DNA of 64,000 nt from Eledone cirrhosa. Taxonomy: Eukaryota. Below the pieces are notes generated by a model. That model did not search any database. It had not been told where the DNA came from and saw only the letters and a list, made by a program, of their open reading frames with translations. Numbering within the stretch: the stretch's first letter is position 1; each line of letters begins with the position of its first letter. Shown here in pieces: positions 1-64,000 of the stretch. Both the position numbers and the translations under genes were made by a program. The DNA is taken from assembly GCA_964016885.1 (NCBI GenBank), contig OZ024742.1, positions 132,494,001-132,558,000 of the forward strand. Direction: 5' to 3'.

Positions 1-67
1 TTCTTCTTAGCTTCATACGGACGTATAATAACACACACACACACGCACAAACACACACACACACACA

Positions 68-119
<52 letters not shown>

Positions 120-120
120 T

Positions 121-312
121 GCTTACGTACGTGCTCAAGTATAGCTCTTTTTACAAAACGTATTTTTTTTCATTTCAGGTAGACGCGCTTTATCATCCAC
201 TTTTATAAAGTATGAATCATACACAAAACGCTAGCACTAACATTTTTGCTAGAGAAGACAATCTATCTTATTCCTCATTCTTTTTTCTGATGAAGGGATA
301 TCGTCCGAAACG

Positions 313-316
<4 letters not shown>
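121..316 (+). mobile_element. PLE 3' end/pLTR fragment with minimal hammerhead (family also at 54851-55190)
   Basis: Homologous to 54851-55100; ends CTGATGA-agggatatcgtcc-GAAACGTA (core at 287) directly into (TA)n. Confidence 0.7.
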
Positions 317-346
<30 letters not shown>

Positions 347-349
<3 letters not shown>

Positions 350-475
350 ATAATAAATGTGAAGACAAAAAGTCCGAAGATGGATCGATAAGTATTGAAT
401 GTATATCAAAAATATATAAACCCGTTCAGGGTGAAAGCACAGATTCTATTCTTAAACTTTAGTCTCTTCTGATAA

Positions 476-476
<1 letters not shown>
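347..476. mobile_element. Short fold-back fragment of the PLE 3' tail seen at 34890-35045
   Basis: 347-420 resembles the reverse complement of ~34975-35045; 421-476 matches ~34898-34955; flanked by (TA)n. Confidence 0.65.
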
Positions 477-547
<71 letters not shown>

Positions 548-767
548 GATGTAAACTTACTCATTGCGCATGCGTGCGATCTTTTGTTAGATTCAACAAT
601 GTCTTCTTAGATGCACTTTACGCGATTTATTCTAATACAAGTAATACATATATTTTCAATGTGGAAAATATATTTTCCCATATTGTTATATTTTTGATAG
701 TCACTTTGCCCATTTTGCCAATATAAGTTCATGTCAAGCAAGACTCTTTTTAAACCGATACATATAC

Positions 768-800
<33 letters not shown>

Positions 801-803
801 TAT

Positions 804-1523
804 AGCTCTGGTATCTTCATATCCATAGAGAGCCTGTCTACACAATACTGATGTTGCGTTTCGCTAATTTCTAGCTGCCGAAATGCGATTCTCGCTAAAT
901 TTATATTTGTATTAATCAAGCGACAAATCAAGCGATTAACCAATTTTTTGTTTAGGCTTTTTAGTTAATTCTATTGACTGACTAATCGCTTAAGTTTATT
1001 TTAAAAACAACACGCTCGAGAGCTTAATTCGTTTTGTGCTATTTTTGCAAATTTTTGCAATAGCTACACATGCTGAATTCACTGGCCAAAATAGGGGTTT
1101 TCTCCCCTTAGAACCTCACATGTGCTTCAATACCCTGTGAGATTCTGGCGCACGAAGAACAAAATGCCTGTTGAGAAAGCGATTCCTTGTTCGATCATTA
1201 TACCAAAAGCTTATTATTTTTTATAAGCAGACAGTATTATTGATTTAGGTGTTGCAGAAACCCTATATCGGAGTATTCCATCTTCCCCCAGGGTCCGGGT
1301 AACTATTTCAATCACATCTTATTTTGTTTGAGCCATTTAACTTGTTCGCATTTTTGACTCAGGTGGTTAATGGCTTCTTAACCATCATCTCAGTTTGTAT
1401 GACCTTTTTAACTTATGTTTATAGCTCTGATATCTTCATATCCATAGAGCGCTTGTCTACACAATACGGAAGTTGGGTTTCGCCAATTTCTTCCCGCCGA
1501 AATTCGATTGTCGCTAAATTTAT
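804..1523. repeat. Non-coding element with ~100-bp terminal direct repeats, (TA)n flanked
   Basis: agctctg.tatcttcatatccatagag...cgctaaatttata at 804-904 and 1422-1523. Confidence 0.75.
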
Positions 1524-1539
1524 ATATATATATATATAT

Positions 1540-1800
1540 TAAGTTGTTAAACGATATTTGATGATTATGTCAAAGAATGAGTTTTACAGTAGATTGGAAG
1601 CACTCAACGGTAAATAATTTTCAGGAGTTATTAATAATAAAATATAAGTATTAATAAAATAGATGTTCTTTTGATGAATTACATTTTATTATACATATTT
1701 CGGATGTACAACAGTATTTTGTCTGATGAGGACGTACATACGAAATATGTATAATAAAATGTAATTGATCAAAACAACTTTTTTTTTATTAATACTTTTA

Positions 1801-1808
<8 letters not shown>
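1540..1808. mobile_element. Fold-back HHR mini-element (related to 18151-18546)
   Basis: Inverted arms ~1636-1701 and ~1741-1805; CTGATGA at 1723, GAAATATGTATAataaaat at 1742; stem II internally deleted. Confidence 0.75.
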
Positions 1809-1881
<73 letters not shown>

Positions 1882-1882
1882 G

Positions 1883-1950
<68 letters not shown>

Positions 1951-2330
1951 GTGTATGTATATTTGTGTGTGTATGTGTTTGTGAGTATTATGTAATATCT
2001 CTATACGCACGAGCACACCCTGTACCCCGTGTACAGGACGTAGTCCCTTTATTATATCGTATAATCGTATATCATGCTTGCAGCAGCGATTATTTTGTAT
2101 TCATATACTGATGGTAATTATTATTAAGTGCCATAATATTAAGAATACACCGCAACTCATTACATGTCTATCAATATGTTGTATACTGCTACATCGTTTT
2201 ATGCTGCCTATTAACTTAATGTATTGGCATTACAAAAATAAAAAATAAATCGAACTGTTTTTTATACTTGAAGCCATAAAGAAAATAATTTCATTTTGAT
2301 AGCATTACACATATATATATATATGGTTGC

Positions 2331-2378
<48 letters not shown>

Positions 2379-2453
2379 ATGTGTGTATGTGTGTGTATAT
2401 TTACAAACATCTATATATAAATATGCATACATACATACATTCATACACATATA

Positions 2454-2511
<58 letters not shown>

Positions 2512-2514
<3 letters not shown>

Positions 2515-3380
2515 GGAAAAAATGAAACGAAATTTCATTTCCCACTCTTAGTACGGCTGTTACTTAAATATAAGTATGTACACATACATACATATATGAA
2601 TACAGACGTACAGTAGTATGTATATATATATACATAAATGCACACTTATATGTATGTACGTATGGATAAACCGAACATTTATTATAATGCACGGTGTGTT
2701 TGTAAACAAACATCCCGTATTAAGCCGTAGTGTCTAGCAACCATCGTTGCTCGTTTGTTCAACACTGACAAAGGAACGCTGTACTAGTTTGAAGCTTATT
2801 AGCTATCGTCAGCAACGTATACTTTCCGGCCAGATTGTTGAACGTATAATAAATGTTCGGTGAATCCATACGTACATATATATATATATATATGTGTGCA
2901 TGTATGTATATATATATATACATACTACTGTACGCCTCTATACATATATGTATGTACGTGTACATACTTATATTTAAGTAACAGCCGTGCTCAGTGTGGG
3001 AAATGAAATTTCGTTTCATTTTTTCAGTTTATCGTTTTCGGTGCACGCGGCCGATTAACCCACTCGATATGCAAATTTGGCTACTCAGCCAAGGTAAGTA
3101 TATACGTTCAAAAATCTGCCAGGAAGGTATACGTTGCTGACGATAGCTAATAAGCTTGAAACTAGTACAGCATTCCTTTGTCAGTGTTGAACAAACGAGC
3201 AACGATGGATGCTAGACACTATGGCTTAATACGGGATGTTTGTTTACAAACACACCGAGCATTATAATAAATGTTCGGTGAATCCATACGTACATATATA
3301 TATGTGTGCATGTATGTATATATATATGCATACTACTGTACGTCTGTATACATATATGTATGTACGTGTACATACTAATA
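2512..3380 (+). mobile_element. Retrozyme-like element, ~418-nt monomer with 5' inversion
   Basis: tataataaatgttcggtgaatcc repeats at 2845 and 3263; 2512-2846 is an inverted copy; another fragment at 40703-41040. Confidence 0.8.
3133..3171 (+). ncRNA. Type I hammerhead ribozyme
   Basis: gttg-CTGACGA-tagc taataa gctt-GAAA-ctag-TA-cagc; palindromic stem III ACTAGT. Confidence 0.85.
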
Positions 3381-3402
3381 TATATATATATATATATATA
3401 TT

Positions 3403-3605
3403 TAGGAACAAGTATGACCCCGACGGCAGAGCTCGAGCTGTTTCGACGGATAATTCTGGACTTTAAAAAATGAATCTAATGAACTTAGTCCAGATGAACC
3501 TAGTCTAAAAAATTAGTCCAGAATTAGCAGTCGAAACGGCTTGAGCTCTGACGTCGGGGTAATACTTGTTCCTATTACCCAATCTACTATCCTAAGTGTT
3601 GAGTA
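3403..3605. mobile_element. Fold-back mini-element (family also at 41998-42068, 56297-56432, 63092-63295)
   Basis: Inverted arms 3403-3462 and 3515-3574 plus a tail; GAAACGG HHR-like 3' half, 5' core uncertain; (TA)n flanks. Confidence 0.7.
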
Positions 3606-3778
3606 TATATATATATATACGTACATATAAATATATATATATATATTAGAAAGTGAGTTCTTTTTACAAAATGAAAAATAACCGAGGTGTCCTACACGAG
3701 TGAAAGTATAATGAAAAAAAGATGAGATCGAAAATGCAACTGGAGTCTTATTTTATATATATATATATATTTATTTGG

Positions 3779-3820
3779 TACCTTTACTAGTTTCGCAGTT
3801 CTTCTGCTTTTCAAAAGTAG
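3779..3820 (-). ncRNA. Hammerhead ribozyme with U3-A8 core
   Basis: minus: tactt-TTGAAAA-gcag aagaa ctgc-GAAA-ctag-TA-aaggta. Confidence 0.6.
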
Positions 3821-4050
3821 AGTTGAGATGGAGGGTCTATGTTTTTTCTCACATCTAGTTGTTCTTTGAATGTTACCTGTTTTATATGGAAAAAAGTGGC
3901 TCGAAATGCCAGGTTTTTAAAGAAGTAACTTGATTGGTTGGTCAAGAAGTATAATACATTTCGCGCCATTTCGCGTTAAAAAGTTCTTGAAACAAGGGGG
4001 GGGGCTCAGGTTGTTTATTCATATATGAGTGTTTCAATATTTTTTACTTT

Positions 4051-4500
4051 AAAAAAGGGGGCTCACGAAAGCTTGTTTTTAAAATGTAATTTGATTGGTT
4101 ATAAACGAAATTATGGCTGTCACGTGAACATGTTCATTAAAATTCGCACCCGTATTTGGGAATTTATTTTGTAGACTTTTAGAGAATTTTATGACAATAA
4201 AAAAGTGGCTCACGAAGGGTTTTTTTCTTAAATGTAATTTGATTGGTTATAAATGGAATTATGGCTGTCACGTGAACAAGTTCATTAAATTCCGCGCCCG
4301 TATTTGGGAATATATTTTGTAGCCTTTTAGAGAATTGTATGACAATAAAAAAAGTGGCTCACGAAGGCCTTTTTTTCTTAAATGCAATTTGATTGGTTAT
4401 AAATGAAATTATACTGTCACGTGAACAAGTTCATTGATTATCGCGCCCGTATTTGGGAATTTGTTTTGTAGCCTTTTAGAGAATGTTATGACAAGCAAAA
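4051..4500. repeat. Three ~149-bp tandem repeats in the PLE 3' UTR
   Basis: ggctcacgaa...tgattggttataaa...gtcacgtgaac...cccgtatttgggaa repeated three times. Confidence 0.9.
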
Positions 4501-5146
4501 AAATGGTCAAGAGAAATGGGATGGGAGAATTGTTATGGTTCAGTGAATATGGCTAGTTCGCTGGGGTGTCAGAGTTCAGATTTTCTATTGAAATAAAGAA
4601 AGTAGACATATGTATGTTTGTGTGTGTGTGTGTATAAAGATAATTCTATTGGTAGAAATAGGGGAGGGAGTTGAGTTTGTGTGTATATGGGTGTTATGTG
4701 TGTGTGGGGGGGAGTACGTTAAGATGGAGAGAATATATATATTGTGTGTGTGGGGGGGGGTGATTATATTAGTAACAATGGGGGAGGGAGTTGTGTGTGT
4801 GGGGGGAGGGTGTTATGTTTGCATGGGTGTTATGTGTGTGGGTGTATGGTTAGCATGTTAAGATGAAGAGAATATATATGTTGTGTGTGTTTGTGTGTGT
4901 GTGTGCGCGCGCGCATGTGTGTGTGCGTGTGTATGCGTGTGTGGGGGAATGATTCTGTTAGTAGGAATATTTTTGAAATAACATATTTTCCTTACTTATT
5001 CGTATTTGGTCTGTTGTATTGTCAGCGCAAACGTATGTTAAGGTTTATTTAGTTCGGGTTTTTATTTTCTAAAGTAGAAGGTGTTATGTTTGTGTGTATG
5101 TGTCTCTTTGGATGGTTAGCATGTTATGGTGTTGACATAATTTATA

Positions 5147-5705
5147 TTAAACCGTATTTAATGCTGGTCTATATTTTTGAATAAACATATTTTCCTTATT
5201 TATTCGTATTTGTTCTGTTGTTTTGTCAATGCAAAGGTAAAATGGGAAGACTTAGAATTTGGGTATCTTATTACTTACGCAAATGTCTAGATTTGCGCTT
5301 AATGGTATCTGTCTCGTGGTTGGATCTCGTAATTGTTGGCGATGAACTGTCATTCTATTTCTGAGTGTGAGTTTAGTTTGTCCTATATAATCTTCATTGC
5401 ATCCTTTAGATTTAATGGGATGATTTAGATTTTTTGATGAACAAGTGAAGTGATTTTTACAGCTAAATATTGTCCTGATTTAAATATATACGTGTTGCCT
5501 TCAATGAGGTTAGTACAGGTTCCCCAATTAGAGCGACCACATTTTTTGACAGTTGGTTGTGGGTTTGTGGTAGGTAATATGGCATTGGTGAGTAATGTTT
5601 TCTGTGATTTCGGTTGTCTTTTGCTTTTGATTATTGTGTGTGTTTCAAGGGCTTTTTTCATTCTTGGGTCTTGTTTCAGTAGTGGGACATCAGTATTGGG
5701 ACATT
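5147..5705 (-). pseudogene. PLE Cys-linker and GIY-YIG endonuclease remnant
   Basis: KRQPKSQK..LTNA, KCGRSNWGTC, CNEDYIGQTKLTLRNRMTVHRQQ, QKYRPALN; frameshifts and stops. Confidence 0.8.
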
Positions 5706-6637
5706 CTTTATATATATATATATAAACAAGATTAAAATTACATTTTAAGCAAACGGCCTCAATGCGCTACTTTTCTTTTTTTTTGTGATGGCCGTCGTTA
5801 TGGTTTTGAAGAACATTCAAAATGTTTCTGGATTATTGCCCTTTGCCAGGACTGTGTACCTATCTGTCACTCGTTTGAACAGTTGAAAATATATAGTATT
5901 TTATAATGTATACATTGGTTGATTAGCCCCATGTGAATACCAAGCGATTTTACAGCTGGCATTGGCGAAAATTAAAAGCAAATTTAGAATTTGATCTTTC
6001 GCTCTCATACAACAGATTACATAAATATATTTATTTATGTATGTATGTATTCATACACAGACACATACATATACATGCATATATATATACACACACACAT
6101 ATAATACATATATATATATATATTTATATATTCATGCACACATACTAACACACACGCACACAACCTCTCTCACACACACACATATATATACTGTATACAT
6201 ATTTTATATGCAGGTAGATATCAAATTGCAGCACTGTGTCAAACACCTTAGCTGGTAGATGTCGAAGTATCCTGAGGTAAGCACTGAAGCAGTTGAAGTA
6301 TCCCAGATTACATCTGGTGGTCCATGTGGAGTATATATACCCCCTACAGTAAGTATGTATAATGTCTCCGAAGAGGTGCGATTCATCCTATAAAACTCTA
6401 TGTATTGTCGCCTAACCCGTGGAAAATTTCAGAATATATTGTTTTAAAAATCCATCGTGCTAAATTTTCCTTCGCTCACTCAGTCTCTCTCTCCCTCTAT
6501 GTGTTGTGGGTGTGTGCGCATCGTGTGTCTGTGCGTGTGTCTGTGTCTGTATGTGGCTGGTTGTGTGCCTGTGTATGTATATACGTATATCTATGTAAGT
6601 ATGAATGGAAATTTTGAAATCAATATTATCCAGCGGT

Positions 6638-6824
6638 GGATTGGCAGTATCGGTAGAGGGTCGGACAACATGATTTGCTGCAAAGAGTTACATTCATTTT
6701 CGGTATGAGATCAAATCTTGCCGCGTTTAATTTTGCCTTTCATCCATACGGGGTCGATAAAATAAAGAACCATTAATACACTGGGATAATTGCTGGCCTT
6801 GTGCCAAAAGTAGAATCAATTATA
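6638..6824 (+). mobile_element. SINE family A (tRNA-like head, ttgcctttcatcc..ggggtcgataaaataaa central motif)
   Basis: Matches 9695-9861, 39359-39478, 46438-46613, 60192-60267 and 50893-50940(-). Confidence 0.8.
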
Positions 6825-7180
6825 ATCCAGTGGTTTATTTCAAATTTCTCTGCGCAATAAACTTATACCAATTCACAAGTATTATTTTCGATTACATCCT
6901 CTATATAACCATTCAAGTCTAATACTATACAACTTCCTCAAACTATCGTTACAGTTTCTCTCTACCTATCAACACGCACACACACACACACACACGTCCA
7001 TGTGTGCGTGTTTATGCCTGTGCATATATATATATATTATATTTATATATATATATATGTTTGTATATATATATATATATATGTGCGTGTGTGTGTGTAT
7101 GTGTGTGTGTGTGTGTCTGTGTTAAGTATTTCCGTAGAAAAGGTAAAGGAAAGAAAAGTGCTATATGTGTAGTACAGAAC

Positions 7181-7785
<605 letters not shown>

Positions 7786-7787
7786 AA

Positions 7788-8130
7788 GGCACATGGCTTA
7801 GTGGTTAGAGCATTGGCCTTGCAATCGAAAGGTTGTGAGTTCAATTCTCAGACCGGGTGATGTGTTTTTTCCTTGAGCAAGACACTTTATTTCACATTGC
7901 TCCAGTTTACTCAGCTGTAGAAATGAGATGATAGGGACTGGGGTCCATATCATTCCACTGTAAAGTAGTCGTGGAGGTGCCACGGCAAATAGCACCCAGC
8001 ACTCAACGTAAATGAGGTTGGTGTTAGGAAGGGCATCCAGCTGTAGAAATCAAGCCAGAATCAGTTCCCGTCCCACCCTTGCAAGCAGGGAAAAAGGGAA
8101 CGTAAAATGATGATGATGATGATGATGATG
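7788..8130 (+). mobile_element. tRNA-derived SINE family B with (ATG)n tail
   Basis: A box tggcttagtgg, B-box-like gagttcaattc, CORE-like ccttgagcaagacactt; related pieces at 12205-12320, 19483-19625, 19790-20015(-), 56810-56945(-). Confidence 0.85.
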
Positions 8131-8856
8131 ATATATATATGTGTGTGTGTGTGTGTGTGAATGTGTATGTGTATGTGTGTGTGTGTCTGAGAGAGATAGA
8201 GAGAGAGAGAGAATGCGTGTGCTTGAGGGGTGTGGGTATAACTTAATTAATCATTAATTAAATATGTGACAATATACAACGTAAACAATATAAAACTTAT
8301 GAAACATGAACGAATATTTAATCCTTTACTTGTTAACAATTTTATTGTCATATTTTGAACGAATAATATTCAAATAATTTTAAAAATAATTAAGAATTTG
8401 AAGGGATCTATTAAATAACAAACTTTTGCTTGCGTTTGATTCATTGCTTATCAAAAACTCTTTCATAGAAAAAAATATGTTAAAAGTATTTTACGTGTAT
8501 ATTAACATTTTAAAACAAACATTGTCATTTCATAAAATTAGTAGTGGTTACATAACAGACATATGTTATATGACGTCACAAAATTAAGGCACGTGTTTGG
8601 TTAGGTAACATTCGAATCAAATTGCTGATAGTGCATGTTTGTCTCTGCCGAATGTAGTAGTTGGCCGCACAACCTTATATTTAATGTTATGTAATGCTAT
8701 AAGGATATGTGGAGATTTGTATAGATATAAGCATCGTTCTTAAAAGAATGGAGAATTGAGTATACATTTACATGAAAATACACATGCATACACATACTCA
8801 GGTATATGCATATAATCAAAATATACTTATACACGCGCATATACACTAATAGGCAC

Positions 8857-8982
<126 letters not shown>

Positions 8983-9469
8983 GCGTGTGCGTGTGCGTGT
9001 ATGTGTGTGTGCATACCACACACACAGAGACACATACCCACCACATACATATGTGTATATATATATATATATATACACGTATGTATATATGTATATATGT
9101 ATATATATATATATATATATACATATATATTATATATATTTAAATATATTTATATTTATATTTATATATACATTTATATATATGTATATATATATACATA
9201 TATACATATGCGTGTGTGTGTGTGTGTTTGTGCGCGTGTGTGTGTGTATATATGTGTGTTTATATCCAAATATCTATATGTGCAAGACTGAGATTACTTA
9301 TGTTTTACATTTGGTGAATTTAATTTATATACAACTTATCATGCTGTACATTGAAATTGATAATATGTAGGAGATGAATTTGTAATTAAAGATTGAAATC
9401 ATATCTGTTATTTCCGTAGATAAATCACTTGAGAAATTTATCTTTAATATGTAAACTTTCTAATATTCG

Positions 9470-9565
<96 letters not shown>

Positions 9566-9632
9566 AATGTATAAGAAAAAATGGCTAGGCGTGAAGTATA
9601 GATTAGAAGTGAAGAATTTAATCAAAGTTCAT

Positions 9633-9912
9633 TCTTTAACACATATTTCAATACAATATATATCTAAGATTGCTGGTTGCATATTAATATTATTGGATTG
9701 GCAGTATCGGTAGAGGGTCGGACGCCATGCTTTCCAGCATAGTTACGTCCCTTTACGATCTGAGTTCAAATCGCCTTTCAACCATACGGGGTCGATAAAA
9801 TAAAGTACCAGTAATGCACTGGATAATTGCTGGCCTTGTGCCTAAAGTAGAAACAATTATTACTATGCCCATTCGCTAGCAATACATTAAATACTGCATT
9901 TCATCAGAAAGA
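9633..9912 (-). ncRNA. Hammerhead ribozyme interrupted by a SINE in the stem II loop
   Basis: minus: tcttt-CTGATGA-aatgcagtat...[SINE]...atattgtatt-GAAA-tatgtg-TT-aaaga. Confidence 0.6.
9695..9861 (+). mobile_element. SINE family A copy
   Basis: Close similarity to 6638-6824 and 46438-46613. Confidence 0.85.
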
Positions 9913-10378
9913 TTTCCAAGTTCGAGGTAAGGTCGCTGCATCTTGCAGAAAAAAATATTCTTACTGCTATGTATGCATACATACATAGATGATGGCTACA
10001 ATTTGATTTCGTGTAATGCCATCGCTTTAACTTAAACATAAGCATTACGGACGTGGTTTTTTAGTCCCGCCAGGGTCTTGCGTATGGTCAGCAATACCAT
10101 GCATCGCAAACAATAATACATATCAAGAGATGCCTGGGCTTCAAGATATTTTAAGTGAAGAAAGGCTTTGTACGGAGCCAATCCCACTCTTTGTATAGCG
10201 AATGCATTTGCCCATAAAGAAGAACTGGTCTACATCATTGAAACGAAATCGCAGGTTTTATATCAGAGTGACCTTCCCCTAGAGAGATGTCTTAATTAAG
10301 GTTAGGGGCCTGTCACTCCATAAAGAAAACTTTATGGAGTGACATAGATATATACATATACATAATATGAAAGACTCA

Positions 10379-10758
10379 TGGTGGAATGTTCCAGTAAAAC
10401 CCCACAATAAAATGCAGTCATAACAGACCAGATATAATGGCACAGGGAAATGTAGCCATGCACAGTAGTAGAAGTTAGCTGCCCATCAGATGCCAATATA
10501 ATATTAAATATTAGCGAAAGGGAGAATATCGATGCAGAACTAATGAGAAATCTACAGATACTCCACCCTGACTATACATTCAAATTTATACCTGTGTTTA
10601 TTGGGGTTCTGGAATATGTTAGTAACTGCCTCAGTACAAATCCCGAGAAGCTAGGCTTCACAGAAACAGAACGAACATGACTAGATAGGAAATTACAAGT
10701 ACAATTCATTAATGGAACACTAAAAATATGTAAAACATTCCAAAAATTCTGCATGTAA
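10379..10758 (+). pseudogene. R4/Dong-type non-LTR retrotransposon, restriction-like endonuclease remnant
   Basis: WWNVPVKPTIKCSHNRPDI...VVEVSCPSDANI...FIPVFIGVLEY...GTLKICKTF; frameshift and stop; not in the ORF track. Confidence 0.8.
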
Positions 10759-11242
10759 TAACTGCATATACACTTGTACAGATACAAAGCACACATACAA
10801 CTCAAATCATCCACACCCGCACATACAATAACATCCTTACCTGAATACACATGCATGCATGAAGACATGCATACATATCTTCTTAGTTAATGTTGTGTAA
10901 ATTCCAATGAGAGACTCTTGTGTCGATGTTAGAAACTGACTCTCTCTCTATTGGCAACAATTTGTGAAATTACAAAACCAAAAGAACATACACACATAAA
11001 TACTATATCAACAAAATCTACTACACCAGACATAACTCGGAAGAAAGTGTGATTTGATACTCTTCATTATGCTTTACCGAGACGGTAAAGACAAAAACTC
11101 GACATTCCATCTTACATCCAGGAATGTTCTTAATTGACTTGAAAATGTTTAAGGCGAATTGGACCAGGGCGGGATTTGAACTTAGAACCTAGAGAGACGC
11201 TCTAGCGACTGCCCATTTTATATCTATACACACACACACATG

Positions 11243-11275
<33 letters not shown>

Positions 11276-11439
11276 ATATAATATATAATATACAATATAT
11301 TATGTGTGTGTGTGTGTGTGTATAAATATATATATATACGTGTGTGTGTGTGTGTGTATGTGTGAGTTCGTGTGGGTGTGTGTATATATACACACATAAT
11401 ATAACACAGTTACAGTAAAACAAATATTAAAGTGACTTT

Positions 11440-12130
11440 AAAACATGGGTGTATATAGAGAATTGAAATGAAAATAAAATATAGAAAAGGAATTTGAGCT
11501 ATCTCTAAAGAAGTTTGAACTAAGATACAGTGAATGGATTGGGGAGTATTTAACGAGGGAGTCAGGAAAGTAGCAGAGCTCTAAGAATAAGTGAGAAATG
11601 ACCACCAAAGACGTCACCATCATACCGATCATTTCAAGTCAGTAAGTATTGTAGAAGCGATCCAATTTATCTCGTTACTGATATTCCTATATCTAATGAA
11701 CGACTCGCTAATTATAATAGGGTCAAATTGTCTCCAGCCAGGAACTATGCTTACTCATATTAGGAAATTTCAGTTTCGTGTTCTATGTTCTATAACTATA
11801 CAACTTAATAAGAGATATATTGCGGACGCTGCTAGCTAGGCTGATTCCAGTTAGGAACAGGTATATTGCAGACATTGCTGGGAAGGTTGATTCCAGTTAG
11901 GAAGAGGTACATGTGTAGTCGATTGAACAGCTGCGGCTCATAATCTCATTCCCCGGTAGCATTTTATTTACGTCTAGCTGAGGATCATATTGTACACTTT
12001 GACTTTAAGTGATGGATAGTATGTAATGCAGCCGGCCAATATAAAAACTCACACTCACTCTTCTGCCTTGTCTATTACACCAGACCCGTAGATTCTGATG
12101 GTGACAAAAGCAGAAGCAGGCAATATGAAC
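11440..12130 (-). mobile_element. Possible degraded CR1/Jockey-like LINE 3' end
   Basis: Minus-strand peptide ...SSNFFRDSSN resembles the SFF.RT..WN terminus; weak. Confidence 0.3.
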
Positions 12131-13204
12131 TCAAAATTTGATGTTACTCTACAATGGTGTGCTTTCAAAATTAGAATTGATATTTTTTCTATCAATGATG
12201 TGAAGGCGCATAGCTTCCGGCTAAAGGGGTTCGATTCACAATTGTGAGGTTGTGAGTTCGATTGCCGGCACTGGCGTAGCCTTATGTCCTTGTGGAAGAC
12301 AATTTATTTGAAGTTGTTTGATAAATAAACGATGTCTGGGATCTTGTCGAATCATCATATTTATGATAAGCTTTCAAACTAAGTGTGTTGTTACTTTGTC
12401 ACTATTTAAGTCACAGTGTGCATATGTTCCTTATGCTGGGAGAAATAGCGATTTCAGGAAGTTGTATATGTTTCTTTAGTGAAATCATCATCACCAGTTA
12501 AATCGTACTGTGGCAATAAACTGTGCTTCTCTCACGTCATGGTTTGCTTTCATTTTCATTATTCTTGTAACATGGATTTGGTAGTCTGTTGCGGTAATTA
12601 ATCTATAACCATTTAGAAGTTTTACTATGTTACTTTACAGAAGCATGACATTTCTCGTTAGTTATCCTTGTACTTACGACTATCGCAATTGTATTTCATT
12701 TCAGAACATGCAAAAATACTTAGACCTACATTAGGCGAACATAAATAAAGTCTACATTATGATAAGAATACTGTTTGCCCGTCCATGCGTCAGTCACACG
12801 CACTTTATATAGAAAAGGAGAGCATCAACCGTGAGATATGTAAATAGATAGAGAGAGAAAGAGGAACGCCGTGTGTTTTCGTGATGACAGAAAGAGGTAG
12901 ATAGGCAGACAGTTATGATGTCGCACTCATCTACATAGAGAGTGGAGTAACACCAAGCGAGAGATATTACCTGTGGTCAATAGGACACTAGTATGAACAT
13001 TCTGATTCTGACGATGGAGCTGTGAAGGTTTTAAAATTGTATACCAACATTTAGGAATGTTACTGTTTCAAACTAAACACAAAATAAAAAAAGAAATACA
13101 AGTATCTTTAATACAAATGACCAAACTGGAGAGTAACCGTATTTTCTATATAACACGCTTGCATATATATATATATTAACATACATACAATCACACACGC
13201 ACTT

Positions 13205-13275
<71 letters not shown>

Positions 13276-13422
13276 GTAGTAGACTGACCTCCCTGCCTTT
13301 GCTTACACACGGCACTGGACGGAATTGATTCCACATCATTTATTCTCATCTCGGGAACAATTTTGAATAGCGCCAGTTCGTAATTTGAAGTCGGGGATTT
13401 TATATTCTCCGAGTGAAAAGAT

Positions 13423-13507
13423 CCTTCTGACGAGAGTTTATCTTTGCAATGGATGGCCGCAAGGACTGTCCATTTATTTTTGACACTCGAAACCGATTCG
13501 GTAAATG
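13423..13507 (+). ncRNA. Hammerhead ribozyme with extended stem II
   Basis: cctt-CTGACGA-gagt...actc-GAA-ACCG att CGGT-A-aatg. Confidence 0.85.
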
Positions 13508-13906
13508 TAACCATAGTGACTACACTTAATTTTTTAAAATTTATTTTGAAACTTTTTCTTATTTGCTAAACCTTGATTATATATGTTCTGGCTCGTTAAT
13601 TTATTAACCTGCCATTGAACCACATTGGCATATGGTTGGACAATACGTGTGTCCCTAGACGCTTTTGGCGTGTAGGGATTTATACTTTATTATTATTCTC
13701 CTCTTGGTCGAGAAAAACATTTGGTCGTTCTGACTGCTGCTATTTATAGTGGTACTAGACGGACCTCCCCGCCTTTGCTTCTATCTTTAAACACGGCACT
13801 GGACGGAATTGATTCCACATCATTTATTCTCATCTCGGGAACAATTTTGAATAGCGCAAGTTCGTAATTTGAAATCGGGAATTTTATATTCTCCGAGTGA
13901 AAAGCT

Positions 13907-13991
13907 CCTTCTGACGAGAGTTTATCTTTGCAATGGATGGCCGCTAGGACAGTCCATTTATTTTTGAGACTCGAAACCGATTCGGTAAAGG
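13907..13991 (+). ncRNA. Hammerhead ribozyme with extended stem II
   Basis: cctt-CTGACGA-gagttt...agactc-GAA-ACCG att CGGT-A-aagg; perfect stem I. Confidence 0.9.
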
Positions 13992-14061
13992 TAACCATAG
14001 TGAGTACAGGTAATTTTTTAAAATTTATTTTGAAACTTTTTCTTATTTACTAAACCTTGAT

Positions 14062-14088
<27 letters not shown>

Positions 14089-14092
<4 letters not shown>

Positions 14093-14760
14093 AATTAAGT
14101 TAAAAATGTACATCTACATATGCATACTGAAATACTAGTGTGTATATGGATACACACACGTATACATATGTAGGTGTAACAAGTCTTTCACTGGTTGCTT
14201 TACTGTGAGCAACCCAGCTATTCTGTATGTAAACACACAGACAAACCGGTTTTTAGAGTCATACTGGTTTTCGGGGGAACACCTTCCCTCTATTCTCCAG
14301 AAAGCCAGACAAGGAATATTGAACTAGTTTCGTTGTTGTTACAACTCATCAGCAATATTTACCTATCTACCGGCCCTTCTGGAGAATTGTAAAAGCACAT
14401 ATCGTTATATGCTTTTTCTATGAAAATTAGTAGTGGGCAGACTAATTTGCATAGAGTGTGAGTACGCACCGGTTCAGCGGAGACGATAAAAACAAATAAC
14501 GAAACGAAATTAAATTTCGTTTCGTTTGTAACTCACTTTTGTATGACTGACGCTTAACCGCTTAATAGCTGGGTTGCTCACAGTAAAGCAACCAGTGAAA
14601 GACTTGTTACACCTACATATGTATACGTGTGTGTATTCATATACACACTAGTATTTCAGTATGCATATGTAGATGTACATTTTTAACTTAATTGTTTAAG
14701 CGTCAGTCATACAAAAGTGAGTTACAAACGAAACGAAATTTAATTTCGTTTCGTTATTTG

Positions 14761-14767
<7 letters not shown>
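14089..14767 (-). mobile_element. Retrozyme-like element, ~468-nt monomer plus junction-spanning inversion
   Basis: A(14089-14222)-core-B(14486-14557), then revcomp(A) and revcomp(B) at 14564-14767. Confidence 0.85.
14315..14359 (-). ncRNA. Type I hammerhead ribozyme
   Basis: minus: aatattg-CTGATGA-gttg taacaa caac-GAAA-ctag-TT-caatatt; all stems perfect. Confidence 0.92.
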
Positions 14768-14834
<67 letters not shown>

Positions 14835-15011
14835 ACATAAACAGAGAAAGCCTTAAGCGATACTCCGACCAACTCCATCTCACTCAACAACATTAGGATA
14901 TACTTAAGTATTATCCCAATTTAGTGTTTCGAGTGATAACTAATCACTATTTCGTGGATAGCTTGTTGTATTATTTTAAGTGAGACATTATTAAATAAAT
15001 ATCTCTTTCCT

Positions 15012-15134
15012 TCCAGACGGCCGTTTCATCATAAGATTCTACAATTTGGGATAAATAATTTCCAGGTAATGTAGAAACTTGTATATAATCCATATTCATA
15101 TACACAAGCGGGATCTTATAAACTCATCAGTGGA
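15012..15134 (-). ncRNA. Hammerhead ribozyme with large branched stem II, inside element 14831-15242
   Basis: minus: tcca-CTGATGA-gtttataagat...atcttatgat-GAAA-cggccg-TC-tgga. Confidence 0.75.
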
Positions 15135-15241
15135 TGCCTAAATAATATCGATATAAGAATTGTATCGACATTAATAGAATGCTGATGGCCTTCCTCAGCG
15201 CTAAGAAGAGACTGGTAGATTTGAAAATCGAGCAGTCCTCC

Positions 15242-15310
<69 letters not shown>

Positions 15311-15465
15311 GTTTGAATATGTATAATAAAGCCAAAACAATGCAGGTATGGACATAGAAAAAGAATGCAATTGCAAAAGATATTGTTGACAATTCGTCTT
15401 TTACCTTAGATTTATTTTAAATGTCCTTCATTTTCGAGATAATATCTCTTCTTCAGAGGGAAATA

Positions 15466-17542
15466 AACACCAACAGAGGCGAACAATACGGTACCAACAC
15501 CGAACCTAGCGGCGCCCCAACCAACAACACACCTGACGCAAAACACCTTGTCACAGACTTGACAGGATCCCTCTCCCGAGAGGAATTAGACCTCCTCAGC
15601 CTGGGTCCCAAGTTCATATTGAAACAGAGACTGGACGACAAATTATGGCTCGACATAGAAACGAATTTCTGTCGGGCTACCTACCAACTAAAATGGATAT
15701 CGACTCTCGACAACAACACCACGGAATCCACCAAACCCAGATTCCCGATATACCAACTAGATTGCCCACTCTGTCCACCGCCTGCCAACCGCGAGATTGA
15801 AGAAAAACTCTCGAGACTAAAACATTCCGTATTTAACATATTACGGAAACAGAAGAAGATAGCCCCAAACCTCTCCAGGACACAACAACTCGCCCTGAGG
15901 AACCTACGGAATAGGGAACTTATATACTTACAATCCGACAAAGGTAAAGAGTTTTGCGTCATCTCTCAAGCCACATACGATAACCTAGCCTTTGAACACC
16001 TAAGCGACAATGAATTATACACAGAGAACCCGGACATGACTGCAGCCCAGATCGAAAAACAGACCAACTCCATTTGGTTCGATATCTGCAGGAGAAGACA
16101 ACTCCCAAATAAAGTTAAGCTCAACTACACCACTAGAAATAGCAGACGGCCCACTTGCTACCACCTCATCAAGACCCACAAGAATAGTACTGAGACGCAA
16201 ATAAGACCCACCGTGTCTAGCATAGAAGGACCCCTATACAAAATTTCCTGGCTCCTCTCCCAGGTCCTCAAGCCTCTACTCTCCACCTTTCCCGGGCATG
16301 TCAGTAGCTCCGACGAAGACTACACCAACTCCAGCCAGAACAATTTAAACTAAATAAATACGCTTTTAGCCTCGGCGTTGTCTCCCTCTACACTACAGTC
16401 CCCGCTCATCCAGCTGTCGATTTATTGACGGACTGCGTGGTCGCAGAGGACATCCACTGCTACGGCGTCCACCCGACAGACATACACCAGCTTCTGTCCT
16501 TCACAGTAGACAACACGTATTTCACCTTCCACCACCACACATACATACAGACAACAGGATTACCCATGGGATCCAGCCTATCGGGCCTGCTGGCAATCAC
16601 CTACATGAACCAGCTAAAATGCCGAGCCCTCAACACCTGCCATTCCCATGCCTTCTTCACCCGATATGTAGATGACATACTCATCCTTACATCATCCCGT
16701 GAGGAGGCAGATAAAATATACACAACATTCTCCAGCATCGACGCCAGTATAAAGTTCGTTATGGAACACTCCGATGACCGCGGATCCCTATCCCTACTGG
16801 ACTTCCAACTCAGGGTAACAGAGGAAGGCAATATCCACACCTGCTTCTATAAAAAGCCACCAGCAGGGCCCTGTTCGCACCCTCCCACTCGGTGCCAAGT
16901 TCGGATACATAAGGAACGAATTGGCACGTATCCGGAACAAATGCACCGACGCTAGAGACCGAGACACACACACCACACATTTCCTGGAAGTACTCAAACT
17001 GAACGGATACACGACATCCACCACAAACCGTACCAGAAATAACAGAGGACACCACACCCGAGGCACTAACACTTGCTTCCTGAAGCTCCCACACTTCAGT
17101 GACGAAACAACAGCCATCCGCAGAGCTATCAGACGAGAGGGACTAGATATCCAACTGGCCCACTCAGGTCCTTCTCTACGCGGACAGCTAACCAACAGCC
17201 ACTCCAGCAGACATGACAACTGCTGCAGGCTAGCCAACTGCCCATCAACGACACAGACCTGTGCCACCAGGCTTATGTCGTATACAGACTAGAGTGTGAC
17301 AAATGCAACAACTTCTACGTAGGTAGCACCACCAGACCACTCCACATAAGAATAAAAGAACACCTCAATACTAACGCTTTCTCATTTAAGAAACACCTAG
17401 TTAAATGCAAAACCACCGACAAAACCATAACAGTTAGGATAGAAACCTCGGCAATCTTAGAATTAAGAAAGCACTAATTATAGATAAAACACAACCACCA
17501 ATCAATAATAGACTAGAACTCAACACCCAATTTATAACATGA
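15466..17542 (+). pseudogene. PLE reverse transcriptase-GIY-YIG endonuclease (frameshifted)
   Basis: LLSLGPKF, SDKG, IRPTVS, GLPMGSSLS, RYVDDI, LNGY, VYRLECDKCNNFYVGSTTRPLHIRIKEH. Confidence 0.93.
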
Positions 17543-17935
17543 TAGGGCTTCTAGCTCCATATTTACATCCCCCACACACACACGCACGCACACACACACA
17601 CACGCTTACACCTCCACTTATTCTCTCTCACACATACACACACAAAACCAGTTCTAACACCAGATAACACCTATCCCCCAAATTTACGAATAGACTTATC
17701 TTCTCACACTCATACACACACACACTCACATTCTTACACCTTCATGCATTCTCCCACACACTTAAACAGGCAGGTATATTTAAAAAAACCCTAAACAAAC
17801 CCCTTTTAAAGGGAGACTACTCTTTATCCACCTAATTTTAACTCTTTGATATTAGAGATAGAACAGATACTCTATACTATTTCCTGTCAGCATGGCTTGG
17901 CAAGATATTTAGAACGCTCGTTTGAGACCTTTATT

Positions 17936-17973
17936 TCCCTCTGAAGAAGAGATATTATCTCGAAAATTAAGGA
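17936..17973 (+). ncRNA. Minimal pLTR hammerhead
   Basis: cct-CTGAAGA-a-gaga tatta tctc-GAAA-at-TA-agg; inverted copy at ~15424-15461. Confidence 0.85.
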
Positions 17974-18150
17974 CATTTAAAATAAATCTAAGGTAAAAGA
18001 CGAATTGTTAACAATATCTTTTGCAATTGCATTCTTTTTTCTATGTCCATACCTGCACTGTTTTGGCTTTATTATACATATTCAAACGTTTATACCTCAT
18101 TACACAATGCTTCAAATGAACTATAACCTCCTCCTATATATATATATATA

Positions 18151-18546
18151 TTAATTCAAAATATTAACAAAAATAGACATTGGTGTGATCAAGTATATTT
18201 TATTATACATATTTCAGGGGTACTGAGCTATCTTCAACAGTACGTCCTCGTGAGATAAAATAAGATGATGCAAGACATACCTTGACTAAGTAGATTTTAA
18301 CCATCGACTTAGTCAAGGTATGTCATGCATCATCTTATTTTATCTGATGAGGACGTACTGTTGAAGATAGCTCAGTACCTCTGACATATGTATAATAAAA
18401 TATACTTGATCACACGAATGTCTATTTTTGTTAATATTTTGAATTAATATTAAACATTCCGGAAAACCAAAATTGTGGAGTGCTTCTAATCTATTGTAAA
18501 ACTGTATTATTTGATTTATTCATTGAGCCTTGTTTAACCTTTAAAT
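18151..18546 (+). mobile_element. Fold-back HHR mini-element (~140-bp arms plus tail)
   Basis: 18151-18291 inverted at 18307-18449; CTGATGA at 18344. Confidence 0.85.
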
Positions 18547-18556
18547 ATATATATAT

Positions 18557-18670
18557 AGGTAAGTTATTCCGGGTTGAATCGGACGTAACCACAGTAAGTA
18601 AGGTACTCACTTTCTGATGATTTCTAAAGAATGAAAGAGTTCTAGTCCTGTAGAATCAACATCTATATTA
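18557..18670. mobile_element. HHR mini-element fragment (family of 41792-41975)
   Basis: Inverted tail followed by CTGATGAtttc....gaatGAAA at 18614. Confidence 0.7.
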
Positions 18671-18723
18671 TATATATATATATATACACATTAAGAGCAT
18701 TTATATATATGTAACAATATTAA

Positions 18724-18800
<77 letters not shown>

Positions 18801-18853
18801 TGTATGTATGTGTATGTTTGTGTGTCTGTATGTATGTGTATATTTACATATAG

Positions 18854-19060
18854 TTAAAAATTACACAGAAAAATTACACAACATCCTGGAAGATTCATGT
18901 TAATGAAAAGAGAAAAAATATACATAAAAGTCTCTGACGTTTGTCCTTCATCAGGAAATAGTAAAGTAAGTAGAAGGAGGAATATGGAAGATTGAAGAAA
19001 AACATATTCATCATGATGACTGAGGAGAGTTAGAGAGGTGGGAACATAACAGCAATTAGA
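18854..19060 (-). mobile_element. Degenerate pLTR with decayed HHR
   Basis: minus CTGATGAaggacaaacgtcaGAGA; similar to the HHR at 55072 but core mutated. Confidence 0.45.
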
Positions 19061-19364
19061 TATTAGGATGTCAAACGTTTGCACGAATTTAATATTTTCG
19101 TCAGTTTCGTTAAATGACTATAATGACAATATCGTCTGTGTTGCAGTTCTCTTTTGTTGGGAGTTATTTTCCGCCGAGGTTGAATTTGCCTTCCATACTT
19201 ATGGGGTGGATAAAAGTAGAAATAATTAATTTCTTTCTGCTGGGTGATCGAATTCTTAATCATTGTATTCCTTCTAATGTTGACGCCAGTAATCCAACGC
19301 GCAGTACAATCATACTGACACACACACACACACACGTGCGCACACACACACGCACACACACACT

Positions 19365-19437
<73 letters not shown>

Positions 19438-19438
19438 T

Positions 19439-19476
<38 letters not shown>

Positions 19477-19699
19477 TATGTGAAGGCGCGTGGCTGAGTC
19501 GTAAGATAATTGAACTCTTAATCATGAAGTTGTGAGTTCGATTCCTGGACCGGGCGATGCGTTGTGTCCTTGGGCAAGACACTTTTTTATTTCACTTACT
19601 CCTTCTACCTGGAGTTGCGATCGATAGATAGTATTAGCAATTGGAAAGACCAATGGAACATTGTTTCCTCGGTCCGATAAGACGAAAGCCAATTGACTG

Positions 19700-19735
<36 letters not shown>

Positions 19736-20478
19736 GCTCTTAATGTATCACACTCTGCTGATCAACTCCTATCTGTGTCGACTATGAGTGTTTCAGTTGT
19801 TCGAACAATAGAACAGCCTACTTGTGAAACTAACGTTCGAGTGATGATCATGACACAAACATATGTATCCTTAACGTAGTTCTGATTGAGATTCGGTGTG
19901 TCACTTTCTATTAACGGCACATTTTGCCAACTGACTGGGCTGGAGCATCGCGAAAGAGGTGTCTTATTCAAGGGCGCACCACACCGCTGGTAATCAAACT
20001 CATGATCTTACGATCGCCCGCCGTACACCATAGCTAGTAAGCTGGGCTGTTCCACACGTTCATATACACATATACACACGCGCATGACCACATACACACA
20101 CGTACGAACATAAGCAAACATATTTTCTAAGATATATATGCAGGCGTATTTACACATAATCACTACTATTACTAGTGGCCTCCAGTTGACATTTCGGTGT
20201 ATCGTGGGCATCTTAAATGTGATGGAGACCAGCCATCTTCAGGTTCGAACACAAATAATTCTTCTAAAGAAGGAGACTGAATGATAGAGATGAAGTGAGA
20301 AAGAATTACAGAGGAAATTTGACCCCAGTACTGGAAGTGTAGGTTTTGTATCAATCACGATACGTTAAAAGGCAGAGTTGTCCGCAGCGTGATTTGAACA
20401 GAGAGCGCAAAGTACTGAAACGAATACAGCAGACATTCTATCTGGCATTCAAACGATCCTGCCAATTCGCTACCCTGA

Positions 20479-20902
20479 TACATACATACATACATACATG
20501 CATACACACATACATACACACATACATACATACATACATACATACATACATACACACATACATACATCTATACATACACATATGCATACCCACACGCATA
20601 CATACATACATACACACATACATACATACATATATACATACATACATACATACATACATGCATACATATATACATACACACATACATACATACATGCACA
20701 CACACATGCTTATATACATACATACACACATACATACATACATATATACATACACACATGCATACATATATGCATACACACATACATATATACATGCACA
20801 CACACATGCTTATATACATACATACATACGTGCATACACACATACATACACACATGCATACACACATACATACACACATACATACATACATACATACATA
20901 CA

Positions 20903-20935
<33 letters not shown>

Positions 20936-20980
20936 GGACACACACATGCTTATATACATACATACATACACACATATATA
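20479..20980. repeat. (TACA)n-type microsatellite
   Basis: Direct reading. Confidence 0.95.
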
Positions 20981-21513
20981 GATAAATGCATGCATATATG
21001 AATCTACATACACAAGGATACATAATGTTCATGCAAACTTTAGCACGTGCTGAGATGCATGCACACACATACGCAGAGATAAGACGCACAGATAAGACGC
21101 ACAGACACCCATACACATAAATATACACACAAACACATACAAGGTATTGCATGGTATTACGAAGGCGCCCCATATACTGCATTTATTATAGTGCATTATA
21201 CAATATGGGCTTGGCCAGCTTTTCCGTCTTCACTTCCGCTTTCCTATCTCTAACTCCATGTTTCTATCTCACACACATTTTAATATGGCCTTCTCCCCTT
21301 TCCTCTTTCGTCTTTCAGTGTATTTCTTTCTCTCCCTGTTAATTCTATCATGTGGTGCTTTCAAAACTTTCACTCGCCTTCTTTCTTAGTCTATCTCCAC
21401 TTTTTCCTTTCACCTCTTTATCACCATCTCCCTCCCATTTTGCCACTTCTGTCACTATTTTCTCATCTCTTATTGTCGGATACTTTTATCCTTACTGTTG
21501 TTAAATTCTGTCT

Positions 21514-21620
<107 letters not shown>

Positions 21621-21743
21621 ACACACACACACACACTCTCTCTCTCTCTTTCTTTCTCGCCCCACCTCTCTCATTCTCTATATATATATATATGTATGTA
21701 TATCTATATATATTTATATATATATATATATATATATATAAAC

Positions 21744-21798
<55 letters not shown>

Positions 21799-22094
21799 GA
21801 CACAGTCCTAACGTTCAAATCACAACGACTCTCTCTCTCTCTCTGTTTCTAGCATTCCTTTTCATCTGCTTCCCAAATACTCCTCGTTCTCACAACTTGG
21901 AAGATTTATGTATTTCCTTCCCCCTCACATACTCTGTCTCTCTCTTTCTACCTTACATTTCAAGCACGCTGTTCTCTATCTCTCTAACATACAACGTCGC
22001 TGTAATATTCAATCACAGATTCGTTAACTCACTTATACGCTTAAACACACTAACTAATATATAGCCATGGACAAACACACACCCGCAAGTACGT

Positions 22095-22138
<44 letters not shown>

Positions 22139-22426
22139 ATCTATCTATCTCTCTTTCTGTCTCTATCTCTCTCCCTTCCTCTCTCTCTCTCTCACTCACT
22201 CTCTCCCTCTCACTCTCTCTCTATATCTCTCTCCCCATATATTGCTTCCTACAAATATACGTCTCAGCCAATGGGTAGTGAATAATCTCTTTCCCTCACC
22301 CCCCCCCCCCTCTTTCACTCTCTTTCTCTCTATATATACATACAAACTTATATACACACGCACATACATACATTTCTTCATATACATTTATATATATATA
22401 TATATATATATACATTTATATACATT

Positions 22427-22558
<132 letters not shown>

Positions 22559-22986
22559 ATGCATACATACATACACATTTATACATACATTTATACATTA
22601 TACATATATACATATATACATATATACATATAAACATACATACATATAAACATGCATATAAACATAAATACATTTCATGACGCCCTGCTAGATCAGTGCA
22701 ACATCTTATTGAGAAGAAACAAACAAGATGACGATGGTGGGAGGAGGAACATTTCGGAAGCCCACCTCATAAGACATTTTAACTTGTGACCAGAAACATA
22801 ACATCCCACACTAAGCCACACCTAATAATACATATAGACACACACACCTACATACAAAAGTAAACCACACACCCACGTACTCAGAATATAACTACAAATC
22901 GATATAACTGCATTCACACACACGCAGGAACATATTATGCACAGATATACATATATATATATATATAAATATATATATATATAAAT

Positions 22987-23098
<112 letters not shown>

Positions 23099-26019
23099 GT
23101 ATAGCCAAACCCATCGAAACACTCTTCGAATACGTCTATTTATATGATGTGTGTGTGTGTGTGTGGGGTGTGTGTGTGTGTGTTGGTGTGTGTGTGTGTG
23201 TGGGTGTGTGCGGGTGTGTTGGTGTGACTGAGTGTGTATGTGTGTGTGAGTATGTGTGTGTGTATGGGTTTGGATGCATATTTGCGCCTGTAGGTATATG
23301 TCTAATATACATATTTACACATATATGTAAGGTGTATTTCCGCAAACAGACCAATATACATTCATATACGCACAAACACATATATACACGATGAAGATTA
23401 TTTATACAGTCACGTGTAGGCATAAGTACACACACAGACACACACACATAAAAACAACTTTGGACCAGCCTCCTTTTCGATCCAAATCACATTAGCATAC
23501 TCAAATATCCTTCAGGTGTGCGGACGCTATTCAATACACGCAAGAGAGAGGAGCTCCAAGAAAACCACCACTTTCAACAGTCCTGCAATAATAGCTCACC
23601 AACAAACCAACATAACAACACATCAACACACCAAAACAACAGCAACATTAGCAACACAACATCTACTAAACCCAAGTATCTATTATCCACATTAATTTAA
23701 CAAGGTACATCTGTATTCCCTGACTGTATTGCAAATCCATGATTTGCTCACTCAGTGAGTTCGTCTGTAGTTAGTTTGATGTTGTTATGTTGTGTGAAGT
23801 GTTGCGATTGTCCTCAAGTATTTTGCAATTTACTCTGCGTATGTGAATGTGTTTGAAAATAGAGAGAGTTTATACGTTATGTTTATTTCAGGTAGTGTCC
23901 GTTAAGATGGTGTATTCTAAGGTGGTGTGTTCGTGTGTTAAGGTAGTAGGTTTAAGTTGAGAGAATGCTGTTGAATAAATTAGGTGAGTAATATAACGAG
24001 TTTATACGTGCACATGCACGCCCAAACCAACAAAGCGCACAAAAATCACGCGTACAAAGAAACACACACGTACACACGAATACACAAAAACAGATATTTG
24101 CGTAGGAGTGTGTACAACGGTGTAATGAAATACTGATATGCATATTTAAAAATATATTCATACGTATGTAAGCAAATGTCGTCAAACAAATAGGTGCGCG
24201 CCAATCCATACACATACACATATATGTATATTTATATATATTCATATTATATGCTTACACACATGCACACACACATACACACTCACACACACACACACAC
24301 ACGCACATACACACGCACACACATATTAATATATATATATATCTTAAACAAAAGCTAACCTGAAATCGACAGCTTCAACGCACTGTTTGTACCATTAAAT
24401 ATATTTCAGGTTTGGCATATAAGCACTTAACGGTTATGCTACCATAATATCGAAAGGAAACTGACGCTTTTTTTTCTCCTTAGATTAAAGCTACACCAAC
24501 AAACCTGGATAAAGGAAACAGTCTACTTTTAGAAACATTAAGCAACGGGTGGCACTGTCCACCTTGTTCCTTGGGGTCATCTTCTATTTCAAATTTCGTA
24601 ACATTCTCAACGGTTAAATATAGACTGCTTCTTTAACCTGGCTGATTGATATAACAGTTATATCAATCAGAGAGCCAGTGTAATGGAAGTATAGCCATAC
24701 GAAATACACTAATGTTGAGTTCAAGTGTGAATGGTGATGCTATCTGAGAAAATGAATTAGAAAAAAAAGTAGATGAAGAGGATATAGAAAGGAAAGAAAT
24801 TTATTTGGATAGTATTGTGGCTGAAGAATATACTGGGGAATGATAGATGTGACTGTGTTTGAAGATACAGGTATAGATATCTGTCAACAAGTTAGGCTAG
24901 TTGGGTGCAAAAATTCGTATGGGTAATACACCCACAAAAAACTAATACACATACGGGCACAAGTTTACTCACGCACACACATATATAAACACACATATAG
25001 ACACGCTTACTCGTACATACATATACACAAACACATATACATATATACGCATACATATTTAAACACATAGATATATACAAATATTTATATCCTAAGGTTT
25101 TCATAATTGGCGTGGGAATAGGCCTGCGAATCTATACTCTAATAAGATGATCCAAAAGGCGAAGCACATCTCCTGGCCATCCCGTTGTAGAGAAGTTTAG
25201 AAATGACATGGAAAATGAACAAGTGCGAGATACTGGCGGCTTCATACTAAGTGATCCGTGTAGTCTGTGCTTGTTAGCCTGGGGGATGGGAGACTACATG
25301 TTTAGGAGAAAGGTCAGTCTAATTTCGAAACTGGCTAGATGGGACGCATTAACTAGAGCTATGACAATACATCAGTGCACCGTAACTTAGAAAACCCTAT
25401 AGTATGAGTCAGGGAGTGCAGTCAGTTCGCTCTAAATGAAGGACCCGGAACTGCTGTTAGGGCATTCTTCTACGAGAGGGAAAGTCTGGATTGAAACATG
25501 CGATTACCAGGATTACTGGTTATCTTGCTTTGAGTTTCCACAGTGACTTGGAGATTAGCACCAGTGCTACAGAAGTGGTTGTTAGCATAATCGAATGATG
25601 TACAAATGCAGATGTATGATTTAAAATCATCTCAGCTGTCAAATTATCTGTGTATCTTTAGTTTCCTACTTCGATTGTCCAACACAATCCAAACTCTGAA
25701 TATTTGGCACTGAATATAGACAGCAGATATAATCTGCGGGTGGTTGGGGTGTGGCATGAGATGGCACCAAATAAATACCTCCACCTCTGTAGGTTTGTCA
25801 CTTCGGATGGTGCAGTATAGATGATAGCCACGCAAACTGTATGCTATGTCGGAAATTTGTCGAAGGGGGGGGGGGGGGGGCTTCATTATGCCATGTTGGT
25901 GTATATCTTTCGCATGGGCTGAAAGATGCTGCGTATGATGGCAATGATCAGCGAAGATAGAGCAATCATCTCTCCCATATGTATGTATATATATATTATA
26001 TATATATATATATATATAT

Positions 26020-26532
26020 TTCGTTTCTGAATTTGTTTAGCAAGATTCTTTATCTGAAATCGTGTGTTGAAACCGATATTGTTATACTTTGGGAGGGTCA
26101 TGGGGTCATGTTGCCAATAAGAAATACACGCACCAGTTGCTTTCACTTCAATTTATTATAATAAATTTATAATAAATTTATAAATTTATAAATTTCTGGT
26201 TGGTTGGTTGGTTCCACAACCAGATAGGTGTTTATATATTGTCATAGTGCTTTCGTCACACACTCTGTGACCTCTTCAGTGACTGGGGATTCCTTTCTTT
26301 GTTTTTGTGCCTCTCCTTTGTTCTGTCCTACGCCATTTTTTTTCACTGAAGAGGTCACAGAGTGTGTGACGAAAGAACTATGACAATATATAAACAACTA
26401 TCTGGTTGTGGAACCAACCAACCAACCAGAAATTTATAAATTTATAAATTTATTATAAATTTATTATAATAAATTGAAGTGAAAGCAACTGGTGCGTGTC
26501 TTTCTTATTGGCAACATGACCCTCCCAAAGTA

Positions 26533-26535
<3 letters not shown>
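26020..26535. mobile_element. Fold-back pLTR, high-copy family K, two HHRs
   Basis: HHR at 26241-26283(-) and 26343-26384(+): CTGAAGA-g-gtcaca gagtg tgtgac-GAAAgaacT-tgac. Confidence 0.9.
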
Positions 26536-26589
<54 letters not shown>

Positions 26590-26591
<2 letters not shown>

Positions 26592-27345
26592 TTTCTGAAT
26601 TTGTTTAGAAAGATTCTTTATCTGAAAACGTGTTTTGAAGCCGATATTCTTATACTTTGGAAGGGTCATGTTGCCAATAAGGAAAACACGCACCAGACGT
26701 TTCACTTCAATTTATTATAATAAATTTATAAATTTAGAAATTTATAAATTTCCGGTTGGTTGGTTAGTTCCACAACCAGATGGTTGTTTATATATTGTCA
26801 AAGTTCTTTCGTCACGCATTTTGTGACCTCTTCAGTGACTGGGGGTTCTTTTCTTTGTTTTTTGTGCCTCTCCTTTGTTCTGTCCTACGCCATCTTGTTT
26901 CTGTGTGTGTGTTGTGTGCTTAGTTTGCGCATGTTTTACATCCGGGTGTCTGTGTGTGTTTATATTCGTTTATTTATTTGTTTATTTACATGTTACTGGT
27001 TGGTTGTTTGTTCTATGTGCGTGTGTGTTGTCATTTTGTCCTTAATTGTATGTATTGATGTTGCTGTTCCACTCATGTTTTCTATTAAATTTTGGTTGTA
27101 ATTCATTTATGTTTATTGCTTCTGTGATTTGTCTAAACATTGCGTCTTTTCTGTCTGTAGATTCTGTTTTTATTTCTATGTTCTCTAATTTAACATTATG
27201 TTCTATTTTAGCATGTTGGTAGAGTACAGATGATTCTTTACTATCTTGAAGGTCTCGCCAGAAGGAACGGATCGAACGGATAAACGAACACTGGCGAGAA
27301 AGCAACTGGTGCGTGTGTTTCTTATTGGCAACATGACCCTCCCTA
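26590..27345 (-). mobile_element. Family K PLE 3' end (GIY-YIG C-terminus plus pLTR) with short inverted end
   Basis: ORF 27042-27305 [11 protein letters not shown]...[23 protein letters not shown]; HHR at 26797-26839. Confidence 0.85.
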
Positions 27346-27350
27346 AGTAT

Positions 27351-27447
<97 letters not shown>

Positions 27448-27470
27448 CATATACGTATATATATACATAA

Positions 27471-27561
<91 letters not shown>

Positions 27562-27569
27562 TATATAGT

Positions 27570-29120
27570 TATACTTGGGGAGGGTCATATTTGTGTAATA
27601 TTGCCAGATTAATAACAGAACACACTCACTGTTCGGTTGCTTTTCGCTTTTCGCTTCTGTGTCTTTTATATCGGTTAATTTTATTCGGTCCTCAATGTTG
27701 CCATTGACTGACCAACGGTCAAAAATACAGATACAATATAGACACAAACACATATATATAGTCTATCAAAGTTCTTTCGTTGCACATCTGCAACATCGTC
27801 AGTGGTGCTATTGTTTCCTCCCGTTGCATCGTATGTCTACGCCATCTTTATTTAGTCTGTTTATATACTTATTTATTTGTTTATTTTGTTGTCTTCTTTG
27901 CGCATGCGTTGTGCGTGTGTGTATAGTGTTCTGTTTGATGTGTGTTCGTGTTTGCGTGACTGTGTATTGGTTAATGTATTCTATCTTTACTAGTGTGTGT
28001 TTATATGTGTTTGTTGTTGTTGTGCTTGTGTATGTATTTATTTATTTATCTATTTATTTATTTATTTATTTATTTATACTTCTCTTAGGTCAGTGTTGTT
28101 TGTTTGGGTGTTGTTGTTATTCCATTCATTATTTATGTTTAGCCTTGGCCTTCTAAGTTCTATTTCACTGGCCTCTCTGATTTGCCTGTCTGCTGGGTCA
28201 TTTCTATGTTTAGATATTATTCTAATTTCTATGTTGTCTATGATACCGTCGTGTTGTTGTCTGGCATGTTCCTATAGTACTGAACCGTTTTTTCGTCCTT
28301 TTATCCCAATGTTGGTCTATCCTTTCAATTATGTTACGAACTATCTCGCCTATGTATGTTGTTGTCATGTTTCTGCAAGTACCCTCTGTACATCTTATGC
28401 TATAGACTACGTTTCTAGTTTTACAGTTTATCCGGGGGTTTACGTTACATATGATACATTTCCTGTTAGTACAGTGGGTTTTCTTAAAAGGGTAGGTTTT
28501 GCTGATCAGGGATTGTATGGTGGTTCAGGCTTTTCTACCACCTTAATCTTTAAGTGGGTCTTTCTCAGGGCCTTTCTACACTGGTTAGCTAATTTCCCTC
28601 CAGGGGTAGCGTCCACAAACATGAGACTCTGGTATCTTTGGTTGTCGTACCATGAGGTGGCTTTGCCTATCTTATGTCTAGCCTAATCTAAGCTTTCCAT
28701 GATTTGCTCTTGTATAATGGACAAATTTCTTTCATGTCCAGTCCTATGAGGGTCTTATACTTCTCCGTGGATCCTTCGTATAATCTGATTCTATCTCTTT
28801 GGTTGTAGCCAGAGAACTGCATGCGCTTGATGAAGTGTTGGATGTGTATTTCCATTTATGTTGGGTCGAACATGCGGGACACATTCTTCATGACTCGTAC
28901 CATGTCTGCGATTAGAATACTACTGGACATTGTTGAGTTTTTGAATATCAGCTATATGGAGGCTATGTGTTTAGCATAGTGTGAGTGGAGAATTTGTGCT
29001 GTTATTAATTCTGGCAATATTACACAAATATGACCCACCCCAAGTATAACAATATTTGTTTCGACACCCGATTTCATATAAAACACCTCGCAAAACTAAT
29101 TCATCGCCGTCATATATATA
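27570..29120 (-). mobile_element. PLE family L (sister of K): RT-thumb and GIY-YIG remnant with pLTR HHR
   Basis: Minus-strand RMQFSGY, FVDATPGG, KIKVVEK, CKTRNVVYSIRC, YIGE, RQIREA..NEWN; HHR at 27764-27806; inverted tail 29005-29120. Confidence 0.8.
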
Positions 29121-29134
29121 TATATATATATATT

Positions 29135-29432
<298 letters not shown>

Positions 29433-29444
29433 CATATATATATG

Positions 29445-29562
<118 letters not shown>

Positions 29563-29574
29563 ATATATATATAC

Positions 29575-29616
<42 letters not shown>

Positions 29617-30377
29617 CCCACTCTCCAGCGTGAACCTAATACTGAACTCTTCGTTATTGTTTTTGTTTTCTGTTTTAACTATATATATGTGTGTGTGTAT
29701 ATATATATAAATATATGTGTGTATATATGCGTGTGTCTATATATGTATATATATATGTGTGTGCGTGTGTATGTATGTAAGTATGTCTGTATATATATGT
29801 CTGTGTGTGTAAGTAACCCATAAAGATTATTTGCACGCATTTAGACTAAATATTTGTCAGATGTCAGTAACCTTATTCTAAATATTAAACAGCCACATTT
29901 CCATTCCCCCCTCCGCGGTATATTGTACAGTCAAAATACTAATCAAATCTATCACATGATCGTCAAACCCTCTCTTTAACTATAAATACGTGAGACCTCT
30001 CCCATTGTAGCATGATCCGTTCTTCGTCTATCTTTTGACTGTCACCCTTTATTGTACTTTCAATCCTTCTTTCCATCCCAACCCCAAACCACCTACTTCT
30101 CCGTTTCCTCGCCTAAAGCGAATCTTTGTTATTCATACCCCTCCCTCTCCGAACTCTGCTCTTTTCAGATGAACAATTTATGTCCGATACGTTTAGACAT
30201 ATATTTCCCTATTTTCTGTTTTTACTATACCTCCATTCCCAAGCGTGAATCTAATAAGATTGTGGGATTTTACTTTTTGTGATTGACTTGTATATTCTCT
30301 CTCTTTCTCTCTCTCCCTTGCTCTCTCTCTTTATATATATATATCAACATACAAATACACACACGCACATACATACG

Positions 30378-30409
<32 letters not shown>

Positions 30410-30413
<4 letters not shown>

Positions 30414-30722
30414 ATATATAAGATCAAAAAATGGTTAAAAGTGTTCCATGTATTTTATTATGCGCATTTCAAAAACAAATATCAACATGCAATAACAAGT
30501 GTTTTTTAACCTTCATATCATGTCTTCCTATTTTATCTGATGAAAACACAAATGTTATTGCATGATGATATTTGTTTTTGAAATGCGCATAATAAAATAC
30601 ATGGAACTCTTTTAACCATCTTTTGATCTTATATATTATGTATACTCCAGTCCTACAAACTGTAGAGTGCTTCTTATCCGATATCAGCATTGCTTTATTG
30701 TACTACAATAAAACTCACCTCC

Positions 30723-30723
<1 letters not shown>
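30410..30723 (+). mobile_element. Fold-back HHR mini-element
   Basis: Inverted arms ~30410-30506 and ~30543-30639; HHR 30529-30599 tattttat-CTGATGA...GAA-ATGCGCAT-A-ataaaata. Confidence 0.88.
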
Positions 30724-30765
<42 letters not shown>

Positions 30766-31211
30766 ACAGACAAACATCAATATATGTGTGTGTATGTGTG
30801 CGAGTGTATATGTACGTGCGCGTTTGTGGCAGTGTATGACTGTGTGTGACTGTGTGTGACTGTGTGTATACATGTATGAATTTTGTGTAAAAATTTGTAG
30901 TAGTCATATGTGAATGACGGATAGGCAATTAGTTTTGAGAGTTGAAAGAGAAGAACATAAAACATAAAAAGAGAAAATCCGACAAAATATATATAAAATT
31001 GATTTCAGAAAATGGACGTATATTCTTTTTGCTAATTCTTAATATATATTTACATTTTCGAATCTAATTTTCACAGAACTAAGTCTGTCTGTATGTCGCT
31101 CTGTACTTTCCTCTTCCTAGCCCTCGGTATCAACGCGCGTACACACGCACACACACACACAGAAGTGTATATGTAGCATTCAATATTCATATGTGTGTGT
31201 ATATATACACT

Positions 31212-31260
<49 letters not shown>

Positions 31261-31861
31261 TGTATCTGTGACATTCCTTGTTTGTGTGTGCTTGTGTGTC
31301 TATGTTTGTGTGGATGTATATTTGCAACTTAATATAAAATGTAGACTAAACGAGCAAAAAATATCTAAACGTATATTTATTAAATCATTTTTTTTTTTTT
31401 TCAAGGAGACAATTGTTTTCTGGAATCTGGATAGAATCTGAGATACGCAACACAAAATTTCTTCAATTAGAAAGAAAATCATTGAAATTCGCATTTAAAA
31501 ATATTTTACATATATTCAAGCTCTCGAGTCTACGTTTTCCTGAAAATAATCGGAATTTAAATATCCTATATATATCCTTTAAATAAAGTACTGGATGCAA
31601 TCATTTGACTACGGGTATACTGGGGCAGAGTACTGGAGGTAAACATAGGCACAAACAGCGACGGCTACAAACACGCACGCACACAAAGACCTATATACAA
31701 TCAACATACACACAAAGTTACGCACATGTACATACGCACAGGTACACATATATATGTGTTTGTGTAAAACAGGCAACTGCCTTATCTGTCATATATATAT
31801 AGAGGGAGAAGAATGAATAAATGCGAAGTGGATTCAGATGTTAAAGTCCTTTATGGATAAT

Positions 31862-31936
31862 GCTGTGGTACATGTTTTAATGACGACAGTGGCAAGACGA
31901 TTCCGTGTACCCAGTGCCAGGACATCATCAGACAGC
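31862..31936 (-). ncRNA. Degenerate hammerhead (GAAA changed to TAAA)
   Basis: minus gctgt-CTGATGA...TAAAacatgtacc-acagc in a TA-flanked cassette 31802-32038. Confidence 0.45.
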
Positions 31937-32042
31937 TTTTTATACAATTAGCTTACTTTCCCAAGGTAATCCAAACAAAAACGACAAAGGAACGGACAAG
32001 GCGCATGTTTTTTAATGCCTCGGCCTTTCCACCGTCATATGT

Positions 32043-32083
<41 letters not shown>

Positions 32084-32352
32084 TATTAAAATAACAGATT
32101 AAAGTTGAAGTAAAGAATCGCTGCTTTCACCCATAACGGATCTTCTGAAACTAAAAAAATCAATATGTGAACGCAGAAGTAAATATTAAAAAAAAACGTT
32201 GCAACTGGGGGAAGAGAGGAAGACGATACTTTAGTTCATGGTAACGTTCCCTGGCAAAGAACGGGAAAAAACGAAGATAAACGTCATTATTTGGAGCGGT
32301 GAAAAACAATTACACGCAAAGACAAAACCACGTTTTTGGTATAAAAGAAGTC

Positions 32353-33855
32353 GTATTAGATAGAATTATACCTGAAATTAGAAGTTTGGCTCCTCTTGCA
32401 CTGTGGAACAATTCTTTCGCGGTGATTGATTGATTCAACGCCATGTGCAACAAGGAACATTGCCGTTTTATCCAATTCGACATCAATAATTACTACTCCT
32501 CCATCGCTTTACCACTTCTCCTTAGAGCTATCAATTTCGCTAAAACACTCACAGTGGTTAAGGATTTCGAAGTTGATGTCATCGTCATTGCCCGTAAGTC
32601 GGTGATTAATTTCGACAACTATATTTGGATTAAAACATCTAATAGTACCCCATTCGACGCGAGTATGGGCGCCAGCGATTCTGCGGAGGTTACTGATCTA
32701 TCGGCCTTTTCCTTCTTTTCTCTATCAAGGAAGAATTCCCCAACGTGGACAGTGGTTTGTACCGTGATGATGGTCTTTTGACCATGACAAAGTGCGGCCC
32801 ACGTGCTTGCGACAGGTACAGAAAAGAACTCACAGCCTTCTTTACAGGCTTCAACCTCTCCATACAGGTTGAGACCAACCTCTCGGTCGTTAATTACCTC
32901 GAAGCTACCCTCAATTTGTCGAATGGCTTGCACTACCCGTATAGAAAGACGAAAGATAAGCTTAATTACATAAGTAAGCATTCTAACCATCCTGCCAGCA
33001 TAAACTAGAACTTGGTAAGAAACGTTTCTTTGAGACTTTCCCGTCTACCTAATAACGAGCATATTTTCAACGACCATTCCACATATTACAATGAAGCTCT
33101 GGCTCGGAGTGGATTTGTCGTTAAGGTAGCATATACAGTGTACGAGAATAGACCTAAAAAAATAGGTCCCGACGCATTATATGGTATAACCCACCATATA
33201 ATATGATGGAGGTGGCCAGATCATTAGCTAAGATCTTTCTATCCCTTATTATGAAGAATTTTCCACCAACACATAAATATAGTAACATTTTTATAGAAAT
33301 ACAATTAAAATGTCTTACTCTATGACTCCTAACCTTGCACATAACATCACAGCTTTAAATTTAGCTAAACTACCGAGCCGTAGGAACACGTGCAACCCTG
33401 TAGCTAGTACTAACTGTAATTGTAGGAATCGGGTTGACTGCCTCCTATTCGGAAAATGCCTCTCTAGTAACATTGTCTACAAATATAAGGTTGAAACACC
33501 CACGTTCCGTAGGGCCTACATAGGGTTAACCACCAATAGATTCAAAGGGCGTCTTTACATGCATGCCCATTCTTTTCTTAACCCTTTATGAAGGAATATG
33601 ACGTCACTTTCAGCTTATATCTGGAGTCTAAAAGACAACCACACCCAAGATAAGTTACACTGGGAGATCCTAGCTAGGGCTAGATCGTATAACCGAAATA
33701 AAAGACAATGTGACCTCTGCGCCGTTGAGGCCCTGGAAATACTCTACGCCAAAGATCACATCTTAAACAAAAAATCTGAGGCAATTTCTGCTTGTAAACA
33801 TAAATTGCACAAAACGTTCCTGTGTTACAGCCCCACATTATACCCTAACGGATAG
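32353..33855 (+). pseudogene. PLE RT-CxC-GIY-YIG (frameshifted)
   Basis: FIQFDI, MGASDSAEV, GLYRDDGL, YRK..SNHP, CNCRNRVDC, VYKY..YIGLT..FKGR, CDLC. Confidence 0.92.
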
Positions 33856-34885
33856 TACTAACTATACGCGGATATTTTACGTCTTGATGTGGTAGCTAAG
33901 TATATGTTATGTTTATACTATTACTTATTTGTATAGGTAAGTATATATTACCTGTATGTTTTGTGAAGATACGTATACTTTCTCGTTCGTATATTTGATT
34001 GTATATGTTATGGCGTATATATTATATATTCTGGTACATATGCATTTGTTTATCTGCATACGCGAATTTTGCGTTTGTGTGAGTATGCGGGTTCGTACGT
34101 ATGTTGGGTGTGTGTATATGTGTACTTTGTGTTTTGGTTGACGTGCGTCTCCGAACACATGTGTATTTACATGTATGTATGTGTGTGTGCACGTTATATA
34201 CGTATTTATTTATTTATATACGTTTATTTATTATATGTATACACGCATACACACACATATACATTTTTTTTTTTTAATATGTATTTGGTGTATACATTCG
34301 TATGTGTGCGGGCACAGGCGTTGCGTGGGTTCTGTATGTGCGTGCGGGTTTTTTTAATTTTTTTTTATTTTCGTGTACGTGCTTGTATTTGTATACCTAT
34401 GGCCAGTGTTTTCGCCTATGCTTGTGTATGTACGTATTTGGATGCGTGTATGTATTTATTTAATTTCTATTACCTCTGTATTTTATTTACTTTATTCTTA
34501 ACTCTGAAGCCGAGAATCATTCAGTTTCCTAGTTAGAATTTTAGTCTACAACTTCAGTTATACCATTTAGGTGGTTTTGTCTTTGCGTGCAGTTGTTCTC
34601 TCTGTTCCACATAATGACGTATTATTTCCGTCATTGCCAGAGAACGTCTCCATGAACCACCTAAGAGAATATTAGTCTAAGACTTCTTTTATACCATAAA
34701 CGTAGTTTTGTCTTTGCGTATAATTGTTTTTCATCGCTCCAAATAATGACGTATTATCTTCGTTTTTTTCCCGTTCTTTACCAGGGAACGTTTCCACGAA
34801 CCAAAGTATCATCTTCCTGTCTTCTTCCGTTTGCAACGCTTTTTGAAATATTTACTTGAAATATTTACCACAGATTGACTTTTTT

Positions 34886-34936
34886 AGTTTCAGAAGATCC
34901 GGTTAAGGGTGAAAGCAGTGATTGTTTGCTTAAACT
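34886..34936 (+). ncRNA. Hammerhead with CAGAAGA (U4A) core
   Basis: agttt-CAGAAGA-tcc..gggt-GAA-AGCAG..TTGCT-T-aaact; same core at ~32145(-) and 62064. Confidence 0.65.
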
Positions 34937-35043
34937 TTAATCTGTTATTTTAATAAATATTTGCTCTACGGTTCTTATATATTTGATATTAATTTATACT
35001 TATCGAGCCCTCTTTGGATTTTAGTCTTCAAATTTATTATTAT

Positions 35044-35092
<49 letters not shown>

Positions 35093-35421
35093 CATAATAT
35101 ATAATATATACAGAGAGAAAGAGAGAGAGAGAATCAAAAGATTTAAAGCTGTAAATCTTACTATAGAAATTAATCTAATAATAGGGCATATAAGACCCCC
35201 CCCCCACACCCCACTCCCCGATTGTAGAAACCTGTTTTCCAAACGGACAAGAGTGATACCTTTTGACGCCACCATTTTAATCTCTTTTTGCAGTCAACAT
35301 TATAGCGAAGTCTTTTTATTATATTTTCAAATTCCAGTTGCCGCCTTCTAATTATAGACACACACACAAGCCGGCACACACGCATACATACATTCACACA
35401 TCCACACACATACACATCTGT

Positions 35422-35488
<67 letters not shown>

Positions 35489-35773
35489 TATATATATATA
35501 TATATAGATAGATTGATATAGATTCAGCTTGTATTGAAGTAAAACATGAATGGGTTTATAACAACAACCAGAAAATATATATATATATATGTAATAAAAA
35601 TGAATGCAAATATGCTTGACTCATCGATTATCATTCATCTTCTCCCATCCCTCAATCTGGCCATTACTGTATTTCATTTAACATATATTTAAATCAATTA
35701 CAATATGTTTTCCATATTCTGTTTAATCATTATAAAAAAATATCCCCTAAACTAAGATAAATGTGTTTATAAA

Positions 35774-35890
<117 letters not shown>

Positions 35891-37479
35891 TCTCTCCCGC
35901 TCTCACTCACTCACACACACACTCTATTTCTCTCTTTGCATGTATATATATATGGACTTTCAAATTAATTCTTGGTTTTAATCTTCTTTATGTTCTTATC
36001 CGAAGATGGATAGATTGGCTAATATAAATTGATACGTAGAAGCTATTTAGAAACATTGTTAGATAGATAGATTGTTAGACGGAGAGACAGTTAGGTAATA
36101 TATTGACATATAAACAGACAAGCATATATACAGAGAGAACAGACAAATAGTCAGACAGACGTACAAATAGACTGACAGGTACACCGATAGATTGATAGAC
36201 AGACAAACAAATGAACAATTAGATGTATCTTTATTATCCCACTTTTCTTTCTATGTGTACAATTGCACACACACACACCAACGCATGCACACAAGTATGT
36301 TTCGGCAAGTGGCTACAGAATGCTTCTGACAATTGTAAGGTTATGATATCTTTTCTACACTGTATGTAAGTGAGGGAGGTAAGAAAGAGGAATATATAAA
36401 AGAATATACATTTTCAAATTACCCCTTATACAACAAATAAATCACAATGTGTCTATCATGTGATGTTACGTTTTAATATGAAATATAACACATTTGTCTG
36501 GATTAACTAAGACGTAGTCATACACAAGGGTTGAACCGAACCGATCGAATTTTCATAGCCCAGTACATATGTGTGTCAATGTATAGAATTATTTATTATA
36601 AAATTGATTTCAGTCTGACATTCCCAGTGTAGAAACGAAAGGCGTGATGTCAGTAACGGTGTCAGTATTGAATATTGATTATATCGAATGGATGTAAAAG
36701 TATGCAGCATTGTTGCGTATGTATGCTGATTTCACGAGGGAAAATAATAGTTAAAAATATTTGGAAAAAAACAAATGTTGTAAGATAAAATTTGTCTTTC
36801 AATATTAACGTATATAAAGGAAATACATACACAATATACAAGGCGGGTTCATACCCACCTACCTATATGCACACCTACTTACCTATATACAGAAACAGAG
36901 ACTCGCAGACAGGGTGACCTATAAAACACCCACACACTTGTCTATAATCATATCTATACATAGAGACGTTATACTTACATATACCGTTGCACATTTTTCC
37001 TTCTCAGGGATGATCGACTCTGATATTATCAAACTATTTTCTGTAATAAGAAATATGGGGAAATTCACTATTCCAATAGCGTGTGCGCGAATACATACAC
37101 AAACACACACACACAAACACAAACACACACATACACACATACATACGCAGATGATGGCTGCCTCCTCGTTATCGAGTATGGCCATTGCACGATTTACCAT
37201 TATTAATAATTATTAATTAATTTTATGCTGCTATACTTGTGCATGAAGATATTTTTTAAAGTGAAGAAAGACAATGCACTGAGCCAATTCCACTCTCTGA
37301 GCGACAGTAGCTATAACCCGAAAAGAAAAAAAAAACATCATCGGTAACTACTGAGCGACAAGTTATATATCGGAGTTAACCCAGTTTCCTGAGTTACATG
37401 TTACTAGTAGCAGTCAAGAGTAACCCGATATAGACATACATACACAGATACATATAGACATACATACATATATATATAC

Positions 37480-37623
37480 ATGTACGTCAATACTCATCTT
37501 TTTCCATTTATCTGGGGGTTCTAAACCCCATTATCAGGCTAAAATTCCTTTAGTCAAAATTACGGTGAAAGCTATTTTATTTTCTAATTTCAAACCTGCT
37601 CACTGTTTCAAAACATACTTACT

Positions 37624-37628
<5 letters not shown>
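37480..37628 (+). repeat. Dispersed TA-flanked repeat (inverted copy at 62152-62300)
   Basis: ~150-bp match on the opposite strand. Confidence 0.75.
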
Positions 37629-37692
<64 letters not shown>

Positions 37693-37711
37693 TATATATA
37701 TATATATATAT

Positions 37712-37756
<45 letters not shown>

Positions 37757-37760
37757 AATA

Positions 37761-37858
<98 letters not shown>

Positions 37859-37914
37859 CAAATATATATATATATATGTATATATATATGTATATATATA
37901 TACAAATATATGTG

Positions 37915-38385
37915 TATCAAATTAACACCATTGAACAACCTTGAATCATAGACAACCTATGTATTTGTAGGGGTACCTAGTATCCCTGGACATATTAACT
38001 TCTACCTTTTTCTCCGTCCGTTGATAACAACCCTGTTGCTCTACTTGGCTGCTATTTTTTTAGTAGTAATTGTAAACAGCAAGTCTTTGATTTTCCCGCT
38101 TTTACTTCGGTCCAGTTTACATACGGGTCAATTTTGCGACCTTTCAGACCTTTATTAGCTGGCAGGAGGTTGTATATTTTGTCGTTCCTGGGACGTTTAG
38201 CCCTAGGAAGGGAAAATGCTTCTCTGATGAGCTCTGGTTTTCCATCATAAATCCATCGGATTTATGAGGTTTTACAAACCGAAACTGATCAGTAAGGGCC
38301 ACTAGAAGAGGTAAATATTTATATTATATTTTTTAATGTATTTTGAAAAATTGATTGAATTTTACTTGTTCTGCTTATCTTAATA
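37915..38385 (+). mobile_element. HHR element family H (related to 51300-51790)
   Basis: HHR 38218-38299 CTGATGA...GAA-ACTGATCAGT-A; shares leader and tail with 51300-51790. Confidence 0.8.
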
Positions 38386-38432
38386 TATATATATATATAT
38401 ATATGTATATACATATATATATATATATATAT

Positions 38433-38468
<36 letters not shown>

Positions 38469-38590
38469 ATACTTGGGGAGGGTCATATTTGTGTAATAAT
38501 ATTGCCAGAATTAATATTACACAAATATAACCCTCCCCAAGTATAACAATATTTGTTTCGTCAAACGATTTCATATCAAAAACCTCGCAA

Positions 38591-38642
<52 letters not shown>

Positions 38643-38689
38643 AATCCCAAATAATCGATATGCTGTGTATATAAATATATACATATATA

Positions 38690-39105
38690 TTCAATGATAT
38701 TAAATATATGGAAACTATATTTATAAAACCATATTTATTCTATTATATATATTTCAAGGGTACCAACATTTTGGTACGCTTTCATCAGATAAAATACGAA
38801 GTGTGTTTTATAAATTTTGACATAACCAAGGAAAATATACCGAACCGTTAACGTATATTTCCTATGGTTATGTCAAAATATATTAAAAAAACAATTCGCA
38901 TTTTATCTGATGATAGCGTATAAAAAATATTGGTACCCTTGAAAGATATATAATCGAATAAATAGGGTTCTATAAATATAGATTACATTTATTTAATATC
39001 TTTGAATATTATACTCCAGAAAACTTGTCGAGTGCTCTGAATCAGTTATAAACATTTATATTTGTTGAATTACCAACAAATTGATTATCTCTTCTGCTTA
39101 TATAT
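38690..39105 (+). mobile_element. Fold-back HHR mini-element
   Basis: ~160-bp inverted arms around ~38855; CTGATGA at 38907(+) and ~38785(-); tail actccag...gagtgct. Confidence 0.8.
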
Positions 39106-39294
39106 ACATATATGTAGCATATTGACTCTTCGGGGTTTCATATATTTATAGCTAGGGAATGTAACGTCCAATTACTGTAATTTCAAGATCGAACCTTGAG
39201 CTGATCATCAGCGAAATTCGTGTCACAACTCAATAACCGTAATTAATACATAATAATGGTCCTTTTTAATATTATTTTTATTATATATATGTCA

Positions 39295-39478
39295 CCCCGT
39301 GAGGTTGAAAGGCAAAGTTAACCTGGGTGGGATTTGAACTCAGACCGGTCCTTTACACTCTGAGTTCAAATCCCGCCGAGGTTAACTTTGCCTTTCATCC
39401 TTACGGGGTCGATAAAATAAAGGACCAGTAATGCACTGGGATAATTGCCGGCCTTTTGCCAAAAGTAGAAACAATTAT
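39295..39478 (+). mobile_element. SINE family A with 5' inversion
   Basis: 39295-39354 is the reverse complement of ~39359-39415. Confidence 0.8.
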
Positions 39479-39542
39479 ATATATATATGTGTGTGTGTGC
39501 GTGTGGGTCTGTATATATGTAAATATATATATGTATATATAC

Positions 39543-39589
<47 letters not shown>

Positions 39590-39595
39590 TATAAA

Positions 39596-39645
<50 letters not shown>

Positions 39646-39651
39646 TATAAA

Positions 39652-39711
<60 letters not shown>

Positions 39712-39713
<2 letters not shown>

Positions 39714-40215
39714 GTTATACTTTGCGAGGGTCATGTTGCCAATAAGAAACGAACACACTAATGGCTTTCGCTCCAATTTTTATAAATTAACAAAAAAAAA
39801 TATTTTATTTTTTCAAAAAATGTATAAATTTCCGGTTGGCTGGTTGGCTCGACAACCGGGCAGTTGTTCATATATTGTCAAAGTTCTTTCGTCCCACATT
39901 CTGTGACCTCTTCAGTAACTGGGGATTCTTTTCTTTGTTTTGTTCCTTCTCCTTTGTTCTGTCCTATGCGATCTTGTTTTTGTGTGTGTTGTGTGCTTAG
40001 TTTGCGCATGTGTTACACCCGGGTGTCTGTGTGTGTTTTTACAACCAACCGGAAACTTATAAATTATTTTTAAATTTATAATAAATTGGAGTGAAAGCAG
40101 TGGTGCGTGTGTTTTTCATTGGCAACATGACTCTCCCAAAGTATAACAATATCGGTTTAAACACGTTTTCCGATAAAGAATCTTGCTAAACAAATTCCGA
40201 AACGATTCAAATGGT
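39712..40215. mobile_element. Family K fold-back copy
   Basis: Matches 26590-26960; HHR at ~39877-39919(-). Confidence 0.85.
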
Positions 40216-40660
40216 GTATTGTATATATATATAAATTAAACAAAGTCACAGATACATATATACGTTTGGCAAACATTCAGGGTGTGGCTCAATGAACAAT
40301 TAATTAAATAATTATTAATCAGAGCAATTTATAAAATTGTAAGTCCAAAGAATCATAGGATAAATTATATACAGTATTTCCCCTCCCATTTTTTTTCTAA
40401 CTTCAATTTCGTACCTAGATCCGTGTAGTTAACTATTTGTCTAGTCAATCTCTACAGGGGAGGAGAAATACTAGGTAAATGTCACATGGTTGTACATCGT
40501 GGAAAGGAATCTGTATCATTTGTCTATTATTCCTTCATAAGTACGTTTTAAACTTATAGCCTCGTTTAAATGATGTTTGTGTGTTTAACTGATTGGGAGA
40601 GGAAATACTGTATATATTTTATCTAATAATTCTTTGGACTTACACACACATATGTATATA

Positions 40661-40694
40661 TAACCCTAACCCTAACCCTAACCCTAACCCTAAC
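40661..40694. repeat. Interstitial (TAACCC)5 telomere-type repeat
   Basis: taaccctaaccc... read directly. Confidence 0.9.
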
Positions 40695-40811
40695 TCAACC
40701 ATATATATATATATATATATGGTTGCCGAACATTGTACGACTAATAATTCGGGCTGTTTGTTTACAAACAAAGCGAGCATTATAATAAAGGTTCGGTAAA
40801 CCCATACGTAC

Positions 40812-40916
<105 letters not shown>

Positions 40917-41054
40917 CATGTATATATATACACACTACTGTACATCTGTATACATATATGTATGTACGTATACATAATAATAGATAAGAATGTGCCGTAC
41001 TAAGAATGATAAATGAAATTTCTATCTTTCCATTCATATATATAGATATACATA

Positions 41055-41147
<93 letters not shown>

Positions 41148-41695
41148 GAATAATCGAGTATCGGAAAATCAGCTCACGAATAGACGATAAACAAATCCGA
41201 TATGAGTGGCAGAGGGCTCAATAATTCAGATAAATCAGAGCTATAACTATCGTTAAAATACCAACACACAAAGATTATGCCTAAAATCACCCATGCAGCC
41301 GAAAAAGAACGACCAGGAAGATTCGAGTCACTCAAATAAAATATCAATAAATCAATAATTTAAATGAATGTAAAAACTTACCCAGACCTGCTAGAAAGGT
41401 GTTAAATCTAGCTTCTTGGGTTTCTGCAATTCCTTAATCCGTTCGCTATCAGCCCACATAAATATATAATAGACTTCTTTATATATTTTATATATATATA
41501 TAAATATATATATTAATAAAATGAATTCCAACTTTGTCTGATTTACTCGTTTTATTTACAATCCTTTAAAATTTATAATGGTATTAGAATGAAATAGTAT
41601 GGCAGAATATGAAATGTTAAGTGTTAATTGAACAAGTACTTTTATGCTTTCGCAATCTTCAGGTTCATAATGTGTGGTGACAGTCAAGTTTGCAA

Positions 41696-41975
<280 letters not shown>

Positions 41976-42065
41976 TATATATATATATATATATATATAA
42001 CGAAGGAAATGTGGTAAGGAACCAGGTGGACCATAACGCACCAAAGTACTCAATACTTACTGGTT

Positions 42066-42114
<49 letters not shown>

Positions 42115-42545
42115 GATATATATATTTACTAGGCATAAATTTTGAAGGGCGATAAACGCAAGAAATAATGTATTGGCACTTATGGCAAACATTTGCGTCA
42201 GTACATTTACATTTGAGAGTACATAATTATATAACAACAATTTGTTTACTTCTAGCAGTTATCGTCATCCCTAAAAGCAATACATTGCGTATAACACACC
42301 GATATGTATATCGTTTATATACATTATATTCATAGTAATCAATATAATCAATATATTCTCTTGACACTATTATTGACATTATCTTACTCATTGCTGCATC
42401 GCAAATGTCACGGCGAATCAATATTGAAATAATTGATTTCTTACAACCTGACAGATATGTAGATGCGTTGTACTATTCGATTGGCCCTTATTTACCTCAT
42501 TGATATATACATAGATACCGACCACCACCCACAGACATATATATA

Positions 42546-42688
<143 letters not shown>

Positions 42689-42873
42689 TTTGTTTCCGCT
42701 ATCGTCGAAATTGAGCTATAAAAACATGGAGCTACACATATCGATATTATATTGCAATACCAGAACAGAGTAAAAGAATGTAAGAAAAAATTCACAGACA
42801 AGCAACACACACACACACAGACACGCACACACATATATATATATCTTCCGAAGATCCAGTTAACTTTAATCTA

Positions 42874-42917
<44 letters not shown>

Positions 42918-45900
42918 ATCACCCGCCCAACATCCTGTGAAACATTATCACTGATATATTAAATACATCTATAAATTCCTTAACTGCTGCAACCAGTCAA
43001 TGTGTGCCTCATTAAATTTTACTTTGTGTACATCTTAACATTTTAACGGGTCTTAGAAATGCCTGACGGGCCTCCCCTTTTCTCCACTGTCTAGTCCTTC
43101 GCTAAGTTTAACCTCCCACAATACGTTGGAGGCAAGTGAGAATCGGTGTACCTCTCAATCCCTAATACTGTTGCTGTAAGACAACAAGTTATTCTCTAGC
43201 CGAACTCCATATTTTCGAGCTAAAGATTCTTTAAAACTTAAATAGCAGTACGCTAGTTATTGAAATAACGTTTCTTCAAAATCACTTAATTCATAAACAT
43301 TATATATCCCTGCGACCAGTACTAACATAACTTTAAGAATATATAAATAATAAGGTATATTAATAAGAAGCAACCTTATATAACGCTATATCCTGCAGTG
43401 AAATCGTTTTTATATCTTTGAAATAATATATCTTTAAATCAATGGAAAAGTTACGTCCGGTATTGAAATAACATTTCTTTACATATGCTTTACTTAATTT
43501 TCAAAGAAATAGTATATAAAGCTATGACCTGTAGTGAAATAACGTTTCTTTGAATTGTTTAATGGCTCTTACTCCTGTAAAAATTATACCTCTCCTTCTA
43601 TTCAGACGAGAGTATTATATGAAACCCTGCATATCAGTGGCATTACACGTGAAATACAATTCACAAAAACTGTTTTTTTGCTAGCGTAAATAAAGGGCAG
43701 TTAACATTTGATATATACATAAGGACGATGGCATTAAACTATTTCCTGAATCAAATATATTTTCATATTTCCTCGAATTATAGCTATAACATTTTAAAAC
43801 GAAATTTATTTTGGTTTTAAACACTTTAGAGGTTCAGTTACCCATTTCAAATACGAACATATTTTTATGCTTAATATTAAACTCTTTTCTCTGATTTGTA
43901 ATTGCAAAATTTTAAATAATCACTACCCGCTTATAATAAATAAGTCCTCAACACGTTTGAGATCACCATCTTGTAGCTTGATAAGATCACGTTTATGGTT
44001 GTTTTTTGTTTTTTCATACAATACCAGAATTGCATAAAAGCAGTTCGTGGGTTTTGATTTTATCCCTTTGATTAATCCAAATATATATGACCATTAACTA
44101 TGTTAGAAAATAAAGTAAATATTTCTAGTATCACATTGATTTAATACTCATTTTAAAAATATGATTCAACGACTTTTACTCGTATTTAATTTATTATTGC
44201 AAACATTATGGAGATATTACTTCGTATATAATATTTTTAATTTAATCCGAATCATGTTAAAATGATAGCTGTTGCCTTTCCACTTAACATTTTGATGTAG
44301 TCACACAAATTCTCTGAATCAATCATAAACTCGATCGTCCTGAGATAGTTGTTTCTCTTTTTTAATCTCATATTTATCTAGTCACGTTAGACCATGTAAG
44401 CTGGTTAGTATCATAGTTTCTATTCTTTTGGAAAATGTATAGAAGAAGATTTAGAAGGACGGAAAAAATTGGATTCCAAATATTCACTTCAATTTACATT
44501 ATTCTCGTGTGGATAACTTTTCACTGGGGCTGTTTTAAACAACTAGAATCATACCACTGGTTGTGTGATTATGTTAGAAGATTCGTTGAGTACCATACAG
44601 AGTAGTGTGGCTATTACACTTACTGTTTTTGTTATTGGCTAGCCGTAGCACAGCCCGAAAAAACTTTCTATTTTTAAATGTATTTCAACTGTAGTTATAC
44701 TGTCTTAAGTGTAGATAGAGAATTACTGACACTACAATGTGCGATGACTCAATTGTAAGAAAGTAGGGAATACATTGATGGAGATTTTCTTGTTATTTAT
44801 AGCATACCATGTTGTAACACAAAAGCTATACCAATCGTCTGTCACCTTTCTGTATTCAAAATATCGCAGACGCGTCTATATATTGTTTCCTATATCAATA
44901 AAGTGAATTCAGGGCATCTTTTGGAATTGAGTAAATTAGTATAGTAGACATCTTATGATATCTAGACCTGTAACAATGTAAGGAGATAATATGAGTAAAC
45001 CCTATCCACTCATATATTCAGCCACAGATCAGTTCGGATTGAATGTACGAAATGTCAGAATCTTTTCTGCAAAAGCCGTCCTATCTTTTATACATATATT
45101 TCATATCTAATGCTATATCATTGATGTCAATGGATTTGTTTACAGTGGTATTGTATCATTTGGTGGATATTTGGATAATATTTATTTGAGGTCAGTAGAT
45201 ATAGTGTTGATGGTATTAGGGGAAAAATAGCTCCATTCTATTTTCGCTTTCTTTTTAACTGACACTCTATCGGTCGAACGAAGTTTTGCTTTTGCTCTCT
45301 ATTTCTTCCCCAATTGTATCTATCATCCCCTTAATTTCAGCTTACGCTTTTGCATATTGTAGCAGTTTTATCCCAATTATGTTTATATTGTTCTCTTTCT
45401 CTTTTATTATATCCATCTTCCTTCGTAATTTCTCTTTCTTTCCCTCCAACATAATAATTGTTTGACCTAAATTTCACTAGTTCCAGTAATAGAATTGGAA
45501 TAAGACAATCGATTTTAGAGTTCCTTCTAAAAAGGAACTGAGATTTTACATAACCAAAAATAATCAACGTAAAAGGAACAATACTATATTGTAATTATAT
45601 GTAGAAACAAATACAATATACTTTATTTATTAAAACATTGTATAGCATTTGTGCACTTCTTTCTTCATATTGTTAACAAATTTATTTTATGTAATTATAT
45701 CTGATATCATTTCCGGTTCTCTTTAATTATTTATTTATTTACTTTTCCCTTATTATGAATAGTCTTCAAATGGGTACAACTAAATGAGACAACAGTTTTC
45801 GCATACTAAATAGTACTGCTATTTCAATACACCTAGACAAAGCATTATCAAAACAAATATATATAAACATTTTATATAGATTAATAAGTAAATATTTTGT

Positions 45901-46437
45901 CGCTCGCTTAAATATCAGTGTTGATATATTACTAAAGAGAAAGTGGTAAAAGATTTATATATATATATTTATAATAGCCCCCCCCCCCCACCCCCCACCA
46001 CCACCGCGACCACCACCAACATGTATATATACATATATATACAGCAATAGGCAAAAGCGGCTCAGAGGACAGAGACCAAAGGCCAGGGGTCAACAGAGAG
46101 ACAATCCATGAGGTGGGTGACAGGCAGATGAAATATAGAAAATATTCAGCGAGAGGGAGGACAAGGAGTAGTGTCGTAGCGCATATAAGTGACTGGAATA
46201 AGGAAATAAAGAAAAGTGATGTGCAAGACTTGTTCACAGACACACATATTCACCTTCAACCAGCAAAATAGTTTCGCACGATTTAATTGCGAGAGCGATA
46301 ATAGAGTTATATGTATTTACATACAATGTCGGTTCGTCTCGATCAGAGATAACAATGTTTTGCTTTTAAATTCATGATAATAATAATATTAAGTATCTTT
46401 CAATAATAATATTAAGTATGTTTCCTGCTTATTAGCT

Positions 46438-46613
46438 GTATGGGTAGAGGGTCGGACGCCATGCTTTCCAGTATAGAGTTACAGCCCTTTATGGTCTGAG
46501 TTCAAATCCCGCCGAGATTAACTTTGCCTTTCATATTTACGGGGTCGATAAAATAAAGCACCAGTAATGCACTGGGATAATTGTTGGCCTTGTGCCAAAA
46601 GTAGAAACAATTA
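46438..46613 (+). mobile_element. SINE family A copy
   Basis: B-box-like gagttcaaatcc and central motif. Confidence 0.85.
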
Positions 46614-46964
46614 TATATCAATTTAAGCGAACCTTTTACCGCGACCTAATTTCACTTCACGTTTCTTTGTATATTATTTAATAACCAATTATACTCTTCT
46701 AACTCTTACAAATAATAATAGTAATAATAATAATAGTTTTATCAATGGTGATCAAGTAATGCATTTTATCTCAAACTAAAACCACAATCGCTGACAACTT
46801 TGCAAGTTAAAAATTCCTCACATACGTTCTTCGTTAAATAATCGCCAACATCCAATATTTGGTATAGTATCTATTCGTATAATATGTATGTGGCTAAACT
46901 TTATCCTTTTTCATAATTCCCGATGATATGCGGATGTTATATATATTTATATATTATGTTTTGT

Positions 46965-47400
46965 GTAAATAATTGCCTGTTGGTTTTCACTTCAATTTAT
47001 TATAAATGTCCAGTTGGTTGGGTGGATAAACGGATGGTTGTTGATATATTGTCAAAGATCTTTCGTCACACATTATATGACTCCCTCACTGACTAGGTTT
47101 TTTTTTGTGTCCCTCTTTTGATAAGTCCTACACCATCTCGTTTTTTTTAATCAAAATAAAAACCCAGTCATTGAGGATGTCACATGATGTGTGACGAAAG
47201 AACTTTGACAATATATAAACAACCATCCGGTTATCGAACCAACCATCCAACCGGAAATTTATAATAAATTGAAGTGAAAACAAACTGTTGCGTGTTGCTT
47301 TATTAGTAGCATGACCCTTCCAAAGTATAACAGTATCAGTTTCAACACACGTTTTCAGATAAGAAATCTTGCAAACAAAAAAAAAATCAAAAATAAAATA
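46965..47400. mobile_element. Older, diverged family K fold-back copy
   Basis: Degenerate HHRs at ~47051-47094(-) and ~47166-47210(+). Confidence 0.75.
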
Positions 47401-47655
47401 TGTATATATATATATATTATTTGTATTTATTTTCTTAATTTTTTCTTAAATTGAGACAGGCGAACCCAATTGTCTATAGTTAGTATTCTTTTCACCTTAG
47501 CGAATGAGGTTCCTTACAATTTGACCACATATATCTATATATCTGTGTTCGTTTTTCCTTTTATATTCTATTATAATATACGGCTCAGAAATATCTCTTT
47601 CTTTGATATATTTTGTTGAAAGAGACTATTTTGAGTTTCTAACTCAATATATACA

Positions 47656-47708
<53 letters not shown>

Positions 47709-48483
47709 AGAGAGAGAGAGAGAGGGGGAGAGGGAGAGAGAGAGAGAATAATCATTATCTCTCTTTTTAAATTTGATAATAAATATATGACCGATTCATT
47801 CCGTGTGTTTGTATTTGTGTGCGTGTGTTCGTGTGTGTGTGTAACGGTGGGCGTAGGCATGTGCGTATGTTTGTGTGTGTTCGCTTTTGAAAGTAAACGT
47901 TTGCAAAGCATAGAGACTGAAAACAGATAACAAATATGTATGTAAAAAAAAAAGTTGGACCACACTATTCTTTTTTTTTTTTCGAGTTGAGTGTTTTTCT
48001 TTAGATTTTGTTTTTTTTTGTTCCTCTACACAGATCACATCAACCTTAAACGAATCTGTTTTGTTCTTGCCAACTCTTTGATCTACTGCAAATTAAAGAG
48101 AGGATTAGTTAACTCCCTTTCCATCTACTTCAGACATAATTCCATTTATTGGTCTAACTAAATCTGCCGTCAACAGTTTCTTGCCTTCAATGCGCTACCG
48201 CCAGATTATTTTCCATTCATCAGGGCATTACTCGCTTTAAATTTTAATCCGCTCAGCTGTCTGTTGATTTTTCTATTCTAATTGTGAGTTCTGTTTTTGC
48301 TTTAGTGTTACTTTTTTTTTGTTTTGCTTTGTTTTTTCAAAACAAGATAAATTGGTTTGTATGTGATGGTGATAACAACGGCAATAGAACCGCCGACGCC
48401 GTCGCACCCACCAACCACCAACCACCACAATCACCACCACTACCACCACCAACACTATAATTACTACTACTAGTACTACTACA

Positions 48484-48515
<32 letters not shown>

Positions 48516-49378
48516 CAACGACAGTGATGATGATGGCGGTTTCTTTTAATAGCCACAAAAGGCATCGGATGAAGGAAACATTACAAAGACAAGTTATCAC
48601 ATGAAAGTGGAGGATTAAGCTGAAATGAGAAAAAATATGTAACAAGTTAATATAGTATACAAATTAGGTATACATAGTGTACAATTAAATAAGACATTCA
48701 GTCGCCCTGGTAAAGAGCTCAATACCGAAGGGACCCTATAGATCCACATTTACCTTGACGACAAGAGCAAGTGATAACCACTTCCAGCTGTCATTGTACA
48801 ACTTACTGAGTGCAGAATCACTAACTCTAACCAATGTTGCTATATTTCGTAGACAGGAAGAAGCGAGAGACCGTACATCCAGGAAATATTAGACATACTG
48901 TTAGTTAGAGCATCTAAACTCGGTAAGGTTGAGTTTTTTAAATATTTATTATCGACACCATACCACTTGCTTTCATACAACTGATTTTCAGTAAAGATTC
49001 ATTGCGCAGACAAAATATGGAAGAGTTCACTCACCTTACATGCGTGATTATCGGTTTTCAGTGTCTTTCGCATCTAACCTGTAGCATTGTACATAATGTT
49101 TTGGCTTTGAAAGTTTCCTTGTTAAAGGAATATCAATAAATATTTGCATCCATTGAATATGCTTGCTTCTTGCTGCTTTGGGCGAGTGGAGGCATATCAT
49201 CATAGATAGAAAGATATTGCGTTTAGTAAATCGAATGGAATGTGGATACGATTAGCTTGATTTGCCAAACTTAATGGGTGCCATTCAATTGTAGAAAATA
49301 GATCACATATGGGAAAGGTAAATCTCTCGTTCTAGCATAGAACATCATGAATACGTTTGGGTCCTTGATGATTAGCAT

Positions 49379-49416
<38 letters not shown>

Positions 49417-49841
49417 TAAATGGGGTGATGATGATTCAGATGAGTATGATTCAGATGATTCAGATGATGATGCAGTTGGTGATGATGAATAAGTTATTGA
49501 TGAAATGAAAACAGTGAAGTAAACTGAAAGTTTTGAGTTACATGTAAATATTACGTTATAGAGATAAAAACTAACGCCATATGTGACATAGCCAATTAAA
49601 GTTTCATGTCGCGGCGGATTGACTACGATGCTCATAATTACGGAATTATAGTTTTCTGTGCATATGTTCCTTTGTACACATGTACAGAAGATATGTACGT
49701 ATGTATATATACAGGGATATATATATGTAAGAAAACATGTATGTATGTATGTATTTATGTATGTATGTACGACCTTACTTATTTACGCACGCATGCAGAC
49801 AAGTAGGCATGCCTGTATGCATGAGAGGGTTTATGTATACA

Positions 49842-49912
<71 letters not shown>

Positions 49913-50222
49913 GCATATGTGTGTGTTTGTGTATGTGTTTATAATTGTATATATTTGAATATGTGTTAATAATTGTGAGTGATTGTGTGTGTTTACGAGT
50001 AGATATATGCGTTTATATTTCAACTGATAAGGTTTGATCAATGTGTGAAGTAGCACATTAACCAACAACTGAAGCAGGTGTACATATTAGATATATAACC
50101 CTAAACTATTTTTGCACCTGTACTGGTGCTGCTCGAATCTACGAAAGATTTCAGACGGCACAAATCAACCGTATCACCAAAACAAAGAAAATAACATACA
50201 GAATATTAAAATTCGCTTATGG

Positions 50223-50304
<82 letters not shown>

Positions 50305-51059
50305 ACACACGGCCAGTTACACTTACATATACTCATACGCATAGACACATGCATATAGTGAAGGAATGATGTCCTGTGGTAAGGGAGGTGGACACATGAT
50401 CTCTATTATTTGCTATACGAGGGGATCCTATCTACTAAAAAACCGTGGCGAGTTTTAAACCTGGTGGATAGCAAGCAACTATTCTGCTTGATTCCTGAGG
50501 CTAGCGGTAGGTTGTGTTCTTGACCGAAACACTCCCCTTTACGTTGCTCAAGCCTTGTCAACTGAAATCTTGTATAATATATACATATATATATACCTTA
50601 TTATCTGACAATATATTATGTTCCTTCTCTCATTGCTATGAATTATATGAGCTCGGTCTCTCTTCATTGAGCTCCCTTGATCATAGGGAATTTATTGTGA
50701 ATTTCTCGTTCTATATTATATACATATAAATCAGGATGGAATCAGCTTAGGGAATTAATCAATAGAGTTCTCGATGCTTCAGAACCCGACGACTGAGCTC
50801 TTACCGTTTCAACAGTTGTTCAACAACTATTGAAACGGCAAGAGCTCATGTGTCGGGTTCCGATTCTTTATAATATATATACACACATATATAATAATTG
50901 TTTCTACTTTAGGCACGAGGCCAGCAATTACCCAGTGCAGTACATCTATATTTAAAACAAATAGGGATGTACGTATGAAGCCGTCTTTGTTGTTTATCAT
51001 CATAATAAAACTACGGATGAACAAAAGTTATCGAGTGCTTCCATCATCCAACTTTCTTC

Positions 51060-51139
<80 letters not shown>

Positions 51140-51245
51140 ATTTCCTGGGGATAATTTAATGTTATCCAAAGTATTAAAATTGAAATAAACGTAGAAATAA
51201 ATTCGATAATTTGAAGTATCTTTGCGTTTACATTTTAATTTTATA

Positions 51246-51299
<54 letters not shown>

Positions 51300-51304
<5 letters not shown>

Positions 51305-51790
51305 AGATAAACAGAACAAGCAAGATTCAAACAATTTTTAAAGTTAAATTAAAAAATATAATTTAAATATTTACTTATTCCAATTGCTTTTACCGATCGG
51401 TTTCACTTCACAAAAGATTGGAGATCCATAGAGACCTCCAATGGAAAAGTTTAGATCATCAGAAAGCATATTCCTTTCCTAGGACTAAAAGTCCCAGGAA
51501 CGGCAAAATATATTGCCATCTGCCAGCTAGCACAGGATCGAATGGGGCCGAAAATTTGAAATATGCATGAACCAATCTTTTGTGAAGTGAAACCGATCGC
51601 AATTGGAATAAGTAAATATTTAAATTATATGTTTTAATTTATTTTAAAAAATTGTTTGAATCTTACTTGTTCTGCTTATCTCAATATTATAGTTCTGGTA
51701 TGTCAAATTAAAACCATAGAACAACCCTTGTATCATAGACACCCTATATATTTCCAGTGGTACTTAGTACCTGTGGTCATATTAACTTCC
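51300..51790. mobile_element. Family H inverted pLTR plus leader upstream of a PLE ORF
   Basis: HHR 51385-51468(-) tgcttt-CTGATGA...GAA-ACCGATCGGT-A-aaagca; arms ~51300-51420 and ~51572-51686. Confidence 0.8.
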
Positions 51791-53430
51791 ACGGCCACCC
51801 TACTTCACACTGAAGGACCACAAATCCGATTTCGACTGTAAACCATCTATCAGGCTTATAAACCCAACGAAGTCCGACATAGGGAGAATCAGCAAAACAA
51901 TCCTAGACCGCGTGATACCTAAAGTCAAGCAACACGCTCGTCTTAGCCTATGGATCAATACCCAGGAAGTTATCTCATGGTTCAGCAATTTGGAGGATAA
52001 ACGAGACACTAAATTTATCCAGTTCAACATAGAGAGCTACTATGCTTCAATCACCTTACCGCTACTTACTGCCGCCTTGGACTCCGCCGAAGCACTTGTG
52101 CCCATCACCGACCAGGAAAGAAAAATCATCCTCCACACCAGGAAGACAGTCTTACTCTTTGACAACTCCAAATGGATAAAAAGAGCTCCTGACTCACCCT
52201 TCGACGTCGGCATGGGCGCTACGGATTCGGCGGAGGTCACAGATCTTATAGGATTATTCCTTATAGCCAAACTCACCGATATGTTTCCTGCTTTCGGTGG
52301 TGGATTGTACCGTGATGATGAATCCTTACCCTTACAGGGTACAACTCCAGTAGTACAGATCGGGTCGGTAAAAAATTAATCAGCTTCTTCCGCGACTGGG
52401 GATTTAAAATAACACTACAAACGTCCCTGACCCGAGTTAATTTCCTGGATGTTACCCTCGATCTCAATAATGACCTGTACTACCCATACAGGAAACCCAA
52501 TGACAACCTGCACTACATCCACCGCCGATCTAACCATCCCAGGAACATCACCAACAACCTGGTCAAAAACATCTCCCTCCGTATATCCCGTTTGTCAGCT
52601 AATGAGAAGATATTCGATGAACATGCGCCTTACTACAACCAGGCCCTCAAGCGGAGTGGTTTCCGGGAGGAAATATCCTACTGTCCAGCTCCCATTAGCG
52701 GAACCAGCAGGCGACACCGCCGCTCACGCAATGTAACATGGTTCAATCCTCCCCACAACGCTGAGGTGACAACTCCCATCGGGAAAATTTTCTTTAGGCT
52801 CATTGAAAAACACTTCCCACCACAACATCGCTACCACAACATAGTTAACAAAAATACCATCAAACTCTCTTACAGCACTACACCCAACTTCGCACAAAAC
52901 ATCGTCTCCTCCAACAACAAAAAACTCAACCCCGATGGAAGAAACAACCTAAATAGCAGTGGAGAGCCGACCAGGAGGTGCAACTGTCCTGATAGATCCA
53001 GTTGCCCCCTCGACAACAGATGCAGAGACCGTAATGTGATCTACCAGTGCAACGTGAGCACGGACACCTCCAACAAAGCTTATATAGGATTAACCGCATG
53101 CGACTTCAAGACCCGGCTATACCAACACAGACATACCGTCCGAAACCCGGCACGGCGTCACGCCACTACACTTTCGGGCCACATATGGGACCTCAAGGAC
53201 AACAACATCAACTATGATCTCACTTGGAAATTACTGTCCAGAGCCAACTCTTACACGGGATGACGCCGTCCGTGCAATTTATGCTCGGAGGAAACATTAC
53301 AAATGCTGTTTTCGACGGACCAACTCCTAAACAAGAAAGATAAACTGGTTACTGCATGTAAACACCGATTACGTAGGACTTACCTCGCCCTCAAACCCCA
53401 TAATGACCCGGGGGGGGGGGGGGTAGACTA
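51786..53430 (+). pseudogene. PLE RT-CxC-GIY-YIG (probably Hydra clade), N-terminus missing
   Basis: TLKDHK..RLINPTKS, FIQFNI, MGATDSAEV, GLYRDD, NFLDVTLDL, WFNPP, CNCPDRSSCPL, IYQC..YIGLT..FKTR, CNLC. Confidence 0.93.
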
Positions 53431-53888
53431 GGGCTATAACACCCCACTTGCCTATTTTGTAATGGGTAACCCCTGCTTGCCTATGGAGACGTAAGATCTT
53501 CTTTTACATTCTTTTATCGCTTCCTCTATATTTCCTCCTTCCCCCCATTCCCCCTAGTCCTTCTACCCCAGTTCCTTTTCTTTGTCGTCGCCTTTTTCTC
53601 GCCCACCCGAGGTAGCCCATCGGTCCCTTGTAGCTTCAGCACCCCCACCCCCGCCCCTATTCTATGATTGATGTGGCTGACTCCGCTTTTTATAGCAGAG
53701 GTGTTAGACTTCGGATACTCGCCCCCTTCTCCGACCGCTGTCCCCTTTTTCCGTGCCTTCTATATTTCTTAGTGGCATCTTTGCTTTAATTTTTCGTTTA
53801 TCCAGTATCTCTTTTTACTTTTTCCCTTTTTTTTGGGGGGGGGGTTGTTCCTGTATTAATTTTCCGTTCTTTACTTTTACTTCGTACG

Positions 53889-54003
<115 letters not shown>

Positions 54004-54640
54004 TGTGTGTGGTGTGTGTGTGTGTATGGGTGTGTCCATAATTATTTTGTCACTTTCTTTGTGCACCGTAAACTAGCAAAGCGTAAAACAAAAAAAAGTG
54101 GTCAAAGAAATAATCACTGGGGTCGGTAAAATTGACTAAATCAAGGTGGTCTCGACTGACTGATTCGAGTAAAACGTTGGAGTCGATGTGAGCTGCGGGC
54201 CTCTCGACATCACACATCGTAATGAAATATAGAATATCAACATAACAACCTATGTGACATTTCCACTACCTCTCATCAATATTTATATATGTATTCAGTA
54301 AAATGTGTGCCTGCAGCCGAAATATATGATACAGTTATATCTGTATAAATACACTGTGTAAGAACGACTGCACCAATCGGTATAAATATATACACATATC
54401 TAATATGTAGGCATGTAAACATGCCAGAAAATATGAATTTCCCTATATATAAAAAAAACAAAACATATTTAATCAATTATTGGATCCTATTCAAACCTCA
54501 CCAGAGGACCTGTACATCATCCAATCAACCACAAGGGAACATGTATTTCATGGGTACATATACCGATTTGCAGTTACCATTATTCTGGAAATGAACATAC
54601 CAAGTTACCGATTGTGTGCTAATTAATATATATATATATA

Positions 54641-54790
54641 TTTGAATAAAGGAAAAGAATAACTTCACTCATAGTTCTACATTTAATGATAGTTGACTTA
54701 ATATTATAATATTACCAAATCATAATATTATAAAATAAATAAAATTGTTTAGAACTACAAGTGAAGTCATTCTTTTCCTTTTTTTCATAT
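54641..54790. repeat. AT-rich fold-back cassette
   Basis: gaataaaggaaaagaataacttcac / gtgaagtcattcttttcctttttttc inverted; no HHR core seen. Confidence 0.55.
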
Positions 54791-54850
54791 ATACCTTACT
54801 GTAGCAAGGATTTCGCACATTTTCCTATATACATAAATACACACAAACTC

Positions 54851-55570
<720 letters not shown>

Positions 55571-55633
55571 TATATATATACATTAATAATAAATGTGAAG
55601 ACTAAAATCCGAAGAGGGCTCAATTAGGATATA

Positions 55634-56110
55634 TCTATATATATAAAGTTGTATTCCTGTCTGTTTGTTTGTTTGTTTGTTCACGAGCTCCTCCTATGGA
55701 GATAGACCGCCATAACCATATATATTCTGAAACTACATTGCCCAGGTTACTTGGATAATTATATTTCATTATAATCAAAGGGCTCCCGGGGACACAAAAC
55801 CCCTGATGAAATGTTTTCCCTTCGATTTATATGAAATTTAAACCATAGGTAACGGACAAGATATGATCCCTATTCACAAATTTCCACCAAATTTCAATAA
55901 TATGAAGACACCATAATGGAGGTTTAACACCGTGTTATTGTTCCCCGGGGACACAAGCCCCGCTGAAAATGTTTTCCGTTCGATTTATATGAAATTTAAA
56001 CCATAGGCAAATGACAAGATATGATGCCTATTCACAACAGTTTTGAATTGATATTTTGAAAAAAAATTATTTACAAAAAAACAAAATAAGAATAAGATTT
56101 AATAATGTAA
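55634..56110 (+). mobile_element. Probable non-autonomous Helitron fragment
   Basis: Starts TCTATATATATAAAG followed by (GTTT)n; internal ~160-bp tandem repeat at ~55785 and ~55944; 3' CTAG/hairpin not seen. Confidence 0.5.
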
Positions 56111-56146
56111 TTTTGATTTGATATATTACAAAAAAAAAAGGTTTTC

Positions 56147-56181
<35 letters not shown>

Positions 56182-56218
56182 TATGTATATATATATATAC
56201 ATATACATATATATATAC

Positions 56219-56298
<80 letters not shown>

Positions 56299-56432
56299 CG
56301 AAGGAAATGTGGTAAGGAACCAGGTGGACCATAACGCACCAAAGTACTCAATACTTGAGGTAGTAGAGTGGGTAATAGGAACCAGTAAGACCCCGACAGC
56401 TGAGCTCAAGCCGTTTCGACGGCTAATTCTGG

Positions 56433-56723
<291 letters not shown>

Positions 56724-57689
56724 GTATGTGCATAGATGCACAGGATAATGGACCACCAACAGTGTCAACGATGAATGCGACATGTTTTCGCATGAGGTAA
56801 CAGCCTGTTCATGATATTAACGTGAAGGTGGCTGAGATTTTCACAAGCACGTGTACGCTTTTCATAATTCTTAGGGTGATTCAGCATGACGATATATGTG
56901 ACCTGACTGGTACTTTGAAATACAGGTACTTACTCTCCAGCTGAATGAATTCCAAATTTTCTCTATAAACAATTTCACTTCCAAGTCTGTACCTGTCATT
57001 TCCTTCAATATGCGACATATACCTCTTTGATATGGAGATTCCCTTCCATATCCTAGGGTTATCAGAATCATCACCATCTCACGACCACCACACTACCCCT
57101 AGCGACCTCACCCACTTCGTAACTACCAATACTACTATTATTCTAACACATACATATGTGCTCGGCTCTGAATGTTCTCGTGAGTGCACATGTGCTTAAT
57201 AAGCCTGTTTTTAATTTACTCAATTTTGGCTTATCCTTTACTTCCATGCTCTGTATTGGTGTTTAACCATACATTGATACGTATCTAACACATTTATTGA
57301 GTTTCTAGACACTTGTGATTCTTATGTATATCCACGGCTACGATTTATGGAGGAACTGTACAAAATGGTCGAAATCTATGTCATGACAGAAACCTAAATG
57401 AGGAATGCTTGGACTCATATTAATTTTGTTTCTGATTGCTAATTATATATTGCCAACCAACAAAGACATGCCTGAGTAGCTTTTATGTTTAAACGTGAAG
57501 GATTAAATGCTTCACAACAAAACAAATACTGCGCAAAATAAATGAACGGCAAAGATTACAATGAAAGAAAAATACACGTAACTATGAGCAGTTGAAAACT
57601 CTGGTCACCGTTGGGGATACTTTTACTATGAAAGGTATGAGTTTGGATAAATGTATGGAGTCCAGCTGAGCTCAGGGATGTTATCCAAA

Positions 57690-58925
57690 CATTTGTTGCC
57701 CTGGGTCTAAACATAGGTCTCCTGCCACTTGTTTTTTTTTCGTACAATATGTCCACCAATTCTTTCCTTGGATATTCCAACTACATGCCCAAAGTACCGG
57801 AGCTGTGATCTCTCAATTTAGAGAAGTAGCGGCTCTACCTGGAGTGACTCTCTGATCTCCGAGCTACGCATTCTATCGAGTAACGTTACACAGTAGACCT
57901 TTCGGAGGAAACACATATCGGCCGTCAGTATTCACGATTGTATTCTTTCGGTCATTACCCAAGATCAATGACCATATGTAAGAGTTGGCACGAACACCTA
58001 ATTGAAGATAGCGTGATTAGCACCATTTATCCGATCACAATTACTCGGGAATTATATAGAGATATCAGGGCAACAAGCAGCTGAAGATAGATCCCATATT
58101 CCTGCAGAAACTTCCAAAGCAGATTCCATAGAACGCAGTCATATGCAATTTCGAGGTCTACAAGTCAAGACTATACATCTTTCCAGAATTCCCACGATTT
58201 CTCAAAGAACTGCCGCAGTATGAATATTTGCTCGTCTGTGCTATATCCGGGAGGAAAACCGCACTGTTCATCAGATAGCTTGGACTCGAGAATCTCTTCA
58301 CGAGACACTTAGCATAAACTTTACCGGGGAAGCTTAACATGGTGATCTCTCTATAATAGGAGCAATGGCTACTGTTTCCCTTCTCGAAAATTGGGTATAT
58401 CATTCTGCGACCGAATTTTATCATTCCCAGCGGCCTTGCCAAATCAACGGGGGAAGCTTAGCAAGGAGATTTCTCTATAATTGGAGCAATCTCTTTTGTC
58501 TCCCCTTTTGAAAATTGGGATCATCCTCCCGACTGCCATTGCTTAGGTGCCTTTCCAAAGATCCAGGACACACGTCACATGCGAGTCAGCCAAAGAATAC
58601 CTTCTCTATTTGGGGTTTTTAACATCCTTGATTAATTCTCCGCAGCAGCCTTGCCATATTTGAGCTCTTTAAGTTCTCTTGTAGCCGTGAAATTACTCAT
58701 CGCTCCCAGATGCACTTCGTGTACATCAGTAGATGATCAGGTTTAGGAGATCAGCATAGTATTCTTTCCACCTCGCGAAGATGCATCACTCTGAACAGAG
58801 GAAAACGCCGGACGCATTTCTGATGGTAGGCGTGGAGGAGGACGTCTTATTACGAAGTCGACGGATGGTCTGCCATCATACTTTATTTGCTGATCTGTAG
58901 TAGGATCCAGCTTAACCCCAAAGTC
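57690..58925 (-). mobile_element. Degraded RTE-clade LINE (RT region)
   Basis: PIFEKGNSSHCSYYREITMLSFPGKVYAKCL; VMTERI...DRMRSSEIRESLQVEPLLL.IERSQLRYFGHV. Confidence 0.85.
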
Positions 58926-61212
58926 ATGTTTTAACAGAGCTATTCGGAAAAATATATTGCAATCACCATTTCATTTCCATTTCATGACTGATAGGTGAAT
59001 ACATATTTTGAATAGGAATCGACCTGTAAGCTAGAGAGCATAATCTAATATTCCTGTGACAAATAAACCGAAAAAAAAATGCACATTCACATGAGATGAA
59101 AGTTTTTCTTCACTAATTTAATATTTTACCCTAGGATGTGGCTAACACAATACACATTTATAATACGATGAAGGATAATTAATAACATTCACGTAGAAAT
59201 AGCTTAAGTGTCCAGGAAACTAAATAATATGACTCTACATAGTAAAAAGTCTATGTGTAACAGAATACTGTCAAATGACAAAGCTTAAATGTGTTACAAA
59301 AAATGTATAGTAGTTATCGGATATATATTTGCAAACGTTTCTTCAATCTGCAGAAAGACCCAACCGCAATATAGAACCGACACAGGTGACAGAGAAAAAC
59401 ATATCTTACTTATCATGTCTACAGAAATATCAGATAATAGAGGCAAATAAATCTACATACTGTTTCGAAAATGTTCATGGCGATATTATAACAAAATAAA
59501 AAGCAAACAAACTGAATTCTCGCCTGAAAAAGAAAGAAAAACTTGCAGCAGAAGGTCGTCGAGTGGTTAATATGTATGTAATCATGTGTTAATGCAAGAA
59601 ACAGCATATTTTATAGATGTAGGATATGAATAAGTTGGCGTAACATCCCGTTGATTTGTTACGTGAATGGTTTTGTCAGTGATTCAGATTTTCTATAAAG
59701 GAAGTACAAATAACAAGCTAGTTAATAATATACGATATGGAAAATCGAAACTTATTTTACAGAGGTGAAACAAATTCTATATTGATTTTAGAAAGATGAG
59801 AGGAATAATAAAAATAGTTACATTCTTCCCTCGTTCTTTCTCTCTCACTCATTTACTACATTTTCTTCTTAGTGGAAAAACAGCTTTTTACCACTGCATA
59901 GTTGACCTTATGTTCTCTGCTCCTGATGACACAAACGTTACGCTCTATTATACACACAACTTGAATTATGTAGGGAAATTGGTATGAAATTCGGTTTGAA
60001 AACAAAATGTGCTACATTAACATTAGAGACGAAATGTAATAATGAAACACAAAAATTATCCTTTTAGATAAAGGGACATAGAAAAGTTTATTAGATAACA
60101 TATAGATTTATGAATACTTCAATATTAATGAACTACTGCATATTAAAAAACCTACGAATGAAAAAAAGTTAAGAAAGTAATATTAACACGCTACGGGGTC
60201 GATAAAATAAAGTACCAGTATTGCATTGGGTAATTGCTGGCCTTGTGCCAAAAGTAGAAACAATTATATTAATATGCAAAACGTTGTTGTATGCCAAAAT
60301 TATGTTTAACGTTGTCAATATCGTCGTAGCTATAGTAATAAGTTAGGTATTATGATTTACACAAATGGACGTTAAGAATGTTAGAAAGACAGGATGTAAA
60401 AATAAGCAGAATGTTAACTACATTCAGAATTTCTTTCCCTAAGGACGACAGAGAGAGATATGGCGTTTATCACGAATGTGCAGAGAAAGGGATTGAAATA
60501 TCCATTGCGATACTCTAAAGAAAATAACAGAAGTAATACAAATATATTAAAGGCATGAACAAAACAACGATGTATTTCTGCCTTCAGGGAGGCCAACAAA
60601 TATAAAACAGCAGTTGATAAAACGGACAGCTGTGAGGGATATGGCGGAAAACAACAGAATCTCTTAAGAAACTAGCAATTAAAGTGAAGATAGAATTACA
60701 AAAAGTTCATAAGTCATCGGCAAAAAAAAAAAAGAACTTACATATTTCTTACAGTCTGGAAAAAAAAAATTAATTCGATAATGTAAAACTTTGTTACTCT
60801 ATGATAAGTGATAGTAAAACTGATTGCCGATGGCCCCAGGAGGGCTAATATGTCGTCAGGTCTCAGAAAATGTATACGTGAGTATACACTTATGTCAGCC
60901 CCCACACAAAATGATTAAAACAATTCACACTGACAATATTGTGAGTGTAATTTCAAACAAAATGTTTTGTAATCTATGTATCATTTCAAGCACAGGCATT
61001 AACATATAAGAGAAATAAAGAAGCAGCTCAAATTTAATGTAATGTGAATTGAAAATAAAAAAATTCTGAATAATGAAAACACAATCAGTGTCTGTAATAA
61101 TTAAATTTGGAATAAGAAAAATAATTGTGAGAAATATATAATCAAAAATTCAGACGACACTTGCATTGTTTAAGGACAGGCAACGCTACAGCACAGACCC
61201 GCTGGTAACGCT

Positions 61213-61300
<88 letters not shown>

Positions 61301-61329
61301 CTATATGTCTATATATATATATATAGAGA

Positions 61330-62130
61330 GACATATAGACACGCGTCTGCGTGAGTATGCAGGTTCGTACGTATGGAGGGTGTGTGTATATGTGTACTTC
61401 TTGTTTTAGTTGACTTACGTCTCCGAACATTCGTGTATTTATATGTAGGTATGCGTGTGCGCTTGTTATATACGTATTTATTTACTTATATACGTTTATA
61501 TAATTATTTATTTATTTGTACACAAGCATACACACACACACATATTTATATGTGCGTGGTTTTGTATACCTATGGTAAGGTTTTGCGTATGCTTGTGTAT
61601 GTACGTATCTGTTTGCGTGTATGTATTTATTTGTTTCTATTACTTCTGTATTGTATTTATTTACTTTGTTTTTAACTCTGTAGCGGAGATTCATTTGGTC
61701 TCCTAGTTAGAATTTTAGTCTACGACTTCTGCTTACCATTTACGTGATTTTGTCTTTGCGTGCTATTGTTCTCCACGCTCCACATTTGACTTATTATCTT
61801 CGTTTTTTCGTTCATTGCCAGAGAACGTCTCTATGCAGCACCTAAGAGAACATTAGTCTACGACCTCTTTTATTCCATAAACGTGGTTCTGTCTTTGCGC
61901 GTAATTGTTTTTCACCGCTCCTATTAATGACGTATTATTCGTTTTTTCCCGTTCTTTGCCAGGGAACGTTACCACGAACCAAAGTATCGTCTCCTGTCTT
62001 CCTCCGGTTGCAACGTTTTTTTAAATATCCAGTTCTGCGTTTACAGATTGACTTTGTTAGTTTCAGAAGATCCCGTTAAGGGTGAAAGCAGCGATTCTTT
62101 GCTTAAACTTTAATCTGTTATTTTAATAAA
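61330..62130 (+). mobile_element. 3' UTR/pLTR of the 32078-35045 PLE family
   Basis: Colinear with ~34070-34960; HHR at 62059-62109. Confidence 0.88.
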
Positions 62131-62295
62131 TATATATATATATATATATATATCAAGTAAGTATGTTTTGAAACAGTGATCAGGTTTGAAATTAGAAAAT
62201 AGAATAGCTTTCACCGTACTTTTGACTAAAGGTATTTTTTAGCCTGGTAATGGGGTTTAGAACCCTCAGATACATGGCAAAAGATGAGTATTGAC

Positions 62296-62346
<51 letters not shown>

Positions 62347-62349
<3 letters not shown>

Positions 62350-63023
62350 CAATATATTTAGAAACACACAGATACATGCGGACACGCACATATATACATG
62401 AATGCATCCAACTGTAAATTTATTACTAATTATATCTAAATGTTTCCTCTCTCTTCATAATGTATTTTTAACTCTGATACTGGTTCAGTCTAGTTCAACT
62501 GAATTGGTCTGTCCCAGTCATTCATTGAGCAACATCGGTGAAGTTGGCACCCTTAACTCACAGTTGGGTGCGGATGCATTCATGTATATATGTGTGTGTC
62601 CGCATGTATCTGTGTGTTTCTAAATTTATTGTTAATAACTTCCTCTGGTCGAGCAATCTTTACTCATACTTCTCGCCTTCTTCACCACCTCTTCTACGGC
62701 CTCGATATAAATACCCCCTCCGTCTCCGTGGTATTTTCTTCAGGGTTATAAGAGGCTTAGCTCTGTTTCTCGACCGTTATATCGCGTGACTATCTCCCCA
62801 TCCGCCTTTTGGGATTCTTTCTCACGTCGTGTAGACGCGTTCTTGAGACTAGTAAAATGAGGTATCCTCTTGATAAGTCGGCAGACCTCGCAAGGACTCT
62901 ATGTCTTTATGATATATTGTTTTTGTTTATGCCACGAAACTACGTAGTCGAGGAATTTAGGAGCAGTTTAGGTATGATACATTTTATTACTAATTATATC
63001 TAAATGTTTCTTCTCTCTTCATA

Positions 63024-63030
<7 letters not shown>
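62347..63030 (+). mobile_element. Retrozyme-like element, ~564-nt monomer with 5' inversion
   Basis: Terminal direct repeat at 62419 and 62983; 62347-62416 inverted versus ~62560-62636. Confidence 0.8.
62865..62954 (+). ncRNA. Hammerhead with U3-A8 core
   Basis: tcctc-TTGATAA-gtcggca...tgccac-GAA-ACTACGTAGT-C-gagga. Confidence 0.8.
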
Positions 63031-63092
<62 letters not shown>

Positions 63093-63291
63093 ACGAACGA
63101 AGTGTGGTAAGGAACCAGGTGGACCATAACGCACCAAAGTACTCAATACTTAGGGTAGTAGAGTGGGTAATAGGAACTAGTAGCACGCCGACGGCTGAGC
63201 TCAAGCCGTTTCGACGGGTAATTCTGGTCTAAATTAGTCCAGACTTAGCCGTCGAAACGGCTTGAGCTCAGCCGTCGGGGTCCTGCTCGTT

Positions 63292-63333
<42 letters not shown>

Positions 63334-63336
63334 TAA

Positions 63337-63932
<596 letters not shown>

Positions 63933-64000
63933 TCAGAGCAAACAGCACGGACACTCTATCTCAAAATTATTTTTGAAAAGCATTTAAAAATGCGCAACCG

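Follow-up and report, generated by a model that had tools for sequence, protein, structure and literature searches.

Layout of the insertion and its hammerhead motifs

The window, a 64,000-nt stretch of Eledone cirrhosa DNA (contig OZ024742.1), contains at positions 2512-3384 an inverted arm followed by a forward arm, the pair lying between two (AT)n tracts. The left target flank is an (AT)n-rich microsatellite (2311-2511; period 2 according to TRF) and the right flank is (AT)n as read from the sequence (3378-3401). The inverted arm (2512-2848, minus strand) is a colinear piece of 340 nt, less than one unit, corresponding to unit positions 81-420. The forward arm (2845-3384, plus strand) comprises 1.3 units, running from unit position 243 to 420 and then from 1 to ~357. 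The 5′ ends of the two arms are joined through a 4-nt palindromic microhomology at 2845-2848, where they overlap by 4 nt.

The 418-nt spacing of the forward repeat in the original prediction, from 2845 to 3263, was confirmed: 2845-2976 and 3263-3384 are 88.6% identical over 132 nt, with a start-to-start distance of 418, and the unit of the family measures 420-430 nt. Positions 2565-2848 are the reverse complement of 3101-3384 (93.3% over 284 nt). The inverted arm had also been said to run on into sequence equivalent to 2977-3030, and indeed it extends to 2512 as the reverse complement of 2964-3029 (62/66 nt). With the microsatellite excluded, the arms matched at 154/163 nt, far above chance. 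Relative to other copies, the window copy lacks 12 nt after 3090, and its internal AT run is longer. The forward arm contains no stop-to-stop frame of at least 100 aa, no match to a protein of Penelope-like elements (PLEs) was found on the unit, and the repeat has no LTR organization. Its sequence identifies the locus as one insertion of a tandem repeat of ~420 nt that lacks an ORF and carries a type I hammerhead ribozyme (HHR), that is, a non-LTR retrozyme.

In the forward HHR (3131-3173, plus strand), the core (3137-3143 and 3158-3161) is intact and cleavage is predicted after 3167. Helix II has a U-U at its base, helix III is short and palindromic, and helix I has one mismatch, a G>A change at 3172 that falls at a CpG site and occurs in 9 of the 49 HHR copies listed. 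In the inverted HHR (2776-2818, minus strand), C replaces G12 at 2791, which is the reading of CAAA for GAAA reported earlier. Among the 49 HHR copies listed from 30 loci, one had this change, which is private to the window copy. G12 is described as the general base of the HHR (PMC6155905), and its loss likely inactivates the inverted ribozyme.

Searched at gathering and at E ≤ 10, Rfam gave no HHR match; all that it gave, below gathering, was miRNA matches driven by the microsatellite. The HHR is therefore called from its motif and from covariation. In a set of eight related sequences from three lineages, 6 of 13 pairs changed on both sides and 94% of cells were paired, as compared with 22-47% in slid controls. 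As this set consists of relatives from which the structure itself was named, these data support the fold rather than prove it. Minimum free energy folding missed the HHR fold in the window copies (z scores of 0.82 and −0.76; −1.95 for an unmutated copy) and was therefore not taken as support. HHRs of the family have a weak helix II base (U-U or C-A) and a helix III of 1-2 bp. Between families that are 62% identical, compensatory changes preserve the fold, which makes a role for cleavage at some stage likely.

A read-through transcript of the window copy would form a long hairpin. Since each arm carries only one HHR, the copy cannot release a monomer; two consecutive intact HHRs, absent here, are present at other sampled loci, such as L009, L026 and L161. 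A single HHR in each arm, the G12 mutation in one of the two and the expected fold-back make it likely that the window copy is a dead product rather than a source.

Other repeat families contribute further HHR-core-like motifs to the window, at 287, 1723, 26279-26835, 27802, 29255, 39915, 55072 and 63704, and a 148-nt tandem repeat of 3.1 copies lies at 4050-4506. At six sampled loci (L056, L072, L097, L210, L216 and L242), an HHR-like core has a U3-A8 pair in place of C3-G8.

The repeat family and its two fixed 3′ ends

Exact HHR cores numbered 5,949 in the 3.0-Gb genome, as against 0 in the control. They are mostly dispersed, with some in arrays, and tandem arms reach 10 units in one insertion. 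At non-CpG sites, the median difference of 194 copies from the majority sequence is 2.3%. Pattern matches numbered 1,050 for a subfamily at 86% identity, and a sister family with a unit of 466-469 nt, 62% identical, accounted for most of the 100 matches listed of 10,572. Both share the whole layout of the window family.

The window itself holds a back-to-back copy of the sister family (14088-14767) with an intact HHR core at 14352 (minus strand) and A and B ends, as defined below. It also holds, at 40719-41040, an older, more diverged relative of the retrozyme family (~75-78%) without the HHR part. Elsewhere, the ten-unit arm of L161 (G000:C1:49.584-49.588 Mb) alternates in an a-b-a-b pattern as a two-unit higher-order repeat, probably a local amplification after insertion, and a sister-family array with 938-nt spacing resembles it. 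A ~21-kb array of the unit with fixed private variants (L162-L164, G000:C1:51.772-51.794 Mb) is a dispersed copy turned satellite. One sister-family insertion (L171) sits in a (CAT)n microsatellite rather than in (AT)n.

When the unit was phased on real termini, two fixed 3′ ends emerged ~61 nt apart. Each is associated with a hairpin, end A lying at the foot of one rich in AT and end B just after another. In the window, the first of these is a predicted, self-complementary structure within the unit (2863-2968, plus strand), with end A at its 3′ foot; folding and alignment identified a homologue in the sister family. The forward arm terminates at end A (~3376-3381) and the inverted arm at end B (2512). 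The ~61 nt between the two ends thus form a 'tail' that is found at only one end of the insertion (2512-2572, minus strand); an internal read-through copy of this segment, with the second hairpin just before end B, occurs at 2969-3032 (plus strand). Across the family, (AT)n directly follows 121 of 148 A or B ends.

That the arms end at two different fixed sites is the main feature missed by the original prediction, whose monomer junction is misplaced. Positions 2845/3263 and 3384/2977 are not RNA ends: 2845 marks a random 5′ truncation, and ~3376-3384 corresponds to end A. The 'repeat end' crossed by the inverted arm is likely the point at which reverse transcription of the forward arm started, and the junction that is informative about the template is the HHR cut at 3167. 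The forward arm might have been a 3′-deleted copy; the recurrence of end A ruled this out.

To evaluate the pairing of ends, 21 duplicate loci and four stretches of one long array or its flank were dropped, leaving 57 back-to-back pairs and 64 single arms. The 57 pairs comprised 40 A+B, one B+B and no A+A combinations, 14 with one undefined end and two at a locus edge. Accordingly, 40 of the 41 insertions with two defined ends were A+B, the window copy among them (P ≈ 2e-11 for a null of 0.5); the position-ordered subset, taken by itself, gave 18/19. The sister family has homologous ends, and of the 17 pairs found in 26 of its loci, the 13 with both ends defined were all A+B. A further 46 loci, read by eye, yielded 12 direct A+B pairs. 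Of individual cases, L259 is A+B once a split arm is merged, the apparent A+A of L226 disappears when a gap is bridged, and at L260 the B end is altered. The lengths and 5′ positions of paired arms were uncorrelated (Rayleigh P = 0.89 for the 5′ ends), and the joint overlapped by at least 1 nt in 32 of the 57 pairs. By analogy with PLE insertions, the fixed-end pairing and the one-sided tail are read as the PLE inverted-arm footprint.

These data bear on whether the inverted arm is a local DNA fold-back, a rearrangement or an assembly artefact. The surroundings are rich in microsatellites and a few pairs of the family have symmetric fold-back joints (L161, L313 and L310). However, the inverted arm carries 61 nt past the end of the forward arm, the two arms differ at ~5-7% of sites, and the A+B architecture recurs at ~40 loci whose 5′ ends are unrelated. 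We consider such an origin very improbable.

RNA template and probable Penelope-like machinery

The original prediction had inferred a circular or multimeric template from an inverted arm continuing end to start. This reasoning failed, as the arm is shorter than one unit, has no wrap-around and starts at B, 61 nt beyond A, yet the conclusion stood on other evidence. Both window arms cross the HHR cut site. In the family, the distribution of starts and ends that had been proposed as a check proved to be split: the 3′ ends are fixed at two sites, while the 5′ ends are random and have no peak at the HHR cut. Only 3 of 176 5′ ends lay within 5 nt of the cut, as compared with 4.6 expected, and 0 of 147 arms stopped at the first cut. 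As many as 123 of the 147 arms were longer than a cut linear monomer permits, a fraction inflated by the choice of loci by similarity or motif, which favours long arms. Four arms stopped within 8 nt of the second cut, where a rough estimate gives ~1.5, a weak hint that some templates, a minor share, were cut and linear. The absence of a 5′-end pile-up at the HHR cut suggests that the template was likely a circle or an uncut multimer.

Overall, we interpret the locus as a single back-to-back insertion of an ORF-less ~420-nt HHR repeat, in which a circular or uncut multimeric RNA would have been copied by a borrowed PLE RT-endonuclease, with both (AT)n strands primed at two fixed internal starts 61 nt apart. 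We put the probability of this reading at about 0.88. Same-sense arrays likely give the source RNAs, which the HHR would cut into monomers, probably acting as a dimer through the palindromic helix III, and the cut monomers could be ligated into circles. The PLE enzyme would then nick both strands of the (AT)n target. One strand would prime at site B, giving the tailed arm, and the other at site A, giving the tail-less arm. Each cDNA would run a random distance, past the HHR cut site and the unit boundary, before the two were joined 5′ to 5′.

Within this reading, two forms of the template were weighed. Rolling-circle reverse transcription of a ligated monomeric circle falls a little short of an even chance in our estimate. 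It is favoured by the lack of arm stops at the HHR cut site, by the absence of a common upstream flank carried along with the copies and by the demonstration of circles for coral, mussel and axolotl retrozymes (PMC7229834). The pattern of variants points the same way, with a sharing of 0.32 between units and 0.28 between arms of one insertion, as compared with 0.065 between insertions. Moreover, one long array (46 HHR anchors) was ruled out as a master locus: its fixed variants, present in 41/41 cases, were found in 1 of 207 dispersed copies. Against a monomeric circle, haplotypes are mixed within an arm (L145, at seven sites, and L127) or between arms (L086 and L149) at some insertions. Scored at ten diagnostic sites, mixing affected opposite arms in 29 of 72 informative cases and tandem units in 32 of 84, below the 83-95% expected from random pairing. 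Several insertions mix haplotypes at many sites, and for such events this points to two templates or to a multimer that was itself heterogeneous. Private variants, too, were rarely common to the units of an arm (18 shared and 297 not), a result that is expected if most of them arose after insertion. In published work, the anole PLE uses uncut RNA in vitro and its HHR is dispensable (PMC11167929), and 8 of 9 Xenopus dimers did not cleave (bioRxiv 10.64898/2026.07.22.740005).

The other form, which we rank second and would also not bet on, consists of linear multimers, transcribed from same-sense arrays and left uncut, on which reverse transcription would initiate internally and now and then switch templates; the HHR would then be slow or idle in mobilization. 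The weak helix II base and the helix III of only 1-2 bp are in keeping with this, as are the insertions of mixed haplotype and the occurrence of an autonomous PLE of this genome in tandem 3,531-nt units. The conservation of the HHR fold through compensatory changes argues against it, and the one long array tested did not provide a source matching the dispersed majority. A fuller version of the borrowed-enzyme reading, in which integration is asymmetric, the strands are obliged to prime at A and B, respectively, run lengths are independent, the RNAs sometimes differ and the template is the ligated retrozyme circle, is tentative and, in our judgement, would sooner fail than hold in all its parts.

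With the PLE ORF of the window as the query, PLEs were found to be abundant in the genome (56,355 candidates). They include intact 717-aa RT-EN ORFs in 3,531-nt tandems, for example at L061; we take them to be Neptune-like on sequence motifs and not on a tree. Just outside the retrozyme lies a terminal fragment of a Neptune-like PLE (3403-3605), arranged back to back, in which a single arm has a tail, of ~33 nt; this one-sided tail likewise lies in (AT)n. The fragment matches sequence just upstream of the 717-aa ORF in L061 and shares no sequence with the retrozyme. Fragments at 56345-56460 and 63140-63260 resemble these back-to-back PLE ends. The window further contains a frameshifted Neptune-like ORF (51786-53263; RT, Cys linker and GIY-YIG) and a broken PLE-like RT ORF (15421-17292; RVT_1 match), presumably Penelope/Poseidon-like from its motifs, with HHR-core-like words at 15456 (minus strand) and 17941 (plus strand).

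We also considered whether the copies are 5′-truncated ends (pseudo-LTRs) of a longer autonomous PLE, a membership that, together with fixed termini, the original prediction had set against its own proposal. Fixed termini were found in part, as the two 3′ ends; the 5′ ends vary and arrays reach 10 units. None of the loci sampled yielded a longer, linear PLE that shares this sequence. The unit has no DNA similarity to the one complete PLE unit examined or to the other PLE-bearing loci sampled, and no partner was identified by BLASTN of the unit against 33 loci or, in the sampled loci, by tblastn of three PLE protein pieces, by a profile search or by an HHR scan. Near sampled copies, no ORF with RT plus GIY-YIG was colinear with the repeat. 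Three direct junctions with PLE ORF DNA were rejected as partners, being old, mutually unrelated debris. In favour of a pseudo-LTR origin, every insertion mark is a PLE mark; 24 of 57 Xenopus retrozyme families are homologous to annotated transposable elements, with PLEs in 21 of 22 (bioRxiv 10.64898/2026.07.22.740005); and the PLE loci sampled, none of which shared a terminal sequence with the unit, cover part of the PLE families of the genome. On the other hand, the unit recurs head to tail, without an ORF and up to 10 times per insertion, and an all-versus-all comparison of 89 flanks found no common extension. In addition, PLE ORF matches near copies are separated from them by (AT)n or are old unrelated debris, and a relaxed HHR pattern returned almost only point variants of known families among the 100 listed of 196 matches. 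A pseudo-LTR origin is thus improbable and largely refuted for the bulk of the copies.

PLE mobilization of animal retrozymes has been proposed from co-occurrence and sequence kinship. The retrozyme class and the one-sided tail are already known; to these, the family adds mechanistic footprints, namely, two fixed internal start sites, one per arm in 40/41 and 13/13 pairs, and a ribozyme cut that is read through. It also offers a small, defined RNA with which to test the origin of PLE tails and inverted arms, and circles as template. If asymmetric integration holds, these insertions would be genome-scale in vivo evidence for a two-RT staggered-start mechanism, which the in vitro system left unsettled, and would name a 420-nt minimal cis-substrate for PLE mobilization.

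Comparison with known systems

Animal non-LTR retrozymes were described by Cervera and de la Pena 2020 (PMC7229834) and linked to PLEs by Li, Clavereau and Pollet 2026 (bioRxiv 10.64898/2026.07.22.740005). According to the main texts, their units are ~150-450 nt, up to ~970, and occur as dimers to multimers; Li et al. call a locus 'active' if it has two consecutive intact HHRs. The family described here resembles them in its non-coding tandem unit of a few hundred nt, with one type I HHR each and low GC, and in its thousands of dispersed copies and arrays in a genome that also holds PLEs. Its HHR joins traits of two axolotl motifs reported there, a weak helix III that is palindromic and a helix II with U-U at its base. 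RNA circles, reported for animal retrozymes, are for the present family a prediction from DNA. The two fixed 3′ ends and the paired back-to-back arms do not appear in those descriptions, and the open main texts consulted give no account of paired A and B ends in retrozymes or in this family.

Satellite 2 of newts and salamanders is likewise a tandem HHR repeat with a weak helix III, and is reported to cleave as a dimer (PMC6155905, PMC7229834); its sequence differs from that of the window family. An snRNA-type promoter is attributed to satellite 2, second-hand, in PMC2220036. In the unit, upstream motifs of the host U1/U2 genes were unmatched beyond AT-rich noise. An octamer-like word was rejected as a promoter: the host U1/U2 promoters lack it, and the sister subfamily unit inspected has an altered version. 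Sister families do not keep a splice-donor-like word at ~3093, which was dropped for that reason. In the host U1/U2 gene arrays (L269-L301), both gene types have two upstream words in common, one pyrimidine-rich near −255 and one short near −55, and the full octamer occurred in 0 of 13 upstream regions inspected.

Insertions of EN+ PLEs are described as having an inverted 5′-truncated copy, a tail at one end and a bias for (TA)n (Craig et al. 2021, PMC8557442). The present family shares with them 5′ truncation, partial tandems, the inverted 5′-truncated copy, the one-end tail and the (TA)n bias; unlike them, it has no RT-EN ORF. Its tail measures 61 nt, and that of the sister family ~70, as compared with the 30-40 nt reported for PLEs. 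Helix I of its HHR is extended relative to the minimal form described for PLEs. In work on the anole Poseidon element PAc (Frangieh et al. 2024, PMC11167929), both target strands were extended, uncut RNA was used and reverse transcription started at two internal sites bounding the tail. Similarly, the family has two candidate RT start sites downstream of the HHR, beside stem-loops. By contrast, the start sites of PAc in vitro were reported to be alike on both strands, whereas the insertions described here pair A with B almost without exception.

Follow-up and report, generated by a model that had tools for sequence, protein, structure and literature searches.

PLE insertions have a recognisable form: an inverted copy is present, a tail of 30-40 bp often sits on a single end, and the insertions are biased towards (TA)n and carry target duplications of 8-10 bp (PMC8557442, PMC3846280). 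A PLE protein has been described that cuts and extends both strands of AT-rich DNA, using two internal RNA start sites that bound the tail, with no requirement for ribozyme cleavage (PMC11167929). How the inverted and tailed structures are formed is treated as unsettled in these accounts (PMC8557442, PMC3846280, PMC11167929). It has also been argued, from co-occurrence and phylogeny, that PLEs move retrozymes (PMC7229834; bioRxiv 10.64898/2026.07.22.740005), and the Discussion of bioRxiv 10.64898/2026.07.22.740005 calls the mobilisation mechanism unresolved. Metazoan hammerheads with a short palindromic helix III are reported to act as dimers (PMC4209133).

The locus considered here lies at positions 14089-14767 of the window, by which we mean the whole 64,000-nt stretch of Eledone cirrhosa DNA that was analysed, and is one ordinary copy of a very abundant non-coding repeat, in itself unremarkable (Table 1). 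A preliminary description had read it as an exact unit-length monomer of ~468 nt, A-core-B, followed by the reverse complement of B plus A, with the forward copy's end joined directly to its start in the inverted segment. This layout was recovered with small corrections, and its repeats score well above chance (repeat search, E 4e-65). Read from its outer end, the inverted arm (14564-14767) runs from unit position 398 to 467 and then from 1 to 134, with one mismatch in 204 nt, and the end-to-start junction falls at 14697/14698, in this arm only. The tandem spacing of unit matches sets the period at 467 nt, and arm 1 exceeds the unit by two nt. What the description had left out is that this layout is the known Penelope signature of an inverted pLTR plus tail. 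Terminal direct repeats are absent, the layout being tandem and inverted with no LTR structure, and the six-frame list of the window contains no ORF of ≥150 aa within the element. The RNA sense of the unit is presumably the minus strand, with the RNA 3' end of arm 1 pointing outward; the inner priming site is likely to be the outer end of arm 1, at unit position 1, and the outer priming site that of arm 2, at unit 398.

Table 1. Features of the locus, in positions of the 64,000-nt window.
Feature	Positions	Strand	Basis
Left (TA)n target	14062..14088	.	sequence
Arm 1: 467-nt unit (14089-14555) plus 2 nt of the following unit	14089..14557	+	
Long hairpin (predicted), directly upstream of the inner priming site in RNA sense	14107..14182	-	
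Type I hammerhead with extended stem I; core 14359-14315	14299..14370	-	
Octamer-like ATGCAAAT within a predicted hairpin	14445..14452	-	
70-nt tail (unit 398-467), with hairpin at 14498-14526	14486..14555	+	
Filler of 6 nt where the two arms meet, a slipped re-copy of the last bases of arm 1	14558..14563	.	
Arm 2, inner part: unit 134 to 1, inverted	14564..14697	-	
Arm 2, outer part: tail (unit 467 to 398)	14698..14767	-	
Right (TA)n target; pure TA hides any target duplication	14768..14830	.	

Since the end-to-start junction is present in the inverted arm, the template RNA was tandem or circular; to that extent the earlier claim of reverse transcription around a circular or tandem RNA stands, a circle being one possible form of the template. 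In 12 of 49 loci, this one included, each arm holds sequence that the other lacks, so that DNA fold-back, or copying of one arm from the other's DNA, is excluded for the locus. That the whole arrangement is a local DNA rearrangement (an inverted duplication) or an assembly artefact is scarcely credible: inverted repeats in TA tracts do assemble poorly, but the inverted arm holds the junction and 134 nt missing from the forward arm, the same 12 loci are alike in this respect, and the end rule described below repeats across contigs and families.

Each unit carries one type I hammerhead. The preliminary description had called the one at 14315-14359 (minus strand) perfect; its position, canonical core and stems I and II were upheld, and perfection was not, as stem III, a 6-nt palindrome, has no loop and GUU is the cleavage triplet. 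The predicted cut falls between 14322 and 14321. Against the Rfam model HH9 the locus hammerhead scores 38.6 bits (E 1.2e-7), the gathering score being 52, and at that threshold the locus gives no Rfam match. Elsewhere the triplet is GUC in one copy of a sister subfamily and GUA in others. The predicted fold of a monomer mispairs or buries the hammerhead core, and two copies co-fold into a dimeric hammerhead; with its palindromic stem III, the active fold is predicted to need a second copy, and the capacity for self-cleavage is putative. Among eight sequences of related families, 7 of 17 hammerhead pairs are altered on both sides, compared with at most two such pairs in slid alignments, a control in which the sequences are related and the shuffle counts are not probabilities.

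The rest of the unit is also predicted to be highly structured. The minus-strand linear fold gives a z of -9.8, pointing to stable self-pairing, and a modelled circular fold of the unit closes at the hammerhead. The 70-nt tail is the best-conserved part of the unit, with 99.0% identity to the window copy as against 91.9% and 95.2% elsewhere (positional sample, see below). The hairpin next to the inner priming site and the octamer-like element are both retained in the sister family. A promoter role of the snRNA type, as in newt satellite 2, was considered for the octamer; the literature searched gave no support for it, and it is no more than a lead. Contigs of four sequencing runs of undeclared kind cover the unit with variants, at a depth that is not readable as expression. 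Unit pieces with few differences occur in contigs of runs X5 and X6 (organisms B and C), and the family is therefore not confined to the Eledone cirrhosa genome.

Exact copies of the 35-nt ribozyme motif number 5,067 in the genome (reversed control, 0), and a looser motif of the wider ribozyme group gives 39,533 matches (reversed control, 1). Searching with the unit returned at least 214 matches, from 40 of 634 candidates; the family is dispersed over many contigs, in arrays that reach 31 units. The first 100 exact motif matches on contig 1 collapse to 27 loci, from which a rough extrapolation gives ~1,400 loci. Two samples were mapped: a score-ranked set of 54 non-redundant loci (duplicates such as L027 and L028 having been dropped), with 39 inverted and 15 single-armed by BLAST, and a positional set made up of the 27 loci from contig 1, two of them common to both sets. 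L014 and L081, counted as single-armed, each have a tiny second arm.

Comparison of the mapped loci revealed that the outer ends fall at two fixed sites 70 nt apart, unit positions 1-6 and 397-400. Among clear inverted loci with both ends at these sites, each site is used once in 49 of 50 (p 4.5e-14). In the score-ranked set, 34 of the 39 inverted loci have outer ends at 1-5 and 398-400, and the five rule-breakers are L003, L048 and L049 (an off-site end), L119 (8/1) and L120/L165 (nested); the 15 single-arm copies terminate at either of the two sites. In the positional set 21 of 27 loci are inverted and have one outer end at each site (15 clear, one interrupted, five with arms <32 nt), one is inverted off-rule and five are single-armed. 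The locus described as the clearest footprint of this kind is thus one of many, and the genomic copies are not free circular permutations of the unit, as a check proposed with that description had anticipated.

The inner ends of the arms behave differently from these fixed outer ends, the 98 inner ends being indistinguishable from a uniform distribution (KS p 0.16). Only 1 of 98 lies within five nt of the unit boundary (two if the present locus is scored exactly), where 2.3 are expected, and as inner ends look random, the near-unit length of arm 1 can be put down to chance. An arm of unit length was therefore rejected as a sign of one turn around a circle; an apparent excess of 10/98 ends at the boundary was a product of dropping pieces <32 nt and disappeared with a longer reference. 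Run-off at the hammerhead cut was likewise dismissed (2/98 ends against 2.3 expected).

Insertions of the family are flanked by (TA)n. An 8-nt target duplication containing non-TA letters was seen in 4 of 34 loci (L034, L043, L096 and L106); in the remaining loci duplications are mostly unreadable in TA, and L033 and L088 have no exact match. By BLAST ends, the arms overlap at 36 of 49 joints, meet bluntly at two and are separated by filler at 11, with the caveat that BLAST extension inflates overlaps and that exact extension shows filler at the present locus. The longer arm carries the tail in 30 of 49 loci and the shorter arm in 19 (p 0.15), as is expected from two independent cDNAs. All the features looked for as marks of PLE-type insertion were found: an inverted 5'-truncated copy, a one-end tail, two fixed 3' ends, an AT-rich target and a target duplication. 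In one side case (L165:1644-4382), a sister element of 87% identity, with a GUC triplet and compensatory changes, has a copy of the family inserted in its tail hairpin.

The same genome contains coding PLEs that can be compared directly. PLE-A was recovered intact, as a 900-aa open frame with RVT_1 and GIY-YIG; its ends lie 532 and 572 nt past the stop, and by our own reading 9 of 12 inverted loci with both ends visible have one of each. PLE-B was also recovered intact, as a 784-aa open frame with no Pfam match, which we take from its cysteine motif to be Neptune-like; it ends ~1207 and 1290 nt past the stop, and six inverted loci have one end of each kind (again our own reading). The two-end rule of the retrozyme is the PLE "tail", and the same rule holds in coding PLE-A and PLE-B. 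A 423-nt sister retrozyme aligns with the unit over its whole length and ends at 215-219 and 274-276 in seven inverted loci, with two further inverted loci ending at 267; these end sites are at homologous places, and the 87% subfamily obeys the same rule. The tail length of PLE-B is the closest to the retrozyme's 70 nt, which gives only a hint at the driver.

The window itself holds several of these elements and others besides. A copy of the 423-nt sister retrozyme, with a tail of ~57-60 nt and the same inverted layout, is found at 2509-3384, and a first look at the genome gave 2,578 candidates for this family. A frameshifted PLE-A lies 500 nt to the right of the locus (15287-18094), with inverted ends at 532/573; intact 900-aa relatives occur elsewhere, in tandem at 3,127 nt. 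At 51786-53410 there is a broken, Neptune-like PLE-B, whose unit is 3,531 nt long with a tail of ~83 nt and in which a motif scan found no hammerhead, and at 32341-33852 a broken Neptune-like PLE, 46-52% identical to PLE-B; it brings the PLE families of the window to three and is, along with other families, a candidate driver. Another repeat family, which has a minus-strand hammerhead-like motif and inverted pieces, appears at 25977-27614, 39500-40240 and 63300-63860, and a PLE-like C-terminal frame without Pfam matches at 27042-27584. A third type of hammerhead-like motif, in which stem III is a TA palindrome, occurs at 1714-1762, 30529-30599 and 38796-38736. Immediately left of the locus, a tandem repeat with ~480-nt spacing (13265-13584 and 13741-14068, 92% alike) ends at the left (TA)n target and includes a weak hammerhead-like match at 13907-13991.

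We found no DNA similarity of the unit to PLE-A or PLE-B, the two intact families compared, and no examined copy of the family runs into a coding PLE frame. A single ORF with a telomerase-like RT and a GIY-YIG endonuclease is absent from the family, which is therefore not an autonomous PLE. The unit could instead be only the pLTR of a coding PLE, left behind as a 5'-truncated copy, given that truncated PLEs yield inverted copies consisting of pLTRs alone and that ~80 of roughly 1,400 extrapolated loci were inspected. We disfavour this reading and consider it very improbable: head-to-tail arrays of up to 31 units are devoid of coding DNA (L246-247), the element has no ORF of 150 aa, and wherever a PLE protein match lies near an examined locus, (TA)n stands between it and the unit or the match is a short one to another element's end. 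Neptune-like frames beside L173, L191, L248 and L250 were considered as the coding partner and set aside as separate insertions, split off by (TA)n.

Being non-coding, hammerhead-bearing and tandem, the 467-nt unit would be filed as an animal non-LTR retrozyme, with expression and cleavage putative, and the family appears to work like a non-autonomous PLE. Our preferred explanation, which we hold to be probable, is that a non-LTR retrozyme was inserted back-to-back in (TA)n by a PLE endonuclease/RT that primed both cut strands on one RNA. The repeat would be transcribed as the minus strand, to give a multimer and/or a hammerhead-cut, ligated circle; a PLE protein would bind the conserved tail and cut both (TA)n strands ~8 bp apart; one target end would prime at unit position 1 and the other at 398; both cDNAs would pass the unit junction and halt at random; and their 3' ends would join through short microhomology or filler, leaving an inversion, with arrays expanding later through DNA-level duplication. 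Against insertion driven by a PLE stand the lack of similarity between the unit and the two intact families, the 70-nt tail compared with 30-40 nt in published elements (~83 in PLE-B here), the five of 39 score-ranked inverted loci that break the rule, and the inexact target ends of L033 and L088. In addition, what PMC3846280 says on cross-mobilisation between rotifer PLE families is that evidence for it is lacking.

The alleles carried by the two arms bear on whether one RNA served both. Non-majority alleles are present in both arms in 25 of 34 inverted loci, and of 49 sites at which one arm has such an allele fixed, 48 show agreement in the other arm. This shared haplotype, together with the geometry of the arms, is read most simply as twin priming on one RNA. 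The shared haplotype would be equally expected, however, from the fold-back of one self-priming RNA, and this weighs against two-primer insertion. The self-priming model (PMC3846280) starts from an antisense RNA that, by folding back, acts as its own primer; prior to integration, the endonuclease would resolve the resulting hairpin with a stagger of 70 nt. Such a model predicts a single template for both arms and microhomology or palindromes at the joints, and the overlap of ≥1 nt at 36 of 49 joints by BLAST ends, often at unit stems, is in keeping with it. We nevertheless regard self-priming as unlikely, since target-primed starts on sense RNA have been described at both tail-bounding sites (PMC11167929), and single-arm ends at either site and a tail on either arm would call for extra steps.

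Two-primer insertion on one RNA can be combined with either kind of template, and here our view is less firm. Rolling-circle reverse transcription around a 467-nt monomer circle, made by hammerhead cleavage and host ligation, is compatible with the explanation we prefer, differing only in its template, and is quite possible. L252 comprises 20 units over 9.3 kb with both arms identical save for a single base where they join; uniform arrays also occur at L265 and L255, and nearly uniform ones at L031 and L032. Furthermore, 8 of 37 informative loci have alleles, 12 in total, that every covering unit in the two arms carries and that no other sampled locus shows, and such locus-private fixation is the mark of a one-unit bottleneck. 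The predicted circular fold that closes at the hammerhead, and the occurrence of other animal retrozymes as circles (PMC7229834), also fit. On the other hand, circles alone fit poorly with four derived alleles, in 3 of 37 loci, that occupy the same unit number in both arms and are not present throughout (L026 twice, L033 and L096); these were hand-picked from 25 rows, the rest being the ancestral base in 2/3 units or mirror rows, and a rough estimate puts recurrence at fewer than one same-unit case among 159 single-unit alleles, with gene conversion between arms a possibility. L034 alternates with a period of two units and, like those alleles, points to some templates with unlike units; arm ends do not pile up at one full turn, and uncut RNA was the main substrate of the one PLE tested in vitro (PMC11167929). 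Arrays also grow at the DNA level (L037, L038, L253 and L246), the shared alleles restricted to one arm in L037, L038 and L253 and the higher-order repeats of L033 and L246 indicating expansion after insertion, and array length is therefore not simply cDNA length. As a separate observation, the 31-unit array L246-L247 (G000:C1:5738094-5752750), with its higher-order patterns, looks like a retrozyme insertion becoming a satellite. Overall, we lean towards templates that were mainly uncut multimers or a mix, and a mainly monomer-circle template is a serious contender that we stop short of favouring. More speculatively, a PLE protein dimer may prime both cut target strands on one 467-nt RNA circle, at two sites separated by 70 nt, and roll by strand displacement, producing palindromes of up to 10 kb. 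If true, this would explain the inverted-plus-tail structure of PLEs by a single mechanism, and the genome itself would then establish retrozyme circles as true intermediates of transposition.

The importance of these results rests with the family as a test bed, not with the single locus at 14089-14767. Retrozyme insertions here bear the PLE footprint directly, and its insertions, roughly one thousand of them and all short, young and haplotype-marked, make it possible to test by counting whether one template served two primers and whether that template was a circle or a multimer. The 467-nt unit is also a substrate with defined start sites for an in vitro PLE assay. We found no description of a tail and inversion rule for a retrozyme and no proposal of twin priming for PLEs; both are weak absence claims, made within a literature that takes in few subscription papers. 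Twin priming of L1 starts from two target ends on a single RNA, and joining of the cDNAs leaves an inversion. The second L1 primer anneals at a variable internal site and the segments abut, whereas in the family both starts are fixed and both arms copy the same sequence. Non-autonomous PLEs of Chlamys such as MRC1 are also non-coding, with multicopy head-to-tail insertions bearing pLTRs, but they generally share 3' sequence with an autonomous family (PMC8557442), and no such partner was found here.

The family resembles metazoan non-LTR retrozymes (PMC7229834; bioRxiv 10.64898/2026.07.22.740005) in its non-coding, low-GC tandem unit with one type I hammerhead, its range from dimers to long multimers, its strong self-pairing and its coexistence with PLEs, and dimer-dependent amphibian forms have a short palindromic helix III, as here. 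Such retrozymes are quoted at 150-450 bp, and the Eledone cirrhosa unit, at 467 nt, is slightly above that range; circles have been demonstrated for the published ones, whereas this family is known from genomic sequence. Unlike them, most loci here are inverted, have a PLE tail and lie in (TA)n, with no sequence link to a PLE pLTR found, a layout of which word searches in the main texts of the two papers returned no description. With PLEs (PMC11167929, PMC8557442, PMC3846280) the family shares two fixed 3' ends bounding a tail that is on one end, an inverted 5'-truncated copy, partial tandems, AT-rich or (TA)n targets, a target duplication of ~8 bp and a hammerhead upstream of the start sites. 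It differs from PLEs in having no ORF, a tail of 70 nt rather than 30-40 and a unit of 467 nt, and because the unit is so short, many units fit in one insertion.
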